Below, in pieces: positions 1 through 64,000 of a stretch of DNA of 64,000 nt. The first letter of the stretch is position 1. Every line of letters starts with the position of its first letter. Both the position numbers and the translations under genes were made by a program. This DNA comes from Candidatus Poribacteria bacterium (GTDB lineage: Bacteria; Poribacteria; WGA-4E; PCPOR2b). Under the pieces are notes generated by a model that did not search any database, had not been told where the DNA came from, and saw nothing but the letters and a program-made list of their open reading frames with translations. The DNA lies in assembly GCA_965116925.1 (NCBI GenBank), contig OZ220744.1, positions 1,824,001-1,888,000 of the forward strand, given 5' to 3'.

Positions 1-222
1 ACTCCGTTCATGCCAATCGCAGGTGAGAATACCGTGTCGAATGCGCCCACGTGTCAACGGATAGCCCATGTGGGGGCATTGGTTATCGGTTGCGTAGATT
101 TTGTCGTCAACATTGAATAGTGCGATGCTCCGTCCTTCGCCCAACCGCACCGCTTTTGCTTCTCCAGCGGGGACTTCGCTCAAATCCGCCAATTTCGTCC
201 ATTCTGCTTCTTGGGTTGCCAT
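1..222 (-). CDS. Rieske [2Fe-2S] domain protein (N-terminal part; runs off the window)
   Basis: Hand translation from ATG at 222: MATQEAEWTKLADLSEVPAGEAKAVRL...DNQCPHMGYPL...ILTCDWHERS, with Rieske CxH...CxxH ligands. AAGGA lies upstream. Not in the ORF track because it is open-ended. Confidence 0.85.
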   Translation of the reverse strand, partial: MATQEAEWTKLADLSEVPAGEAKAVRLGEGRSIALFNVDDKIYATDNQCPHMGYPLTRGRIRHGILTCDWHERS

Positions 223-239
223 GCGTTATATTTCCTTTC

Positions 240-347
240 TATAGTAGATTTTAGAATTAATGAGACACTCTAAATCGGCGCAGTTACAAACAGCGCCTAC
301 CAAACATGGGGAGCGAAAGTGCCCGTTTATTTTTTGAATTCACTATA
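240..347. repeat. ~108-bp dispersed intergenic element (TATAGT...ACTATA ends, internal GTAG-type hairpin)
   Basis: Near-identical copy at 60300-60319 plus 61693-61780, split by an IS. Partial reverse-strand copies near 42184-42226 and 50965-51095. Confidence 0.85.
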
Positions 348-470
348 AATTAAGTCGTCCCCCAAATGACGTTATGAACGTTATTTTATCATAACATATG
401 TTAAGTATCAAGGGCAAATTTCAAAAAAAATCACTTGTCCTTATTTTTTAAGCGTTTAGCGAGCGTAATT

Positions 471-549
471 CGTAGGGAACGCAGATTTGCGTTCCTTACA
501 CAGGAATTGGTTCTAGCGACCCATCGGGCGAGGGGACCTCGCCCCTACG
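471..549. repeat. Pair of GTAG-type REP-like hairpins
   Basis: CGTAGGGAACGCAGATTTGCGTTCC (471-495) and GGGCGAGGGGACCTCGCCCCTACG (526-549) in opposite orientations. Confidence 0.75.
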
Positions 550-641
550 ATTTGCCATGATAACTTTGTCTGATGTGAAAAATGGGGAGACGTCAAATGT
601 TAATCCACAATAAGTTGGGGCATACGAATCTTAGAAACCGA

Positions 642-670
642 TTGACAATACGGTATAAATTCGCTATCAT
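642..670 (+). promoter_or_regulatory. sigma70-type promoter of sat
   Basis: TTGACA (642-647), 17 nt, TATCAT (665-670). TTGACAAT...ATTGTCAA inverted repeat spans 642-679. Confidence 0.65.
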
Positions 671-755
671 AATTGTCAAGAGGACAAACCCAAAATCTCT
701 TGCAACAAATAAGATAACAACTGAGGTATTCTATTGCCTACTAAAGGAGCACTGA

Positions 756-1946
756 ATGATTAAACCACACGGTTCTGATACTTTGAATCCCCTTTACGTC
801 TCCGACGATGCCGAGCGCGCGGCGTTGATTAGAGAAGCTGAAAACTTACCCGCTATCCTAATTTCTTCGGGGGCTGCTGCATCTGCGGTGATGCTCGGTT
901 CTGGCTATTTTAATCCGCTCACCGGCTATATGAATCTCGCTGAAGCCACGAGTGTCGCTCAAAACATGACGCTGCCGAACGGTCAATTTTGGCCCGTTCC
1001 GGTGATGAATATTGTCAAATCGGAACAGGTTACCGATACGATTAAAAACGCTGAACGAATCGCCCTGCTCGATCCAAATGTAGACGGTCAGCCGCCCATC
1101 GCTGTCATGGAGGTTTCAGGGATTGAAGAGATCTCTGACGACCAGCGAACGTACCTGATTGAGCAGATCTTTCGGACGACGGATCCGACCCACCCCGGTG
1201 TGGAAGCCTTTACTGAGATGGGAGATCAGGTAATTTCTGGCCCCATCCAGGTCCTCAACTATTCCTATTTCAGATCTGATTTTCCTGACACCTTCCGCAC
1301 CGCCTCTGAAATCCGAGCGGATATTGAGGAGCGGGGGTGGAATACGGTTGTTGCGTTTCAGACACGGAACCCGATGCATCGCGCACATGAGGAGCTATGC
1401 AAAATTGCACAAAATGAGGTTGGTGCTGATGGAATTCTGATTCATATGCTGCTTGGCAAGCTGAAGCCGGGAGATATCCCTGCCGATGTCCGCGACGCCT
1501 CCATCCGCAAAATGGTCGAGTTGTATTTCCCTGAAAACACTGTCTCGATTACCGGTTACGGCTTTGATATGCTCTACGCCGGTCCCCGCGAGGCTGTGTT
1601 GCACGCGGTGTTCCGTCAGAATTGTGGATCCACACATCTAATTGTTGGGCGCGATCACGCGGGGGTTGGGGATTACTATGGGCCCTTTGACGCACAGACA
1701 ATTTTTGATGAGATCCCTGAAGGTGCACTCGAAATCGAAATTTTTCGGGGCGATCATACCGTTTGGTGTAACCAGTGTGGTGAGATTGTGATGATGCGTG
1801 ACTGTCCGCACGGACCGGAAGACTACCTATTCCTGTCAGGAACCAAGGTCAGGGATATGTTGGCAGCAGGTGAAATGCTGCCGCCGGAGTTTTCGCGTCC
1901 TGAAGTCGCCGAAATCTTGATGAAGTTTTATCAAGAGGAGGGGTAG
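756..1946 (+). CDS. sat: Sulfate adenylyltransferase (ATP sulfurylase)
   Basis: MIKPHG start, VAFQTRNPMHRAHE, YAGPREAVLHA, VGRDHAGVG and SGTKVR motifs. AAGGAG RBS. Confidence 0.97.
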   Translation: MIKPHGSDTLNPLYVSDDAERAALIREAENLPAILISSGAAASAVMLGSGYFNPLTGYMNLAEATSVAQNMTLPNGQFWPVPVMNIVKSEQVTDTIKNAERIALLDPNVDGQPPIAVMEVSGIEEISDDQRTYLIEQIFRTTDPTHPGVEAFTEMGDQVISGPIQVLNYSYFRSDFPDTFRTASEIRADIEERGWNTVVAFQTRNPMHRAHEELCKIAQNEVGADGILIHMLLGKLKPGDIPADVRDASIRKMVELYFPENTVSITGYGFDMLYAGPREAVLHAVFRQNCGSTHLIVGRDHAGVGDYYGPFDAQTIFDEIPEGALEIEIFRGDHTVWCNQCGEIVMMRDCPHGPEDYLFLSGTKVRDMLAAGEMLPPEFSRPEVAEILMKFYQEEG

Positions 1947-1989
1947 ACCTGCAATCCCCTTAAACAAGCAGCTGTCCTGGAGGTCTTCG

Positions 1990-2781
1990 TTACCATTTCA
2001 TATTCAGCGCGAATCGCGGTTGATTGCTGACATTCTTACTTCCTGAGTGGATACACAGATTATGTAGGAATAGCACATCGCCACGCCGAAGGGTCATGCC
2101 AACTGGGTCACCGAGATCGAGATCGGGGAGATCGGCATTCAGCGTGTTGCGGTATTCATAACGGACTGGATTCTTTCGCACTACGCGCTCCAGTTCGTGA
2201 TGCGATCCGGGCCAGACGAATGTGCCGCCGCCGTGCGGATCGATGTCGTTCAGATAAATCAGCGCACCGATTCGGAAGACGGGTGGGAAGGTTTTGTGAT
2301 AGTGTTCCTCAAGGGAGTGGTCTAGGTGCCCTCCCGATGTGATTGTTGGGGATTCCCATTCATCTGAGGTTGGATAGATATTGATGGTGTAAGCACAATC
2401 CCACCTGAAAAATTTGGAGATATCTTCTTTTGCTTCTTGTGCTGCTAGGAAGTCAGGGGCACAATAGGTCTTCGGATGTCGATGTAACTTGCTAAACGTG
2501 GACGGGTCTTCGCCGGTCAACTGCGCTGCTGCGGCGAGGCATTGCGGGGTGAAGCAGTCCACGAGATCCGCGCCGTTGTATAGACAGATCCCTCCTTGGA
2601 TATCGTCCCAAGAGGAGGGCGGATTATCAGGATCGATTCCCGCACAACGCCACATTGCAGCTTCCGCCTTTGCAGCGATGTCTTCAGGGATCAATCCAGA
2701 GACGAGCAGGTAGCCGTCGCGGTGATATTGCTCAATTTGGGCTTCTGAGATAGGAGAATTGTTTTTACTTGGATTGGTCAT
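1990..2781 (-). CDS. Phytanoyl-CoA dioxygenase (PhyH) family Fe(II)/2OG enzyme
   Basis: QYHRDGYLLV start motif, HLD, GGTFVWPGSH, GDVLFLH..CIHSG..N.S..PR. Confidence 0.9.
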   Translation of the reverse strand: MTNPSKNNSPISEAQIEQYHRDGYLLVSGLIPEDIAAKAEAAMWRCAGIDPDNPPSSWDDIQGGICLYNGADLVDCFTPQCLAAAAQLTGEDPSTFSKLHRHPKTYCAPDFLAAQEAKEDISKFFRWDCAYTINIYPTSDEWESPTITSGGHLDHSLEEHYHKTFPPVFRIGALIYLNDIDPHGGGTFVWPGSHHELERVVRKNPVRYEYRNTLNADLPDLDLGDPVGMTLRRGDVLFLHNLCIHSGSKNVSNQPRFALNMKW

Positions 2782-2885
2782 GTCGATTCCTCCGTGGAGC
2801 CTTCAGTCATTTCGGTCAACTGTTATCAAGCAAGATAACACATTCTCGGAAGTTAGGCAATACAAAAAATGAGATTGCATAATTG

Positions 2886-3635
2886 ATGAAGCCATATCTT
2901 TTTATTTTTCTGAGTTTTGCTTTTCTGTTGATCGGGTGCTCAGGCGAGGAGTTGGTTATCTTTGGCGCGATGAGCCTGACAGACGCGCTTACAGAGGTCA
3001 GCCAGCGTTTCGGCACAGCCCAGAATGTCAAGGTGTATTGTAACTTTGCGGGTTCTTCAACTTTACAACGCCAAATTGAGAAAGGTGCACCGGCGGATGT
3101 GTTCATCTCTGCTAGTCCCAAGCAGATCGATGCGTTACAGCAGAAGGGGTTTCTTTATGAAGGGTCGCGTCGAGCAATCTTGAATAACCGGTTGGTATTG
3201 ATCGCACCTGTCGACAGTTGGCTTTCCATGACTGATGTGGGTATGCTCCCCCAAGACTCGATTCGACGGATTGCTATTGGCGAACCGAATTCGGTCCCTG
3301 CCGGCATTTATGGGAGAGAGGCTTTGACGCACTTGGGAGTCTGGGACGCTGTACAGCCCAAATTGATCCCGAGCACCGATGTTCGATCCACTCTGGCGTA
3401 TGTGGAATCTGGCGAGGTGGATGTCGGGGTTGTCTATCAAACGGACGCGAGGTTCAGTAAGAAGGTCAGGATTATCTATCAGTTTCCTGATTCAAGTCAT
3501 TCTCCAATCGTGTACCCTGCAGCAGTGCTCCGAGATACCGGGAGTAAAATTCTCGCTCAAGCGTTTCTGGATTACCTACAAACCACCAAAGTTGCAACAA
3601 TCTTTGAAAAATATGGTTTCTCTGTGGTGAAATAA
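2886..3635 (+). CDS. modA: Molybdate ABC transporter substrate-binding lipoprotein
   Basis: Lipobox LIGC, AMSLTDAL, FAGSSTLQRQIEKGAPADVFISA, VPAGIYGREAL. Adjacent to modB and modC. Confidence 0.93.
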   Translation: MKPYLFIFLSFAFLLIGCSGEELVIFGAMSLTDALTEVSQRFGTAQNVKVYCNFAGSSTLQRQIEKGAPADVFISASPKQIDALQQKGFLYEGSRRAILNNRLVLIAPVDSWLSMTDVGMLPQDSIRRIAIGEPNSVPAGIYGREALTHLGVWDAVQPKLIPSTDVRSTLAYVESGEVDVGVVYQTDARFSKKVRIIYQFPDSSHSPIVYPAAVLRDTGSKILAQAFLDYLQTTKVATIFEKYGFSVVK

Positions 3636-4300
3636 TGTTAACAGGAGCGGAAGTCAGTGCGTTGGTTTTATCTATCAAAGTCGCCTCGTTGAGTCTGCTT
3701 TTTATCCTGCCTCCGGGACTCCTCATCGGCTGGCTACTCGCCAAGTTCTCATTCCCCGGCAAATCGCTTCTCAATACTATTGTCATGCTGCCGATGGTAT
3801 TGCCACCGGTCGTCAGCGGATTTTTTCTTCTGATTCTCCTTAGCAAGCGAGGACCAATCGGGGGACTGCTCTACCGTCTTTTCGGGCTTGAGATTGTCTT
3901 TTCGTGGATGGCGGTGGTGTTGGCGATCTCTGTGCTTTCGTTTCCGCTGTTGGTGCGCGGCATCGTTACGGCGATGGAGGGTGTGGACCCACGGTTAGAA
4001 AATGCTGCAAGGACGCTGGGCGCATCGCCGTTGAAGGTGTTTTTTACTGTCACGCTGCCTCTATCTTATCGTGGAATTATCGGGGGAGCAATCATGGGAT
4101 TTTCTCGGAGTCTCGGCGAATTTGGTGCGACCATGATGGTGGCGGGAAACATTCCGGGAAAAACGCAGACATTGCCGTTGGCAATCTATAACTTTGTGCA
4201 GATCGGTCAAGATATGAGTGCGTACCGTTTGGTGTTTCTATCTACATTGATTGCTTTCGCTACGCTCTGGATAGCGGAGCGTCTTTATATCAAGAGATGA
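3635..4300 (+). CDS. modB: Molybdate ABC transporter permease
   Basis: LPMVLPPVVSG, ENAARTLGA, RSLGEFGATMMVAGNIPGKTQTLPLAIY. Confidence 0.95.
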   Translation: MLTGAEVSALVLSIKVASLSLLFILPPGLLIGWLLAKFSFPGKSLLNTIVMLPMVLPPVVSGFFLLILLSKRGPIGGLLYRLFGLEIVFSWMAVVLAISVLSFPLLVRGIVTAMEGVDPRLENAARTLGASPLKVFFTVTLPLSYRGIIGGAIMGFSRSLGEFGATMMVAGNIPGKTQTLPLAIYNFVQIGQDMSAYRLVFLSTLIAFATLWIAERLYIKR

Positions 4301-4309
4301 AGCAAAGAA

Positions 4310-4374
4310 GGGCAGGCACAAGGGTTGCCCCTACAAAAATCGATCCAATGTAGGGGCAACCCTTGTGCCTGCCC
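4310..4374. repeat. REPIN-like perfect 26-bp inverted repeat inside the mod operon
   Basis: GGGCAGGCACAAGGGTTGCCCCTACA (4310-4335) and its exact reverse complement (4349-4374). Confidence 0.9.
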
Positions 4375-4406
4375 AAAACGCAAACTGTTATTAGGGATTA
4401 GGTCCC

Positions 4407-5486
4407 ATGCTAAAACTCAATTTTCGCAAGCAACTTGGCGATTTTCAACTTGAGATGGATCACACCATCACGGAGAAGGTAACGGCGTTTCTGGGCCCGT
4501 CGGGCAGCGGCAAAAGTACGCTGCTCAACTGTGTTAGTGGAATCCTGAACCCCGATGAGGGGGAGCTCCTGTTTTCCGGTCAAACGTTGTATTCTTCCCA
4601 TCAGAAAAAATGTCTGCCGCCGGAAAAACGTCATTTTGGATATGTCTTTCAGGAAGGGTATCTTTTTCCGCACCTGACGGTTAGCCAGAATATTTCGTAT
4701 GGTCGTCCCCGCCGCCCTAATGGTAATCACCAAATTGACTTCAATACAATAATCGACATCCTTGAAATCGGGGAATTATTGGATCGGTATCCGAGCCAGC
4801 TTTCCGGCGGTCAACGGCAGCGGGTCGCCATTGCGCGTGCTTTGGGGATGTCGCCGCGCTTGCTATTAATGGACGAGCCGCTTACCTCTCTAGATGCCGG
4901 CTTGAAAAACCGCATTCTGCCCTACCTTTATCACATCAAGGGGGCGTTTGATATTCCCCTCCTTTATGTCACCCATTCTATCTCAGAGGTGATGGCACTT
5001 GCAGATGAAGCGTTTTTGCTCTCCGATGGTCGGATCGCGGCGCGTGGAGAACCCCACCAACTGCTCGCTTCCCCTTCGGCGTTGCCCGTCGCCCAGATGA
5101 CGGGTGTGGAGAATATCCTCGCTTTGCCGGTGGTCGTTGCGTCGGAGGAGCGCGGCGTAACAGAATTGGCGTTGGGGGAACAGCGATTGATGGTTTCGTA
5201 TACGGAGACGGTGCCCGGTGCAACGATGCCGATCGCTATCCGGGCGCGGGATATCATTGTTGCGATGGACCCAGATCTACGGCTGAGTGCGCGGAATATT
5301 TTACGTGGGACGATCCGGGGGGTCGCTGTTCAAGCGGGGCGTGTGATGCTGTCGGTCGATATTGAGGGGCATCTGTTGTCGGTGGAGGTTACGAGTGATG
5401 CGCGTGAGCAGCTTGGGCTTGTGGAGGGGACGGTGTGTTACTTTATAATAAAGGCGAGTGCGGTTAATTTGTTATGGGAGGGTTGA
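4407..5486 (+). CDS. modC: Molybdate ABC transporter ATP-binding protein with TOBE domain
   Basis: GPSGSGKST, LSGGQRQRVA, LLLMDEP and C-terminal LSARNIL...FIIKASAV. Confidence 0.95.
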   Translation: MLKLNFRKQLGDFQLEMDHTITEKVTAFLGPSGSGKSTLLNCVSGILNPDEGELLFSGQTLYSSHQKKCLPPEKRHFGYVFQEGYLFPHLTVSQNISYGRPRRPNGNHQIDFNTIIDILEIGELLDRYPSQLSGGQRQRVAIARALGMSPRLLLMDEPLTSLDAGLKNRILPYLYHIKGAFDIPLLYVTHSISEVMALADEAFLLSDGRIAARGEPHQLLASPSALPVAQMTGVENILALPVVVASEERGVTELALGEQRLMVSYTETVPGATMPIAIRARDIIVAMDPDLRLSARNILRGTIRGVAVQAGRVMLSVDIEGHLLSVEVTSDAREQLGLVEGTVCYFIIKASAVNLLWEG

Positions 5487-5508
5487 GGGGACCTATGACT
5501 TTGCTGTG

Positions 5509-5540
5509 TTGACATTCTGAAGTTACTGTGTCAGAATGTC
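5509..5540 (+). promoter_or_regulatory. Candidate promoter overlapped by a perfect 10-bp operator palindrome
   Basis: TTGACA at 5509-5514. GACATTCTGA-N10-TCAGAATGTC at 5511-5540, about 40 nt upstream of the ATG at 5580. Confidence 0.55.
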
Positions 5541-5579
5541 TTCTATCCAATCAAAAGATTTTACTATAAGGAGATTTTC

Positions 5580-6656
5580 ATGGCACTGATACCCTGTCCG
5601 GAATGTAGACGACGAACGATTGAGACTGCCGAGAGTTGTCCAAACTGCGGCTATACACTAACACTAGAGGAAGTTACTAAGATTAAGGAGATTAGGAAAA
5701 AACGTTCAAAGTGGATAATAGGTTTTCTGGCTTTTCTAGCTTCCTTTGTTGTAATCGCTATCCTTGTCGACTTATATTCACGGAAATCAACAATAACGGA
5801 AACATGGCAAGAGCCAGTTAAAAGTTCAATGGCCCCCTCTACGTACGGCTCTCAACCTGCCCCCCCCAAGACTATCGAAACTCAACCACCATCAGTGCCG
5901 ATGATGTCCGTGCCCAAGCCCTCTGAACATCCAGAAACCGCCGGAACTCAACAAAAGCAAATGGCAGAGAACGAAGCGTGGTTAGGCACATGGTCTCTTG
6001 AGCTCATCGGTGGCCAGTCTACGGAAGATAATTTGGCAGGAGATCTGCAATCTGATATTTTTCTATCAGGGGACCATACATTTTATGCGGATGGACGATT
6101 TGAGTCAAAACTACGCCAAGATACAGGCAAGGGAATTCCTACAACTACTGCCTACGGGACTTACGAGGTATTTGGTAACAGGTACAATACTGTGCTAATG
6201 GGGGTAACCACGTCCATCGGGTCAACAAGCATTCCTGTACCTGATATAACGAGCTATCAGTCTGGGACGTGGTCAAGAACAGGAGATATGCTAACCATGA
6301 TTCCTGTAGATTCTTCCACTAAGGTATTCAAATTATTAGAAGTGCTGCAAACAACACCGCCTGCTGAAGCCTCAACGGAATACGACGAAATACCACGCCT
6401 CCTCAAACAGGTCTTCATACAGTATCCTGAGGCTGCGCGTCGCGCTGGGAGGGAAGGTCTTGTTAAACTTGAGTTTACTGCTGGTGTGGACGGAAGAGCA
6501 ACGGACACTAAGGTGGTAAAGGAAGAACCGAAAGGGTTCGGCTTCGGTGAAGCGTCGATGGAAGCCGTGAAAAAAATGCGTTTTAGGCCAGCTAGGAAAG
6601 ATGGAGAAAATGTCCCCATGCGGGTGCAACTTCCAATTCGATTTACCCCTGAATAA
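5580..6656 (+). CDS. TonB C-terminal domain protein with N-terminal zinc ribbon, TM helix, Pro-rich linker and an inserted beta-rich domain
   Basis: CPEC...CPNCG, hydrophobic helix WIIGFLAFLASFVVIAILV, and C-terminal YPEAARRAGREGLVKLEF...AVKKMRFRPA...LPIRF. Confidence 0.8.
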   Translation: MALIPCPECRRRTIETAESCPNCGYTLTLEEVTKIKEIRKKRSKWIIGFLAFLASFVVIAILVDLYSRKSTITETWQEPVKSSMAPSTYGSQPAPPKTIETQPPSVPMMSVPKPSEHPETAGTQQKQMAENEAWLGTWSLELIGGQSTEDNLAGDLQSDIFLSGDHTFYADGRFESKLRQDTGKGIPTTTAYGTYEVFGNRYNTVLMGVTTSIGSTSIPVPDITSYQSGTWSRTGDMLTMIPVDSSTKVFKLLEVLQTTPPAEASTEYDEIPRLLKQVFIQYPEAARRAGREGLVKLEFTAGVDGRATDTKVVKEEPKGFGFGEASMEAVKKMRFRPARKDGENVPMRVQLPIRFTPE

Positions 6657-6661
6657 TAGTT

Positions 6662-6808
6662 CGGTACTTACGCAAATTTAGCACATGGGGGGTAGATTTT
6701 TGATTTTTAACCCCCTAAATCCCGCTCCCGATTTTATCCCCGATACATCGGGACAGGCGGGATGTACCACTTATCAGGGGGACTTATGAATGTGCTGCGT
6801 AAGTCCTA
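6662..6808. repeat. MITE-like element, family with TAGGACTTACGCA...TGCGTAAGTCCTA ends
   Basis: Terminal inverted repeats. Homologous over its length to the reverse complement of 62715-62832. Confidence 0.75.
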
Positions 6809-6877
6809 AGTTTATTTTTTTCTCCACCTACCGTATTAACCCGAATGTTAGTATTTTTACTAAAGTTTAGACAATTT

Positions 6878-8140
6878 TTATTTTCTTGATGTAGCCGTAT
6901 CAAGGGTTTGTTGAATATCGTCGGCATTGATGTTTTTACCGAACATCGCAGAAACTAATCGGTTTTCCATTAAAGCCCGTAGATACCGCACCATCAACCC
7001 GCGTGTCAACTTAGCGGGTCGATACCAATCAATGCCCAATGTCTGAGTTACCTGCTCGATGGTTACCGGCGTGTCAGTATGGGAAGTGACAGCGAATAAC
7101 AGTTGGGTCATGCAACTGGCTATGAAACTGAGTTGGACAAACCGATTGATACTTTTTCGACACTTGACCCGATAGGTGTCAAATCCGAAGTGTTGCTTGG
7201 TGTCCCGAAAGGCGGTCTCAATCAACCATCTCTTTTGGTAGTATCGCACAATCTGCGGTAAATCTAGGGTTAAGTCAGTGGTAAAGACACAGAAGTATCG
7301 AAACGGCTTACGCCTTTTGTCACGCGTTCGCATCACCACGACACGAACGGGTTGTGGACACATTTTGGTTCGGGCGACTATACTTGCTATGGCATACTGT
7401 TTGTCGTCAATGTCAGTCGTTTTATACCGCAGATACGGCAGATGAATCCGTTTGCCGTATCTCTTAGGTCTGCCGGGTTTGGATTGCTTGGCAGCGGTAG
7501 GTAACCGATAGAACACTGCATTCGACTTGGCACGACACAACAGGTGATGTCCCGCTTTAAGGACACAGCCAAACACTTTCTGTCGAGCGAATCCCCGGTC
7601 AAAGATAATCAGTCCCGCAGGGAGGCGGCTGCACATCCGTTTGAGGACTGACTCACTAGTGTCGCGCTTTGTCTGTGGACACATCAACTTGACAAACACC
7701 GGAAACAGTATCGTCTCGTGGACGGTGCTACAAAGTAATCCCAATGCACCAAACTGATGACCATGGTGAAACTTCGATTGATTCGTGTTGCGTGTGTGAT
7801 AGCGATGGTTCCTGAAAAAATGAAGTCCAAATTGTGTCTCGCCGGTCTTTCGTGCGTGCGTCTCATCGTAAACGTAGACCCAGTTATCGAAACACCTCTG
7901 TAACAACTTCAGCAGATGGTGACCGACTCTATCGGCGTCCCACTTGCCACGCGAAAGGAACTTCACCAGCGAGTGGTAACCCGTTTTCGGACGAACCGCT
8001 TGATAAATGCCGGTCAGCGTCGCACCTTCGCGCTGTGTGATAAGTCCCACAACAAAGACACAAAACAGATGAAAGTTTTGAGACTTGAATAACGGACGAA
8101 AATCGGTTAAAATAGCATTCAGGCAGAATATGAGGTACAT
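6878..8140 (-). CDS. DDE transposase (IS4 superfamily, IS701/ISH3-like)
   Basis: YVYDET, IIFDRGF and YQKRWLIETAFRDTK (Y-x2-R-x3-E-x6-K signature). ATG at 8140 follows AAGGAG. Confidence 0.92.
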   Translation of the reverse strand: MYLIFCLNAILTDFRPLFKSQNFHLFCVFVVGLITQREGATLTGIYQAVRPKTGYHSLVKFLSRGKWDADRVGHHLLKLLQRCFDNWVYVYDETHARKTGETQFGLHFFRNHRYHTRNTNQSKFHHGHQFGALGLLCSTVHETILFPVFVKLMCPQTKRDTSESVLKRMCSRLPAGLIIFDRGFARQKVFGCVLKAGHHLLCRAKSNAVFYRLPTAAKQSKPGRPKRYGKRIHLPYLRYKTTDIDDKQYAIASIVARTKMCPQPVRVVVMRTRDKRRKPFRYFCVFTTDLTLDLPQIVRYYQKRWLIETAFRDTKQHFGFDTYRVKCRKSINRFVQLSFIASCMTQLLFAVTSHTDTPVTIEQVTQTLGIDWYRPAKLTRGLMVRYLRALMENRLVSAMFGKNINADDIQQTLDTATSRK

Positions 8141-8222
8141 AACTTCTCCTTTCAAAATTGTGATGGATTTCTGAAAGGATAACCTCTTTTCTGCCTTTTT
8201 GCATTAAAATTGTACTAACTTT

Positions 8223-8407
8223 AACGCAAGTTGCTAGTTATATGCGAGGCAGTAAAAGGCGACTCCCAATATCCGTAGGTCGGGCATCTTGCCCGACTCA
8301 TAGCCCCAGCGGGGCGACATGTGTATAGAAAACAGGATAAAACCAGCCTTAAAGCCCCAGCGGGGCGACATGTATGTGGTATCGTAACACAACTAGCAAC
8401 TTAGGTT
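8223..8407. mobile_element. MITE-like element with AACCTAAGTTGCTAGTT-type TIRs and a 6-bp target duplication
   Basis: Ends AACGCAAGTTGCTAGTT and AACTAGCAACTTAGGTT, flanked by AACTTT at 8217-8222 and 8408-8413. The same terminus recurs at ~42060 and ~57555-57590. Confidence 0.7.
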
Positions 8408-8681
8408 AACTTTAGTATAATTAAGGGTAATTCATAAATAATCTTAACAAATTTTAGTTCACTATAGTTTCCATTGTAACCCCCCAAATCGCAAACCCAG
8501 AAGCTAGAAAATCCTGCGACATAACTCACCCTGAATCCCCAAGGGTCCCCTTTTTCATCAAGCTGTAATTATTTTGAACACGAACTTTTTTTTGCGCCAG
8601 AAATCGTTTTCAACCTTTATCAATCCCTCCTGTCGTCTGGTTTTCTAACAATTTTAAGCCTATACTTGCTTCGCCGCTTCC

Positions 8682-8729
8682 TTGAATTCCATCCTTTCAT
8701 ATGTTATTATTTCTTATAGAAAATAATAA
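8682..8729 (+). promoter_or_regulatory. Promoter of the marR operon with an AT-rich palindrome over the -10
   Basis: TTGAAT (8682-8687), 17 nt, TATTAT (8705-8710) with an upstream TG. Imperfect palindrome TTATTATTTCT-TAT-AGAAAATAATAA at 8704-8729. Confidence 0.55.
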
Positions 8730-8848
8730 GCACGCCGTTACTTGCTATACTCCGGTTAGAAAGAACTCACTAAATTTACATCAATTTGGTTGCCGCCGGC
8801 GAACAGGAGAATCTTGGAACGGTAAAGAGTTAGCAAGGAGATATTTAT

Positions 8849-9364
8849 ATGACTCATGAGCATCAAGAGACGCACGATGCTGTACTCATTTCTTTGAGAC
8901 GCATCATCCGCGCGATTGATCTCCGCTCAAAGAACCTCGCGCAACATCACGGACTCACCGTGCCACAACTGGTTGTTCTTCAAGAGGTTAACCGATCAGG
9001 AGAGATACCAGCCGGTCAGTTGGCGAAGAACGTTAGCCTCAGCAACGCAACCGTCACAGGAATTCTCGACCGGCTTGCAAAGCGCGAACTGGTGGACAGA
9101 AGGCGTAGCGGTAATGATAAACGCCGCGTGCTCGTAAAACTCACCAGGAAAGGGACAGAGATGCTTTCCAAGGCACCTTTGTTACTTCAAGACCGTTTTG
9201 TGTCCGAATTCAGCAAACTTGCCGATTGGGAACAAAACCTAATTCTCTCGTCGCTGCAAAGAGTCGCTCACATGATGGAAGCAAAAGACCTTGATGCGGC
9301 GCCTCTGCTTGTCAGTGGAGAGATTTCCGGAACAACCGAAGCCCAAAAGGATCTACTACTATAA
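8849..9364 (+). CDS. MarR-family transcriptional regulator, EctR-like
   Basis: LRRIIRAIDLRSK..HGLTVPQLVVL, SLSNATVTGILDRL, DKRRVLVKLT and WEQNLILSSLQRVAHMM.A.DLDAAP, resembling ectoine-operon regulators. Confidence 0.85.
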   Translation: MTHEHQETHDAVLISLRRIIRAIDLRSKNLAQHHGLTVPQLVVLQEVNRSGEIPAGQLAKNVSLSNATVTGILDRLAKRELVDRRRSGNDKRRVLVKLTRKGTEMLSKAPLLLQDRFVSEFSKLADWEQNLILSSLQRVAHMMEAKDLDAAPLLVSGEISGTTEAQKDLLL

Positions 9365-9426
9365 TTCAAAGTCCGCTAGTTCCTATACGAAAATCGATGC
9401 AAACTATTCATGCCAAGGAGGTAAAA

Positions 9427-10695
9427 ATGGACGATAAAGAAGCTCAGTTCACTTACAAGGCGGCAGTCGCTGATGGATTCTATCAGCGTAATATCGGGGG
9501 ACTGACGGGCAAGTACGACAACGTGCGTCGTTATTGGGAAGACCAGATTACCCGCTATGTTCTGCACGATTTCATTGAGGGATTTGTCAATGAGAAACGG
9601 CAGCTACTCACCCGTATCCGCGTGCTCGATCTCGGCTGCGGCGCGGGGGAAGGCTACGAGATTTTGACGAATCCGAGCCAGAGGACGCTCTGTCTGGCAA
9701 CCAAAGAGGTCGATGTAATGCCCGCCGAGATGTTGGACTGCTACAAGGGGATTGATATCAGCGAGGCAATGGTCGAGCAAGGGCGTAAGACATACAATGA
9801 TAGTCCTAAAATGACGTTTGAGATCGGGGATCTCAGCCAAGGGCTTTCGACAGCGACGGATGATCCCCCTTATGATATTTACTTTTCGTCCTACGGTTCT
9901 CTCGCTCACCTCAAAGACGACGACTTTCGGCGATTGGTAAAAGAGATTTGCAACCATTTTCAGGACAGATGCGTTTTTGTCGCTGACATGCTTGGGCGTT
10001 ATTCCTATGAATGGCAGTGTTATTGGGATGAACAAGGCTCAGACGAAACCAACATGCGGCAGTATTCGATGTCCTACCTCTATCCACCGGAGATAATCGA
10101 TCAGATTGAGGTCGAACGGTTCCCGATGCGCTATTGGGGCGGGAAAGAGTTTGACGAGGCCATGTCAGAGATCGCTGTTGAAGCAGGTGTTGAGATTACT
10201 CGACGAACACTTAACGATCGTTCCATCATCGTCGGGCGACACATGGACACCGCAGAATACAATCCCTACGCTCAACCGCTTCGTGATGTAGTGAATCAAT
10301 TACACGAATTCAACTATCGAACCGACCTGCAAGGACTGATATTCGATTATTCACCGCTCCCCGACCATCCAGAACTAAACACCTTTTTCGAGCAGTTTCA
10401 AATGGCGTGGAACGCTGTTGTCTATGCGTGCATTGAAGCCCTGGAATATGGGGAAAATGGTGACTGGCAACCGCCAGAGATTCCAGCCGAATATCCCGAT
10501 GTTCTTACCGAGGCGATTCATACGATTCGGGATGTCATACGGAATCTAAAATGGTTCCGCATGGGCGACCCACTTGCAAACATCGTTGAACCACAGCTTG
10601 GGTATATTCTTCGTAATCTGGAGCAAGGTCTTCAAAGCGGACTCGGTGCCGGGCATGGATTGCTTGCGGTGTATGAACTCTCGAAGGAGAAATAG
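9427..10695 (+). CDS. Class I SAM-dependent methyltransferase, substrate unknown
   Basis: RVLDLGCGAG motif I and GIDISEAMV motif II. ATG at 9427 follows AAGGAGGT. Confidence 0.85.
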   Translation: MDDKEAQFTYKAAVADGFYQRNIGGLTGKYDNVRRYWEDQITRYVLHDFIEGFVNEKRQLLTRIRVLDLGCGAGEGYEILTNPSQRTLCLATKEVDVMPAEMLDCYKGIDISEAMVEQGRKTYNDSPKMTFEIGDLSQGLSTATDDPPYDIYFSSYGSLAHLKDDDFRRLVKEICNHFQDRCVFVADMLGRYSYEWQCYWDEQGSDETNMRQYSMSYLYPPEIIDQIEVERFPMRYWGGKEFDEAMSEIAVEAGVEITRRTLNDRSIIVGRHMDTAEYNPYAQPLRDVVNQLHEFNYRTDLQGLIFDYSPLPDHPELNTFFEQFQMAWNAVVYACIEALEYGENGDWQPPEIPAEYPDVLTEAIHTIRDVIRNLKWFRMGDPLANIVEPQLGYILRNLEQGLQSGLGAGHGLLAVYELSKEK

Positions 10696-10700
10696 ATCCG

Positions 10701-11678
10701 ATGATTGTGCTTCGAGACTTGAGCAAATCTTTCGATGGCAGGACGACGTTTGCTGTCCACAATCTCTCGCTAGAGGTGCAGGAGGGAGAAACGCTTGTAC
10801 TGCTCGGATCTTCAGGCTGTGGCAAGACCACGACGCTGAAAATGATCAATCGCCTCATCGAACCGACTTCGGGAGAAATCGAGGTCGATGGTGTCAATGT
10901 GCTCCAGAAGGACGTGGTTGAATTGCGTCGTTCAATCGGTTACGTATTTCAGAGCATCGGTCTCTTTCCACACATGACGATTGAGGAAAACGTGACAATC
11001 GTCCCACGACTGCTCGGTTGGTCTGAGGAACAAAAGCAGAACCGAGCCAAAGAACTGCTTGCGCTTGTCCAACTCGATCCTGACCAATATGCGTCTCGCT
11101 ATCCGCATGAACTTTCAGGTGGTCAACAGCAGCGCGTCGGCGTCGCACGGGCACTCGCCGCCGATCCGGATTACCTACTGATGGACGAGCCCTTCGGTGC
11201 ACTCGACCCAATTACCCGCGAGGCGGTTCAGGAGGAGTTTGCCCAACTCGAAGCAATAATTCAGAAAACGATCGTGTTCGTCACCCATGACGTGTTTGAA
11301 GCTGTAACGCTCGGTGACCGTATTGCCATCATGGAAGCGGGCGAAATCGTCCAACTCGGAACGCCAACGGAGTTACTGACACAACCGGCGAATGTTTTCG
11401 TCAGCAACTTTTTCAGCAAACACCACTTCCAATTGCAGTTCAATGCCCTGTCTGTTGGAGACTTTATCCGTCTTGATGCCGGCGTACAGACGGCTGTCGA
11501 TTCGACGGCAGTCTCCGTATCCCCAATGGAAAATCTCGGTGGTGCGGTGGATTTGATGCGAAAACACCAGCTTTCAGAGTTGCCCGTTGTGGATGGTCAA
11601 GTTGTTGGTGTATTACGCAGTACTGACTTGGTGGAGGCACTTGTCGGGAAACGGAATCAATCATACGGTCGAGAATAA
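10701..11678 (+). CDS. Osmoprotectant ABC transporter ATPase with CBS domain (OpuCA/OsmV-like)
   Basis: GSSGCGKTTTLKMINRLIEPT, LSGGQQQRVGVARALA, DEPFGALDPITR, and a C-terminal CBS-like segment. Confidence 0.92.
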   Translation: MIVLRDLSKSFDGRTTFAVHNLSLEVQEGETLVLLGSSGCGKTTTLKMINRLIEPTSGEIEVDGVNVLQKDVVELRRSIGYVFQSIGLFPHMTIEENVTIVPRLLGWSEEQKQNRAKELLALVQLDPDQYASRYPHELSGGQQQRVGVARALAADPDYLLMDEPFGALDPITREAVQEEFAQLEAIIQKTIVFVTHDVFEAVTLGDRIAIMEAGEIVQLGTPTELLTQPANVFVSNFFSKHHFQLQFNALSVGDFIRLDAGVQTAVDSTAVSVSPMENLGGAVDLMRKHQLSELPVVDGQVVGVLRSTDLVEALVGKRNQSYGRE

Positions 11679-11683
11679 TCATA

Positions 11684-12319
11684 ATGAGGTCATTTGTCAA
11701 TTTTCTCCAAGAACGTGGTAACGAAATTCTATCGTTGACAGTTGAGCACTTGTATCTCACCGGAATCACGATGGTATTCGCGATTATCGTCGGTGTATTA
11801 TTGGGCCTCCTTCTGACGCGGTTTGAATGGCTTGCGACGCCGATTCTCGGCGGGGCAAACGTCATTCAAACCGTGCCAAGCCTCGCTATTTTGGGGTTTA
11901 TGATTCCCCTGTTTGGGATCGGCGCGACACCGGCAATTGTAGCGCTCTTTCTGTACGCGCTGCTGCCAATTATTCGGAACACCTACACCGGCATTGTTGG
12001 CGTTAATCCGGCAACCGTCGAAGCCGCCCTTGGTGTGGGCATGACGCAACGACAGGTGCTGAGGTTGGTCAGATTGCCGCTGGCACTCTCCGTTATTATG
12101 GCGGGGATTCGCACCTCAACAGTCATTTGCGTCGGCATCGCTACTCTCTGTGCCTTTATTGGCGCAGGGGGTTTAGGTGAGTTAATCTTCAGCGGGATTT
12201 CAATGGTAAACGCAAGCATGATTCTCGCGGGAGCGATTCCTTCGGCGTTGCTAGCGTTGATTTTGGATTTTGGGTTAGGATTGATTGAGAAACTGCTCAC
12301 ACCAAAGGGACTTAGGTGA
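11684..12319 (+). CDS. Osmoprotectant ABC transporter permease (OpuCB-like)
   Basis: QTVPSLAILG, LYALLPIIRNTYTGI, EAALGVGMT, IGAGGLGELI. Confidence 0.92.
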   Translation: MRSFVNFLQERGNEILSLTVEHLYLTGITMVFAIIVGVLLGLLLTRFEWLATPILGGANVIQTVPSLAILGFMIPLFGIGATPAIVALFLYALLPIIRNTYTGIVGVNPATVEAALGVGMTQRQVLRLVRLPLALSVIMAGIRTSTVICVGIATLCAFIGAGGLGELIFSGISMVNASMILAGAIPSALLALILDFGLGLIEKLLTPKGLR

Positions 12320-12458
12320 AATGATTGGCACTGTTGTGGTGCCATCATCGAACACCTCCGTCCTGATAGGAAAGGGGCGCCATCCTCTCAAATTGTTCAA
12401 CAGTCCTCAAATCGAGATGCGATTTGAGAGGGGAGTAGATAAACGGGAGGGACTTTAG

Positions 12459-13343
12459 ATGTTAAAACAGAGGCTAACTATTTTCATCCTAATTGCACTA
12501 TTCGGTATCACTGCTTGTGGTGATGGCGAAAAGAAAGTCGTTATCGGCTCAAAAGAATTCACAGAATCAGTGATTTTACGCGAGATGATGGCGGCGTTAA
12601 TCGAAGCCAACAGCGACATCAAAGTCGAGCAGAAATTCCTCGGCGGTACGCTAATCTGTTTCAATTCGCTCACGAGTGGTGACATCGATCTTTACGCAGA
12701 ATATACCGGAACAGCGTTGATGGCGATTCTGAAGCAAGCACCGATGACCGACTCACAGAGAGTCTACGATACAGTTAAGGAGAACTTCAAAAATCTGTAT
12801 CAGCTTGAGTGGCTGGCACCTTTCGGTTTCAACAACACTTATGTCTTGACAATGCGAAAAGATCATGCTCAAGCACTCGGCGTTGAAAAAATCTCCGATT
12901 TGGACACCCATCTTGATACCCTGAAAGCCGGTTTTACGCATGAGTTTTTGGAACGCCCGGACGGTTATCCCGGTTTGACGGAGCACTACGGTCTAAAATC
13001 GACACAGAAGCCGAAAGGGATGGACCCCGGCTTGATGTACAAAGCCATCGCCGAAAAACAAATCGATCTAACCTCTGGGTTTGCGACGGATGGGCGCATT
13101 CCCGCCTTCGATCTCGTGATGCTTTCTGACGACGAGGGGTTCTTTCCGCCCTACTACGCTGCTCCCGTCGTGCGGTCAGATACTTTGGGTAAATATCCTG
13201 AACTTAAGGGCATTTTGGGCAAACTCGCGGAGAGAATCGATGATGCAACGATGGCGCAACTCAACTATGAAGTTGATGAAAAAGAACGGGCTGCCGCCGA
13301 AGTTGCGAAGGATTTTCTGCAAAAACAAGGACTAATTCCATAG
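12459..13343 (+). CDS. Glycine betaine/choline/carnitine-type substrate-binding lipoprotein (OpuCC-like)
   Basis: Lipobox ITAC, IGSKEFTES, YAEYTGT, FGFNNTY, TDGRI, FFPPY. Confidence 0.92.
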   Translation: MLKQRLTIFILIALFGITACGDGEKKVVIGSKEFTESVILREMMAALIEANSDIKVEQKFLGGTLICFNSLTSGDIDLYAEYTGTALMAILKQAPMTDSQRVYDTVKENFKNLYQLEWLAPFGFNNTYVLTMRKDHAQALGVEKISDLDTHLDTLKAGFTHEFLERPDGYPGLTEHYGLKSTQKPKGMDPGLMYKAIAEKQIDLTSGFATDGRIPAFDLVMLSDDEGFFPPYYAAPVVRSDTLGKYPELKGILGKLAERIDDATMAQLNYEVDEKERAAAEVAKDFLQKQGLIP

Positions 13344-13357
13344 GAGGAAAATCAACG

Positions 13358-14872
13358 ATGTGTGGAATTGCAGGAATCTGGGGGATGGAGGATGTCACGC
13401 TAGTGAAAGAAATGAACGAGAAGCTGTCCCATCGCGGGCCGGACGCTGAGGGGTTGTATCGCTGCCCACACGGACACGGTACCCTCGGACATCGAAGACT
13501 TTCAATTATGGATCCTGAAGGTGGGAATCAACCGCTGTATAACGAGGAAAAATCCAAAGCCATTGTCGCAAACGGTGAAATCTACAATTTCCCGGTGTTG
13601 CGGAAGCAGTTAGCGGAAGCCCATACCCTTCACACAGGCAATGACAGCGAAGCCATTCTGCACCTGTACGAAGACCATGAGCAGACCGTCGTTGATCACC
13701 TTGAGGGTATGTTTGCTTTTGCTATCGCCGATGGTGAAAACTTATTCGCTGCACGCGACCCTATCGGTATCAAACCACTGTACTATGGTCAAAAGGAAGG
13801 GGCGTTCTACTTTAGCTCGGAATTGAAGGCGTTCCCCAAGCAGATGGAAGCGGTCAATGAATTTCCGCCGGGGACGTGGTATCACTCCGACAAAGGTTTC
13901 GTGTCTTTCTATGAGATTCCCAATCACCGTCCACTAGAAGTACCGCTTGCTCTTTGTCTTTCTGCCTTGCGAGAGAAGCTTGAAAAATCGGTGACCAAAC
14001 GCTTGATGAGCGACGTGCCGCTAGGGACTTTCCTTTCAGGTGGGCTTGATAGCAGCATCATCGCCGCAATCGTCCGACAGCACATGGACGAACTGCACTC
14101 TTTCTCAGTCGGTATTGAGGGAAGTCGTGATTTAGAAGCAGCGCGCATGGTCGCTCGACATCTGGACACTGTCCACCATGAGTACATCTTCACCCCCAAA
14201 GAAGTTCTAGAAATCCTTCCTGACGTGATTTATTATCTTGAATCGTTCGATCAAGATCTGGTGCGGAGCGCGATTCCCTGCTATTTCGTCTCCCGGTTGG
14301 CGAGCGAAAAAGTGAAGGTCATCCTGACAGGGGAGGGTGCCGACGAACTTTTCGCTGGCTACACCTATTACAAGAACATTTTTGACAACGAAACGTTACA
14401 TCGCGAATTACGCCGATCTGTAGCGGCACTACATAACATCAACCTTCAGCGCGTCGATCGGTTGACGATGGCGCACGGACTCGAAGGGCGTGTGCCGTTT
14501 CTTGATCTGGAAATGATTAATCTCTCGCAGACCGTTCCACCTTCGCTCAAATTGTACGATGATGGAAAGGGACGACGAATTGAAAAATGGATTTTGCGAA
14601 AGGCGACAGAAGATCTGTTGCCTAAAGAGATTGTTTGGAGAGACAAAGCGCAGTTTGACGAGGGCAGCGGCACAGTTGATCTCCTGCAAAGCGCAATTGC
14701 CGAGAAAATGACATCTGAAGAAGCGGACGAATACCGTTCGGCACATCCAGAAATCCGTCTGCGGTCGCCAGAGGAATGCTTTTACCATCGAATTTTCACT
14801 GACGCCTTTGAGTGTCCAAAGCTAATTAGCCAAAATGTCGGACGGTGGGGAGAGCGTCCTGCGTTTGAATAA
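13358..14872 (+). CDS. asnB: Asparagine synthetase B-like glutamine amidotransferase
   Basis: MCGI (Ntn Cys2), HRGPD, ANGEIYN, LSGGLDSS, GEGADELFAGY, GRVPFLD. Confidence 0.85.
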   Translation: MCGIAGIWGMEDVTLVKEMNEKLSHRGPDAEGLYRCPHGHGTLGHRRLSIMDPEGGNQPLYNEEKSKAIVANGEIYNFPVLRKQLAEAHTLHTGNDSEAILHLYEDHEQTVVDHLEGMFAFAIADGENLFAARDPIGIKPLYYGQKEGAFYFSSELKAFPKQMEAVNEFPPGTWYHSDKGFVSFYEIPNHRPLEVPLALCLSALREKLEKSVTKRLMSDVPLGTFLSGGLDSSIIAAIVRQHMDELHSFSVGIEGSRDLEAARMVARHLDTVHHEYIFTPKEVLEILPDVIYYLESFDQDLVRSAIPCYFVSRLASEKVKVILTGEGADELFAGYTYYKNIFDNETLHRELRRSVAALHNINLQRVDRLTMAHGLEGRVPFLDLEMINLSQTVPPSLKLYDDGKGRRIEKWILRKATEDLLPKEIVWRDKAQFDEGSGTVDLLQSAIAEKMTSEEADEYRSAHPEIRLRSPEECFYHRIFTDAFECPKLISQNVGRWGERPAFE

Positions 14873-14902
14873 CTTGCCTGCCGAAGGAGATATCCATATT
14901 AT

Positions 14903-15013
14903 ATGATTGAAGTCAAGGTGTCACCAAACGAATCGTTTCACAGAAATTGTGATCGATTTAAGAAAAAAACAGAAAACGCATCGAAAACATCCCTTAATCA
15001 TATCAAACAATAG
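14903..15013 (+). pseudogene. 36-codon ORF resembling the N-terminus of ribosomal protein bS21
   Basis: MIEVKVSPNESFHRNCDRFKKKTENA..., downstream of GAAGGAGA. Resembles bS21 V.V..NES.E.ALRRFKK but lacks the YEKP C-terminal half. Confidence 0.5.
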
Positions 15014-15025
15014 GGTTGAAATTCC

Positions 15026-16042
15026 ATGAATGCCGCATTACTTCCATTCCATTACACCCACTCACCAACGCTACCCAAACTGCTCTGGGAATTGCGGTGT
15101 ACGCTGGTGTTCAGCACCTACCAAGCGGGCAAGGTTATCTTTATCCGCGCCACCAGCCCGGAGACGATTGAGCAGCGCGCCCTGGACTTTCCCAGACCGA
15201 TGGGATTGGCGGTCTCCGATCAGCGGATCGCAGTCGCTACGCGGGAGGAGGTGGTGGTGCTTACCAATACTTCGGCAGAAGGCTCCACTGAGTCCCTGCA
15301 TGTTGATTCCGGATCTGTGATTAGAGCGGCAGCACACTCCTATGTGCAGGAGAAGACGTACTTTAGCGGAGAGGTTGACACTCATGACCTCGCTTGGGGA
15401 AAGGATGGACTGTGGGCAATCAACACCCTCCTTTCATCCGTAGCTTTGACAGACGAAAAATCTGATTTCGAGGCAGAATGGCGTCCTCCGTTCGTCAGTG
15501 ACGTAGTGCCAGAAGACCGCTGTCATTTGAACAGTATGGCGATGGTGGACGGTCAACCTGAGTATGTGACGGCATTTGGGAAGGTGAACACCTTTGAGGG
15601 TTGGCGCGAGAACAAGGTATCAGGCGGGATTTTGATGGATGTTCCCAGCGGAGAGATTGTATTGGAAGGATTACCGATGCCACACTCCCCACGGGTGTAC
15701 GATGGGAAACTCTATCTGCTGCTCTCCGCGACTGGGGAGTTAGTGTGTGCCGAACCCGAAACGGGGGGGTACGAAGCGGTTGCTCAGTTGCCCGGCTTTG
15801 TGCGTGGAATGGCACGTTGTGGTGATTATCTGTTTGTGGGATTGTCAAAGCTGCGAAAGACAAGCTCGACCTTCGCAGCGCTGCCAATCTCCGAGCAAGC
15901 GGCGTTCAGCGGCATTGTAGTCGTGTCTCTATCCGAAGGACGTATCGTTGAGCACCTCAGATATGAGACAGGTGTTGAGGAGATTTATGATGTGCAGGTT
16001 TTGACGGAGGGGTCAGCCAGTGACACTGTTCCTCCGTCGTAA
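15026..16042 (+). CDS. TIGR03032-family (DUF4915) beta-propeller protein
   Basis: FSTYQAGK, FPRPMGL, WRPPFVS..PEDRCHLN, MPHSPR, LPGFVRGM, EEIYDV. Confidence 0.85.
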   Translation: MNAALLPFHYTHSPTLPKLLWELRCTLVFSTYQAGKVIFIRATSPETIEQRALDFPRPMGLAVSDQRIAVATREEVVVLTNTSAEGSTESLHVDSGSVIRAAAHSYVQEKTYFSGEVDTHDLAWGKDGLWAINTLLSSVALTDEKSDFEAEWRPPFVSDVVPEDRCHLNSMAMVDGQPEYVTAFGKVNTFEGWRENKVSGGILMDVPSGEIVLEGLPMPHSPRVYDGKLYLLLSATGELVCAEPETGGYEAVAQLPGFVRGMARCGDYLFVGLSKLRKTSSTFAALPISEQAAFSGIVVVSLSEGRIVEHLRYETGVEEIYDVQVLTEGSASDTVPPS

Positions 16043-16046
16043 TCCG

Positions 16047-16772
16047 CTATAGCTTTTCTATCGGTTGTGCGTTCCCGAAGACAGGTTGTGGACCATCAAC
16101 CGGTGCAGCCCAGCCCGCTGCATTAGCGATAACGCGTAGCACGTCCGGATTGTGATAGATCGGGTAGGTTTCGTGCCCGGGGCGGAAATAGAATATCTTG
16201 CCTTTACCACGGTGGTAGCAACAGCCGCTGCGGAAAACCTCACCGCCGGGAAACCAACTAATGAAAATCAGTGTGTCCGGTTCAGGAATATCGAAAGGTT
16301 CTCCGTACATCTCGGCGTGTTCGATCTCAAAGTATTCGCCAATCCCTTCGACAATCGGGTGCCCGTGCTCTATAACCCAGAGCCGTTCCTTCTCACCTGA
16401 TTCACGCCATTTGAGGCTGCACGATGTCCCCATCAATTTGGTAAAGATTTTTGAGTAGTGAGACGAGTGCAAGCAGATTAAACCCATGCCATCTAGAATG
16501 CGGACGTGCATTCTATCAACAACTTCATCCGCTACCTCTCCATGTGCCCCGTGTCCCCACCAGATCAGAACATCCGTATTGGAGAGGACTGCCTCTGTCA
16601 ACCCATGTTCCGGCTCATCCAATGTTGCGGTGTGCACCGCAAACCCCGGCTGTTCTCTAAGATAATTTCCAATTGCGTTGTGCATCCCGTCGGGGTAGAT
16701 TTGTGCGATTTGCTCATTGGTCTTTTCGTGGCGATATTCATTCCATACTGTCACTCGAACTGTTTTACTCAT
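16047..16772 (-). CDS. ThuA-domain (trehalose utilisation-like) protein
   Basis: [51 protein letters not shown]. Confidence 0.9.
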
Positions 16773-16791
16773 ATAGTCATTCCTTTATCGT

Positions 16792-17577
16792 TTAGGCATC
16801 ATCTTGGATTGCACTGATTTCATCTTTGGAGATCTTGTGGACGCTTTTGGGATTAAATGTCTGCGTTGTTCCGGATCTCAGTGCGACTTCAATCCTTCCG
16901 CCCGTCAACACAAAAAACTGAATTAGAAATCCGCCTCCTTGCATCGACTCGACTTGATATTGATCTGCCGCTAATCCATCAACCCATGTCGGGAGTGCAT
17001 CCGCAAAGTCGGGGTGATCCATCACCTCTTGCGGCAATGCGATGATCAGTGTTCCGGGTTCGTCGCCTATGGCATCTGCAATCACTGTTCGGGTGCCGAC
17101 CATAAAACGCACAACTATGTCTGCGTAATCAAAATCGCTTACACCGGCGTGATCCGGTGGGACAATTCCCCATGTCAAATGATGGATGAACGGATTGCCG
17201 TACCCCTGACTCAGCATGTGGTTTAACGCTTGATCGTCAACAGGATGGACGACCGCAACATAATCGAACCAACCGTTGCCGCGCTCTAGACTATCTTCTG
17301 GTAACCTTGCTGAAACGTTGATGTAGTCGCACTCATCTACCGGCGAGGGATAGCAACGGGCATCCCAACCGGAGACATAGCCGAGTTGTTTTAAGGGGCC
17401 CGCGACAATATACGGTGGGTCACAAAAGATTGCTGCGTGATCCAGATTGGGATGTAATTGAACCCCCGCCGCCGTGACTTTTTGGGCGACTTCTGACGCT
17501 TCTGTAAATCGCTGTGGTGCATTTTCGATGGTGAGGTAATCTCCGAAATCATCAGGTAGAATCGCTGAATTTCCCAT
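16792..17577 (-). CDS. Hypothetical protein, possibly a VOC/HPPD-like metalloenzyme
   Basis: 261-aa ORF with AAGGAGG RBS. Contains LDHAA, FIHHLT and FLIQFF...RIEV.LR motifs. Confidence 0.6.
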   Translation of the reverse strand: MGNSAILPDDFGDYLTIENAPQRFTEASEVAQKVTAAGVQLHPNLDHAAIFCDPPYIVAGPLKQLGYVSGWDARCYPSPVDECDYINVSARLPEDSLERGNGWFDYVAVVHPVDDQALNHMLSQGYGNPFIHHLTWGIVPPDHAGVSDFDYADIVVRFMVGTRTVIADAIGDEPGTLIIALPQEVMDHPDFADALPTWVDGLAADQYQVESMQGGGFLIQFFVLTGGRIEVALRSGTTQTFNPKSVHKISKDEISAIQDDA

Positions 17578-17684
17578 GATAAACCTCCTTGGTAAATTAT
17601 TGATTGATATTGGTAATTTTCAGCATAATACCACAAAATTAGAACCTTTGCAAGTTTCACTTGCCCCCATTTTTTTGTGAGGGG

Positions 17685-18510
17685 TTATTGTGAGACGTAC
17701 CGACTATACCAGTCGAGTATCGCCACCAGATACATAAACCCGTTGCTCATCAGGATATAAGTAATGTCAGCCGACCAAACCTCATTGGCAGCGGTCACCT
17801 CATAATCCCGTAATAGGTACGGGTAAACCCGATGCTCACTGTCAATGGCTGAGCGTTTCGGTTTGGGATAAATTGCTTCTATCCCCATCAAACGCATCAG
17901 TCGTTGGATACGTTTGCAATTCACACGATAGCCAAGCTGCTTGAGATGTTCTGTCATTCGACGACTCCCATAGAAGGGGGTTTGCGTATACTGCTGATCT
18001 ATTAGCCTCATCAGATGCAGATTCTCTACTGACTCTGTAGCCGGTTGACAGTAGAGGATCGACCGGGAAAAACCGAGCAACTCACACTGACGACGAATAC
18101 TCAATTGGGGGTGGTCGGGTTCAACGAGTTTACATCTCTGTTCAACCGCTTGAGGCAGCTTTTTTTTCAACCAATCCAATTCCATATTCAGCCGACCGAT
18201 TTGCTCATACAGACTGGACTCTCTGTCATTTTGCTCACGCTGTCGCTTGGTGGGGGTAGTCGCGAAAATATCGCTCCCCTGTCGAAGCAACTGTTTCTTC
18301 CATTGGCTGATTTGACTGGGATGCAACTGGTGCTCACTTGCCAATTGGTTGATAGTTTTATCCGACTTGATAGCTTCGATGGCTATTTGAAACTTGAACT
18401 TCGCTGTATGACGAATCCGTTGGGTTGACATATTCAGACCTCCATGTCTGGCTGTCAGTTAGACGGTAAATCTTACTTAACTCATGGCCCGAATATTGGG
18501 GTCCATTATA
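17685..18510 (-). mobile_element. Truncated IS3-family element (transposase ORF 17685-18431)
   Basis: OrfA HTH (FKFQIAIEAI...HPSQISQWKKQ) and OrfB SIRRQCELL, PFYGSRRM, WSADITY...ILDWYSR, then a stop before the remaining DDE residues. Candidate left end TATAATGGACCCC at 18510. Confidence 0.85.
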
Positions 18511-18630
18511 CTGTTTGTAACCAAGCTCTTGCGCTATGGGAGTAAAAGATGGTAAACTTGCTGCGCTATCATCCATGCAAGTATTACACATTTCATACGG
18601 AATCCGGCTAACGACTAAAGGAGAATTGAT

Positions 18631-19626
18631 ATGGCATTACGGGTGGCAGTTATCGGGATGCGGGGGATTGGGAACACACACGCTAACGTCTATCAGGAAC
18701 ACGCAGAGACATCATTGGTCGCTGTGTGCGATATGGTCAAAGAGCGTGCAGACGAATCGGCACAAAGGCTTGGAGTCAAAGCATATTACAGCGTTCCATC
18801 GCTCTTAGAAAATGAGACACTTGACGCTGTCAGTGTTGCGACAGGGGGTTTTGAAAACGGTGGGGCGCATTTCGAGCCAACGATGCAGGCACTTGAGGCT
18901 GGACTGCATGTGCTATGTGAAAAGCCGCTGTCTAACGATGTCGCTCGCGCACGGGAGATGGTCAACAAGGCAAAAGAGAAGAACGTCTGTTTGGGAACGA
19001 ATCTCAATCACCGCTTCACGCCGTTAGCGTTGCAAGCGAAGGAATGGGTAACGGACGGCAAGCTAGGGGATTTGCTCTTCATAAACATGGCGCTGTGGAT
19101 CGAAAATCCGAATGAGACCTCCCCGTTCTTCCATTTCAGAGCCTTACACCCGCATTCGCTCGACGTGATGATGTACTTCTGCGGTGAGGTGGAGAAGGTA
19201 CATGCCTTTGCAGTACGCGCACCGGGACGGCAAAATTGGAGCAACGCTTCGATTAATCTCAAGTTTAAGAACGGTGTAGTTGGACACCTCAGTGGTAGTT
19301 ATGATGCGGGACGTCTGAATGAGCGGTGTGAGGTCGCGGGAACAAATGGACAGTTTGTCCTTGATGGGGTGTTTGAGAAGCTAACTTTCTTCCCTCGACA
19401 GGGTGACGAAGTTGAAGAGTATTTCAATCCACCGTTGGGAGCGGAGGGACACATGGACTCTTTCGCGGATACCTTCTCAACACGAATTGGTGCGTGGATT
19501 CAACAGCTTGTGGATGGGGTTTCGCCCGATGAAATTGATGCTTCCGGTGCCGCGGGACTTGCGGCGCAGGAAATCATCGAGGCAGCCATTAAATCGTTTC
19601 AGACCGATACGGTCGTAACTCTATAG
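18631..19626 (+). CDS. Gfo/Idh/MocA-family oxidoreductase
   Basis: VAVIGMRGIG, HVLCEKPL, NHRF, HSLD. Confidence 0.9.
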   Translation: MALRVAVIGMRGIGNTHANVYQEHAETSLVAVCDMVKERADESAQRLGVKAYYSVPSLLENETLDAVSVATGGFENGGAHFEPTMQALEAGLHVLCEKPLSNDVARAREMVNKAKEKNVCLGTNLNHRFTPLALQAKEWVTDGKLGDLLFINMALWIENPNETSPFFHFRALHPHSLDVMMYFCGEVEKVHAFAVRAPGRQNWSNASINLKFKNGVVGHLSGSYDAGRLNERCEVAGTNGQFVLDGVFEKLTFFPRQGDEVEEYFNPPLGAEGHMDSFADTFSTRIGAWIQQLVDGVSPDEIDASGAAGLAAQEIIEAAIKSFQTDTVVTL

Positions 19627-19647
19627 CCACCGATTGGGCAGCCTTAC

Positions 19648-20337
19648 CTAAACTGTAAATTCTAGCTTGCTCTCTTCTCCGTCACGTATCGCTGCATAGT
19701 GTTCCTCGAAATTCAACATCTCGAACAGGCTGGCACCTGCTGCCATCTGCTCTAGCATCAAATCTTCCTTCCGCTGAATTTCCTCAGCAATTGGAATCGC
19801 TGCTGCCAGTTCGCCAATAGATCCGACAATAAGCCCATCGTCGTCCCCGAAGATAATATCCCCCGGATTCACGATAACGCCGCCGCAGGTAACCGAAATT
19901 TGCGTCTCGAAGATCTTATGAGTTGTGCCCGCTATTGGATTGAAGGATCGCGCATAGTAGGGGACATCTAAAGTTCTAATCGTTTTGGTATCACGGCAGG
20001 GACCATCTATGACGATGCCCGCTAACCCCTTCCGCGCTGCTTCTGTGGGGAACAGTTCACCCGCCACCGCACGACGACTCCCCTGAGTATCAATCACAAG
20101 TACCTCCCCCGGCTCGGCGTCCCGCAATCCTTTGATTACTGTAAGAAAGTCTTCATGGCAGGTCACCGTGTGTGCCCGCCCGACAAGTTTGAGTCCGGTT
20201 CGGACAGGACGAATGGCGGGATCGATAACCCTTAATTCTGTAACCGCGGGGTCAGCAGATTGCCCTGCCTTATTACCATCACATACGCAGGCGGTATCGA
20301 GTGCCAACAGACGCCGCTTAATCTCTTCAAAGTTCAT
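19648..20337 (-). CDS. RraA/HMG aldolase-family protein
   Basis: DTACVCD, GRAHTV, AVAGEL, IVIDGPCRD, VNPGDIIFGDDDG. Confidence 0.88.
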   Translation of the reverse strand: MNFEEIKRRLLALDTACVCDGNKAGQSADPAVTELRVIDPAIRPVRTGLKLVGRAHTVTCHEDFLTVIKGLRDAEPGEVLVIDTQGSRRAVAGELFPTEAARKGLAGIVIDGPCRDTKTIRTLDVPYYARSFNPIAGTTHKIFETQISVTCGGVIVNPGDIIFGDDDGLIVGSIGELAAAIPIAEEIQRKEDLMLEQMAAGASLFEMLNFEEHYAAIRDGEESKLEFTV

Positions 20338-20440
20338 TAAAATTTTCGCAGTGGGGATCCCCTTTTTTGGCTGGGGGAGAAAACTGCGTCTCCTTTCTTC
20401 ATGTTGTGTCTACATAAACAACTGCTGTTGTTCTTCGTAC

Positions 20441-21695
20441 TAGGGCAATCGCATATAAAAAAATCTTGACAATGTAGTGAATAGAGGTAATGTATAGGGT
20501 ATCCCATAAAGCAAAGGAGTGTTTGAAATGTCTGATACCCCCATTGCCTCAATTGAATCCCATTTTTCTGAGTTACCCGACCCCCGAACCGACACGCACC
20601 GCATTCGTCATAAACTAACGGATATGGTTGTGATAGCCATCAGTGCGGTTATCTGTGGTGCCGATAGCTGGGTGACGGTTGAATCGTTTGGACACGCGAA
20701 GTTTAAGTGGCTATCGGGTTTATTGAACTTACCCAACGGTATCCCGTCGCATGACACGTTTAGTCGCGTGTTTGGTTTACTTGACTCGGTCGCCTTTGAG
20801 CACTGTTTCATCAATTGGATAAAGCAAGTTATCGAAATGACAGATGGTCAAGTGGTTGCTGTTGATGGTAAATACCTCCGTCGGTCTTATGATACGGCGA
20901 CCGACCCAAGTCTGATTGGCTTGGTCAGTGCATGGGCATCGTCACAATCGGTGACCTTGGGACAACTGAGAGTCGCTGACCATTCCAATGAAATCCCCGC
21001 CATTCCGCAATTACTGGAGATGTTAGCCATCTCCGGGTGTATTGTGACTACCGATGCGATGGGGTGTCACCCACGAATTGCTCAACAGATTGTGGATGCC
21101 GATGCCGATTATGTATTGGCATTGAAAGCGAATCAAGGCCAACTCCATGAAGATGTCAAACTGCTGTTCGATGGCATTGCCGATAATCAGTTACCCGATG
21201 TGCAGACCGACACCACTCAGACCATTGATGGCGACCACGGTCGGATTGAGACCCGAACTGCTATCACTGTTTCTGACCCTGAAGTGATTGCACCATTGAG
21301 AGGCAGTGAGACCTTTGTCAATCTCAACTCAGTGGTCAAGGTCATCGCAGAACGGGAACAGAATGAAAAGACAACGGTCAAGACCCGATACTATATCTCC
21401 TCGTTATCGGCAGATGCCGTCCAATTGCTTGACGCTATCCGCACCCACTGGTCTATTGAAAACTCATGCCATTGGGTGTTAGATGTCGCATTTGATGAAG
21501 ATGGCTGTCGTATCCGTAAAAACAATGGCAGTCAAAACTTTGCCATACTCCGACGCATTGCACTCAACTTACTCAAGGGAGAACCAACAGCCAAGGTTGG
21601 TGTTGCCGCCAAAAGGTTGAAAGCCGCATGGGACACCGACTACTTAACTACCGTGCTCGCTACCCTCTTCTAAAATCTTATATGCGATTGCCCTA
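20441..21695 (+). mobile_element. Intact ISAs1-family insertion sequence
   Basis: 18-bp perfect TIRs TAGGGCAATCGCATATAA. 10-bp direct repeat TTCTTCGTAC at 20431-20440 and 21696-21705. Confidence 0.95.
20528..21673 (+). CDS. ISAs1-family transposase
   Basis: LPDPR, GIPSHDTFSRVF, VDGK, SNEIPAIP, DAMG, LKANQ, HGRIE.R, HWSIENSCHWVLDV.FDED. Confidence 0.95.
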   Translation: MSDTPIASIESHFSELPDPRTDTHRIRHKLTDMVVIAISAVICGADSWVTVESFGHAKFKWLSGLLNLPNGIPSHDTFSRVFGLLDSVAFEHCFINWIKQVIEMTDGQVVAVDGKYLRRSYDTATDPSLIGLVSAWASSQSVTLGQLRVADHSNEIPAIPQLLEMLAISGCIVTTDAMGCHPRIAQQIVDADADYVLALKANQGQLHEDVKLLFDGIADNQLPDVQTDTTQTIDGDHGRIETRTAITVSDPEVIAPLRGSETFVNLNSVVKVIAEREQNEKTTVKTRYYISSLSADAVQLLDAIRTHWSIENSCHWVLDVAFDEDGCRIRKNNGSQNFAILRRIALNLLKGEPTAKVGVAAKRLKAAWDTDYLTTVLATLF

Positions 21696-21830
21696 TTCTT
21701 CGTACCCTTTAGTGATTCTATTTGAGTCTGTTTTATGATATACTAAAAGTTGATAAATGGAAGAAGTTATTCCCATATTGATATCTATGACAACAGAACT
21801 CCAGTGGCAATCGCCAAAGGAGGTGGAGCC

Positions 21831-22367
21831 GTGTCGTTCAATCATCTGCTTGATATATATTTCTTCGTTTCTTTTCTCTTTGTCTTGGTGATGTTTCCGC
21901 CCTATCTCTTCTGGCGGAGGAGAACCAGAGGGCAGATTTTGTACCACCTACCTAGATCAAGATTCTACAGAGGATTCTTGGGCTTTGTAGTCGTGGTCTC
22001 AACAATTGGCATACTTGTGCGAATTATTTTGATGCCAAACGATAGCGGAGTGTCTGCATTGGAGTTATCGCCCACATTATTGGGGCTAACATTCGGCCTA
22101 TATTCTCTGTTCCCTGCAAACCGATTTGAAATTAGAGAGGCAGGTATTTCCTTACAGGAACGCTTTATAAAGTGGAAAGACCTATACGCCTTCCAATGGA
22201 AAGAGGAAGGGGACTATAAACTCGGCTTGGGGGTAGAGGCGTATATCCTCGGCTTGAATGTGTCAGGCGACAGGTTCCCACAGTGGCTTGAGGGGTACAA
22301 ATTTCAACCGAATCAACGTGAAGACATTGATAAGCTATTGTCCCAATACCTCCCGAAAGCGGCTTGA
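21831..22367 (+). CDS. Hypothetical membrane protein (three TM helices plus a soluble tail)
   Basis: GTG at 21831 after AAGGAGGT. Three hydrophobic segments, then FEIREAGI...IKWKDL. Confidence 0.7.
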   Translation: MSFNHLLDIYFFVSFLFVLVMFPPYLFWRRRTRGQILYHLPRSRFYRGFLGFVVVVSTIGILVRIILMPNDSGVSALELSPTLLGLTFGLYSLFPANRFEIREAGISLQERFIKWKDLYAFQWKEEGDYKLGLGVEAYILGLNVSGDRFPQWLEGYKFQPNQREDIDKLLSQYLPKAA

Positions 22368-22384
22368 CGTGCCATATTGGTTTC

Positions 22385-23224
22385 TCAAGAAATTGGGCGA
22401 AGGTTTGAATAAGCCTCCCGAGCGTATTGTGGAAACAGTTCATCGTGGATCTCGACGCACTGCCAAAGATGAACCTTCCGTTTCTCATCGGCGGTATCGA
22501 GTATGAGCGGATGATACATGCTGGCACCGGTATCGACGTTGTAACCACCGGGGGAATGAATACTCAAATACTGGCGCAAGGTCTTAAGATCTGGCTCGGT
22601 TGTACAGTGACGGGTCAGGTTCATGGTGAACATCCGTCGCCGTTTGCCACCACCGAAGGACGCATGATAGGTGTCGTGGTTGAAGATGACTAGATCACCC
22701 GGATTCGTCTCCAACGCAACGCTGCCGGGAAAGTCCTGTGGTGGAACACCGAAAAGTTCTTCCGATTCGTTCGGATTTATCTTTTCCGCTCTCACAAAAT
22801 GCTCCGGACACTGGCTGCCGGGGATAACTCGCAGACAACCGGTGTCCGCTGTCAACGGATCAAGGTAAAATGCAATCTTGCAGGAAAAGAGCTGCCCCCA
22901 ATTGCCATCCGGGTGCCAACCTGTGTCACCGGTATAGTAATTACCGTCTCCGCTGGCGTAGTTAAAATCCTCCCCCAAAACCCCACCAGCAACACCAAGC
23001 ACGCGCGGATCGTCTAGCAACGAGCAAAGCCTTGGGCGATGCTCGATAGGTCCGCCGAACATAGTTCGCTTTGAGCCATCGTGCGCCTTACCTTCCCCGA
23101 AATTTTGGATGGAGAAATCAAATTCTTCGGTAATCCAAGCGACCTCGTCGGACGAAAAGAGGCTAGGAAACGCTAGGTAGCCAAAGGTATTAAAAAAATT
23201 GACCTGTTGTTCGGTGAGTTTCAT
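22385..23224 (-). CDS. PhyH-family dioxygenase
   Basis: FFNTFGYL, WHPD, GCLRVIPGS, PGDLVIFNH..YHAS. ATG at 23224; the longer ORF reads through a repeat. Confidence 0.9.
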   Translation of the reverse strand: MKLTEQQVNFFNTFGYLAFPSLFSSDEVAWITEEFDFSIQNFGEGKAHDGSKRTMFGGPIEHRPRLCSLLDDPRVLGVAGGVLGEDFNYASGDGNYYTGDTGWHPDGNWGQLFSCKIAFYLDPLTADTGCLRVIPGSQCPEHFVRAEKINPNESEELFGVPPQDFPGSVALETNPGDLVIFNHDTYHASFGGGKRRRMFTMNLTRHCTTEPDLKTLRQYLSIHSPGGYNVDTGASMYHPLILDTADEKRKVHLWQCVEIHDELFPQYAREAYSNLRPIS

Positions 23225-23249
23225 GGAATCCCTCCAGAGTATGAAGTCA

Positions 23250-23367
23250 AGGCTCATATAAAAAGAAAGTGCAAAATACCGAAAGAAACCGTAGGCGGGG
23301 CATCTGGTTTCCCCGCCTGCCTGTGCCAAAAACTAGTTTCTGTTACACGCTTTCTTAATATCAGCCA
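23250..23367. repeat. MITE-like element (GGCTCAT...TGAGCC-type ends) containing a GTAG REP
   Basis: Flanked by AAGTCA (23244-23249 and 23368-23373), with a REP at 23290-23317. Related copies near 33156-33248, 37772-37888, 48449-48560, 52514, 58770-58795 and 61957-62087. Confidence 0.7.
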
Positions 23368-23379
23368 AAGTCAATGGGT

Positions 23380-24441
23380 TTATGTGCGTTTCTCCTGTTC
23401 TGGGAACGGTCTCCGGATATCGTAAGGGTCTTCCGTCAGTTCAGGGAAAACACCCTCCTTTATCAGCAGCTCAAGTGGCGATTCGCTGGTTTCGAGCGGC
23501 ATCGTGACCACATTTTTGATCCGCAGTGACTCGTAGATCGCCATCATGATCTCCATCGTATACCGTCCCTGTCGACCTGTGCTTCGATGTGAATCAATTT
23601 TTCCCTCCATCCAATCAATTAACTCCTGGTACTGATCTATCGGCTCCGGGCGCGGCTGAATCTCCTGCCAACCGCCCGCTCGGTTGTTCTGAAGCAGCAC
23701 AGTCCCATCGTCTCCCATTTTGATTTGTCCATCTGTACCTGCCACTACTGCTGCCGAGACTACCGGTTCAGGCAGGTCGCTTTCATAGATACCACGCGCG
23801 CCGCCTTCAAAGCAGATCAATCCCATACATAGATCTTCGCACAGTGTGCGACGTTCCCATCGGTTGGTAGTGCGAGAAACCTGACCAATCACCCAGAGCG
23901 TTTCCGGATCTGACAGATAGTATCGCATCCGATCAATGGCGTGCGTACCGATATTGAGCAAACCAGCATTCGGTTTTGACCTCTGATGGAGCAACGTCGG
24001 TTGACCGATAGCACCGTCTTGGATAAGCCTTCGGATCTCGGTGTTTGCCGGGCTGAAGCGTCCATTATGCCCGATGACTAGCTTCGCACCATACTCCTCG
24101 CACACAGCAATCATAGTATCCGCTTCCCCTAAAGACGCGGCCATCGGTTTTTCACCAAGAATCCCTTTGACTCCTGCTTTTGCCGCGGCAACGGTGATCT
24201 CAGCGCGAACTCCCTGCCATGTCGTGATGCTCACAATATCGAGCGCTTCTTTTTCTAGCATCTGATTATAGTCGGTATATACAGCGGGAACAGAGAATTC
24301 ATCGGCAAGGCGTTTTGCTGATTCCGCGTTCACATCCATTGCTGCAACCAATTCTGTCGCTGGATTTTGGTTGTAAGCAGTTGAATGAGCACGTCCCATC
24401 CCGCCACAGCCAATAATGCCAGTACGATAAGTTTTAGCCAT
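23380..24441 (-). CDS. Gfo/Idh/MocA-family oxidoreductase
   Basis: GIIGCGGMG, ILGEKPM, GHNGRF, GTHAID. Confidence 0.9.
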   Translation of the reverse strand: MAKTYRTGIIGCGGMGRAHSTAYNQNPATELVAAMDVNAESAKRLADEFSVPAVYTDYNQMLEKEALDIVSITTWQGVRAEITVAAAKAGVKGILGEKPMAASLGEADTMIAVCEEYGAKLVIGHNGRFSPANTEIRRLIQDGAIGQPTLLHQRSKPNAGLLNIGTHAIDRMRYYLSDPETLWVIGQVSRTTNRWERRTLCEDLCMGLICFEGGARGIYESDLPEPVVSAAVVAGTDGQIKMGDDGTVLLQNNRAGGWQEIQPRPEPIDQYQELIDWMEGKIDSHRSTGRQGRYTMEIMMAIYESLRIKNVVTMPLETSESPLELLIKEGVFPELTEDPYDIRRPFPEQEKRT

Positions 24442-24544
24442 TGGTTTACCTCATCTTTCGGTGATTTCTTGTTAGGATTTGCGAAAAATGTCTACTCTCT
24501 CTTTATCTGAATGGTGGATGCCATCCTTCCAAAGGGCAGTCAGT

Positions 24545-25663
24545 CTAGCCAAAGCGATCTAGTCGGAATTTTTCGATCGGATAATCTGTTTTGCCGTCAG
24601 CAGCAAGTTCAGCGAGAATCTTGCCGACAATGGTTGAAAACTTGAAGCCGTGTCCTGAGAACCCTGCTCCGACAAAGATGTTTGAATTCAGCGGATGATG
24701 CCCGATAAGAAAGTCATTGTCTGGAGTGAGCGTATACATACAAGTCGAGCCTTGGACGAAGGAAGGGTTGACGCCGGGCATAATTGTCCTGAGCCACTGC
24801 TCCAACGCATCCTGTACATCCAAGTCCAGCTCCCGATCAACCGTTTCAGGGGAGGTCACGGGTCCATGCCCGTCATCAGCTATCTTGATTCCGGGGCCAT
24901 AGTAGGGGAAGCCGTAGTAGTGCAGGTCGTAGTCCGCGTAGACAGGCAGACGGTCTGGTTGATACAACGCCTCTCCGTCCTGCGGCTGGAAGTAAAATTT
25001 CTGCTGCCGTGTCACCTCAAGCGGCAGCGAAAGATCTTTGAGCAGCTGTGAAGCCCACGGTCCGGGGGCAACAATAAGTCTTTTGCAGCGATAGGTGCCT
25101 GCTGATGTTTTAATTTCAGGCTGTTCTTTGCTGATGTCGATATGATGCACGCTCACCCCACTATGAACTGTCCCCCCAAAACGTTCAGCTTGCGATACAT
25201 GGGTGCGAACACAACGGCTTGGGTTCAGGAAGCCTGAGTCCGGTGTTAGGCAGGCGACTGTGCCTGTCGGGAGTTGAAGTGCTGGAAATCGGGTGGCAAC
25301 CTCTTCAGTCGTCAATACCTCGTGTAACGTTTTCGTTTCCTCCATGACACGGAAATTCTGATCAAGTCGCTCATTCCCCGGTTTGGCAAAGGCTAGCATA
25401 CCGTTAGGGATAAGCAGTTGCTCACCAGAAAGCGTCTCTAATTCCTGCCACAGCGGAAGGGCAGCTTTTACCAAGGTCACATATGTGGGGTCGTCATAAA
25501 AGACTCGGAATGCCCGTGAGTGGCCGTGAGAACTGCCGTGCGTATGACCAACGGAGTATTGATCTATGCCAACCGGTGCTGCACCTTGACGAGCAAGATG
25601 ATACAGAGCAGCACTCCCCATTGCACCCAAGCCGACGACCAGAATTTCCGCATCTCGGTACAT
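24545..25663 (-). CDS. N-methyl amino acid oxidase (monomeric sarcosine oxidase / SolA family)
   Basis: VVGLGAMGS, GSSHGHSR, TCMYTLTPD, GFSGHGFKF. Confidence 0.9.
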   Translation of the reverse strand: MYRDAEILVVGLGAMGSAALYHLARQGAAPVGIDQYSVGHTHGSSHGHSRAFRVFYDDPTYVTLVKAALPLWQELETLSGEQLLIPNGMLAFAKPGNERLDQNFRVMEETKTLHEVLTTEEVATRFPALQLPTGTVACLTPDSGFLNPSRCVRTHVSQAERFGGTVHSGVSVHHIDISKEQPEIKTSAGTYRCKRLIVAPGPWASQLLKDLSLPLEVTRQQKFYFQPQDGEALYQPDRLPVYADYDLHYYGFPYYGPGIKIADDGHGPVTSPETVDRELDLDVQDALEQWLRTIMPGVNPSFVQGSTCMYTLTPDNDFLIGHHPLNSNIFVGAGFSGHGFKFSTIVGKILAELAADGKTDYPIEKFRLDRFG

Positions 25664-25689
25664 CTGATTACCCCTCCTTACTGACCAAT

Positions 25690-26616
25690 TTAATCAAAGC
25701 CGTAGACACGCATCGCATTTTCTCCGAGGATCATCGCTTGTTCATCGGGGGACAATGACTGTGTATGCAGTTTTGCCAATCTAAGCAGTTGTGGATAGTT
25801 TAAGTGACGCAGCAATCCCGGCAGATCCGTGCCCCATAAGATTTTTGAAGGTCCAATCCGTTCAAGCGCAAGATGGAGATACCGCTCCGCAGCTGGATAG
25901 GGAAAATCCTCGTCCGGCAGATAGGCTGGCAAAGCGGCGGTATCAAACCACACATTGGGCAGCTGTCCGAGATCAATCTGTTCCTGCCATAAGCCCCAGT
26001 GTTTCATATCTACTTCTGCCGATGGATTCGGCTGCCCCAGATGCGCAATAACAATCCGCAGATCCGGATGCCCCTCTGCAATGGTTCGCACGGCACCGGT
26101 CTGATAAGAGCGGCTGCCTATAGCTCCCAAGTCGAGGGTCAGCACCAATCCGCAGCCTTCAAGTTCGTTCCAGAGCCAAGCAATATCGGGCATATCAAGC
26201 CTAGCATTGGGGTGCAAGCCACAAAGTCCAGTCGGCTCAGAACATTCTAGTTTGACCACTCGAAAGCCCGAAGACGCGATAAGGTTCTCAAAATCTTGGC
26301 GAACCTTCGTCTCCCATGGATCGAAATATGCTGCGCCGACGAGGCGGTCTGGGTAGCGGTCCAGTGCCTCGAGCACATACGAATTGCACTCCCCATAAAA
26401 CGGTCCTTGGAGCAGCACCGCTTTGTCAACACCCGCCCAATCCATGTTTGCTATAAGCATTTCAGGGGTGAATACGGTTTTTTCGTTATATGGTGGCAGC
26501 AGTTGAGTTTCTTCATCACCGACAGTAATGCGGCCATAACCCGGTCCACGGGTGGAACCCCTACCCGTTGCACCGCGGACTTCGGGAAAAATGTGGGCAT
26601 GTGCGTCAATAATCAT
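25690..26616 (-). CDS. Amidohydrolase-family protein
   Basis: IIDAHAH, IVIAHLG, ILWGTD, ILGENAMRVY. Confidence 0.88.
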   Translation of the reverse strand: MIIDAHAHIFPEVRGATGRGSTRGPGYGRITVGDEETQLLPPYNEKTVFTPEMLIANMDWAGVDKAVLLQGPFYGECNSYVLEALDRYPDRLVGAAYFDPWETKVRQDFENLIASSGFRVVKLECSEPTGLCGLHPNARLDMPDIAWLWNELEGCGLVLTLDLGAIGSRSYQTGAVRTIAEGHPDLRIVIAHLGQPNPSAEVDMKHWGLWQEQIDLGQLPNVWFDTAALPAYLPDEDFPYPAAERYLHLALERIGPSKILWGTDLPGLLRHLNYPQLLRLAKLHTQSLSPDEQAMILGENAMRVYGFD

Positions 26617-26636
26617 GGGCAAGCCTATCCTTACTT

Positions 26637-27197
26637 CTATTCCAGATTGGCGTGTCTCGTAAACATTGACTCCGGCGTTTTTCCGGTTTTCCTCATTAGC
26701 AGGAGGACGACCGCATCCAAAGTCAGCAGCAGACTCTGTTCAAACAGAGATCCCATTGGCTGCACTGAGCGAAAACCGAGATCTCTGTTGACTTTTGGTG
26801 AGGGGGCAGGGATGGTAAGAACCACTTTTGCCAGTTTCCCAATCGGTGAGTTTTCGTCGATGGTGATAAGGCAGATGGTCGCACCGATTGCATGTGCTTT
26901 GTTGGCACTAGTCACCAAGCTGTCAGTGGAACCCGAACCCGAACCAATCAGCAGCACATCCTTATCCGTGATGCTAGGGGTTACGGTTTCTCCCACGACA
27001 TAAATATCAAAGCCCATGTGCATCAAGCGCATCGCAAAACTCTTCATCGCCAAACCGGATCTGCCAGCTCCCGCGACAAAGATTGTTTCGGCAGCCAAGA
27101 TCGCATCAGCTAATTTTTCCGCCGAATCATTGCAGACATGCCCCACAGTTTCGCCAAGTTCGTCAAGTATCTGGCTGATATATGCCTGTAGCTTCAC
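26637..27197 (-). CDS. hxlB: 6-phospho-3-hexuloisomerase
   Basis: GAGRSG, FAMRLMHMG, VVGETVTP, GSGSG.T, QPMGSLFEQ, RHANLE. Confidence 0.95.
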   Translation of the reverse strand: MKLQAYISQILDELGETVGHVCNDSAEKLADAILAAETIFVAGAGRSGLAMKSFAMRLMHMGFDIYVVGETVTPSITDKDVLLIGSGSGSTDSLVTSANKAHAIGATICLITIDENSPIGKLAKVVLTIPAPSPKVNRDLGFRSVQPMGSLFEQSLLLTLDAVVLLLMRKTGKTPESMFTRHANLE

Positions 27198-27209
27198 CGA
27201 TGTCCCTTT

Positions 27210-27836
27210 TTAAGTCAAAAATTCCCTGATTTCGAGAGCCGCCTGACGGGGGTCTGGATGGTTGGTGATGAAACCACCCACAATGACGACCGCCGGACGA
27301 TATGCGAGAATATCTGGCAAGATCTCCGGATTGATCCCGCCCGCCACCGCCATCTCAGTCCGCTTCAGGGCAGATTGAACAAGCTGAATCTCTCGCAGGG
27401 GGTGCACACCGTGATCTTGGAGGTCGAAGGCGGTGTGGACACAGCAATAATCTGGGGCGATGGGGTCAATCTGATCGATACGCGCCCAAACATCACCGAC
27501 CGCTATCAGGTCTACCATTACCTTCTTATTGAGAGTACGGGCTTGGTTCACAGCGCGACGAATCGTAACGTCGTGTGCCACGCCAAGCACGGTTACAATA
27601 TCCGCACCCGCTTCAAACCCAATGCTTGCCTCAATATCACCGGCATCCATGATTTTGAGATCGGCGAGCACCTCAAGTTGAGGATAGGCATTTTTAACCT
27701 CCGTGACGACCTTTACCCCCTCTTTCATGAGTAGAGGAGTGCCGATTTCGACAATATCCACCAGATCACTAACTTTTTCAAGGATGCTTTTGGCTTCCCG
27801 ACTATTGCTTGAGTCCAAAGCGAGTTGCAATTTCAT
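27210..27836 (-). CDS. hxlA: 3-hexulose-6-phosphate synthase
   Basis: MKLQLALD, EIGTP, ADLKIMDAG, VHTAFDLQ, AVAGGI. Adjacent to hxlB. Confidence 0.93.
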   Translation of the reverse strand: MKLQLALDSSNSREAKSILEKVSDLVDIVEIGTPLLMKEGVKVVTEVKNAYPQLEVLADLKIMDAGDIEASIGFEAGADIVTVLGVAHDVTIRRAVNQARTLNKKVMVDLIAVGDVWARIDQIDPIAPDYCCVHTAFDLQDHGVHPLREIQLVQSALKRTEMAVAGGINPEILPDILAYRPAVVIVGGFITNHPDPRQAALEIREFLT

Positions 27837-27931
27837 ATTATCGTGTCCATTTTTTTAGTCCGTCTACTACGCTTCGGCATTTTATCACGGATGGGGTTCA
27901 CTGTCAAAACAAGAAAGGTGCAAAAGAGCAT

Positions 27932-27969
27932 AAAAAAAGCGCCTCGGTTGCCCGAGACGCTTCTGTTTT
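27932..27969. terminator. Rho-independent terminator after the adaptor gene
   Basis: A-run, then GCGCCTCGG-loop-CCGAGACGC, then a T-rich tail. Reads as hairpin plus U-run on the minus strand. Confidence 0.7.
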
Positions 27970-27980
27970 GAACTGGTGGA

Positions 27981-29903
27981 TTAAGAAGGTCTACCCGGTC
28001 CCCCTGGAGCTCCTTTCCGTTCAGGTAAAATTACCCGATCGCCTTCCACCAATCCACTCTTGATGATGACATCAGTTTCGTTCTGCTCACCCGTCTCAAT
28101 AGAAACGCGCTTTCCCTGCTGCCCTTTTGAGTTGCCGTTCCCTTTTTCAGAACCACCTTGTGCATCAAGCATGACGAACTTATCTTTCGTGATCTTAATA
28201 TTTGTCGAAACCCCATCCGCCTTCTGCTTGCCATTTACGAGGAGCGTGAAGGTGCGTTCACCGTCACGTAATCCTCGTTGTGAGCTGTCAAGACTGATTG
28301 TCAATCGGTCCCCGCTAATGCTAGTTATCTTTCCGTTGAAGCTCTTCCCTGTTAGAGTTTTTAGCTCAACCGCTTGGTCTGTTTTGAAAGCATCTGCAGC
28401 GGCACCAACCTGCGCTGTGGCAATTGCCGATGTTTCATCTTGGACCGCATCGATCGGCAGCATCAAGACATCTTTCTCCTCATAGGTAACAACATCGACA
28501 TCGGCACTCATACCAGGACGTAATTCAGACGGCGAGCCGACTACCTCGACCATTACCTCAAAAGTGATGATATTATCCCGCTCCTCTCCACTCGGAGAAA
28601 TTTCTGCGACGCGACCCTCATATATTTTGTTTTTATATGCGTCAACTTTGATGTTTGCCTGCTGATCCATCCTAAGTCGTTCCATGTCGACTTCGTTGAT
28701 GTAGGTTTTCACCACCATTTTTGACAAATCTGCTATCGTCATCAATGGGGGGCTTTGCGAGAATGCCGAACGACCAGAGGTTACAATCTCACCCTCTTCA
28801 ATTTCGAGTAGGGTCACAGTGCCAGCCATCGGAGCCTTGATAACTGTCCATTCTAACTGTTCCTCTTGGTTCTTCAGGCTACTCCGACGGCGCAGGAGAT
28901 TTGCTTCTGCGCTCACCGCCCCTTGCTTGGTGACGGTTTTTTCATTTTCAAGCGTTTCCAGAATCTCGGTAAGGCGGGTTCGACTGATTTGTAGCTGAAG
29001 TCTTTTCTCCTCCTCCTCCGCCTCTCTCATTTTACGGAGTTCCTGCAAATTCAGGTCTTGGTACGTCTTAGTTAGTTTACGGTTTGCGATTGCAGTCTCT
29101 CTTGTGGCGATAGTTTTCTTTTGAGAATTTACCGTTTGCTCCTGAGATTTCAATCGCTGTTCAGCTGTCTTGTATTGCGAGTCTGCACTAGCATATCTCG
29201 ATTCCGCCTCTTCCAATGATTTCTTGGAAACCAGTTTCTTCTCAAACAGTTCTTTGTTCCGATTCCACTCAGATTCGGCGTTAGCCCGATCTACTTTTAT
29301 AGACTCAAGTTCTGTCTCAAGTTCCGCAAACCTTATTTCTGCTCGGTTGAGCTCAATCGTCGCCTGATCCAGCGCAATGTTATCTTGAGCCAATTGGTTT
29401 AGCGTTGTTTGGATGTCCGTTTCTAACGAAGTAATCTGTGTTTGTGAAGAGGCTAACGTTGTCTTCAAATTTGATGCGGCGATTTTGACATTATCTTCCG
29501 CTTGCTGGCGGGCACTTTCAAGTTCTTCAGTTTTCAATATGATGTTGAGTTGTGACTGCATCAGTTGTGCTTTAGCAGCATCGACATCGGCTTCAGCCTG
29601 CTTCCTTTCTTCGAGGTACTGTTCCGGGTCAATCTTTAACAGTACCTGATCCTTCTCAACGTAATGCCCATCATCTACATACAGTTCAATAATTTCGCCC
29701 GCAACGTTTGCCTTGACCTCGACATCAATGAGTGCTTCGAGATTTCCTGTCGCGCTAATCAGCTTCTGAAAATCTCCACTCCTGACCACTTCAACCCGCT
29801 TCGCAGCTGCGTCCTCTTTTTTTCCGCGCCCTTGAATCCACCCACATGATGCGAGGGTTGCCGCTAAAATGAAAATTGCAACAGTTCCTACTATCTTTTT
29901 CAC
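27981..29903 (-). CDS. Periplasmic adaptor (MacA/HlyD-like) lipoprotein with a very long coiled coil
   Basis: Lipobox LASC, VEVKANVAGEI, IKAPMAGTV, LRPGMSADV, SGLVEGDRV. Heptad-rich region of roughly 250 aa. Confidence 0.88.
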   Translation of the reverse strand: MKKIVGTVAIFILAATLASCGWIQGRGKKEDAAAKRVEVVRSGDFQKLISATGNLEALIDVEVKANVAGEIIELYVDDGHYVEKDQVLLKIDPEQYLEERKQAEADVDAAKAQLMQSQLNIILKTEELESARQQAEDNVKIAASNLKTTLASSQTQITSLETDIQTTLNQLAQDNIALDQATIELNRAEIRFAELETELESIKVDRANAESEWNRNKELFEKKLVSKKSLEEAESRYASADSQYKTAEQRLKSQEQTVNSQKKTIATRETAIANRKLTKTYQDLNLQELRKMREAEEEEKRLQLQISRTRLTEILETLENEKTVTKQGAVSAEANLLRRRSSLKNQEEQLEWTVIKAPMAGTVTLLEIEEGEIVTSGRSAFSQSPPLMTIADLSKMVVKTYINEVDMERLRMDQQANIKVDAYKNKIYEGRVAEISPSGEERDNIITFEVMVEVVGSPSELRPGMSADVDVVTYEEKDVLMLPIDAVQDETSAIATAQVGAAADAFKTDQAVELKTLTGKSFNGKITSISGDRLTISLDSSQRGLRDGERTFTLLVNGKQKADGVSTNIKITKDKFVMLDAQGGSEKGNGNSKGQQGKRVSIETGEQNETDVIIKSGLVEGDRVILPERKGAPGGPGRPS

Positions 29904-29949
29904 TGTTTGATTACTCCTTTGCTGAAAATAGTTACTTAGACCTAACGCT

Positions 29950-31665
29950 TTATGTAACTCTGACTACCAATGTCTTTGAAAGTTTATCACCCAACCGCTG
30001 CTTTTTCTCCCCTAAGATAAAGATACAATCAATCACGCTGAGTATCGGCAGCGACAAGTTACGAAGAATAGATTGCCACAAATTGCAAGGCAACCCACTC
30101 TTTGAATCAATAACTCTTATTTTCATAAGTCGTTTGCCAATACTTCGCCCGTTTAGTGCATCTTGAAGGAGTAGATACAGCAACGCAACAGAGACAGCGA
30201 CCCAGAGCACAATATTGGTGCCTTCTAATCCGATACGCATCCACACACCGAACGGGATAGCGACGATGGCAGCGTAGACCAAGCTGTCCAATAACTGTCC
30301 CCAAAATCTCACGGAAAGCGAGGCAAGCTTAAATTCTTGTCCATCAATCCTGAAGCTTTCATCTCCGGGCACCTCCCGCAAGGCCTCTATCGGCATTAAA
30401 ATTGCCGCTCTGTAAGCGGGATACAATCCGAAGATAACCCCAATGCCGACAGAGACACCCATGGCAATGACCATGGTAGAGTATGAAATGATCGAGGGCC
30501 AATTGCTGCCTTCCCACACAAATTTAGCGATCAATGCGGCACTACCCTTCCCCAGAAAAATACCGAGAATCGCCCCTAGGATACCGCCCGTTATACTCAA
30601 GACCAACGCCTCGATCAAAAATTGCATCAAAATGTCACGCCGTTTTGCCCCAAGTGCCTTACGCAAACCAATCTCCTTTGTGCGTTCTGTGACCGAAACC
30701 AGCATGATATTCATGATGCCGATGCCTGCCACAAAGAGGGCAATCAGCGCAATCCCACCCATTAAGGCTTTCATCGTATTCCCGATCTTTTCAGCGGTTG
30801 CCAGTTCCTCCTGTGCTGTCCAGTATTGATATTCCTCTCCAGAATTGTTGTGCATCCGTCCCAAGATGTGCTTCGCATCTTCTTTTGCGTTTTCAACCTC
30901 ATCAAGACTGGTTGCCTCCACACGAATGCGCTCGACCTCCTTCCGTCCAGTAAAGCGCTGCTGAAAGGTTGTAAGGGGGATGATAAAACGCTCATCCCAA
31001 CCTTCGGTATCCATCGCGTCGCCTTTTTCTTCCATCACACCAATCACCGTCAAGCGCACGTCGTATCGGGGACCCCAACTCGTTGTCCGGGTCGCCTTCA
31101 TCTCCTTGCCGATTGGATCCTCACCTTTGAAAACTTCATCATAGATTTTATAGCCGATAACGGTGACCGTGCTCGCTCTTTCAACCTCTTCCTCAGTGAA
31201 GAAGCGTCCCATGATGGGATACCAGTTGTGTGATCGATCATAACCTGCGGTCCCCGCAACCACTCTAGAGTTCCTACTAGCTCCCTCATGGTATACATTC
31301 CAGCCGGGCATGTCATCTTCACCGACTACATGAACAACACCTCTCCCTTTTTCCATAATTTCATATATATCTTGGGTTTCTAGATGTTCTGCGCGGTTTC
31401 TACGCCAACGCCTCAGGGTTCGTCCCGCCCTTCTGCTGAATGTCCCTGATTGCCGATCCCAATCATCTCGAGTAATCTCAATCATGGTCAATCCGCCGGT
31501 ACGCTCAATTTCGCCTAAGACCAGTGCGCGTGAGCCATCACCAACTGAAACCATGCTCACCACCGCACCGACACCGATGGCGATACCCAAGATAGTCAAT
31601 CCAGAACGAAGTGGATGACGCCGTAAGCTAGCAAGTCCAATCATAATACATTCGATGAGATTCAT
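29950..31665 (-). CDS. MacB/FtsX-type ABC permease fused to a C-terminal RDD domain
   Basis: RSGLTILGIAIG, GIGIMNIMLVSVTERTKEIGLRKALGA and PIEALR, then LASLSVRFWGQLLD...GRSIGKRLMKIRV...QRLGDKLSKTLVV. Confidence 0.88.
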   Translation of the reverse strand: MNLIECIMIGLASLRRHPLRSGLTILGIAIGVGAVVSMVSVGDGSRALVLGEIERTGGLTMIEITRDDWDRQSGTFSRRAGRTLRRWRRNRAEHLETQDIYEIMEKGRGVVHVVGEDDMPGWNVYHEGASRNSRVVAGTAGYDRSHNWYPIMGRFFTEEEVERASTVTVIGYKIYDEVFKGEDPIGKEMKATRTTSWGPRYDVRLTVIGVMEEKGDAMDTEGWDERFIIPLTTFQQRFTGRKEVERIRVEATSLDEVENAKEDAKHILGRMHNNSGEEYQYWTAQEELATAEKIGNTMKALMGGIALIALFVAGIGIMNIMLVSVTERTKEIGLRKALGAKRRDILMQFLIEALVLSITGGILGAILGIFLGKGSAALIAKFVWEGSNWPSIISYSTMVIAMGVSVGIGVIFGLYPAYRAAILMPIEALREVPGDESFRIDGQEFKLASLSVRFWGQLLDSLVYAAIVAIPFGVWMRIGLEGTNIVLWVAVSVALLYLLLQDALNGRSIGKRLMKIRVIDSKSGLPCNLWQSILRNLSLPILSVIDCIFILGEKKQRLGDKLSKTLVVRVT

Positions 31666-31728
31666 GCGATTTCTCCTTTGGTTCGTACCCCCGGTTGTCC
31701 GCCGGTTCCTTACAATTTACGAATGTTT

Positions 31729-33024
31729 CTATTCTGTCCTCAGTGCTTCAATGGGCGAAAGTTGTGCGGCTTTTACCGCAGGATAGACGCCGAAGATAAT
31801 ACCGATAAATGCCGAGAAGGCAACAGAGATAATTATCCATTGCGTGGAAATGGTAGCGGGCCACTCCGGGACAACCTTAACAATCTTTACCGCAATATTC
31901 GCCATACCGTAACCTGCACCAATCCCCAATCCAATCCCAAGCAATCCGCCAACGCTACACATCACCACCGCTTCGACGAGAAACTGAAAGAGGATGTCCC
32001 GTCGCTTGGCACCAATCGCCTTTCGTAATCCGATTTCTCGGGTCCGTTCCGTAACGGAAACCAACATCATATTCATAATGCCGATGCCGCCGACAAGCAA
32101 CGAGAAACCCGCAATGCTACCCAGCGTGATTTTGATAACCCAACTAATTTTATTTAGCTGCTCCATACTCTCATTCAAAACCCAAATGTGGAAAAAATCG
32201 TCTTGATTGCGATGTTGTTTCCGCATCACCGCTTTGACCTCTTCTTGGGCTTTGTCAATCAAATCTATATGTTTCGCCTTAACAGTGAACATCGTGACGT
32301 GATCATTTCCGGTAAATCGCTCTTGTGCAGTTGTCAACGGTACAAACAAGATGTTATCAAGATTCCAACCAAAACGGAGGCTTCTTCCGCGCGTCTCCAT
32401 CACACCTACCACCGTGAATCGCACCATCACTCTTTCTCGTTCTTCTCGTCTGATTTCCCAGTCGGCACTACGTGCCACCTTGATCTCTTTGCCAATGGGG
32501 TCATCGTCGCCAAACAGTTCGGTTGCTAGTTCGGATCCAATGACACAGACTTTTTGCCGATCGTCGAATTCAGTTTCTGTAAAAAAACGTCCTCGTCCCA
32601 CCTCCCAATTCATCCCAATCGGAAAATGCGAATCGACGCCGTTATATCCGGTGCGACTTTCAGCACCATCTGCGGCTTGAACAAGAACGCCACCCCATCG
32701 GGGAATACGTGGTATCACCAATTCAACGGAAGGACACTCCGCTTCAATGGCTACGACATCATCGTACTTTAGAAACTCGCTGCTACGGTTGCGGACCCAT
32801 TGCCCCTTTTTTTTAATCCAGCCACCGCGCCACATACTAAATTGACTAGCACCCCCTAGCTTATCCGCATCTTGGAGTACAAGCGTTTTTGCCCCATCCC
32901 CTACAGCAATCATTGCAAGTACCGAAGCGACCCCAACAATAATCCCTAACATCGTCAAAAGGGAACGCATCTTGTTTATGCCAATAGCTCTGAGCCCGAT
33001 TGAAAATCCTTCACTGAGTTTCAA
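31729..33024 (-). CDS. MacB/FtsX-type ABC permease
   Basis: RSLLTMLGII, GGIGIMNMMLVSVTERTREIGLRKAIGA, PIEALRTE. TTG start after GAGAGG. Confidence 0.92.
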   Translation of the reverse strand: MKLSEGFSIGLRAIGINKMRSLLTMLGIIVGVASVLAMIAVGDGAKTLVLQDADKLGGASQFSMWRGGWIKKKGQWVRNRSSEFLKYDDVVAIEAECPSVELVIPRIPRWGGVLVQAADGAESRTGYNGVDSHFPIGMNWEVGRGRFFTETEFDDRQKVCVIGSELATELFGDDDPIGKEIKVARSADWEIRREERERVMVRFTVVGVMETRGRSLRFGWNLDNILFVPLTTAQERFTGNDHVTMFTVKAKHIDLIDKAQEEVKAVMRKQHRNQDDFFHIWVLNESMEQLNKISWVIKITLGSIAGFSLLVGGIGIMNMMLVSVTERTREIGLRKAIGAKRRDILFQFLVEAVVMCSVGGLLGIGLGIGAGYGMANIAVKIVKVVPEWPATISTQWIIISVAFSAFIGIIFGVYPAVKAAQLSPIEALRTE

Positions 33025-33253
33025 TATCCTCTCTCCTTTCGTGTTAATACCATTCTCAACGTTTCTGTAAACGAGGATGGTAGACTTCTGTTTCTAAATT
33101 AAATCCACACGTTTGAGAGTTCTTCACTCAGTTCCAAATTTCCTTTTTTCGTTTTCGCTCATGTTAAGATTTCGTGCAAAGACACCGAGTTTTTGCTTCA
33201 AAACTCGGTGTCTCTTCGTGCTTTGCGCTTTCTTTTTCTATGAACCTTCGCTT

Positions 33254-34561
33254 TTATTCTGTTCTCAATGCTTCGATGGGCGATAGTTGTGCGGCTTTTA
33301 CCGCAGGATAAACGCCGAAGACAATACCAATAAGTGCCGAAAAAGCAACGGAGATAATCATCCACTCTGTAGAGACAACAGCGGGCCACTCCGGGACAAT
33401 CTTAACAATGTTTACCGCAACACTTGCCATCCCGTGCCCGGCAGCAACACCCAACCCAATACCTATGATACCACCGACACTGCACATCGTTATTGCTTCA
33501 ATCAAGAATTGGAAAAGGATATCCTGTCGCTTGGCACCAACCGCTTTTCGTAACCCGATTTCTCGGGTCCGTTCCGTTACAGAAACCAACATCATGTTCA
33601 TGATACCGATGCCGCCCACAAGCAGCGAAAATCCGGCGATAACACCGAGCACGATTTTGATAACTTTGCTAATTTTGAACAGCTGCTCCATACCCGCCCG
33701 CATCTCCCAAACGTTAAAGAAGTTGTCTTCATTGCGGTGCCGTTTCCGTATCACCTCTGTGACCTCTTCCTTCGCTTGGTTAATCAATTCGACGCTCTTT
33801 GCTTGGACGGAAATCATTGTCACCCGATCATTGCCGGTAAATCGCTCCTGAACCGTTGTCAGGGGAAGAAGCACCCGGTCATCCAGATTCCACCCGAAAC
33901 GGAGACTTCGTCCACGAGGCTCCATCACCCCCACAACGGTGAACCGTTCCATGCTTCTGTCTTGGCTACGCTGTTCCCAGCGACGGCGCCTGTTGCCGGA
34001 GCCACGTGCGATCTTGATTGTCTTGCCAATTGGATCTTGACCCTGAAAAAGTTCGTTTGCTACCTCCGATCCGAGAACACAGACTTTAGATCGCTCCGTA
34101 ACATCTTCCTCTGTGATAAAACGCCCGCTTGCAGGCTCCCAGTTCATCCCAATTTGGTAGAAAGACGTAATCCCTTCATACCCCGTCCGTTTTTCCGCGC
34201 CGCCTTCCGCTTGTACAAGCACCCCACGCCACTGTGGAATGCGGGGGATAACCCCCTCGACCGAGGGACATTCGGCTTCAATCGCCAGAACATCTCCATA
34301 CTCAAAATATTCGTTGCTGCGATTCCGCTCCCAACGACCGCTGCCTTTACGGATATGGCTGCTCCTATACAATGTAACCTGATTGGCACCGCCAATCTTT
34401 TGGGCGTCCTGGAGCACAATCAGTTTTGCTCCATCGCCGATAGCAATCATCGCCAACACGGAGGCGATACCAATGACAATTCCGAGCATCGTCAAGAGCG
34501 ATCGCATCTTATTCGCGTGAATCGCTGCAAATCCGACTGAAAATCCTTCGCCAATTCTCAT
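33254..34561 (-). CDS. MacB/FtsX-type ABC permease (paralog of 31729-33024)
   Basis: Same motifs and a near-identical C-terminus. ATG at 34561 follows GGAGGAG. Confidence 0.92.
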   Translation of the reverse strand: MRIGEGFSVGFAAIHANKMRSLLTMLGIVIGIASVLAMIAIGDGAKLIVLQDAQKIGGANQVTLYRSSHIRKGSGRWERNRSNEYFEYGDVLAIEAECPSVEGVIPRIPQWRGVLVQAEGGAEKRTGYEGITSFYQIGMNWEPASGRFITEEDVTERSKVCVLGSEVANELFQGQDPIGKTIKIARGSGNRRRRWEQRSQDRSMERFTVVGVMEPRGRSLRFGWNLDDRVLLPLTTVQERFTGNDRVTMISVQAKSVELINQAKEEVTEVIRKRHRNEDNFFNVWEMRAGMEQLFKISKVIKIVLGVIAGFSLLVGGIGIMNMMLVSVTERTREIGLRKAVGAKRQDILFQFLIEAITMCSVGGIIGIGLGVAAGHGMASVAVNIVKIVPEWPAVVSTEWMIISVAFSALIGIVFGVYPAVKAAQLSPIEALRTE

Positions 34562-34690
34562 CTCTACTCCTCCCCTATTTGCGCTGAATTCCGTCCTAAC
34601 ACTTGGACGAAACAGCATGAGATTGGTTTATGTCTTTGGTGATAGACAAACAACATCAGAACCTAAAGTGTCTAGTGAATCAGATTGATA

Positions 34691-34728
34691 GAAATTGTCT
34701 TGACAATTTCGGTAATCGCTGATAATAT
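34691..34728 (+). promoter_or_regulatory. rpoZ promoter with a palindrome over the -35
   Basis: GAAATTGTC-TT-GACAATTTC (34691-34710). TTGACA at 34700, 17 nt, TAATAT. Confidence 0.55.
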
Positions 34729-34784
34729 ATACCTCCTAAATTTGGTTTAACCAAATTACCCAATAAATTGCGAGGTTACTCAGA

Positions 34785-35132
34785 ATGCCACTTATCTATC
34801 TTGAGGATATCTTGGAGCAGACCGGTAACAAGTATTTGGCCGTGAATGTCGCAGCCAAACGGGCACGTGAAATTAATGCTGAAAATAGCCTGCCTATGTT
34901 AATGGCTAATACCGAAAAACCTGTTACGGTTGCAATTGATGAACTTAGATCGGGGCGGATTGACTACGAGGAGTTAGATCAACCGGAAGAACGCTCAGAA
35001 GACTCACCATTCGCTGCCGTAGAGGGGGAGGAAGACGAGGAGGCAGAGGGGTTGGAAGAACTTCAACCAACTGAGGAGTATTATGAAGAAGACGAGGTGA
35101 CAGATCCGGATGAGACAGAAGAAGGGCTGTAA
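34785..35132 (+). CDS. rpoZ: RNA polymerase omega subunit with an acidic C-terminal tail
   Basis: NKYLAVNVAAKRAREI...KPVTVAIDEL..G.I. Confidence 0.9.
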   Translation: MPLIYLEDILEQTGNKYLAVNVAAKRAREINAENSLPMLMANTEKPVTVAIDELRSGRIDYEELDQPEERSEDSPFAAVEGEEDEEAEGLEELQPTEEYYEEDEVTDPDETEEGL

Positions 35133-35212
35133 GTTAATTGTCCGGTGAAGTTGGAGACTGTCGCGCTGTCTGAAAGAATCTCCTAAAAAATAGTCACCGT
35201 TATGTTAGTTGT

Positions 35213-35268
35213 AAGGGGTCACGTGGGGAGGAATGAAGTTGTTCCCTTCCCACGTGACCCCTTTTTTT
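35213..35268 (+). terminator. Strong Rho-independent terminator after rpoZ
   Basis: AAGGGGTCACGTGGG...CCCACGTGACCCC followed by a T7 run. Confidence 0.85.
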
Positions 35269-35363
35269 ATTTTCCAAAAGGTTCTGCTTTGTTGTTGATC
35301 CAAACCCGCAAACATGCTAAAATAAAAACGTATCATTTCAAACTTCAACTTTGGAGGTATAAC

Positions 35364-36251
35364 ATGGCATTAGGTGAGGGAGATTATAAATATGAATTAG
35401 TGGACGGATGGCCAAAACTGCCGGAGGGTTGGGTTTTCTCTATGGTGTCGGATGCAGCAGTCGATTCCAAGGGACGAATCTTCGCCTTCACCCGCGGTAT
35501 ACATCCGGTTATTGTTTTTGACAAAGAGGGGAACTTCGTTACCTCATGGGGGTATGGAGATTTCGGTGTTTCTCCACACCTTATTAGTCAATCGCACGGA
35601 ATCTTCATCGGGCCCGACGATGAAGTTTATCTGACCGATGCGTGGCAGCATATTGTGCGCCGCTACACACTGCTCGGTGACTTGGAGCGCGAGTGGGGAA
35701 CACGTGGTGTTGCTGGTGTGACATACCATAAACGCGAGTATAACATGCCCACCGGCGTGGCAATTGGGCCAGAAGGAGAAATCTACGTCGGGGATGGATA
35801 CGGCAATCGGCTCGTTCACAAATATTCCAAAGAGGGTGAGCACCTGCTAGCTTGGGGCGAGGCGGGCAGCGGTCCAGGTGAATTCGCAGTAGTCCATAAT
35901 ATCGGTTGTGATAAAACGGGGCGTGTCATCGTCTGTGACCGTGAGAACAACCGCATCCAGATCTTCGATCCCGATGGGAAACACATGGAAACATGGACGG
36001 ATGTCGTTGCCCCCGGCGATGTGTGGATCACTGATGACAACATGATTTATGTGGTCGAGCAGGGCGCGGGCTCGCGTGTCAGCGTCTGGACCCCGGAAGG
36101 AGAGCGATTAAGTCGGTTCTCTGGGGCGGAAAACAACGGTATCATCCAGTCGGCGCATGGACTTTGCGTTGATGACGAAGGCAGCATCTACGTTGCCGAG
36201 ATCGGCGAGCCGGGCCGTGGACAGCGGTTCCAGAAGTTCGCCCGCGTCTAA
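35364..36251 (+). CDS. NHL-repeat beta-propeller (peptidyl-alpha-hydroxyglycine lyase-like)
   Basis: WPKLP, HPVIVFDKEG, YVGDGYGN, DRENNRIQIFD, AHGLCVD. ATG at 35364 follows GGAGGT. Confidence 0.88.
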   Translation: MALGEGDYKYELVDGWPKLPEGWVFSMVSDAAVDSKGRIFAFTRGIHPVIVFDKEGNFVTSWGYGDFGVSPHLISQSHGIFIGPDDEVYLTDAWQHIVRRYTLLGDLEREWGTRGVAGVTYHKREYNMPTGVAIGPEGEIYVGDGYGNRLVHKYSKEGEHLLAWGEAGSGPGEFAVVHNIGCDKTGRVIVCDRENNRIQIFDPDGKHMETWTDVVAPGDVWITDDNMIYVVEQGAGSRVSVWTPEGERLSRFSGAENNGIIQSAHGLCVDDEGSIYVAEIGEPGRGQRFQKFARV

Positions 36252-36267
36252 ACAGATTTGATTATGT

Positions 36268-36381
36268 TAGGAGTTACGCACTTCAGATTGTAGTTGACCG
36301 ATTTATCGGGCGTATTGTGGTTGCCGACAGCGATAAATCGCCGAACTACAAGGCGTTGAGCGTTCAACTGCATAAGTCCTA
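36268..36381. mobile_element. MITE-like element with 13-bp TIRs and a 5-bp target duplication
   Basis: TAGGAGTTACGCA...TGCATAAGTCCTA flanked by TATGT (36263-36267 and 36382-36386). Internal TGTAGTT...AACTACA inverted pair. Confidence 0.75.
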
Positions 36382-36426
36382 TATGTTAAGAAACCGTAGG
36401 GGCGGGGTTATCCCGCCCTGACTCTT

Positions 36427-37677
36427 TTAGCCCGGTTGCACAGGGCGCGTCCGATCATGTCGAATCAGCGGACGACTCCCGTTGAGTGTTACAACGAACG
36501 ATCTCTCAATATGTAGCGACCCAACACCCGGCATCGAAATCATCGCTTCCAGATTGAGAACCATGTCCACCTCAAGCGGTAGGTCTGATGGAACATCCAC
36601 ACAATCATCCTGAATCCGCTGTCCATTGTCTGCGACAATAATCGGGTAATCTCGGACCTCCAAACCCAACCCATGTCCATGAGGAGATGACGCTGTGATG
36701 CCGTGTGCATTGAGTGTTTTCCACATGGCAGCTTGGGCGGCAGACGCTTTTGCACCCGGTGTCATCTCCTCTACTCCCGCCTCAACGCATTCCCGCAACG
36801 CCCTATGCCTCTCAATCAATACCGTTGACGGTTCGCGCATCGTCAGGGTTGTGCCGCTATCGGAGAAACACCCTTCATAAATGCAGCCAAAATCTACATA
36901 GAGTATGTCGTCATCTGTCAAGATATAGTTTGGCTCTGTGGCAAGCCCTAGCCCGCGCACCCCAAACGCGAAGTGATCGAAATCTGCGCCAGCCTTGCCG
37001 ATCTGCTGCCGATAATGTTGGACAACATCGGTGATTGGCTGCCCCGGTCGAGCAAGCGCGAGCCCTTCCATCGCTGCGGTCTCGCTGATCTCCGCTGAAC
37101 GGATTAACCGCGACAGCTCATCTTCGGTCTTGACCATCCGAACAAGACGAATGAGGTTTGAGCAATCCTTAATCTCTGCCTTTGGCAATCCCGCCTCAAT
37201 CGCTGCTTTCGCCCTCGATGATAACCCCTCCATTTCGATGCCGATTCGGGCATTAGTCAACCCTCGCTCCTTGAGAACACTCAAAAGTGCATCGGTAGGT
37301 GTAGCATCTCGCTGCGGTCGATGAAGTATATCAAAGATGCGTTGCTCCGCATCGGACAAGTCCCCTATCGGCAGCGAATCGTCTAACTCGTGATCTCCGA
37401 AGATATGCACGTCTTGCACCCACAGATCGGAGGCGTTCACCGCAAACGTCGGACTCGCGACAAGCGCGGGTTCACTTTCTAGTGGGAAGATTGCATAAGC
37501 AGCGGTCGGATCTGGATCGCTTGGCGCGCCCGGCACCATCATATACGCCTTGAATAGTGGGTCAATCCAGCACCGATAATCCGAAAAATAGGTGATGTTG
37601 ACCGGCGAGGTTGCTACCAAGACATCCACACCGCAGCGGCGCATATACTCCTGTGCACGGGTTTTGTTGAAAAGCAC
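36427..37677 (-). CDS. M24 (Xaa-Pro) peptidase-family protein
   Basis: RMVKTEDE, VDFG...SDSGTT, HGHGLGLE, LNLE, IERSFVVT. Confidence 0.88.
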   Translation of the reverse strand: MLFNKTRAQEYMRRCGVDVLVATSPVNITYFSDYRCWIDPLFKAYMMVPGAPSDPDPTAAYAIFPLESEPALVASPTFAVNASDLWVQDVHIFGDHELDDSLPIGDLSDAEQRIFDILHRPQRDATPTDALLSVLKERGLTNARIGIEMEGLSSRAKAAIEAGLPKAEIKDCSNLIRLVRMVKTEDELSRLIRSAEISETAAMEGLALARPGQPITDVVQHYRQQIGKAGADFDHFAFGVRGLGLATEPNYILTDDDILYVDFGCIYEGCFSDSGTTLTMREPSTVLIERHRALRECVEAGVEEMTPGAKASAAQAAMWKTLNAHGITASSPHGHGLGLEVRDYPIIVADNGQRIQDDCVDVPSDLPLEVDMVLNLEAMISMPGVGSLHIERSFVVTLNGSRPLIRHDRTRPVQPG

Positions 37678-37895
37678 CGTATGACTCCTTTGTTCAAAAC
37701 AGGTCTTATAGAAGCACGTAGGTTAGGTTGAACGGGAACCGTGAAACCCAACACTTAATCTACAAACAACTTGGCTCATGTTAAGAAATCGTGCAACAGA
37801 AACCGATTGAGTTCACTAGTTCATTTTTCACGTTTTACGCATCACGTTTCATATTCTTCACGCTTTGCACTTTCTCTTGACGTGAGCCACATCTC

Positions 37896-38999
37896 TTAGA
37901 ATTTCAAACCCAAGCTCACACGATGTGCCCGTTGCAGAGGACCAAAGTCAGCAAACGCATAATCTAGGGACAACATTGTCGCAGCAAAATTCATGTGGAT
38001 ACCCAAGCCGAGCGTAAGTCCCTCTTCATCGTTACCGCTGTCGGGCCCCAAGCGGAGTTTATACCCCCCACGAATCGCCGCCATCTTTCTGTACCAATAC
38101 TCTAATCCGAAGTTGAGCCGTTCGCTGTTATCATTCGGATGATTGGCGTCAAGTGCAACGGTCAGGAGGTTATCCCCACTATCAAGCAGATCGTAGGCGA
38201 TGCCGAGCCGGAAGTTGGACGGCAACGGAAACTCTACGGTTTCTAGTTCAGCTTTTCGCGTCGGATTCGTCGTATCTGGATAGGGGCGATAATCCGCATT
38301 CCTAGAGTCACCCGCTTCTTCGGCACCGGTCATAAGATCTGGACCGCTGAAACGCATCTCAGGACCGAAGTTGGAGAAACACATCCCTATCCGTAAACTT
38401 CTCCAACCTGTATGGTATAAGGTTCCGACATCAAGGGCAACCCCGGTGGCACTCTCCCGATGGATCTGTTGATGGATATATTTAGCATTGACACCAAAGG
38501 AAAGATTTACCCCCGACTCTTTTTCGTAAAGCTGTCGAGAATACGCCACCGATACCGCTGCATCCCATGCAGAGTACCAAAGCCCCGTTCCATCAGGCTT
38601 TGCAAGCGTTGTGATTTCCGTATCGGGGACGTTGAGGAATGTAACGCTTGCCCCCAAGGTGCCTACCTTTTCTAGCGGCGTGGCAAACGCCAGGTAGTTG
38701 TACCGGGTATCGGCAAGCCATATCGTATGCGTGTCCGAAAAGCTAGTCTGCTTGAGTTGGCTTAGCCCAGCTGGATTCCAATAGATGGTGGTGGCATCGT
38801 TGGCAAGCCCGCCAAACGCACCTCCCAAGCTGTCCACCCGCGCTCCTGGTCCAATTTTCAGAAACTGTGCACCGGCAGTCCCTACATTCGTGGTTGCGTC
38901 ACTTGGAACTGTCCATAAAAACGTGACAGTAACTAAGAGCGTAAAAATTATTGAGGCGAATCGCCACATTACTGGATTCTTAAAAATAATTTTGTGCAT
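37896..38999 (-). CDS. PorV/PorQ-like outer-membrane beta-barrel
   Basis: Signal peptide, GTAGAQFLKIGPGAR...IYWNPAGL, LP..FRLG, and a C-terminal HRVSLGLKF beta-signal. Confidence 0.85.
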   Translation of the reverse strand: MHKIIFKNPVMWRFASIIFTLLVTVTFLWTVPSDATTNVGTAGAQFLKIGPGARVDSLGGAFGGLANDATTIYWNPAGLSQLKQTSFSDTHTIWLADTRYNYLAFATPLEKVGTLGASVTFLNVPDTEITTLAKPDGTGLWYSAWDAAVSVAYSRQLYEKESGVNLSFGVNAKYIHQQIHRESATGVALDVGTLYHTGWRSLRIGMCFSNFGPEMRFSGPDLMTGAEEAGDSRNADYRPYPDTTNPTRKAELETVEFPLPSNFRLGIAYDLLDSGDNLLTVALDANHPNDNSERLNFGLEYWYRKMAAIRGGYKLRLGPDSGNDEEGLTLGLGIHMNFAATMLSLDYAFADFGPLQRAHRVSLGLKF

Positions 39000-39023
39000 G
39001 TGCTTACCCTAGTTCATCCCCCT

Positions 39024-42017
39024 TTATCGAATAATCGAAAACCGGCCGATCTTATTCCCAATAACATCATTGCTGTCATCGCGTGCTTCAACATGATAGA
39101 TGTAGACGCCACTCGCAAGGGCTTGATTGTAGAGATTAAGAAGGTCAAATGTCTCCGTACCACCCTTGTCGCCCTGTGCTAAACGTTCATCCATATTGAA
39201 GGGTGAGAAACTTTCGTGTTCAATCTCTCGCACCAGTTCACCCACCAACGTATAAATCCGAATGGTACACCGCGGCGGCAGGTGCGTGAAGAAAATTTTG
39301 TCCGTTCCTTCAGCAGTCACAGCCCTATTCGTGATGAAGTAGGGATTTGGCACGACGCGGATTCGATCTAGATCTGCTTTGATATCTTCAGGGGCGAGCG
39401 ACGCGTCTTGTGTCGTCAACAGAAATTCGTCACCATCCCGCGGTGCGCTGATCCCCCCCATCTCAACAACGAATACATCCCCAGCAGAGATCTCATTGTT
39501 GGGATCCTTTATATAGACGTACCCACCCCGGATATAAATCCGGAAAAATCCCGGTGTGGCTTCCCGGCTATATGTGTCAACCCAACCTGCACCGAGAATT
39601 GCATATCCTTCGGCACGGTCGGGGTTGAACTGAATCTCCTCACCCGTATCTTCGTCCACCACTCTGACATGTGTATCATCAACGAACGTGATTGAGTACC
39701 TATGCGGACGGTAATACGTCGCCCAAAAGATGTTGGGCCAAGTGTTTTCGCCAACACCGGGAGATTGGATGTCCACCGACCACCCCGGAACAGAGCCTGT
39801 GGTCAGTTCCACGTTTTCGATCGGGTTTTCAGCTGGACTCCCGTAAGTCACATCAACCCCCGTTATCTTTAGAATGATTCCATCGAACATCGGAGAGAGC
39901 ACTTCAACAGCTTCGTGGTGAACAGGATCATACCACTCAAACGGTTGTGGTTCCACGACCGTTTGATCTGTTGTCATGTTGATAATCTCATAAGTGGGTG
40001 GTTGATAGCCGGGACCTGTCATATACGCAGCGGGCCCTATCTGCGTTGCGCCCTGCCAAACGATTTTATACTGATCCCCCGTCACCTTGTTTGGCGCGAG
40101 TACCATCGGTTCAACGGTGACAGTCCCTACCCCTTGACCTGCCACATCAGCAGCTGCCTCTCGATACCCAGCGGGTTGCGCGCGTGGAACAACATGAAGC
40201 ATCGTCTCAATCTGGCTGCTCTCCATTGAAATAAGTCCGGTTTTTGGGTTGCCGGTATCGAATGATGTCACCGCATAGGTGTATTGAATCCCGTTGGTCA
40301 ATCCTTCATCGGTGAAGAAATTCTTGATACCTGCATCTTCACCCAGCGCCTGTGAAGGTGTCGAAACAACGCGAAAAATATCGCCCGCCACAGGGGGACC
40401 TGAAGCACCATCCGTAATTGTTACATACAACCCCCCGAAGTAGATTAACGCACCGGAGCGATAGGTCCCGTCCGGATAAGGTTCTCCGGTGTTCGGATCC
40501 TTCACAATCGCATACCCCTCGCCGTTTGCTGGGAAGTCGGGATTATGCGCCATAACCTCCCATAGCGTTGTATTAATTATCTCGAAGGTGGTACTGGAAT
40601 TGAATTTGATTGCGTAGATAGCATTTTTGAAAAAGTCAGCAAAAAACGGTTCATCACCGCCGCTTGCAATGGTAGCATCTGACTGTTTCCCCACATGTGC
40701 GACCGTGAGGAAATTACCCGTCGCGCTCGGTTTGTCAAATTCCATCAGCATTGTCCAATCTTCCACCGGGCTGCCGGTATCTGGATCATACGAGGTATCT
40801 CGCCGATAGACTCTATAACCTTCAAAGATTTTCTCAGGATCGGTGGGATCCACATATTCGTCGATATTTTGCCCCATCCATTGTCCTTCACTTTCCCAGA
40901 CAAGCGTCACCTGTCCATCGGCGGGATAAGCGGTTACAACCGGGGATGGCGGCGGGGCAGGCGCAACGTAATCGTCGTCATACAGCTTCTGTGCCCAGTC
41001 CGCAGACGCTTGTAAACCGGCGAGTCCCTCACCGATAGCCACCGCTGTGACGATGGTGAACTCCTGTCCGGGCGCGAGCGATGCCACAGGTCCGTACGAC
41101 TGGACAAAACGCTGATCATCATAGTTTGCGGGGAGCGGGTCAACGCCGGGGACGCTGATATAAGCGTACATTTCCGCATCCGTCGTCGGATCAGTATTTA
41201 TCGTAATCCGTTTGTGCGCCGTAAAAGGAATTTTTGCCCCGGGGTCCTGCGGGTCATTCCCCACATACGCATCCAACACCCGCAAACCGATGTATCCGGG
41301 AGCAGAAGCGTTGGAGAACCCGTAAGAGAGATAGCGGTTCGGGTGGGCTTCGGGGTTGAGCGCGTCCGGCGTCTGATCCAATGCAATAAAGTCATCAGCC
41401 GAATAGCTCGCTGTACCTGTTTCGTTGCTAGACACATCTACATCATACCGGAACGCCATAAACAGGTCTTCAAGCGGCTCACCGCCAACGTTTTTGACCC
41501 TATATTCTAAAATAAAGAAATCGTAGAGCGGTGCATAACTCCACTGAAAGCCATCGACTACAATCTCTAAGCCGAGAATCAATCCCTGATTTGCATCGGG
41601 GTTCATATCGCTACACTTGAACATGATCGCTTGGCTTGTCGGTGTTCCTTTGGTAGTCACACCGGGCTTGTTTGAAATCACTTCAGGCACATCGTCGGTG
41701 GGCCAAATTTCGCTCTGTCTGCCATCGGATGTGGAGACACCAACCTCCCCACCTTTTTTGGCACCGATCCAGATATCGCCTTCATAGATGTAGGAATCGT
41801 TTGTGCCCGCGGGCCACCACCCTGAAGGGTTGGCGGTTGGGTTGGTGGGGTGGCCAACAACTGCGGTGTTGTAGACAGCGGACGACAGATTGCCTACATC
41901 CAATGCCTTCCAATCCACGGCAGCCATCACCGGCAGGATTGCTATAATCAGTAGCCCAGATATAAGGGCTACTCGTAGGGGCAGTGCTATATGCCTGCCC
42001 GGTTTCATATGTTTCAT
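39024..42017 (-). CDS. Large secreted protein with an Fn3-like module and a T9SS CTD-like C-terminal domain
   Basis: Signal peptide, PAPPPSP...VTLVW, FEGYRVYR, GLTNGIQYTYAVTSFD, and C-terminal IRVVPNPY...TIRIYTLVGELVR...LASGVYIYHV...KIGRFSIIR. Confidence 0.8.
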   Translation of the reverse strand: MKHMKPGRHIALPLRVALISGLLIIAILPVMAAVDWKALDVGNLSSAVYNTAVVGHPTNPTANPSGWWPAGTNDSYIYEGDIWIGAKKGGEVGVSTSDGRQSEIWPTDDVPEVISNKPGVTTKGTPTSQAIMFKCSDMNPDANQGLILGLEIVVDGFQWSYAPLYDFFILEYRVKNVGGEPLEDLFMAFRYDVDVSSNETGTASYSADDFIALDQTPDALNPEAHPNRYLSYGFSNASAPGYIGLRVLDAYVGNDPQDPGAKIPFTAHKRITINTDPTTDAEMYAYISVPGVDPLPANYDDQRFVQSYGPVASLAPGQEFTIVTAVAIGEGLAGLQASADWAQKLYDDDYVAPAPPPSPVVTAYPADGQVTLVWESEGQWMGQNIDEYVDPTDPEKIFEGYRVYRRDTSYDPDTGSPVEDWTMLMEFDKPSATGNFLTVAHVGKQSDATIASGGDEPFFADFFKNAIYAIKFNSSTTFEIINTTLWEVMAHNPDFPANGEGYAIVKDPNTGEPYPDGTYRSGALIYFGGLYVTITDGASGPPVAGDIFRVVSTPSQALGEDAGIKNFFTDEGLTNGIQYTYAVTSFDTGNPKTGLISMESSQIETMLHVVPRAQPAGYREAAADVAGQGVGTVTVEPMVLAPNKVTGDQYKIVWQGATQIGPAAYMTGPGYQPPTYEIINMTTDQTVVEPQPFEWYDPVHHEAVEVLSPMFDGIILKITGVDVTYGSPAENPIENVELTTGSVPGWSVDIQSPGVGENTWPNIFWATYYRPHRYSITFVDDTHVRVVDEDTGEEIQFNPDRAEGYAILGAGWVDTYSREATPGFFRIYIRGGYVYIKDPNNEISAGDVFVVEMGGISAPRDGDEFLLTTQDASLAPEDIKADLDRIRVVPNPYFITNRAVTAEGTDKIFFTHLPPRCTIRIYTLVGELVREIEHESFSPFNMDERLAQGDKGGTETFDLLNLYNQALASGVYIYHVEARDDSNDVIGNKIGRFSIIR

Positions 42018-42059
42018 TTTTCCTCCAAAAAAACAGGATAAGAGGTCCTACCTTACAAT

Positions 42060-42330
42060 AACCTAAGTTGCTAGGGCCATTTAGTTTTCGGTTTTTTGGC
42101 TGATTTCAGAATGACCCGAATCCGTAGGCGGGGCATCTTGCCCCGCCGTAGCTTTGACCGGGAGATCGAACTACGGGAGAATTATGGTGAATTCTAAAAA
42201 TAAATAGACACTTTCGCCCCTCGGTTTCGATCCCCCCGATAAATCGGGGTAAACTAATTATCGGGGTAGGTGCGGTTGCCTAACCGCACCGGACATTGCT
42301 CGGAAATTACCGAATTAAAAAAATGATCTT
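42060..42330. repeat. Cluster of intergenic repeat fragments and REP-like hairpins
   Basis: AACCTAAGTTGCTAG terminus, CGTAGGCGGGGCATCTTGCCCCGCC (42123-42147), CCCCGATAAATCGGGG, and GGTAGGTGCGGTT..AACCGCACC (42265-42290). Confidence 0.7.
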
Positions 42331-42630
42331 CATAAAGGGTAGGTCTGCACTAAAGTGTGGAGTAGTGAAATCGGCACTCAAGCTTGCAAAATCGTTCATA
42401 CAGCAACAAGGCATTCATCAGAGAAATCCTCAATGAACACGGGGTTTCGAGGCGTATTACCGATGTATGACATTTCTGGGTGTGCCTCGGATTTTGCCCA
42501 TAATTTCAGACATTTGATGCCTACCACACTTAACTGCGGTGCTACCTCATAAAGTTTGTGCTACAAAAAAGTGGCATTTATTATATGAAATGGTATAACA
42601 AACCTGATTTCTGTGTCGCAGCATGTCAGG

Positions 42631-43680
42631 CTACCTATTATTCCACATCTGGGCGCGGCGCATAAATACCAAGGGATCTGCCACCCATTCTGCATAGCCG
42701 ATGTTCTTGTTATCCGTCAGATAGTTCAGTTTTTCATCAATACAAGCAGCGAGTGCTGCATCTTCCACCGCTAGGGTAAATCCGCCGAGTTCAAACTGCT
42801 CATCAAGGGCGGTGACAACGAAGGTGTTACCAGAGACTTGGACGGCATCGCGATTTCCGATCTCTCCCCTTGCTATTGCGTCAACCCTCCCTGTGGCGAG
42901 GGCAGCCAGAAGGTCCGACTCCCCCACCTCATCCCCAAGATAAATGACTTGCGGCATATTATCCGAAGGTGGATAGAGATGACTCCGCCCTGCCAAATTT
43001 GGGGTGGCACCGGCGGCGGTAATCGTGTACGCCGCAGTGCCATCAGCAACGACAACCCCTAGCGGCGTCTCAACGCGCGTCCCCTCAACGAGAATACCGT
43101 TGGGGTCAACGAGCCCCGTCAGTTCCAGCAAACGTGCTTCTCCGGTCGTAGCGGAAAGCACACCCACGCGCACATCGCTCGTCAAATCCGCATGGGTGGC
43201 GAAACGTTCTACATCTTCAGTCCGCACCAAAAGCGACTGGCGAAACTTGATATGCCCCGACGTAAAAGTGATAACCGTGTTGCCGGTCACATCTCGGGTC
43301 CGAGAATCGAGAATCGTGATACCGCCGCCCACAATATCATATTCCGGTTCAGCAGACTTGAGCCAGATGTCCGGCCAGACCGCGATAGGGTAGCGGACAA
43401 AGGATAATCCTGCGCCTTGCATAGCCTCGAGTGCTGTCAACAGGTCTGCTTCATAGCCGAGATGCGTATTGAAAGCGTCGGAAGCAGGGTCTTCGTCAGC
43501 ACTGTAACTCACAGGCGAGAAATACGTGTAAAAACCGACGTTGAGGACTCGAGCCCCATCTGTGCAGGCCTGCGATGGCATAGCAGGTTGAACAATTTGC
43601 TGAAGTTGTTCGCAAGCGGAAAGCCCCACAACGAGAATAGCAATCGCTAACACAGATACGAATTTTGTGATTTTTTTAAT
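42631..43680 (-). CDS. Polar amino-acid-type ABC substrate-binding lipoprotein (start codon uncertain)
   Basis: IKKITKFVSVLAIAILVVGLSAC signal, LNVGFY..FSP, GYEADLL, GGITILDSR. The signal begins at ATT rather than ATG; the frame stays open to 43944. Confidence 0.7.
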   Translation of the reverse strand: MKKITKFVSVLAIAILVVGLSACEQLQQIVQPAMPSQACTDGARVLNVGFYTYFSPVSYSADEDPASDAFNTHLGYEADLLTALEAMQGAGLSFVRYPIAVWPDIWLKSAEPEYDIVGGGITILDSRTRDVTGNTVITFTSGHIKFRQSLLVRTEDVERFATHADLTSDVRVGVLSATTGEARLLELTGLVDPNGILVEGTRVETPLGVVVADGTAAYTITAAGATPNLAGRSHLYPPSDNMPQVIYLGDEVGESDLLAALATGRVDAIARGEIGNRDAVQVSGNTFVVTALDEQFELGGFTLAVEDAALAACIDEKLNYLTDNKNIGYAEWVADPLVFMRRAQMWNNR

Positions 43681-43729
43681 ATTCCTCTCGGTGCTTTTCC
43701 CACTGATAACTGGGGATGATAGTACCTTA

Positions 43730-43893
43730 ACAGTTCCATTGCTGGGAAAAACGGCGGCAATATCTGGCGTAAGACGGACAATATTTGTACCAGCAGCATA
43801 TTGCTCTGCATATTTCCCACGAATCCCATTGTTCAGGGATGTTTCGTCATACTCAGAACATAATCCGTCATTGGGTGCGGTTATATCAGTCAT
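43730..43893 (-). pseudogene. Degenerate BrnA-like antitoxin fragment, in frame with the binding-protein gene
   Basis: GLCSEYDETSLNNGIRGKYAEQYAAGTNIVRLTPDIAAVFP resembles the 'EYDF...GVRGKYA..Y..GTN.V.L.PDVA..FP' small-protein family. Confidence 0.55.
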
Positions 43894-43978
43894 TTTCGTA
43901 GTATTTATCGAAATTACTTGCTGCTTTGTTAGGATGCCATTCAAATTCCATGTTGTCGCCTTGAAAAGCCTACTCTTT

Positions 43979-46900
43979 CTAAAAATCCAAACTCACACCA
44001 ATCATAACCAACCGCGGCGAACTCCACGAGGCTGGACTGGAATGCTTTCTAGCGGTAAGCGGGATGCCATACCGGTCGTATGTCACCGGATCAAGCAGAT
44101 TGTCTAGATTTTTCGTGTTGAAGATGTTCCGAATATCCGCAAAGAGGGTATATATCACCCCACCAACCCGGCTTCGCTTACTAAGCAGCACATCAACATT
44201 GTAAGTTGGCGGATAACGCTTCGAGTTCACATCAGGTTTAATCGGCGCGCTCGGATTCGGGGTGTAGGGCAAACCGCTGCCGTATCGACCAATCAGATTG
44301 ATAGCACTGTCGAGGGGCAGTTGAATGTCCAACGTCCCAGAGACAACGTGCCGCTGATCCCAATCTAGGGGATGGCTTTCAGTCACTTCAGGTTGTTGCC
44401 GATAATAGGTCAAGTAGCCCAGGTTTCGACTGGAGCCTTTCCCCTTTGCAACGGAATAGGTATAACTGAGCATTCCAGAAACTGGACTATTCCCCGTGCG
44501 CCACTTGCGAACTGTCAACTCAAAGCCTTGAACCCGTCCGTAGATATCATTGATGAAATAGCTGTAATCGTTGGTGATGTCGACATGCACGCTACTCACC
44601 AGATTGTCAATATCCTTAGTGAACCCGGTGATGTCAGCCGTTAGGTCGTCGGCGAACTGCTGCGCGATTCCGACCTCATAAGCGATAGTTTTCTCCGGCT
44701 CCAAGTCGGGATTCCCGCGTCTACGGATCGCCCCCCGCATATCAAAATTGAGATTCTCGTAAAGATCATCGCCGCGCGGGATCTGGTAGTAGTGTCCATA
44801 CGTGAAGTGCAGCTTCGCCCGATCTGTTACCGGGAACGAGATGCCGAGACGTGGCGCGAGCATCTGTTTGGTGGAGGCCTCAACCGGGTTCTTGATAATG
44901 GGCAGCCCAACTGTGTAGACGCTTTTATCTAGCTTGATTGTTCCATCCTCATTGAGTTCAAGCGGATCCAAAGGATCTCCGGGTGAAACCCCGTCTGGAT
45001 TATACAGATCGTACCGCAATCCCGCATTGACGATCATTCCCGCATACTCCATCTTGTCTTGCAAGTATGCACTCAAGGAGCTAGGGGCTACATCATAAAA
45101 CTCCATGTAGAGGTTTGAGCTCCCCCAATTGGTTGTGCCGAGATTATAGATATCTTGTGCCGTGAAACCAACACCTGTCTGGATTTGGTGATTTTCTGTG
45201 ACTTGGCTGGCGAAATCCGCTTTCGCTATTGATGTCGTTGAATTGCGGTCAGTCCAGTTGTTATCGTCTCCTGCGATGTAGTAGGTTGTATCGTTGTACG
45301 CCTGTTGGGTTGGGTTTCTTATTCTTCCCGCTTCCTGATTCTCCTCAAAGGATTTGTCGGGGTCCCACGCGTTTTCATCAAACGTTTTATTCAACGGATC
45401 CCACAATTTATCCGGTTGATGGCTCTCAAAAGAGCGATGGAATTGCCCAAGCGTCAAGGTGTAGAAAGTACCGGAGTTGAGATTATGTGAGAGTTGCACG
45501 GAAAGGCCACGCCCATCTCTGTTCCCCACCGGAATCGCGCTGGGTAAAAAGCGCAGACCACCACCATAGGAGGTGGATTCCCGCTGATCGAAAAGCCCAC
45601 TCGCGGTAAGCTTAATTTCGGGAGTCACTTCAAACTTGAGTTTGCCCTGAAAGGTGTATCCCGTTGAATCAGCATTGGGGAGGAAACTTTCGTTTTGTTG
45701 CAGTTGGCTGGCAACCGAGAAGGTCAACCGGTTCCCCCATATCGGTCCGTTGAGAGCGAATTCCCCGATATGGCTCGGACTCAAATCATACGTTTTCGTA
45801 TCGTTGAATAACCCACTGTATTGGTTTAGATCCACGATGTAGCCATCGAACAGCGTAACCTGTTTCTTCTCATAGTCAATAACCGTGCCATCGGTGTCTC
45901 GATAAGGTTGACGCTCCATAATAACTTCACCCGCGGCATCCACCCTAGGCTCGCCTGTGGTGGGGTCAATAACAGGCAGCAATGGGTTTGCTGTCCTATC
46001 CGCATACACGCCGGGGACAATCTCCGTGAAAACGACCTGTGCATCCCCCTCTCGATCTGCCAACTCTTCGACCGTAGTGGGGTCTCCCCGATAGGGGGTT
46101 TGATAGCCGTAAGGTTCGCCGAGGAAGATCCCCCGGAAAGGTTCAAGTGCCACCGGTTGGAAGTCGTTGTCTGGATCTAACCACGGACCGTATACCGGAT
46201 CGCCGTGATGCGTCGCCCACTGCCCGACTCGATACCGGATTCGACCCGAAAACTTTTGGCTGCCAGCTTTCGTGATGAGATTGATCACGCCGGACTGTGC
46301 GTTACCGTGTTCTGCGTTGAATCCACCCGTGATGATTTCCATCTGTTCAAGGGCATTCGTGTTGATACTGATACCTAAACCGCTGCCAATTGGGTCATTG
46401 ACTGGGAGACCATCAATCAGATATTGAATCTCCATCGAACGACCGCCGCGAATATGGACCGCGCCGGAGGCGTTATTCACCGCCACGCCTGCCTGTGTTT
46501 GGAGAATCCCATTCACAGTATCGCGGGGCATGGCTTCGATATCTTCCGCTTCAATAATCCGTGTCGTTTGCGTAACATCTCGTTTAATCAGCGGTTTAGT
46601 AGCCGTTACCGTGACCTCTTCGAGCGTGACAACATCAGCAGCCTTTAGCGCGAAGTCTAAGGTTGTGGTAAGCCCGGCGAACACCTTCGCACCCGCCACC
46701 GTCTCCGTGCCGTAGCCGGTGAGTTCTGTTTTTACATCATAGCCGCCCGGCGGGATATTGATAAGGACATAATAGCCTGCCTCATTTGTCGTTGTGGTGC
46801 TGCTTGTTCCCACAAGTGTCACCGTGACATCTGCCAATGGTGCACCCGTTGCTTCAGCGGTAACCACACCTGAAACCTTCCCGGTGATGGCAGCAGAAGC

Positions 46901-47017
46901 GTCCCAGATACCCACCAACGCTACAAAAGCCACAATGAGTAGGAAGTAGGGATAGGCACTTATACCCGTCCTAATTCTATGAATCGTGTAACACGGTAAA
47001 TCATGTTTTCTTTTCAT
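43979..47017 (-). CDS. TonB-dependent receptor with an N-terminal carboxypeptidase-regulatory-like domain
   Basis: GKVSGVV, EEVTVTA, HIRGGR, GGFNAEHGNAQSGVINLITK, APRLGISFP, GNPDLEPEKT, terminal VSLDF. Confidence 0.92.
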   Translation of the reverse strand: MKRKHDLPCYTIHRIRTGISAYPYFLLIVAFVALVGIWDASAAITGKVSGVVTAEATGAPLADVTVTLVGTSSTTTTNEAGYYVLINIPPGGYDVKTELTGYGTETVAGAKVFAGLTTTLDFALKAADVVTLEEVTVTATKPLIKRDVTQTTRIIEAEDIEAMPRDTVNGILQTQAGVAVNNASGAVHIRGGRSMEIQYLIDGLPVNDPIGSGLGISINTNALEQMEIITGGFNAEHGNAQSGVINLITKAGSQKFSGRIRYRVGQWATHHGDPVYGPWLDPDNDFQPVALEPFRGIFLGEPYGYQTPYRGDPTTVEELADREGDAQVVFTEIVPGVYADRTANPLLPVIDPTTGEPRVDAAGEVIMERQPYRDTDGTVIDYEKKQVTLFDGYIVDLNQYSGLFNDTKTYDLSPSHIGEFALNGPIWGNRLTFSVASQLQQNESFLPNADSTGYTFQGKLKFEVTPEIKLTASGLFDQRESTSYGGGLRFLPSAIPVGNRDGRGLSVQLSHNLNSGTFYTLTLGQFHRSFESHQPDKLWDPLNKTFDENAWDPDKSFEENQEAGRIRNPTQQAYNDTTYYIAGDDNNWTDRNSTTSIAKADFASQVTENHQIQTGVGFTAQDIYNLGTTNWGSSNLYMEFYDVAPSSLSAYLQDKMEYAGMIVNAGLRYDLYNPDGVSPGDPLDPLELNEDGTIKLDKSVYTVGLPIIKNPVEASTKQMLAPRLGISFPVTDRAKLHFTYGHYYQIPRGDDLYENLNFDMRGAIRRRGNPDLEPEKTIAYEVGIAQQFADDLTADITGFTKDIDNLVSSVHVDITNDYSYFINDIYGRVQGFELTVRKWRTGNSPVSGMLSYTYSVAKGKGSSRNLGYLTYYRQQPEVTESHPLDWDQRHVVSGTLDIQLPLDSAINLIGRYGSGLPYTPNPSAPIKPDVNSKRYPPTYNVDVLLSKRSRVGGVIYTLFADIRNIFNTKNLDNLLDPVTYDRYGIPLTARKHSSPASWSSPRLVMIGVSLDF

Positions 47018-47040
47018 TTTTTATCCTCACTTTTGGTAAA

Positions 47041-47367
47041 CTACTCAAAGCTAGGTATTGCCTCCTCTAATGGTTCAATCGAAAGCCGCCAGCCAAGCGC
47101 ATTTAGAATGGTTCCGAGCGTATCGAGCGTTGGTGTGTTGTCGCTTGATAGCATCTTCAATACGGTTTGTGGTGCGGTATGGATTCGATTAGCAAGTTCA
47201 TGAATCCCGCCCTGCGCTTCAACAACGGTCTGTAGTGCTAGCATAAGTGCAGCAGTATCGCCATCAGTTTGGTATTCTTCTAGTGCCACTTGAAGGTAGC
47301 TAATTGCCTTCTCCCGGTCCGCAAACTTTTCAATTAGATATTCGCGCCATGTTCTCATTTCTCTCAT
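47041..47367 (-). CDS. Addiction-module antidote protein (HI1420-like HTH antitoxin)
   Basis: AISYLQVALEE, LALQTVVEAQGGIHELA, PTLDTLGTILNALG. Confidence 0.85.
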   Translation of the reverse strand: MREMRTWREYLIEKFADREKAISYLQVALEEYQTDGDTAALMLALQTVVEAQGGIHELANRIHTAPQTVLKMLSSDNTPTLDTLGTILNALGWRLSIEPLEEAIPSFE

Positions 47368-47376
47368 CGTTGTACC

Positions 47377-47526
47377 TCAATAGGTTTTGGCGCGTTCAAT
47401 GTCCCGTGTCTGCGATGACTTGTCACCACCACAGAGTAGAAGAACAACCGTGTTATTTATTTCACCGAAATAGACTCGATAACCGGCACCGAAATGGAGA
47501 CGTAATTCAAAAACACCCTCACCAAC
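47377..47526 (-). pseudogene. C-terminal half of a RelE/ParE (HI1419-like) toxin, 5' end missing
   Basis: Hand translation: [49 protein letters not shown]. No start codon or RBS; the fragment abuts the promoter -10. Confidence 0.85.
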
Positions 47527-47527
47527 T

Positions 47528-47557
47528 ATTATACCTTGACTTATCCGCACTCGTCAA
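47528..47557 (-). promoter_or_regulatory. TA-operon promoter with operator palindrome
   Basis: Minus strand TTGACG, 18 nt, TATAAT. TTGAC-N12-GTCAA inverted repeat at 47536-47557. Confidence 0.7.
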
Positions 47558-47583
47558 ACAATCTAGTTCTTTTGATAAATCTA

Positions 47584-48426
47584 TCAACCCCGTGACGGCT
47601 CTGTCATCGTCTTTCTGAGCTCCCGATGCAATTCAGCAAGGTGGGTGTCATTCTCCATCACCTGCTTCAAGTGCACCATCCGCTCTGGACCGGCAGTACG
47701 GATCATCGCTTCGCCGAGGATGCTATCGATCCAGAACCGTGCTTCTTTACTGAACATGTCACGCAATTCCCCCAGTCGCTCCTCGGGGTAACGAGAGCAG
47801 AAGTTCATTGTGTACATCCGTCGCCGCTCAGAACCGCCAAACGCAGCGTGCTTGAGGTTTTGATTGAAGACGACAATATCGCCGGGATTTGTCTCCAAAA
47901 CGAGTGCCGGGACATCAGGACCGGACATCCCCCAGATCTTTCCGCTCTCGCGGATGTCGCGTTCAATCGTGTCGGCATAAGGCTCGCCAACGCGGTGGCT
48001 GCCGGGGATCACACGCAGTGCACCCGTATCGCGGGTCAGCGGATCGAGGTAGAACGGGATCTTGATATCCATCAGCCGGTTTCCATTGTAACCGTCGGAG
48101 TGCCAACGGGTGTCCCCAGCGTAGAGATTGCCATCGCCGCTTGTATAGTTAAAGTCATCACCGCAAATACTAGCAGCGATGTCGTGGATGCGTGGATCGT
48201 CTAGTAGGGAACTGAGGTACTCACTGAGATCCGGGAACGGGCAGATGCAAGAACGATTCACTCCGTCGTGCAACGCGCCGTTGTGTCCGCCACCGTGGGC
48301 AGCCCAAACAGCTTCAAACTCGTCAATAATCTTATCAGCGCAGTCAGCCAATAATCCCGGAAAGGATAAGAACCCAAACGTATCAAAGAATGCCATCTGT
48401 TGGTCGTTAAGTCGTGTTGATCCCAT
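47584..48426 (-). CDS. PhyH-family dioxygenase (tandem paralog A)
   Basis: FFDTFGFL, WHSD, GALRVIPGSH, LKHAA. 280 aa from ATG at 48426. Confidence 0.9.
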   Translation of the reverse strand: MGSTRLNDQQMAFFDTFGFLSFPGLLADCADKIIDEFEAVWAAHGGGHNGALHDGVNRSCICPFPDLSEYLSSLLDDPRIHDIAASICGDDFNYTSGDGNLYAGDTRWHSDGYNGNRLMDIKIPFYLDPLTRDTGALRVIPGSHRVGEPYADTIERDIRESGKIWGMSGPDVPALVLETNPGDIVVFNQNLKHAAFGGSERRRMYTMNFCSRYPEERLGELRDMFSKEARFWIDSILGEAMIRTAGPERMVHLKQVMENDTHLAELHRELRKTMTEPSRG

Positions 48427-48601
48427 TGTCACATCTCCAATCTCTATTGGGTCATGTTAAGCAATCGTGTAGCAGTAACCGTAGGGGCGGGGTTACCCCG
48501 CCCGTGCTTACCAAAAACTCGATTTCTCTTCGCGTTTTGCACCTTCTTTTTCTATCCAAACTCTGTTGACGGCATAATCTCAGCTAAGGCCAATTGAGCC
48601 A

Positions 48602-49444
48602 TTAACCTCGCGACGGTTCGGTCATCGTCTCTCTGAGTTCCCGATGCAATTCAGCAAGGTGGGTGTCATTTTCCATCACCTGCTCTAGGTGCACCATCCG
48701 CTCTGGGCCCGCGGTACGGATCATCGCTTCACCGTGGATGCGATCAATCCAGAACCGTGCCTCGTGACCTAGCTTCTCGCGTAACTCCCCAAGCCGTTCT
48801 TCCGGGTAACGGCGGCAGAAGTTCATCGTATACATCCGTCGCCGTTCAGAACCGCCAAACGCAGCGTGCTTGAGATTGTGGTTGAAGACAACAATATCGC
48901 CGGGGTTCGTTTCCAAAATAAGTGCCGGGACATCAGGACCGGACATCCCCCAGATCTGCCCACTCTCGCGAATATCGCGTTCAATAATGTCGGCATAAGG
49001 CTCGCCAACCCGGTGGCTGCCGGGGATAATGCGGAGCGCGCCGGTGTCGCGGGTCAGCGGATCGAGGTAGAAAGCGATCTTGATGCTCATCAACCGGTTT
49101 CCGTCGTAGCCGTCAGAGTGCCAACGGGTGTCCCCGGCGTAGAAATTACCATCGCCACTTGTATAATTAAAATCATCACCACAGATGCTGGCGGCGATGT
49201 CATGGATACGCGGGTCATCCAGTATAGAGCTGAGGTATTCGCTGCGATCCGGGAACGGGAAGATACAGGAACGATTCACCCCGTCGTGCAGTGCCCCGTG
49301 GTGTCCGCCACCGTGGGAAGTCCAGATAGCTTCAAATTCGTCAATAATCCTATCGGCACAATCAGCCAATAATCCCGGAAAGGACAGAAACCCAAACGTA
49401 TCAAAGAATGCCATCTGCTGGTCGTTGAGTCGCGTTGATGTCAT
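48602..49444 (-). CDS. PhyH-family dioxygenase (tandem paralog B)
   Basis: Same motifs and length. 28 differences in 280 aa versus paralog A by manual alignment. Confidence 0.9.
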   Translation of the reverse strand: MTSTRLNDQQMAFFDTFGFLSFPGLLADCADRIIDEFEAIWTSHGGGHHGALHDGVNRSCIFPFPDRSEYLSSILDDPRIHDIAASICGDDFNYTSGDGNFYAGDTRWHSDGYDGNRLMSIKIAFYLDPLTRDTGALRIIPGSHRVGEPYADIIERDIRESGQIWGMSGPDVPALILETNPGDIVVFNHNLKHAAFGGSERRRMYTMNFCRRYPEERLGELREKLGHEARFWIDRIHGEAMIRTAGPERMVHLEQVMENDTHLAELHRELRETMTEPSRG

Positions 49445-49523
49445 TATCGTGTCTCCAATTTGGTGGATGCAGCATCTGTTTAACGTTCTACGTTTCCTCA
49501 ATCGCGCAATTGTCGAGGAATAG

Positions 49524-49994
49524 TTAAAAATCTATACGGTAGCGACGCTTAATCCGATCGCTCTTTTTGTATAGATGATAGAATTTCCGGGGAACCTCTA
49601 CCGTTTCAACAAACCTAGCTCCCACAATTTCGCACGTTCTCCTTGAAGCCATATTGTCGGGATTACACGTAATCCAGATCGGATTAATCTCATGGCGGCG
49701 TGCGAGAGGCAAGATGAGTTGGCAGCTTCTTGCGGCGTATCGATGCCCCCTGTACGCCGGCGTAACATTGTAACCGATATGTCCTGCGTATTTTTCGAGG
49801 TTCTCATCGTTCCCGATCCGCAGCGAGATATGCCCCATATTTGTATTTTGACCGACAGATCTCATTGCGAACTCATAACTAGGGGCATATCCCTTTGAGG
49901 AATCGGCGGAACGCTTTTCAACTAAAATGAGCTCTAGATCGCCATCGACCAATCGTCCGGGATGCAAGAACCTAAAAGTAGTGTCATCACTCAT
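49524..49994 (-). CDS. GNAT-family N-acetyltransferase
   Basis: GHIGYNVTPAYRGHRYA, ITCNPDNMASRRTCE..GA. Confidence 0.88.
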   Translation of the reverse strand: MSDDTTFRFLHPGRLVDGDLELILVEKRSADSSKGYAPSYEFAMRSVGQNTNMGHISLRIGNDENLEKYAGHIGYNVTPAYRGHRYAARSCQLILPLARRHEINPIWITCNPDNMASRRTCEIVGARFVETVEVPRKFYHLYKKSDRIKRRYRIDF

Positions 49995-50141
49995 TGCAGA
50001 CCGCCTATTACGCCATTACACCTGTAGTGGAAAATCTCGTCGTTTTCTGGCAATACGCTGAATAGCTCCAATCGTTACTCTAATACCCAAAATTAGTGAA
50101 CCTCTCTGCTACCTTCACGTTTCACGCTTTTGACATGAGTC

Positions 50142-50936
50142 TCAAATATCTGTACCTTCTCCTACCAGTTCTTCACCCATACGCTTCAAGCCAGCGGTCA
50201 GCCCCCCATCGACGATGAGGTTTGTTCCTGTGACGAAAGATGCTTGGTCTGATACCAAGAAAAGGGCAGCCGCAGCGATCTCTTCGGGCTTGCCAACCCG
50301 TTTGAGCGGATACCATTTCGACAGTCGGTTAAAGAGGTCTGGATCTTTTTCAAGCACCGCTGTCCATGCAGGCGTTTGAATGGATCCCGGACAGATCGAA
50401 TTGGCGCGGATGCCCCGCTCTCCGTAGCGGACAGCGATGTTTTGCGTCAGCGAGATAACCCCCGCCTTGGCAGCACTGTACGCCTCCTCGCCGAGTCCGA
50501 GCAACCCGTTCACCGAAGCGATGTTGACAATTGCTCCCTTGCGTTGACCAATCATGTGCGGCAAAGCCGCTTTACAACAGAGAAAGGCACTTGACAAACA
50601 GCCCCGGATATTTCTGTTCCACAGTTCCTCATCAACAGTGAGAATGTCATCTCCATCACAGAAGTACGCATTGTTCACCAAGATATCAACGCCGCCGTAA
50701 GCATCAATCGTTTGGGATACCATCGCTTCAACCGCAGCAGAATCCGTTACATCGGTATGCACAAACCGAGCGGTTCCGCCCTCACCTTCGATCGCTGCAA
50801 CGGTGTCCATTCCGGCGGTATCGTTGATGTCCGCTACGACGACGCAGGCTCCTTCGGAGGCGAATCGTTGGGCAGTCGCACGACCTATGCCCGATCCAGC
50901 CCCTGTTATAATCGCTGTTCGATTGGCTAATTGCAC
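50142..50936 (-). CDS. Short-chain dehydrogenase/reductase
   Basis: TGAGSGIG, LVNNA, YSAAK, ICPG, VDGG. Confidence 0.93.
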   Translation of the reverse strand: MQLANRTAIITGAGSGIGRATAQRFASEGACVVVADINDTAGMDTVAAIEGEGGTARFVHTDVTDSAAVEAMVSQTIDAYGGVDILVNNAYFCDGDDILTVDEELWNRNIRGCLSSAFLCCKAALPHMIGQRKGAIVNIASVNGLLGLGEEAYSAAKAGVISLTQNIAVRYGERGIRANSICPGSIQTPAWTAVLEKDPDLFNRLSKWYPLKRVGKPEEIAAAALFLVSDQASFVTGTNLIVDGGLTAGLKRMGEELVGEGTDI

Positions 50937-51105
50937 AATGTCTGCTCCTTCCTATTCGCCCCCGGTAGGTGCGGTTTCATGAAGTTTAAGTATTTAAATC
51001 TCATAAAACCGCGCCGGCGTCGCAAGCAAATTACCGAACTGTTTTTTTAATTTTCATCCAACCGCACCGGTTTTGAGTGTCTCATTACACTATAAACGCC
51101 GCATC

Positions 51106-52485
51106 TTACAACCCTTCTTGGTCGCTCAATCGCTGTAACAGCTTACAATAGGCTATCTGCCCCTGTTCAAAGCTGCTGATCCGGAAAAATTCGTCCGGGG
51201 CATGGGCGTTTTCATCTTCTAAGCCGAAGGCAAAAGTCACTGTATAGACATCTAGCTTATCTAGGAAAAGACGACATACCGGAAGGGTGCCGCCCAGTTG
51301 CGTGAAATACGGTGTTTTTCCGTATACCTCCTCAAGCACTTCGTAGGCAGCCTGATTCCCCGGATGATCTGTGGGGATTCGGTACGCCGGGGAGGGCGCA
51401 GCCTTGGGAGTAGTCGCTATCTCCACTCCCGGAGGCGTATATTTTTCGATATGGGTCGCAAGTTGTTCCAAGATCTTGTTCGGGTTTTGATCGGGCACAA
51501 GGCGGCAGGTGATTTTGGCGTGGGCTTCACTCGGAATGACAGTTTTGCTGCCCTCCCCTTGGAAACCACCCCAGATCCCATTCAACTCAAGCGTTGGGCG
51601 AACCCATGCCCGTTCAAGTGCCGTATAACCGGGCTCACCAAACAGGCGATCCACACCGAGTTGTTCCTTATACTCCGTCTCGTCGTGACCGATAGCAGCA
51701 ATCTGGTCTCGATCCTCGGCGGAGAGCGGGATAACATCGTCGTAGAACCCTTCAACCAAGATATCGCCCGCTGGGCTACGCATAGAATCCAAGAGACGTA
51801 CGAGGGCGTGGATCGGGTTTTGGACGGTGCCACCGTAGATGCCGGAGTGCAGGTCTACATTGGGGCCCTTCACGTCAATCTGTAGCGCGCACAACCCCTT
51901 GAACCCAACAAGCAGTGAAGGCTGATCTTCACGCCACTGCAATCCATCGGCACTAACCACTAGATCGCAAGCCAATAATTCTTTCTGGGCATCTATCAGA
52001 TCCGGCAGATGACCGCTACCGATCTCCTCCTCACCTTCAAAGAAGAATTTCAGGTTGACCGGCAAGCTACCCTCAGTCTTTAGCAGTGCTTCCGTGGCGA
52101 GGATGGGGATGAGCATGTTTCCTTTGTCATCGGAGGAACCACGGGCGTACACCTTTCCATCCTGCACGACGGGTTCAAACGGCGGGCTAGACCACAGATC
52201 GACCGGATCAACGGGCTGCGTATCAAAGTGACCATAGATCAAAACAGTCGGTTTATCGGGCGCGTGTAACCATTCACCGTAGACCACCGGAGGTCCACCG
52301 GTCGGCAGGATGCGTATCCCTTCAATGCCAGCAGCGTCCATACGGTTTGCAACCCATTCACCTGCCCGTTGAATATCACCGGCATGTTCAGATAGTGCGG
52401 AGATGCTCGGAATACGGATAAAGTCTAACATTTCGTCCAAGAACCGAGACCTGTTGGTTTCCAGATAATTTTCCCAATTCGCCAT
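51106..52485 (-). CDS. M20-family dipeptidase
   Basis: YGHFDTQP, RGSSDDKG, EGEEEIGS, DLHSG, HAPDE. Confidence 0.92.
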   Translation of the reverse strand: MANWENYLETNRSRFLDEMLDFIRIPSISALSEHAGDIQRAGEWVANRMDAAGIEGIRILPTGGPPVVYGEWLHAPDKPTVLIYGHFDTQPVDPVDLWSSPPFEPVVQDGKVYARGSSDDKGNMLIPILATEALLKTEGSLPVNLKFFFEGEEEIGSGHLPDLIDAQKELLACDLVVSADGLQWREDQPSLLVGFKGLCALQIDVKGPNVDLHSGIYGGTVQNPIHALVRLLDSMRSPAGDILVEGFYDDVIPLSAEDRDQIAAIGHDETEYKEQLGVDRLFGEPGYTALERAWVRPTLELNGIWGGFQGEGSKTVIPSEAHAKITCRLVPDQNPNKILEQLATHIEKYTPPGVEIATTPKAAPSPAYRIPTDHPGNQAAYEVLEEVYGKTPYFTQLGGTLPVCRLFLDKLDVYTVTFAFGLEDENAHAPDEFFRISSFEQGQIAYCKLLQRLSDQEGL

Positions 52486-52598
52486 AGATTTCCCTTTTCT
52501 CCCTTTTGTCTTTCGCTCATATTAAGAAATCGTGCAATAGAACCCCTAGAGGTGGGGTTGCTGTATCAATGAACTAGTGAACCAATAAACTAATGAAC

Positions 52599-53414
52599 TC
52601 ATGCACCTTCAGCCACAAGCGTCATTTCCTCTTTGCCATCAAGGCCAGCAGCAACTGGAAAGGACTTCCGTTCCGGCTGCCCGTTGCGTGGCACATAACG
52701 AACTTGCGGCGAGAAGTATGCGTAAAGCGCGGTGTTCCTCGAATTCGGCGATCTATTCGGACCTGAACCGTGCGCCATGAGGCTGTGGAAAAACAGCGCA
52801 CTCCCCGCAGCCAAAGGAACATCAATCTGCTCTGAGAAATCGCGATCCTCGTGATCTGTCAAGGATTCATTCTGCTTACGAGCGATATGTCCCCAAGACT
52901 GAAGTCCCCATTTGTGGCTCTGCGGGATCACCTTAAAACATCCGTTTTCAGGTGTGGCATCATTGAGCGCGATGCTAACCGTTACCAGCGTCGGTGGCTC
53001 CATGGGCCAATACGCAGAATCTTGGTGGATGCCGTGCGCGGAACCGTGGAATGCCGGCTTAAACATTAACGTACTTCTGAACAGCAGCAGATCCTGACCG
53101 ATAAGGTTTTGCACAACTTGGATTAACTTCGGATGGACTGAGAGGCGACGAAATACCTCCGAATACTGACGGGTGTTTTCAGCCTTTCTGAGCACCGGAA
53201 GTTTATCGTCCTCTGCCAACGCCTGTGACGCAGTTTTCGCGTAAGGTTCGCGTTGAAAGTGCCCATTTTCGCCTTCTGCTTCGAGTTCGGCGGCGAGTTT
53301 GTGCAGACGCAGAATTTCCGCCTGACATTCCGCCAATTCTTCGGATGATAGTAGGTTCTCTACAACGAGGTAGCCCTCTTCTTCAAAGAAAGTTTTCTGT
53401 TCTTGTAGGGTCAT
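52599..53414 (-). CDS. PhyH-family dioxygenase
   Basis: FFEEEGYL, HQDSAYW, ENGCFKVIPQSH, HGSGPN.S..SR. ATG at 53414 follows AAGGAG. Confidence 0.92.
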   Translation of the reverse strand: MTLQEQKTFFEEEGYLVVENLLSSEELAECQAEILRLHKLAAELEAEGENGHFQREPYAKTASQALAEDDKLPVLRKAENTRQYSEVFRRLSVHPKLIQVVQNLIGQDLLLFRSTLMFKPAFHGSAHGIHQDSAYWPMEPPTLVTVSIALNDATPENGCFKVIPQSHKWGLQSWGHIARKQNESLTDHEDRDFSEQIDVPLAAGSALFFHSLMAHGSGPNRSPNSRNTALYAYFSPQVRYVPRNGQPERKSFPVAAGLDGKEEMTLVAEGA

Positions 53415-53442
53415 ATCAATCTCCTTGACCATTTGAGTTTCA

Positions 53443-54378
53443 TTATCGGCGGTGTGATGCACCACCTACAATCTCGGCAAGCCGTTTCACAAGATATGCG
53501 TTAAAATTGTAGGGAGCCCCATACCCGGGTGCCTCTTGGAATTTTCGGCAAATGAACAGATGACAACCATCGCAATCAGCTTCGATAATGAGCGGGCGTC
53601 CGGAAGAATCACGTAGGAAATCAACGACACCAATCTCAAACCCGATCAGATCCGCCAAACGCAGGGCAAGCGATACCATCTCCTCATCAAGGGTTTCTAA
53701 AAATTCGTAACGTGCTCCCGTTGCAACGTTGATAATCGACTTTTCAGCACTATCAACACCCTCCTTCACCCGCATCGTACCCATAACCACCCGATCCCCG
53801 ACGACGTACATACGATAAACGCGGTCATTGGTTTGTGCTGTCGTGCCGACGAACTGTTGCACATAATAAGGCGGTGCAAGCACGAGCGTCTGATCGAGGA
53901 GGCGGTTGCGTTCCCCAAAAGCGACCTGATAGGCCTGATCTCCCCTCCGCGTCGTTATCGCTCCTCCCTCACGCCGTAAAATCCGATGCCCCACACCACC
54001 GCATAGGTGTGTCGATTTCAATAGGGCAATTCCGTACCGGTCCAACATCTCCACCACCGCATCGGGTGTCTGAGAGATAACTGTTTCAGGTGTCGGCAGG
54101 TTGTTTTCGACCATTAACCGAGAGGTCGCGATTTTATCAATAGCAATCTTCTGCGCTCGTATCGAATTAATAACCAACCGTTCTGACTCAAGTTGTCTCA
54201 ACGCATTCTGTTCGTCGCAGGGTAGCACATAGACCAGATCTACGTCCGTCTGATCGAGCGTCGCCGTTGTCAGCCGGCAACTCTGTCCACCGACAAGACT
54301 GATTTCATGCTCAAGTCCCCGAACCAGATCCTCCAATAGAAACCAGTAAGCGGGTTCGTAGAGCAATCCGATTTTCAT
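53443..54378 (-). CDS. RimK-like ATP-grasp protein
   Basis: VINS..AQKIAIDK, LPTPET, LLKS...CGGVG, VQQFV, YRMYVVG, NVATGA, VVDFL...IIE. Confidence 0.8.
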   Translation of the reverse strand: MKIGLLYEPAYWFLLEDLVRGLEHEISLVGGQSCRLTTATLDQTDVDLVYVLPCDEQNALRQLESERLVINSIRAQKIAIDKIATSRLMVENNLPTPETVISQTPDAVVEMLDRYGIALLKSTHLCGGVGHRILRREGGAITTRRGDQAYQVAFGERNRLLDQTLVLAPPYYVQQFVGTTAQTNDRVYRMYVVGDRVVMGTMRVKEGVDSAEKSIINVATGARYEFLETLDEEMVSLALRLADLIGFEIGVVDFLRDSSGRPLIIEADCDGCHLFICRKFQEAPGYGAPYNFNAYLVKRLAEIVGGASHRR

Positions 54379-55112
54379 AACGAATCTAGCGCACGTTTTC
54401 GGAGCTCGTCAAACTTCTCAGCGCACGCAGCCCGCGCTGCCCGCCACCCCTCTAAGTCACGTTTGCCAGTTTTCACGAAGTCAAGCACATAGCCTTCAGC
54501 TTCCATATATTCCGCGCACAAACGGGCAACACAACCAGCAATATGATTCGGAATTGTCGTTACGCCGTTGCAATCCCCATGTATCAAATCTCCGGGATAG
54601 ACCGTAGTCCCGCCAACATGCACCGGGATGTTCACATCGGCGATTTGGTGGTAGCCGTGGGAGGGGTTGGTACCGCTCGTGAAGGTGGGGAAATTGATCT
54701 CCCGTACCTGATCTAAATCTCGCCCGGCACCACTCGTGATTAGTCCTACGCAACCGAATGTCTGATAGGTCATGCACATCACTTCACCGAATGTCGCCGC
54801 AGCAGACGGAACATCGAGATCCTGGAAGACAACAACACGGGGTTCAGGAATTGAATCCATCTGTGCAAGCTGTTCCTCCATACCGGCGTAGGTCTCCCCT
54901 TCTCGCGGCGGATTGTCGGTAGAAAGCGTCGCTGTTGTTGCGTAACCGACCAGCGGTGGCATTTCTGGGAAACAGGCTTGGATGCGGTCATCCATATAGC
55001 CGGTGTTTCGCGGACGGACATCAAACAGTTCGATAACGTTACAAATTGTGGGCGTATCTGCGACCTTAAGAAGTTCTAACTCTTCGGATGAAATTGTTTG
55101 GACTGGATTCAT
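54375..55112 (-). CDS. RraA/HMG aldolase-family protein
   Basis: DTPTICNVIE, VGYATT, FGEVM, GAGRD, VYPGDLIHGDCNG. 4-nt overlap with the next gene. Confidence 0.88.
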   Translation of the reverse strand: MNPVQTISSEELELLKVADTPTICNVIELFDVRPRNTGYMDDRIQACFPEMPPLVGYATTATLSTDNPPREGETYAGMEEQLAQMDSIPEPRVVVFQDLDVPSAAATFGEVMCMTYQTFGCVGLITSGAGRDLDQVREINFPTFTSGTNPSHGYHQIADVNIPVHVGGTTVYPGDLIHGDCNGVTTIPNHIAGCVARLCAEYMEAEGYVLDFVKTGKRDLEGWRAARAACAEKFDELRKRALDSL

Positions 55113-55308
55113 AATTTTCCCCTTAGGGCTATTCTTAAAATGCGAAGTACAAATTCCATCGAAATTTGCAAAAACTGATTATAACACGATTTGATTGCGA
55201 AGGCATATATTTTTTTATTATTTGTAGGATTTACGCATTTCCTCTTAAAGTCTCCCTGATAAGGGGGATTTAGGGGGTTAAATGCAATCAGATAACGACT
55301 TTTCAGTC

Positions 55309-55535
55309 CGTAGGTTGGGTTGAACGGAACCGATGAAAATGCCACACATGACAACTGGGGTTAGAGGGACGATGCGGGTTGAAAGTTCACAAGTCGAGTG
55401 AAACCCAACATTTTATCTGCAGCGGATAAAGGTGTTGGGTTTCACTCTTTCTATCTACAAAGCAGTGTTGTTGAAAAACAAAGCATCTACCGTCGTTGAT
55501 AGGGATTCGGTTTGACCCGTTCAACCCAACCTACG
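55309..55535. repeat. Large REPIN-like inverted-repeat element
   Basis: CGTAGGTTGGGTTGAACGG (55309-55327) and its exact reverse complement (55517-55535), with an inner GAGTGAAACCCAACA/TGTTGGGTTTCACTC pair. Related half-units at 37717 and 57396. Confidence 0.8.
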
Positions 55536-55926
55536 ATACTGTATGAATCCCATAGGCCGGGCCCCAATGAACCAAACTGTTTTTCACGTTTCACGCATCA
55601 CGTTTCACGCCCTTATTTTTCTACGAGCCTATATTCCTTCCCTCAAAGGGGTGAAACATTTGTTTCTTTGAGAAACATCTGTGTCACCCGCCCCGTACCT
55701 TGAGTTTGAAAGGGTTTGCGAGGTATTTGTCTCAAAATTGGTCTTCCAGCCGTTTCACCCCTTGTTGTCCCTTTACCCGGTTCCATCTCATACAATTAAT
55801 AACATCTACATGGGGTTAACGCAACGCTGCAAAGTGCGTGAAAGATAGAGCCAGAGCCGTTTTATGTGCTCATCTTCGATGCAGTATGAAGACAAAACAA
55901 CCTTATATATTCCTCCATGTACATCT

Positions 55927-55942
55927 TGGCAGATGTTTTGCA
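55927..55942 (+). promoter_or_regulatory. sigma54 (-24/-12) promoter upstream of ferritin
   Basis: TGGCAGATGTTTTGCA, i.e. GG-N10-GC, 40 nt before the ATG. Confidence 0.65.
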
Positions 55943-55981
55943 TATAGAGAAGCATAAATTAAACGACAGAAAGGAGAAACC

Positions 55982-56479
55982 ATGTTAAGCCCAACCATTC
56001 AGGAAGCATTGAACAAACAGATTAATCATGAATTTTACTCCTCCTACTTCTATCTCGCGGTGTCAGCCTACTTTGAATCGCTTAATTTGGGTGGCTTCAC
56101 GCATTGGATGCGGTTGCAAAGTCAAGAAGAGAGAGAACACGGGATGAGGTTGTTAGATCACCTCCACGACAGGAACGGACAGGCGACATTTGAAGCGATT
56201 GCTCAACCACCTATAGAATTTCAGTCGCCAGCAGAAGCCTTTCAGCAGGCTTTGCAGCATGAGGACCATGTAACGCAGACTATCAATCGGTTCTACGAAC
56301 TGGCGGTGCAAGAGAAAGACTACGCAACACAGGTGGAGTTACAGTGGTTTATTTCTGAGCAGGTCGAAGAGGAAAAGCGAGCCCGTCAAATACTGGATCA
56401 ACTCAAAATGATTGGCGATCAGGGGACAGCTTTGTACCTGTTGGACAAGGAATTAGGGGAACGCGAGAGCGACGGCTAA
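55982..56479 (+). CDS. ftnA: Non-haem ferritin
   Basis: LNKQINHEFYSSYFY, QSQEEREH, HEDHVT, LQWFISEQVEEE. Confidence 0.93.
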   Translation: MLSPTIQEALNKQINHEFYSSYFYLAVSAYFESLNLGGFTHWMRLQSQEEREHGMRLLDHLHDRNGQATFEAIAQPPIEFQSPAEAFQQALQHEDHVTQTINRFYELAVQEKDYATQVELQWFISEQVEEEKRARQILDQLKMIGDQGTALYLLDKELGERESDG

Positions 56480-56534
56480 ACGTGACTTCGGTTTTTTTTA
56501 AGCGTAGGAACTATTAGACAACACAGGGAGAATT

Positions 56535-57116
56535 ATGGATACTTTAACGCAAGCTCTCAGTCAGGAAGCACTTCTTGGCGCGAGAATTGGTGAGGTTTAT
56601 AGAGCGGAGTCCAATGAGATCGAGGCGCAATTTGAAAGGTCCGAGCAACACAATGAGTGTACGCCTGTGGAACCCAACCTCGGTCCCGCCGTCCAACCGA
56701 GTTCTTTGCCTGTTACAGTCTATATGGAGAACATGGCAAAAGAACATATCCTTGTCGTTGATGACGAACAGAACATGCGTAACACCCTCGCATTCATTCT
56801 GGAAACAGCGAATTATCATGTCACAACCGCAGCAGAGGGGCGATCTGCTTTGGAGGAGATATTGGCGGCGCGAAAGGGCGATCAGCCAGTAGACCTGCTC
56901 ATCACGGATATGCGGCTACCCGGTTTAACTGGACTTCAATTGATTGATGAGTTGAATTACCTGAAAATAAAAATCCCTGTGCTAGTCATCACTGCCTATG
57001 GGGACCGGTCACTACTTCTTGAACTGGAACGCACCGGTTATGCGGACTACCTTGACAAGCCCTTTGATTACAAAGAACTTGTCAGGCGCGTTGATTTGCT
57101 CATGGAAAAAAGATGA
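56535..57116 (+). CDS. Single-domain response regulator (true start may be 56733)
   Basis: ILVVDDE, LLITDMRLP, ITAYG, KPF. RBS-like sequences precede both 56535 and 56733. Confidence 0.85.
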   Translation: MDTLTQALSQEALLGARIGEVYRAESNEIEAQFERSEQHNECTPVEPNLGPAVQPSSLPVTVYMENMAKEHILVVDDEQNMRNTLAFILETANYHVTTAAEGRSALEEILAARKGDQPVDLLITDMRLPGLTGLQLIDELNYLKIKIPVLVITAYGDRSLLLELERTGYADYLDKPFDYKELVRRVDLLMEKR

Positions 57117-57157
57117 GCTGGGTGAAATACATCAATAAAAACAAGGAGGAAATTGAT

Positions 57158-57373
57158 ATGCTTTGGGGTGAAGCGTCTTTAAGGCTCAAACTTAACGGTT
57201 TTGAGGATGGATTAAACCACACGATAGATCGATTAACCTATGAGATCCTTCAGGAGTATCGCGAAGGGGTTGATGTGGCACATCAGTTGATGGAACCCCC
57301 AATGTGGGACACCTTTGAGGATCTACCGATTCCATTCTTCAGTCCGAGGCATGAACCGGACGAAATTGCCTAG
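57158..57373 (+). CDS. Small hypothetical protein (71 aa)
   Basis: AAGGAGG RBS before ATG at 57158; co-oriented with neighbours. Confidence 0.55.
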   Translation: MLWGEASLRLKLNGFEDGLNHTIDRLTYEILQEYREGVDVAHQLMEPPMWDTFEDLPIPFFSPRHEPDEIA

Positions 57374-57744
57374 GGCGTGTTGACATTTCACACGGCGTAG
57401 GTTGGGTTGAATGGTAAAAGCAAGTTCCTATCAAATACAATAGAAGCTACGCTTTCCAGTAACACTCCTTTATAGGATAGATGAAGTGAAACCCAACACC
57501 AATTTGGTCATTTCTGATAGGTGTCGGATATGAAAATCCGATCTACAGATTGTCTAGCAACTTAGGCTAAATAACCTAAGTTGCTAGTTATTGGAAATCC
57601 ATCAGAACCTGTAGGTCGAGATTCATATCTTGACACCCAAATGTCAACAGAACTAAACAGTAAAGCGGAACATTAATATTAAAAGAAATTGACGCAAAGC
57701 TTAATACAATCTGGACGCTGTATCTACAGCGGACCAACATTACA

Positions 57745-57857
57745 TAGGACTTACGCAGCGAACCGTAGGCGGGACATCTTGCCCCGCACCACCTATACTG
57801 AAATGCACAAGTCTGAAGGTGGGACATTTGGCTCCGTGCTAAAATGCGTAAATCCTG
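57745..57857. mobile_element. MITE-like element with 13-bp TIRs and a 5-bp target duplication
   Basis: TAGGACTTACGCA...TGCGTAAATCCTG flanked by TTACA (57740-57744 and 57858-57862). Internal GTAG REP at 57764. Confidence 0.75.
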
Positions 57858-57879
57858 TTACATAAAGGAGGCAAATACC

Positions 57880-58683
57880 ATGGCAGTCATCACCGTTTCC
57901 AGAGAATACTACAGTCGCGGCACACAGATTGCCCGGCAGGTTGCCCAAGACCTGGGATATAACTATTTTGATAAAAATATCCTCACCGAGGTGGCACGCG
58001 CCGCCAACACAACCGCCAAACAGATTAGCCGCTATGACGAGAAGTGCGAGAATGGGCTGAAAGGTTTCCTCAAGAAACTCTTTGTACCGGAGTTCTCACG
58101 ATACCTCGATTTCCCGTACTACTACTACCCCTCCGAATTTCTGATGGATAGCTACCCTGTTGAGAGGGATACAGCCTTTGAAGAAGATCTGATTCCGACC
58201 GAAGCGGAGACATTGGGATTCTTCCAGCATGTCATCGAAAAGCTCTGGAAGTTGGACAATGTTGTCATTGTCGGACGCGGCAGCCAAATGATTCTCGCCA
58301 ATCTGCCAAATACACTCCACGTCCGCTTTACTGCGCCGGTGGCAGACCGCATTGAACGGATCATAGCGGATCAAGGAATTGTTTATCCCTTAGCTCAGAA
58401 AGAGGTTGAAGACGCTGACAAGCAACAGGCACAATATATCAAATATTCCTATGATGCCGATTGGGCGGATCCCAAGCACTACGATCTCGTACTAAATACT
58501 GGATCTATGAGCGACGAACAAGCGGCAAAAGTTATCATCACCGCTATCCGTAATCAGGAGACTGAAGCGCAGAACGGGAAAGGTGTGGACACATGGAAGG
58601 AAAAAAGACCAAGCGCACTCCCCTCTTTTATCTCCCACACCCCTCCGAGCATACTCCGCGACCAGCCCAGACATTGGGGCTAA
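57880..58683 (+). CDS. Cytidylate kinase-like family protein
   Basis: VITVSREYYSRG, VIVGRGS, LHVRFTAP..DRIER, YDLVLNT. AAGGAGG RBS. Confidence 0.88.
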   Translation: MAVITVSREYYSRGTQIARQVAQDLGYNYFDKNILTEVARAANTTAKQISRYDEKCENGLKGFLKKLFVPEFSRYLDFPYYYYPSEFLMDSYPVERDTAFEEDLIPTEAETLGFFQHVIEKLWKLDNVVIVGRGSQMILANLPNTLHVRFTAPVADRIERIIADQGIVYPLAQKEVEDADKQQAQYIKYSYDADWADPKHYDLVLNTGSMSDEQAAKVIITAIRNQETEAQNGKGVDTWKEKRPSALPSFISHTPPSILRDQPRHWG

Positions 58684-58787
58684 CGATGCTGCCTGATGAA
58701 TATGGAAAGGCAAAGAGAAGCCGAGTTTTTTCTTCAAAACTCGGCTTCTTTCTTCTGCTCTAGGTTGCTTCTGCACAATTTCTTAAC

Positions 58788-59381
58788 ATGAGCCAAGACT
58801 CAGTATTGAAAGAAGGTGAATTGGCTGTGACATTAGCGGAAACCTTTGATTTATGCCAAGAGATTGAGCTGAGACACGCAAAGCTATACGCGACACTATC
58901 TGTCCGGTTGGGCGATGTTGATGAACGAATTGCTCGGTTTTGGCTGGAGATGAGCGCAGAGGAGTGGCAACACCATCTCCTTGTCGGTTTTGGACGCTCG
59001 CTCTGTGCCCAGACTTTCGGACTAGATGGTCCCGCCCCTCAGTTTGCCGACGTATCTATCGAACGGATTAACGACACATTGAGTGAGTATGAAGAGCGTG
59101 TGCGTGCAAAGCAGGTCACTCTCAATGACGCATTTGAGATTGCCATTGCACTTGAAACCGGTGAGTCAGATACAATCTACGCCGAGCTGGTTGCGACCAT
59201 CAAAGACGCAATTTATCAGAGCAATCGACCCTATCTATTGGACCGCATCTCCCAGATGGAAAAGGATATGCACGATCACGTGAATCATCTGATTGATGCC
59301 GCCAAACGGTTTTCTATTAATCCAGATATAGTCCGAAAAGCACACCGCTTGACAGATCCCCACACCCCTCCATTGAATTGA
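58788..59381 (+). CDS. Hypothetical ferritin/rubrerythrin-like helical protein (start uncertain)
   Basis: E..H and EE..H patterns (IELRHA, AEEWQH, ALETGE, HDH). The ATG lies inside a repeat end, so TTG 58821 or GTG 58827 may be the real start. Confidence 0.6.
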   Translation: MSQDSVLKEGELAVTLAETFDLCQEIELRHAKLYATLSVRLGDVDERIARFWLEMSAEEWQHHLLVGFGRSLCAQTFGLDGPAPQFADVSIERINDTLSEYEERVRAKQVTLNDAFEIAIALETGESDTIYAELVATIKDAIYQSNRPYLLDRISQMEKDMHDHVNHLIDAAKRFSINPDIVRKAHRLTDPHTPPLN

Positions 59382-59457
59382 CCTAGCCACCTAACCAAGC
59401 ATGGAAGCGAGGAGGAGAGTGAGCGTGGAAACGAAAAAAACACGCCCCCTCGTTACC

Positions 59458-60204
59458 TCACAGACTCGTTCCCTCGTCCTTAACGCTTTCCGTTAGTTCC
59501 AAAAAGATGTCCTCCAAGCTCAAATCCGTCGCTGTGCGGTTCTGACGCAGCTCATCCATTGTTCCTACCGCAACGAGTTTCCCTTCGTTAATGATGCCGA
59601 TTCGATCACACACGCGTTCTGCGATTTCAAGGATGTGCGTGCTCATGAACACCGTGCACCCACGATCACAGCACGCACGTAAGAGCTCCTTTGCGATGCG
59701 AGCACTTTTGGGGTCAAGACCGCTAGTCGGTTCATCGAGAAACAGGACGCGCGGCTCATGCACCAACACCCCTATCAAAAGGATCTTCTTCTGCATGCCG
59801 TAGGAGTAGCTTTTAATCAGTGTGTCCGCAGTATCGGTAAGGTCAAACGCCGCTAACAGCTCCTCCATCCGCTGTTCTGACCGTTTAGGATCAATTTCAT
59901 ACAGATCTGCAATGAAGCGAACAAACTGCCTCCCCGTTAATGTCTCATAAAGGTTTGGCGTATCAGGCATCAATCCCGTTATCGCCTTCACCTGTGAAGC
60001 CTGTGTTCGGAGGTCGTAGCCACAAATCGTCACTGTGCCAGCGGTTGGACGGATTAAGCCCGTTAGCATGTTGATGGTTGTGGTTTTTCCGGCACCGTTG
60101 GGACCCAAGAAGCCGAAAAGCTCACCCGCTTCGACCTGCATAGTCAAGCCATCCACAGCGACAAGTTTACCGAAACGTTTTGTCAAATCTTTTGTTGTAA
60201 TCAT
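59458..60204 (-). CDS. ABC-2/DrrA-type ATP-binding protein with no adjacent permease
   Basis: GPNGAGKTT, YSYGMQKK, LDEPTSGLDP, STH, LEDIFLELT. Confidence 0.92.
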   Translation of the reverse strand: MITTKDLTKRFGKLVAVDGLTMQVEAGELFGFLGPNGAGKTTTINMLTGLIRPTAGTVTICGYDLRTQASQVKAITGLMPDTPNLYETLTGRQFVRFIADLYEIDPKRSEQRMEELLAAFDLTDTADTLIKSYSYGMQKKILLIGVLVHEPRVLFLDEPTSGLDPKSARIAKELLRACCDRGCTVFMSTHILEIAERVCDRIGIINEGKLVAVGTMDELRQNRTATDLSLEDIFLELTESVKDEGTSL

Positions 60205-60319
60205 TTTTACAGAGGAGTATCCAAAGTCGTTGTTAGTCCTACGGTTTACGCTTCACGTATTATATCATATCACCAGAGAAATTCAACGCTAGGGTTATTT
60301 ATAGTAGATTTTAGAATTA

Positions 60320-61684
60320 CTAAAGTTTAGACAATTTTTATTTTCTTGATGTAGCCGTATCAAGGGTTTGTTGAATATCGTCGGCATTGATGTTTTTACC
60401 GAACATCGCAGAAACTAATCGGTTTTCCATTAAAGCCCGTAGATACCGCACCATCAACCCGCGTGTCAACTTAGCGGGTCGATACCAATCAATGCCCAAT
60501 GTCTGAGTTACCTGCTCGATGGTTACCGGCGTGTCAGTATGGGAAGTGACAGCGAATAACAGTTGGGTCATGCAACTGGCTATGAAACTGAGTTGGACAA
60601 ACCGATTGATACTTTTTCGACACTTGACCCGATAGGTGTCAAATCCGAAGTGTTGCTTGGTGTCCCGAAAGGCGGTCTCAATCAACCATCTCTTTTGGTA
60701 GTATCGAACAATCTGCGGTAAATCTAGAGTTAAGTCAGTGGTAAAGACACAGAAGTATCGAAACGGCTTACGCCTTTTGTCACGCGTTCGCATCACCACG
60801 ACCCGAACGGGTTGTGGACACATTTTGGTTCGGGCGACTATACTTGCTATGGCATACTGTTTGTCGTCAATGTCAGTCGTTTTATACCGCAGATACGGCA
60901 GATGAATCCGTTTGCCGTATCTCTTAGGTCTGCCGGGTTTGGATTGCTTGGCAGCGGTAGGTAACCGATAGAACACTGCATTCGACTTGGCACGACACAA
61001 CAGGTGATGTCCCGCTTTAAGGACACAGCCAAACACTTTCTGTCGAGCGAATCCCCGGTCAAAGATAATCAGTCCCGCAGGGATGCGGCTGCACATCCGT
61101 TTGAGGACTGACTCACTAGTGTCGCGCTTTGTCTGTGGACACATCAACTTGACAAACACCGGAAAAAGTATCGTCTCGTGGACGGTGCTACAAAGTAATC
61201 CCAATGCACCAAACTGATGACCATGGTGAAACTTCGATTGATTCGTGTTGCGTGTGTGATAGCGATGGTTCCTGAAAAAATGAAGTCCAAATTGTGTCTC
61301 GCCGGTCTTTCGTGCGTGCGTCTCATCGTAAACGTAGACCCAGTTATCGAAACACCTCTGTAACAACTTCAGCAGATGGTGACCGACTCTATCGGCGTCC
61401 CACTTGCCACGCGAAAGGAACTTCACCAGCGAGTGGTAACCCGTTTTCGGACGAACCGCTTGATAAATGCCGGTCAGCGTCGCACCTTCGCGCTGTGTGA
61501 TAAGTCCCACAACAAAGACACAAAACAGATGAAAGTTTTGAGACTTGAATAACGGACGAAAATCGGTTAAAATAGCATTCAGGCAGAATATGAGGTACAT
61601 AACTTCTCCTTTCAAAATTGTGATGGATTTCTGAAAGGATAACCTCTTTTCTGCCTTTTTGCATTAAAATTGTCTAAACTTTAG
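60320..61684 (-). mobile_element. IS4/IS701-like insertion sequence, copy 2 (intact, 1365 bp)
   Basis: 19-bp perfect TIRs CTAAAGTTTAGACAATTTT. 8-bp direct repeat TAGAATTA at 60312-60319 and 61685-61692. Confidence 0.95.
60338..61600 (-). CDS. DDE transposase (one aa difference from copy 1)
   Basis: Same sequence as 6878-8140 except RIPAG versus RLPAG. Confidence 0.92.
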   Translation of the reverse strand: MYLIFCLNAILTDFRPLFKSQNFHLFCVFVVGLITQREGATLTGIYQAVRPKTGYHSLVKFLSRGKWDADRVGHHLLKLLQRCFDNWVYVYDETHARKTGETQFGLHFFRNHRYHTRNTNQSKFHHGHQFGALGLLCSTVHETILFPVFVKLMCPQTKRDTSESVLKRMCSRIPAGLIIFDRGFARQKVFGCVLKAGHHLLCRAKSNAVFYRLPTAAKQSKPGRPKRYGKRIHLPYLRYKTTDIDDKQYAIASIVARTKMCPQPVRVVVMRTRDKRRKPFRYFCVFTTDLTLDLPQIVRYYQKRWLIETAFRDTKQHFGFDTYRVKCRKSINRFVQLSFIASCMTQLLFAVTSHTDTPVTIEQVTQTLGIDWYRPAKLTRGLMVRYLRALMENRLVSAMFGKNINADDIQQTLDTATSRK

Positions 61685-61912
61685 TAGAATTAATGAGACA
61701 CTCCAAATCGGCGCAGTTGGAAACAGCGCCTACCAAACATGGGGAGCGAAAGTGTCCCTTTATTTTTAGAATTCACTATAGTTTTTGGTTTTTGACTGAT
61801 TTTGGAACGACCCGAACCCGTAGGCGGGGCACCTGGTCTCCCCGCCGTTGCGTTAACCAAGACATCAAGCTACGGAAGAATTAAATGACCCTCAATTCAA
61901 CGGAAATAGGCA

Positions 61913-61941
61913 TTGACAGAGCTCATTGACAATGCTATCCT
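61913..61941 (+). promoter_or_regulatory. Candidate sigma70 promoter for the UGSC gene
   Basis: TTGACA (61913-61918), 17 nt, TATCCT. CATTGACA is directly repeated with a 13-bp period. Confidence 0.5.
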
Positions 61942-62134
61942 ATCTATACACATGTCGCTCATGTTAAGATTTAATGCAAAGAAACCGAATATTCGTAGGG
62001 GTTGGGTCACCCAACCCTCACGGCGGGCGGGAAGACCCCGCCCCTACGATTTCGCTTCGTGTTTTGCACTTTCTTTTTATATGAGCCTCTTTTTATAGTA
62101 GCCATACATTTTTTCAACTCACAGGAGGTTTACA

Positions 62135-62668
62135 ATGGCAAACACAGTCTTACTCGATCCAATCGCTCCAAACGACGTGTCCGACAAATTTCTCGCGCCA
62201 CGCCTTGACGACCTCAACGGTAAGGTAATGGGCTTGCTGGACATCAGCAAAAATGGTGGTGACATCTTCCTCGACCGTGTCGAAGAGCTGATGCGCGAGC
62301 ACTTTGACCTTATAGATGTCGTTCGAGTAACAAAGCCAACCTTCGCACGTCCTGCACCGCAAGAGCTAATCACGGAACTTGCCGATCAGTGCGACTTCGT
62401 GGTTGAAGGACTCGCGGACTGAGGTTCCTGTATATCGTGCAGTGTGCACGACGGAACCGCTTTAGAAGAACGTGGCATCCCCAGTGTAGCGATCTGCTCG
62501 GATGTGTTTTTCGCTGCCGGAGAAGTGCAAGCGAAATCGCTCGGCTATCGCGATTTCCATCCGACTACCGTTGATCACCCAATCCAAAGCCTCACGCCCG
62601 ATCAGATCCGCGGTCGTGCAGATGGTATCGTTGAAAAGATTACCGCTGTCCTAACGAAGTCCTCATAA
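62135..62668 (+). CDS. UGSC-family thioredoxin-like selenoprotein (TGA 62420-62422 read as Sec), 177 aa
   Basis: The two track ORFs are in frame across one TGA, giving EGLAD-U-GSCISCSVHD. A hairpin follows immediately 3'. Confidence 0.85.
62423..62458 (+). promoter_or_regulatory. Bacterial SECIS-like hairpin
   Basis: GGTTCC/GGAACC lower stem and TCGTGCA-GTG-TGCACGA upper stem with a G-containing apical loop, directly after the TGA. Confidence 0.7.
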
Positions 62669-62714
62669 TGGTGAGACATTCTTTTTGAAAATAAGACTTG
62701 GTTGAAACAGTTAA

Positions 62715-62832
62715 TAGGACTTACGCAGTTGGTTCATAAGTCCCCCTGACAAGGGGGATTTAGGGGGTTGGGGAATTTAGGGGGTGAAAAATAAAAAATC
62801 TCGCATCACGTGCTGAATTTGCGTAAGTCCTG
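62715..62832. repeat. MITE-like element, TAGGACTTACGCA family
   Basis: TIRs with internal AAGTCCCCCTGACAAGGGGGATTTAGGGGG. Homologous to 6662-6808 and ~55225-55282. Confidence 0.75.
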
Positions 62833-62917
62833 TTGTTTTCACGTTTCACGCTCTGCCTAGAGCGCGTCCCAACAGTTGCAAACTACCACCATTGGTTAAA
62901 CAGGAGTGTGCACAGCC

Positions 62918-64000
62918 ATGAACATCATCTTTATCATGAACGATACCTTTCGTAGGGATCACGTAGGGTGTTATGGTAACACCTGGATTCAGACACCCAA
63001 TCTGGATGGATTTGCCCAGCATGCAGCGGTGTTTGAGCAATTCTACGCAGCTTCCTACCCGACGGTGCCCAACCGGTGGGACTTGGCGACCGGATGTTTC
63101 GGTTTTCCGTCTCGCGGGTGGCAGCCGCTAAGTCCTAGAGATGTAACTTGGGGGCAGCTCCTGTCTGCAAACGGTGTGCACACCCAAATGATCTGGGATA
63201 CCCCAATGCTCGCGATGCACGATTACAACTACACGCGCGGTTTTGGGGGGCTCAGTTTTGTGCATAGCCAGAAAGGCGATCCATGGATAACCACCCCTAC
63301 CCTCGACATTCAGCTAGGGGCACAACCCCATAAGATCCGCAATATCTCCGGCCTACAAAACTACCTCCGCAACCACGCCGCCCGCCAGTTTGATCGCGAA
63401 TTCTGCATTGGACGCGGGATGTCAGAGGCGATGGACTGGTTGGAAACCAACTACAACCAAGAGTCGTTTTTCCTCTATATTGATATGTGGGACCCCCATG
63501 AGCCGTTCGACTGCCCTTGGTACGACTACGCCCTGTACGCTGACCCCGATTATGACGGCGATCAGATGTTGTACCCAGAATACGGTCGTCCAACATATAT
63601 GTCCGAGGCGGAGGCGGCACATCTCCGTGCACTCTATGCCGGCAACGTTACACTGACGGATCGATGGGTGGGTGCATTTCTGGATCTGGCAGAACGGTTG
63701 GGACTCTTCAAAAATACCCTGATCATCTGGGCGTCCGATCACGGACATCTGTTCGGAGACCACGACCTGCAAGGCAAACCGGGAGCGGAGCTCGGCAAAC
63801 TCTACGAAATCACCGTCCGAATCCCCCTCCTGGTCCATCACCCTGAAGGGCTGGGAGCAGGCGAGCGGGTCCACGGTATTGTCCAACCCCCTGACATTTT
63901 ACCTTCAATCTTAGATTTCCTTGGAATCTCGGAGCCATCGCACATCCAAGGGGCATCCTTCCTACCTTTGATGACAGGAGACGCCGCAAAAATACACGAT
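62918..64000 (+). CDS. Sulfatase-fold (alkaline phosphatase superfamily) hydrolase, runs off the window
   Basis: Hand translation: MNIIFIMNDTFRRDHVGCYG...TPNLD...PTVPNRWDLATG...WDPHEPF...NTLIIWASDHG...RIPLLV. AGGAG RBS; open to the window end. Confidence 0.9.
   Translation, partial: MNIIFIMNDTFRRDHVGCYGNTWIQTPNLDGFAQHAAVFEQFYAASYPTVPNRWDLATGCFGFPSRGWQPLSPRDVTWGQLLSANGVHTQMIWDTPMLAMHDYNYTRGFGGLSFVHSQKGDPWITTPTLDIQLGAQPHKIRNISGLQNYLRNHAARQFDREFCIGRGMSEAMDWLETNYNQESFFLYIDMWDPHEPFDCPWYDYALYADPDYDGDQMLYPEYGRPTYMSEAEAAHLRALYAGNVTLTDRWVGAFLDLAERLGLFKNTLIIWASDHGHLFGDHDLQGKPGAELGKLYEITVRIPLLVHHPEGLGAGERVHGIVQPPDILPSILDFLGISEPSHIQGASFLPLMTGDAAKIHD

Follow-up and report, generated by a model that had tools for sequence, protein, structure and literature searches.

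A methyltransferase and AsnB-like amidotransferase cassette in Candidatus Poribacteria: a candidate route to a methylated amino-acid osmolyte

Introduction

In the NAGGN pathway (NggA/AsnO and Ngg), a glutamate-based osmolyte loses its charge through amidation by an AsnB-like enzyme. The synthesis of glycine betaine by GSMT/SDMT, as in Methanohalophilus portucalensis (PDB 5GWX/5H02), consists of repeated amino-acid N-methylation by two enzymes with the class I SAM-dependent fold. A single methyltransferase, Tery_2447, is reported to trimethylate an amino acid to the compatible solute homoserine betaine in the marine cyanobacterium Trichodesmium (PMC5864184), and it is listed as a 'Methyltransferase type 11' of more than 705 bp. 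Cyanobacteria are also reported to contain glutamate betaine as a solute, for which the accessible portions of the reports name no gene (PMC4390839, PMC7824335). Regarding regulation, EctR-type proteins are presented as repressors of synthesis genes in the available text of a study in which EctR of M. alcaliphilum binds over a -10 and autoregulates (PMC5924519).

Here we describe a six-gene cassette located in a window of 64,000 nt from the genome of a Candidatus Poribacteria bacterium (the host), in which a methyltransferase (MT) and an AsnB-like amidotransferase accompany a betaine-type importer. No route with this MT and an AsnB was found in the open-access literature searched.

Architecture of the locus

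The ORF listing places six adjacent genes on the forward strand, for a MarR regulator, the MT, the ATPase, permease and binding protein of an ABC importer, and the AsnB-like protein (Table 1), separated by 62, 5, 5, 139, and 14 nt in that order. These coordinates agree with the initial annotation, which had described six co-oriented genes with gaps of 5-139 nt. The MT is read here from the ATG behind a strong RBS, the upstream ATG at 9397 giving a product of 432 aa instead.

Table 1. Features of the cassette, with positions in the window
Feature	Position	Strand	Basis
Sigma-70-like promoter candidate	8682..8710	+	TTGAAT-17-TATTAT, extended -10; consensus scan, 9/12 match
AT-rich palindrome over -10, candidate MarR operator	8704..8729	.	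22/26 positions self-complementary
EctR/CosR-like MarR regulator, 171 aa	8849..9364	+	PF01047; 42-44% identity to ect-cluster MarR genes
Class I SAM-dependent MT, 422 aa	9427..10695	+	PF13649; unnamed ~420-aa family
ProV/OpuCA-type ABC ATPase with CBS domain	10701..11678	+	TIGR01186, 352 bits vs 326.6; PF00571
ABC permease, betaine/choline type	11684..12319	+	PF00528; best NCBIfam matches choW/proW, below cut-off
ProX/OpuCC-type substrate-binding protein	12459..13343	+	PF04069
AsnB-like Ntn amidotransferase, 504 aa, Cys2 intact	13358..14872	+	NF006949, 589 bits vs cut-off 499

One promoter may serve all six genes as a single transcript. The promoter candidate taken alone does not exceed chance, with 9 sites against 6.7 +/- 2.3 in shuffles. 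The palindrome that had been noticed over its -10 is indeed there; its self-complementarity was equalled in 5/500 shuffles of positions 8400-8848 and in 1/500 of 8650-8848, and by 344 26-mers of the host genome, four of them as AT-rich. In the upstream regions of 13 other loci no such palindrome could be recognised, the best matches reaching 12-17 of 26 positions. The stretch is present in sponge metagenomes and in seven RNA runs. In the four runs examined, the contigs also span the flanks and a transposase, and one equals a DNA contig in length, so these runs are no proof of transcription.

The MarR regulator

The cassette MarR belongs to a subfamily shared with the ectR-ectABC-ask clusters and with Vibrio CosR, at 42-49% identity; both annotated matches that were opened are genes divergent from ectABC-ask, and a third record is unannotated. 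Whereas in those clusters ectR is divergent and the ect genes are present, here the MarR gene is co-oriented with the operon and Pfam and NCBIfam profiles detect no ectABC among the six genes. A search for ectC had no match in the host genome, nor did it match in any control genome. The proposed kinship with EctR thus stands, but not the place of the regulator as a constant part of the system, since it is present in only 4/84 related loci; by sequence, this MarR appears EctR/CosR-like and accessory to the cassette.

The methyltransferase family

The MT carries a DLGCGAG motif and has the class I Rossmann SAM-binding fold. The motif GLTGKYDNVRRYWED, which had been pointed out ahead of motif I, is present in this protein and family-wide; a homology search gave 1051 homologues. 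In the structural model (pLDDT 87), some 230 residues match Rossmann methyltransferases at 13-18% identity, and the fold search returned Z scores of 14-18 to many class I enzymes (top Z 18.1). GSMT, at Z 15.3, ranks level with numerous O-, C-, and RNA methyltransferases, so this search does not single out N-methyltransferases. The Foldseek list is headed, weakly, by the proline N-methyltransferase CcbJ. The impression that the enzyme does not look like a glycine/sarcosine methyltransferase is supported: no homology to solved GSMT, SDMT, or GNMT was detected, with no GSMT chain at E<=1 among 2 phmmer or 36 profile matches. Compared with GSMT/SDMT, it shows 13-14% identity in structural alignments and has ~170 extra residues, and the cassette would use one enzyme rather than two, together with a side-chain-modifying partner. 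What the two systems probably have in common is repeated N-methylation of an amino acid, in a setting of SAM-cycle enzymes and ProX-type proteins. The sequence and fold searches assign no substrate to it.

We know of no amidotransferase partner for Tery_2447. As in homoserine-betaine synthesis in Trichodesmium, a single MT would trimethylate an amino acid to a compatible solute; no Trichodesmium name occurs in the 30 MT-family clusters looked up.

A search of 60 relatives did not recover the MT, and 30 relatives yielded no full-length match. A 17-nt deletion in the MT of one close strain indicates that the cassette can be lost. Carriers elsewhere include Coleofasciculus, Rivularia, Calothrix, and Oxynema, with the cultured strains Coleofasciculus chthonoplastes PCC 7420, Oxynema aestuarii AP17, and Mastigocoleus testarum BC008 among them, and also Fervidibacter, whose hot-spring habitat implies that the carriers do not indicate salt alone.

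The AsnB-like amidotransferase

The AsnB-like protein passes the asparagine synthase B profiles NF006949 and TIGR01536. With E. coli AsnB (PDB 1CT9) it shares 38% identity, the two-domain Ntn architecture, Cys1, the PP-loop SGGLDSS, and the GEGxDE acidic cluster. Its identity to the NAGGN amidotransferase is about 30%, and the corresponding profile, TIGR03104, scores 283.5 bits against a cut-off of 570.1; on the tree, too, the two lie well separated. The cassette enzyme may therefore be a true asparagine synthetase. In agreement with the initial annotation, the host has no NAGGN acetyltransferase by TIGR03103 (31.7 bits vs a cut-off of 569), though no control genome passed this cut-off either.

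In its aspartate pocket, E. coli T322/T323 are replaced by D/L and D384 by Asn, and the human equivalent of D384 lines the modelled amino-group pocket. These changes were considered, and rejected, as proof of a new substrate, because D384 and the TT motif are also lost in 8/8 AsnBs unlinked to the MT.

On a quick tree, the cassette AsnB falls in a separate clade (support 99) of 15 rows, 14 of them MT-linked, but the MT-linked AsnBs as a whole are not one clade, canonical AsnB being nested among them (support 90-94). This tree left out fragments below 440 aa, four near-duplicates, one frameshifted copy, one non-AsnB, all but one of 13 further unlinked AsnBs, and the second AsnB-like protein of the host.

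The host encodes a second AsnB-like protein. The host lacks asparaginyl-tRNA synthetase (AsnRS), and this, together with the failure to find the MT in 60 relatives, makes a housekeeping role unlikely. Similar AsnBs occur in 34/301 genomes of one phylum, mostly unlinked to the MT.

The importer

The TIGR01186 ATPase and an OpuAC-type binding protein with an aromatic cage make this a ProX/OpuC-type importer, as the initial reading had it. Solved relatives of the binding protein are ProX, OpuCC, EgtUC, and OpuBC-derived sensors. Its K32, Y82, and T85 align with A. fulgidus ProX, and Y128, R166, Y194, and F208 presumably match further motif positions.

A conserved neighbourhood with interchangeable partners

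The pairing of MT and amidotransferase recurs across phyla: an AsnB-like gene lies within ~7 kb of the MT in 36/84 related loci, and AsnB and MT are fused in three cases. Another 13 of the 84 have instead a specialised ProA and a glutamate-cysteine-ligase-like (GCL-like) gene beside the MT, and no locus has both. After clustering the MTs at 90%, the counts are 29 with AsnB-like, 10 with ProA/GCL-like, and none with both, among 63. Among loci flanked by 4.5 kb or more on each side, 4/16 have neither partner. Amidation of the solute, as had been proposed, would therefore draw on a conserved linkage, but not an obligatory one.

Whole-genome tallies covered three phyla, cyanobacterial and deltaproteobacterial genomes lying outside them, and gave 10/301, 7/135, and 5/168 MT-bearing genomes. 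In the 21 of these 22 that were read at the MT locus, AsnB is adjacent in seven, ProA plus GCL-like in eight, and neither in the stretch read in six. The GCL-like family occurs in 4/301 genomes, every copy adjoining the MT. On the MT tree, from which 16 near-duplicate loci and any copies below 380 aa were omitted, AsnB- and ProA-partnered copies are interspersed, so that the swap recurs. Since the motifs of the MT (33 AsnB-linked vs 13 ProA-linked rows) and of the binding protein are nevertheless alike in both partner types, a single MT reaction is suggested.

The nearest solved relative of the GCL-like protein is plant GCL (E 5e-21), but its ExE motif reads ExK in 8/8. In the cluster ProA, the surroundings of the catalytic cysteine are altered, with N244D in 8/9 and ASTRF changed to ASTMF/STMY in 9/9; in three genomes it is the sole ProA, and no ProB was found. 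The Glu-to-Lys change also occurs in the glutaminase N-domain. Given the roles that we assume for these residues, it fits a lost free amino group in the substrate, not by itself a trimethylammonium.

Other MT neighbours include MetK, an archaeal-type SAM synthetase, AhcY, and MTHFR, suggesting a high methyl flux, as well as glutaminases (double in five loci); no ProC homologue is among the recurring annotated ones. ProX-type binding proteins (28/84 loci) and MttB/corrinoid genes (31/84) point to a quaternary amine. The host has no MttB match at E 1e-15. Several cyanobacterial loci have MT and AsnB with no importer in view. An osmotic context is suggested by the EctR-like MarR and by one locus with MscS plus a Na+/H+ antiporter.

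What the cassette may make

The product is probably an N-methylated amino-acid osmolyte of some kind. Our preferred reading, which we put forward tentatively, is that the cassette makes and re-imports glutamine betaine as a protectant against osmotic or other stress. With SAM as methyl donor, the MT would methylate glutamate three times; the glutamate betaine so formed would be amidated at its side-chain carboxylate by the AsnB-like enzyme to give neutral glutamine betaine, the importer would recapture this product, and the MarR would repress the cassette genes through the palindrome. The ion of glutamine betaine is given as m/z 189.124 (PMC12706699), near that of trimethyllysine at 189.160; calculated values are 190.107 for glutamate betaine and 175.108 for asparagine betaine. 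Where ProA and the GCL-like protein stand in for AsnB, phosphorylation of this carboxylate by the GCL-like protein and reduction by the altered ProA would abolish the charge at no further nitrogen cost. It is our inference that methylation is on nitrogen and threefold and that the skeleton is glutamate, and likewise how the steps are ordered, what the importer binds, and how the genes are controlled. ProA, GCL, and the double glutaminase all act on the glutamate side chain, which suggests that skeleton, and the altered ProA, the ExK of the GCL-like protein, and the Asn at AsnB D384 suggest a side-chain step after methylation. Against the glutamine betaine reading, amidation and reduction of the side chain would lead to different products, awkward with identical binding-protein motifs; unlinked AsnBs share the pocket changes, the MT-linked AsnBs form no single clade, the fold search is tied, the asnB cut-off is passed, GEGxDE is kept, and 4/16 loci are partnerless.

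The partners could also act upstream and provide a neutral amino acid, a less likely alternative. AsnB would then be a true asparagine synthetase and the MT would trimethylate asparagine, ProA and the GCL-like protein would yield proline or a C5 amino acid in reduced form, and the MT family would perhaps be akin to the Trichodesmium enzyme. The equivalog score, the grouping with ordinary-looking AsnBs at depth, the sole ProA without ProB in three genomes, and CcbJ heading the Foldseek list, weakly, fit this, and a host without AsnRS might have no pool of asparagine, in which case an AsnB carried with the MT would make sense. However, asparagine and proline differ greatly and the MT motifs are the same beside either partner; ProC is missing among the neighbours, the pockets of the cluster ProA and GCL-like proteins are altered, and the name Trichodesmium is absent from the 30 clusters looked up. 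Moreover, trimethylated aspartate and asparagine readily eliminate trimethylamine.

Marginally less probable is an N- or S-methylated osmolyte with a different skeleton, such as beta-glutamate, a mono-/dimethylated amino acid, or a methylated amide nitrogen, made by the same logic. The context evidence fits it equally, and the Glu-to-Lys change in two partner families could reflect an alpha-amino group that is missing or placed elsewhere, but ProA, GCL, and glutaminase are by family alpha-glutamate enzymes, and ProX-type proteins and MttB homologues speak for onium compounds that are fully methylated.

We consider it improbable that an environmental betaine is imported and then modified, by O-methylation or amidation, either to be stored or, in anaerobes, to be demethylated by MttB afterwards. 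Sponges, in whose metagenomes the stretch occurs, are a betaine-rich setting, the best structural match of the MT is a generic class I enzyme and not an N-methyltransferase, and MttB/corrinoid genes are frequent; yet the neighbouring SAM synthetase and AhcY genes indicate methylation in bulk, several cyanobacterial loci show no importer in view, the host has no MttB match, and the EctR-type regulators repress synthesis genes in the available description (PMC5924519). A housekeeping asnB beside an unrelated MT and importer by chance, which the equivalog score and the mostly unlinked AsnBs of one phylum might suggest, is largely refuted by the linkage and fusions, the lack of a full-length match in 30 relatives, and the missing AsnRS.

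Significance

Going beyond the glutamine betaine reading, and rather more doubtfully, the MT family might be the missing glutamate-betaine synthase, anchoring a modular multi-phylum pathway with two interchangeable neutralisations, amidation by AsnB or a ligase-turned-kinase with an altered ProA, and with glutaminases and MttB recycling the product. Through the cassette, functions could be assigned to the unnamed MT family, the GCL-like family, and the ProA subfamily, and unassigned MttB demethylases would gain a substrate lead. The cassette offers a two-enzyme candidate for glutamate-betaine-type synthesis that can be studied in E. coli and cultured cyanobacteria. Compatible solutes are produced in bulk and make up a large share of the methylated nitrogen traded by marine microbes; if true, the modular pathway would stand for a class of osmolytes and methyl-group carriers of marine and saline settings that has so far been missed.

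The cassette and its probable mobility

The six forward-strand open reading frames lie where the initial annotation placed them, with intergenic gaps of 62, 5, 5, 139 and 14 nt, and their Pfam and NCBIfam families are MarR, Methyltransf_25 (a weak match), a ProV-type ATPase, a permease, an OpuAC-type binding protein and an AsnB-like amidotransferase. Of the promoter proposed ahead of them, with a palindrome over its -10, the palindrome is real and uncommon (22/26; 5/500 shuffles), whereas the promoter itself is a consensus match only; the palindrome was not found in 13 upstream regions of other loci.

An IS701-family transposase (NF049999, above cut-off) lies directly upstream, and a TIGR03032/DUF4915 gene, absent near the methyltransferase in all 84 related loci, starts 153 nt after asnB. 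A second transposase-like frame was judged by eye only. Since the methyltransferase was not found in 60 relatives, 19 of the same genus, and the AsnB search in 30 relatives gave only partial matches, in 10 of them and at about E 1e-21, to a separate 680-aa family, the cassette was probably acquired sideways. The stretch is present in sponge metagenomes, and a close strain (runs X5/X9) carries a 17-nt deletion inside the methyltransferase and loose contig ends between marR and this gene, which suggests that the cassette is decaying there. In the host genome metK and ahcY are adjacent, roughly 18 kb upstream of the cassette and outside the window.

Coordinates of the features discussed (G000 C1, host genome contig; L, related loci)
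Feature	Location	Strand
IS701-family transposase	window 6878-8155	-
Loose contig ends, close strain	window 9376-9380	
Methyltransferase	window 9427-10695	+
17-nt deletion, close strain	window 10194	
AsnB-like amidotransferase	window 13358-14872	+
TIGR03032/DUF4915 gene	window 15026-16042	+
Second transposase-like frame	window 17685-18431	
Second EctR-like MarR	G000 C1:110515-111006	
Second betaine-type ABC system	G000 C1:881917-884183	
metK and ahcY	G000 C1:1812692-1815117	
Tandem double glutaminase	L027:3725-5842, L049:3888-5867, L051:8542-10509, L052:4731-6761	
Mastigocoleus-like locus	L033:5451-9291	
Streptomyces plasmid homologues	L091:9962-12801, L092:9917-12758	

The methyltransferase family and its neighbours

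Clustered at 90%, the methyltransferase family numbers at least 1051 proteins, and its named carriers include Coleofasciculus, Oxynema, Rivularia, Calothrix (in which Mackay et al. reportedly found glutamate betaine in 1984), Mastigocoleus, Crocosphaera, Fervidibacter, planctomycetes and myxobacteria. Whole-genome searches recovered it in 10/301, 7/135 and 5/168 genomes of three phyla. Sequence and profile searches found no related solved structure. In the structure model, which is good (pLDDT 87), about 230 of the 422 residues align with class I methyltransferases (13-18% identity), with GSMT tied with many others, and the modelled fold does not name the substrate. One homologue of 597 aa (P0221) has an N-terminal domain resembling, by eye, a universal stress protein. 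The distant homologues (28%) found on Streptomyces plasmids, where two hypothetical genes, LysE and HAD come next, probably belong to another pathway.

Across the 84 loci, many of them on short contigs, an AsnB-like gene lies near the methyltransferase in 36 and ProA and/or the glutamate-cysteine-ligase-like (GCL-like) protein in 13, the two kinds of partner never together; a betaine-type permease or binding protein is near in 28 and MttB or corrinoid genes in 31. Where at least 4.5 kb was available on both sides (n = 16), AsnB was found in 10, ProA with the GCL-like protein in 2 and neither in 4; after 90% clustering of the methyltransferases (n = 63), the figures were 29, 10 (ProA/GCL-like) and 24. 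Among 22 methyltransferase-bearing genomes of the three phyla, one of which, a fragment, contributed no neighbourhood, AsnB was adjacent in 7, the ProA pair in 8 and neither in the stretch read in 6. The GCL-like family occurs in 4/301 genomes, adjoining the methyltransferase every time.

Other recurring or occasional neighbours are both SAM synthetase types, AhcY, a homocysteine methyltransferase-MTHFR fusion, MscS with a Na+/H+ antiporter, sodium symporters and a double glutaminase. This last, found in two separate cyanobacterial clades of the methyltransferase, has Lys or Arg at the E. coli GlsA E161 position in its N-domain and an altered DYIP loop in its C-domain. Upstream of the methyltransferase in six loci (L057, L063, L067, L069, L075, L078) lie two MttB genes, a corrinoid protein, a pterin-binding methyltransferase and a MetH-type reactivation domain, a module that could demethylate the product or supply folate-derived methyl groups. 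At Mastigocoleus-like loci (L033, L046), with no AsnB in view, the methyltransferase precedes DHQ-synthase and O-methyltransferase genes resembling a mycosporine cluster.

Two partner modules

On a 69-row FastTree phylogeny of the methyltransferases, ProA and GCL-like partners appear at at least five places, and at three of these they sit within a well-supported clade of AsnB- or MttB-linked members. Between 33 AsnB-linked and 13 ProA-linked methyltransferases, the majority residue differs at only four columns, all outside the conserved motifs, and the binding-protein motifs are alike at both kinds of loci. From this intermixing and these shared motifs, we infer one methyltransferase reaction served by two interchangeable modules. 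By family, each of the two works on a side-chain carboxylate, which AsnB adenylates and GCL converts to an acyl phosphate.

Next to the catalytic cysteine, the cluster ProAs carry changes relative to three housekeeping ProAs, and the GCL-like proteins have ExK in place of ExE; given the roles we take these residues to have, such changes would be expected if the substrate were already modified. Three genomes have no ProA besides the cluster copy, and no ProB was found in them; a fourth carries ProB and a further ProA elsewhere.

The amidotransferase

The AsnB-like protein passes the asnB cut-off, fails that for the NAGGN amidotransferase, and retains Cys1 and GEGxDE. It has D/L at E. coli T322/T323 and N at D384, which aligns with human Asp-400, a residue lining the modelled amino-group pocket (PMC6748925). 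As a marker of a new substrate these changes are non-diagnostic, both pocket features being likewise absent from 8/8 unlinked AsnBs. In a quick 44-row tree, the protein falls in a 99-supported clade of 15, of which 14 are methyltransferase-linked and the last lies at a contig end; the E. coli, Bacteroides and lactobacillus AsnBs form a clade of their own, NggA is distant, and the linked AsnBs overall do not form one clade. At L075, L078, L082, L083 and L056 the linked AsnBs have lost Cys1 (Ala or Ser), so their nitrogen donor is likely free ammonia or another amine.

Regulator and importer

The MarR protein is 42-49% identical to its best plasmid relatives, and both annotated matches examined lie divergent from ectABC-ask, in keeping with the proposed EctR-like regulator; such a gene, however, is near the methyltransferase in only 4/84 loci. 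EctR is described as a repressor that binds over a -10 (PMC5924519; bioRxiv 10.1101/845297). The host has a second EctR-like MarR, 60% identical, and a second betaine-type ABC system.

The Opu-type importer is borne out by its ATPase, above cut-off, and by the binding protein, whose solved relatives are ProX, OpuCC, EgtUC and OpuBC-derived sensors and whose K32, Y82 and T85 align with A. fulgidus ProX. Members of this family take a wide range of ligands, so a betaine-like ligand is indicated but not a specific betaine.

Nature of the product

A glutamate skeleton is suggested by ProA, GCL and glutaminase, each of which acts on the glutamate side chain. Our best guess, held tentatively, is that glutamate is trimethylated to glutamate betaine and amidated to glutamine betaine. 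Against it count the non-diagnostic AsnB pocket, the loci with neither partner, the differing expected products of the two modules and the broken methyltransferase of one strain. Excerpts of PMC4390839, PMC7824335 and PMC9144741 name glutamate betaine as a cyanobacterial solute, with no gene given there, and a table in PMC12706699 includes glutamine betaine. The nearest described case is the homoserine-betaine enzyme Tery_2447 (PMC5864184, PMC4143802).

Asparagine or proline betaine instead is unlikely, despite the asnB-type amidotransferase and ProA. No AsnRS was found in the host genome and GatB is present, so translation does not require free asparagine; this argues against a housekeeping role for the AsnB-like protein and leaves asparagine as a methyltransferase substrate unaffected. 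Another skeleton is marginally less likely still. Uptake and conversion is improbable. Chance neighbours is scarcely credible: the predicted methyltransferase-amidotransferase linkage recurs across phyla and includes three fusion proteins, which group together on the methyltransferase tree and may represent one or two events.

The gene set, undescribed in the open-access literature searched, is a real, mobile and widespread enzyme module, and we consider it probable that it makes an N-methylated amino-acid osmolyte.
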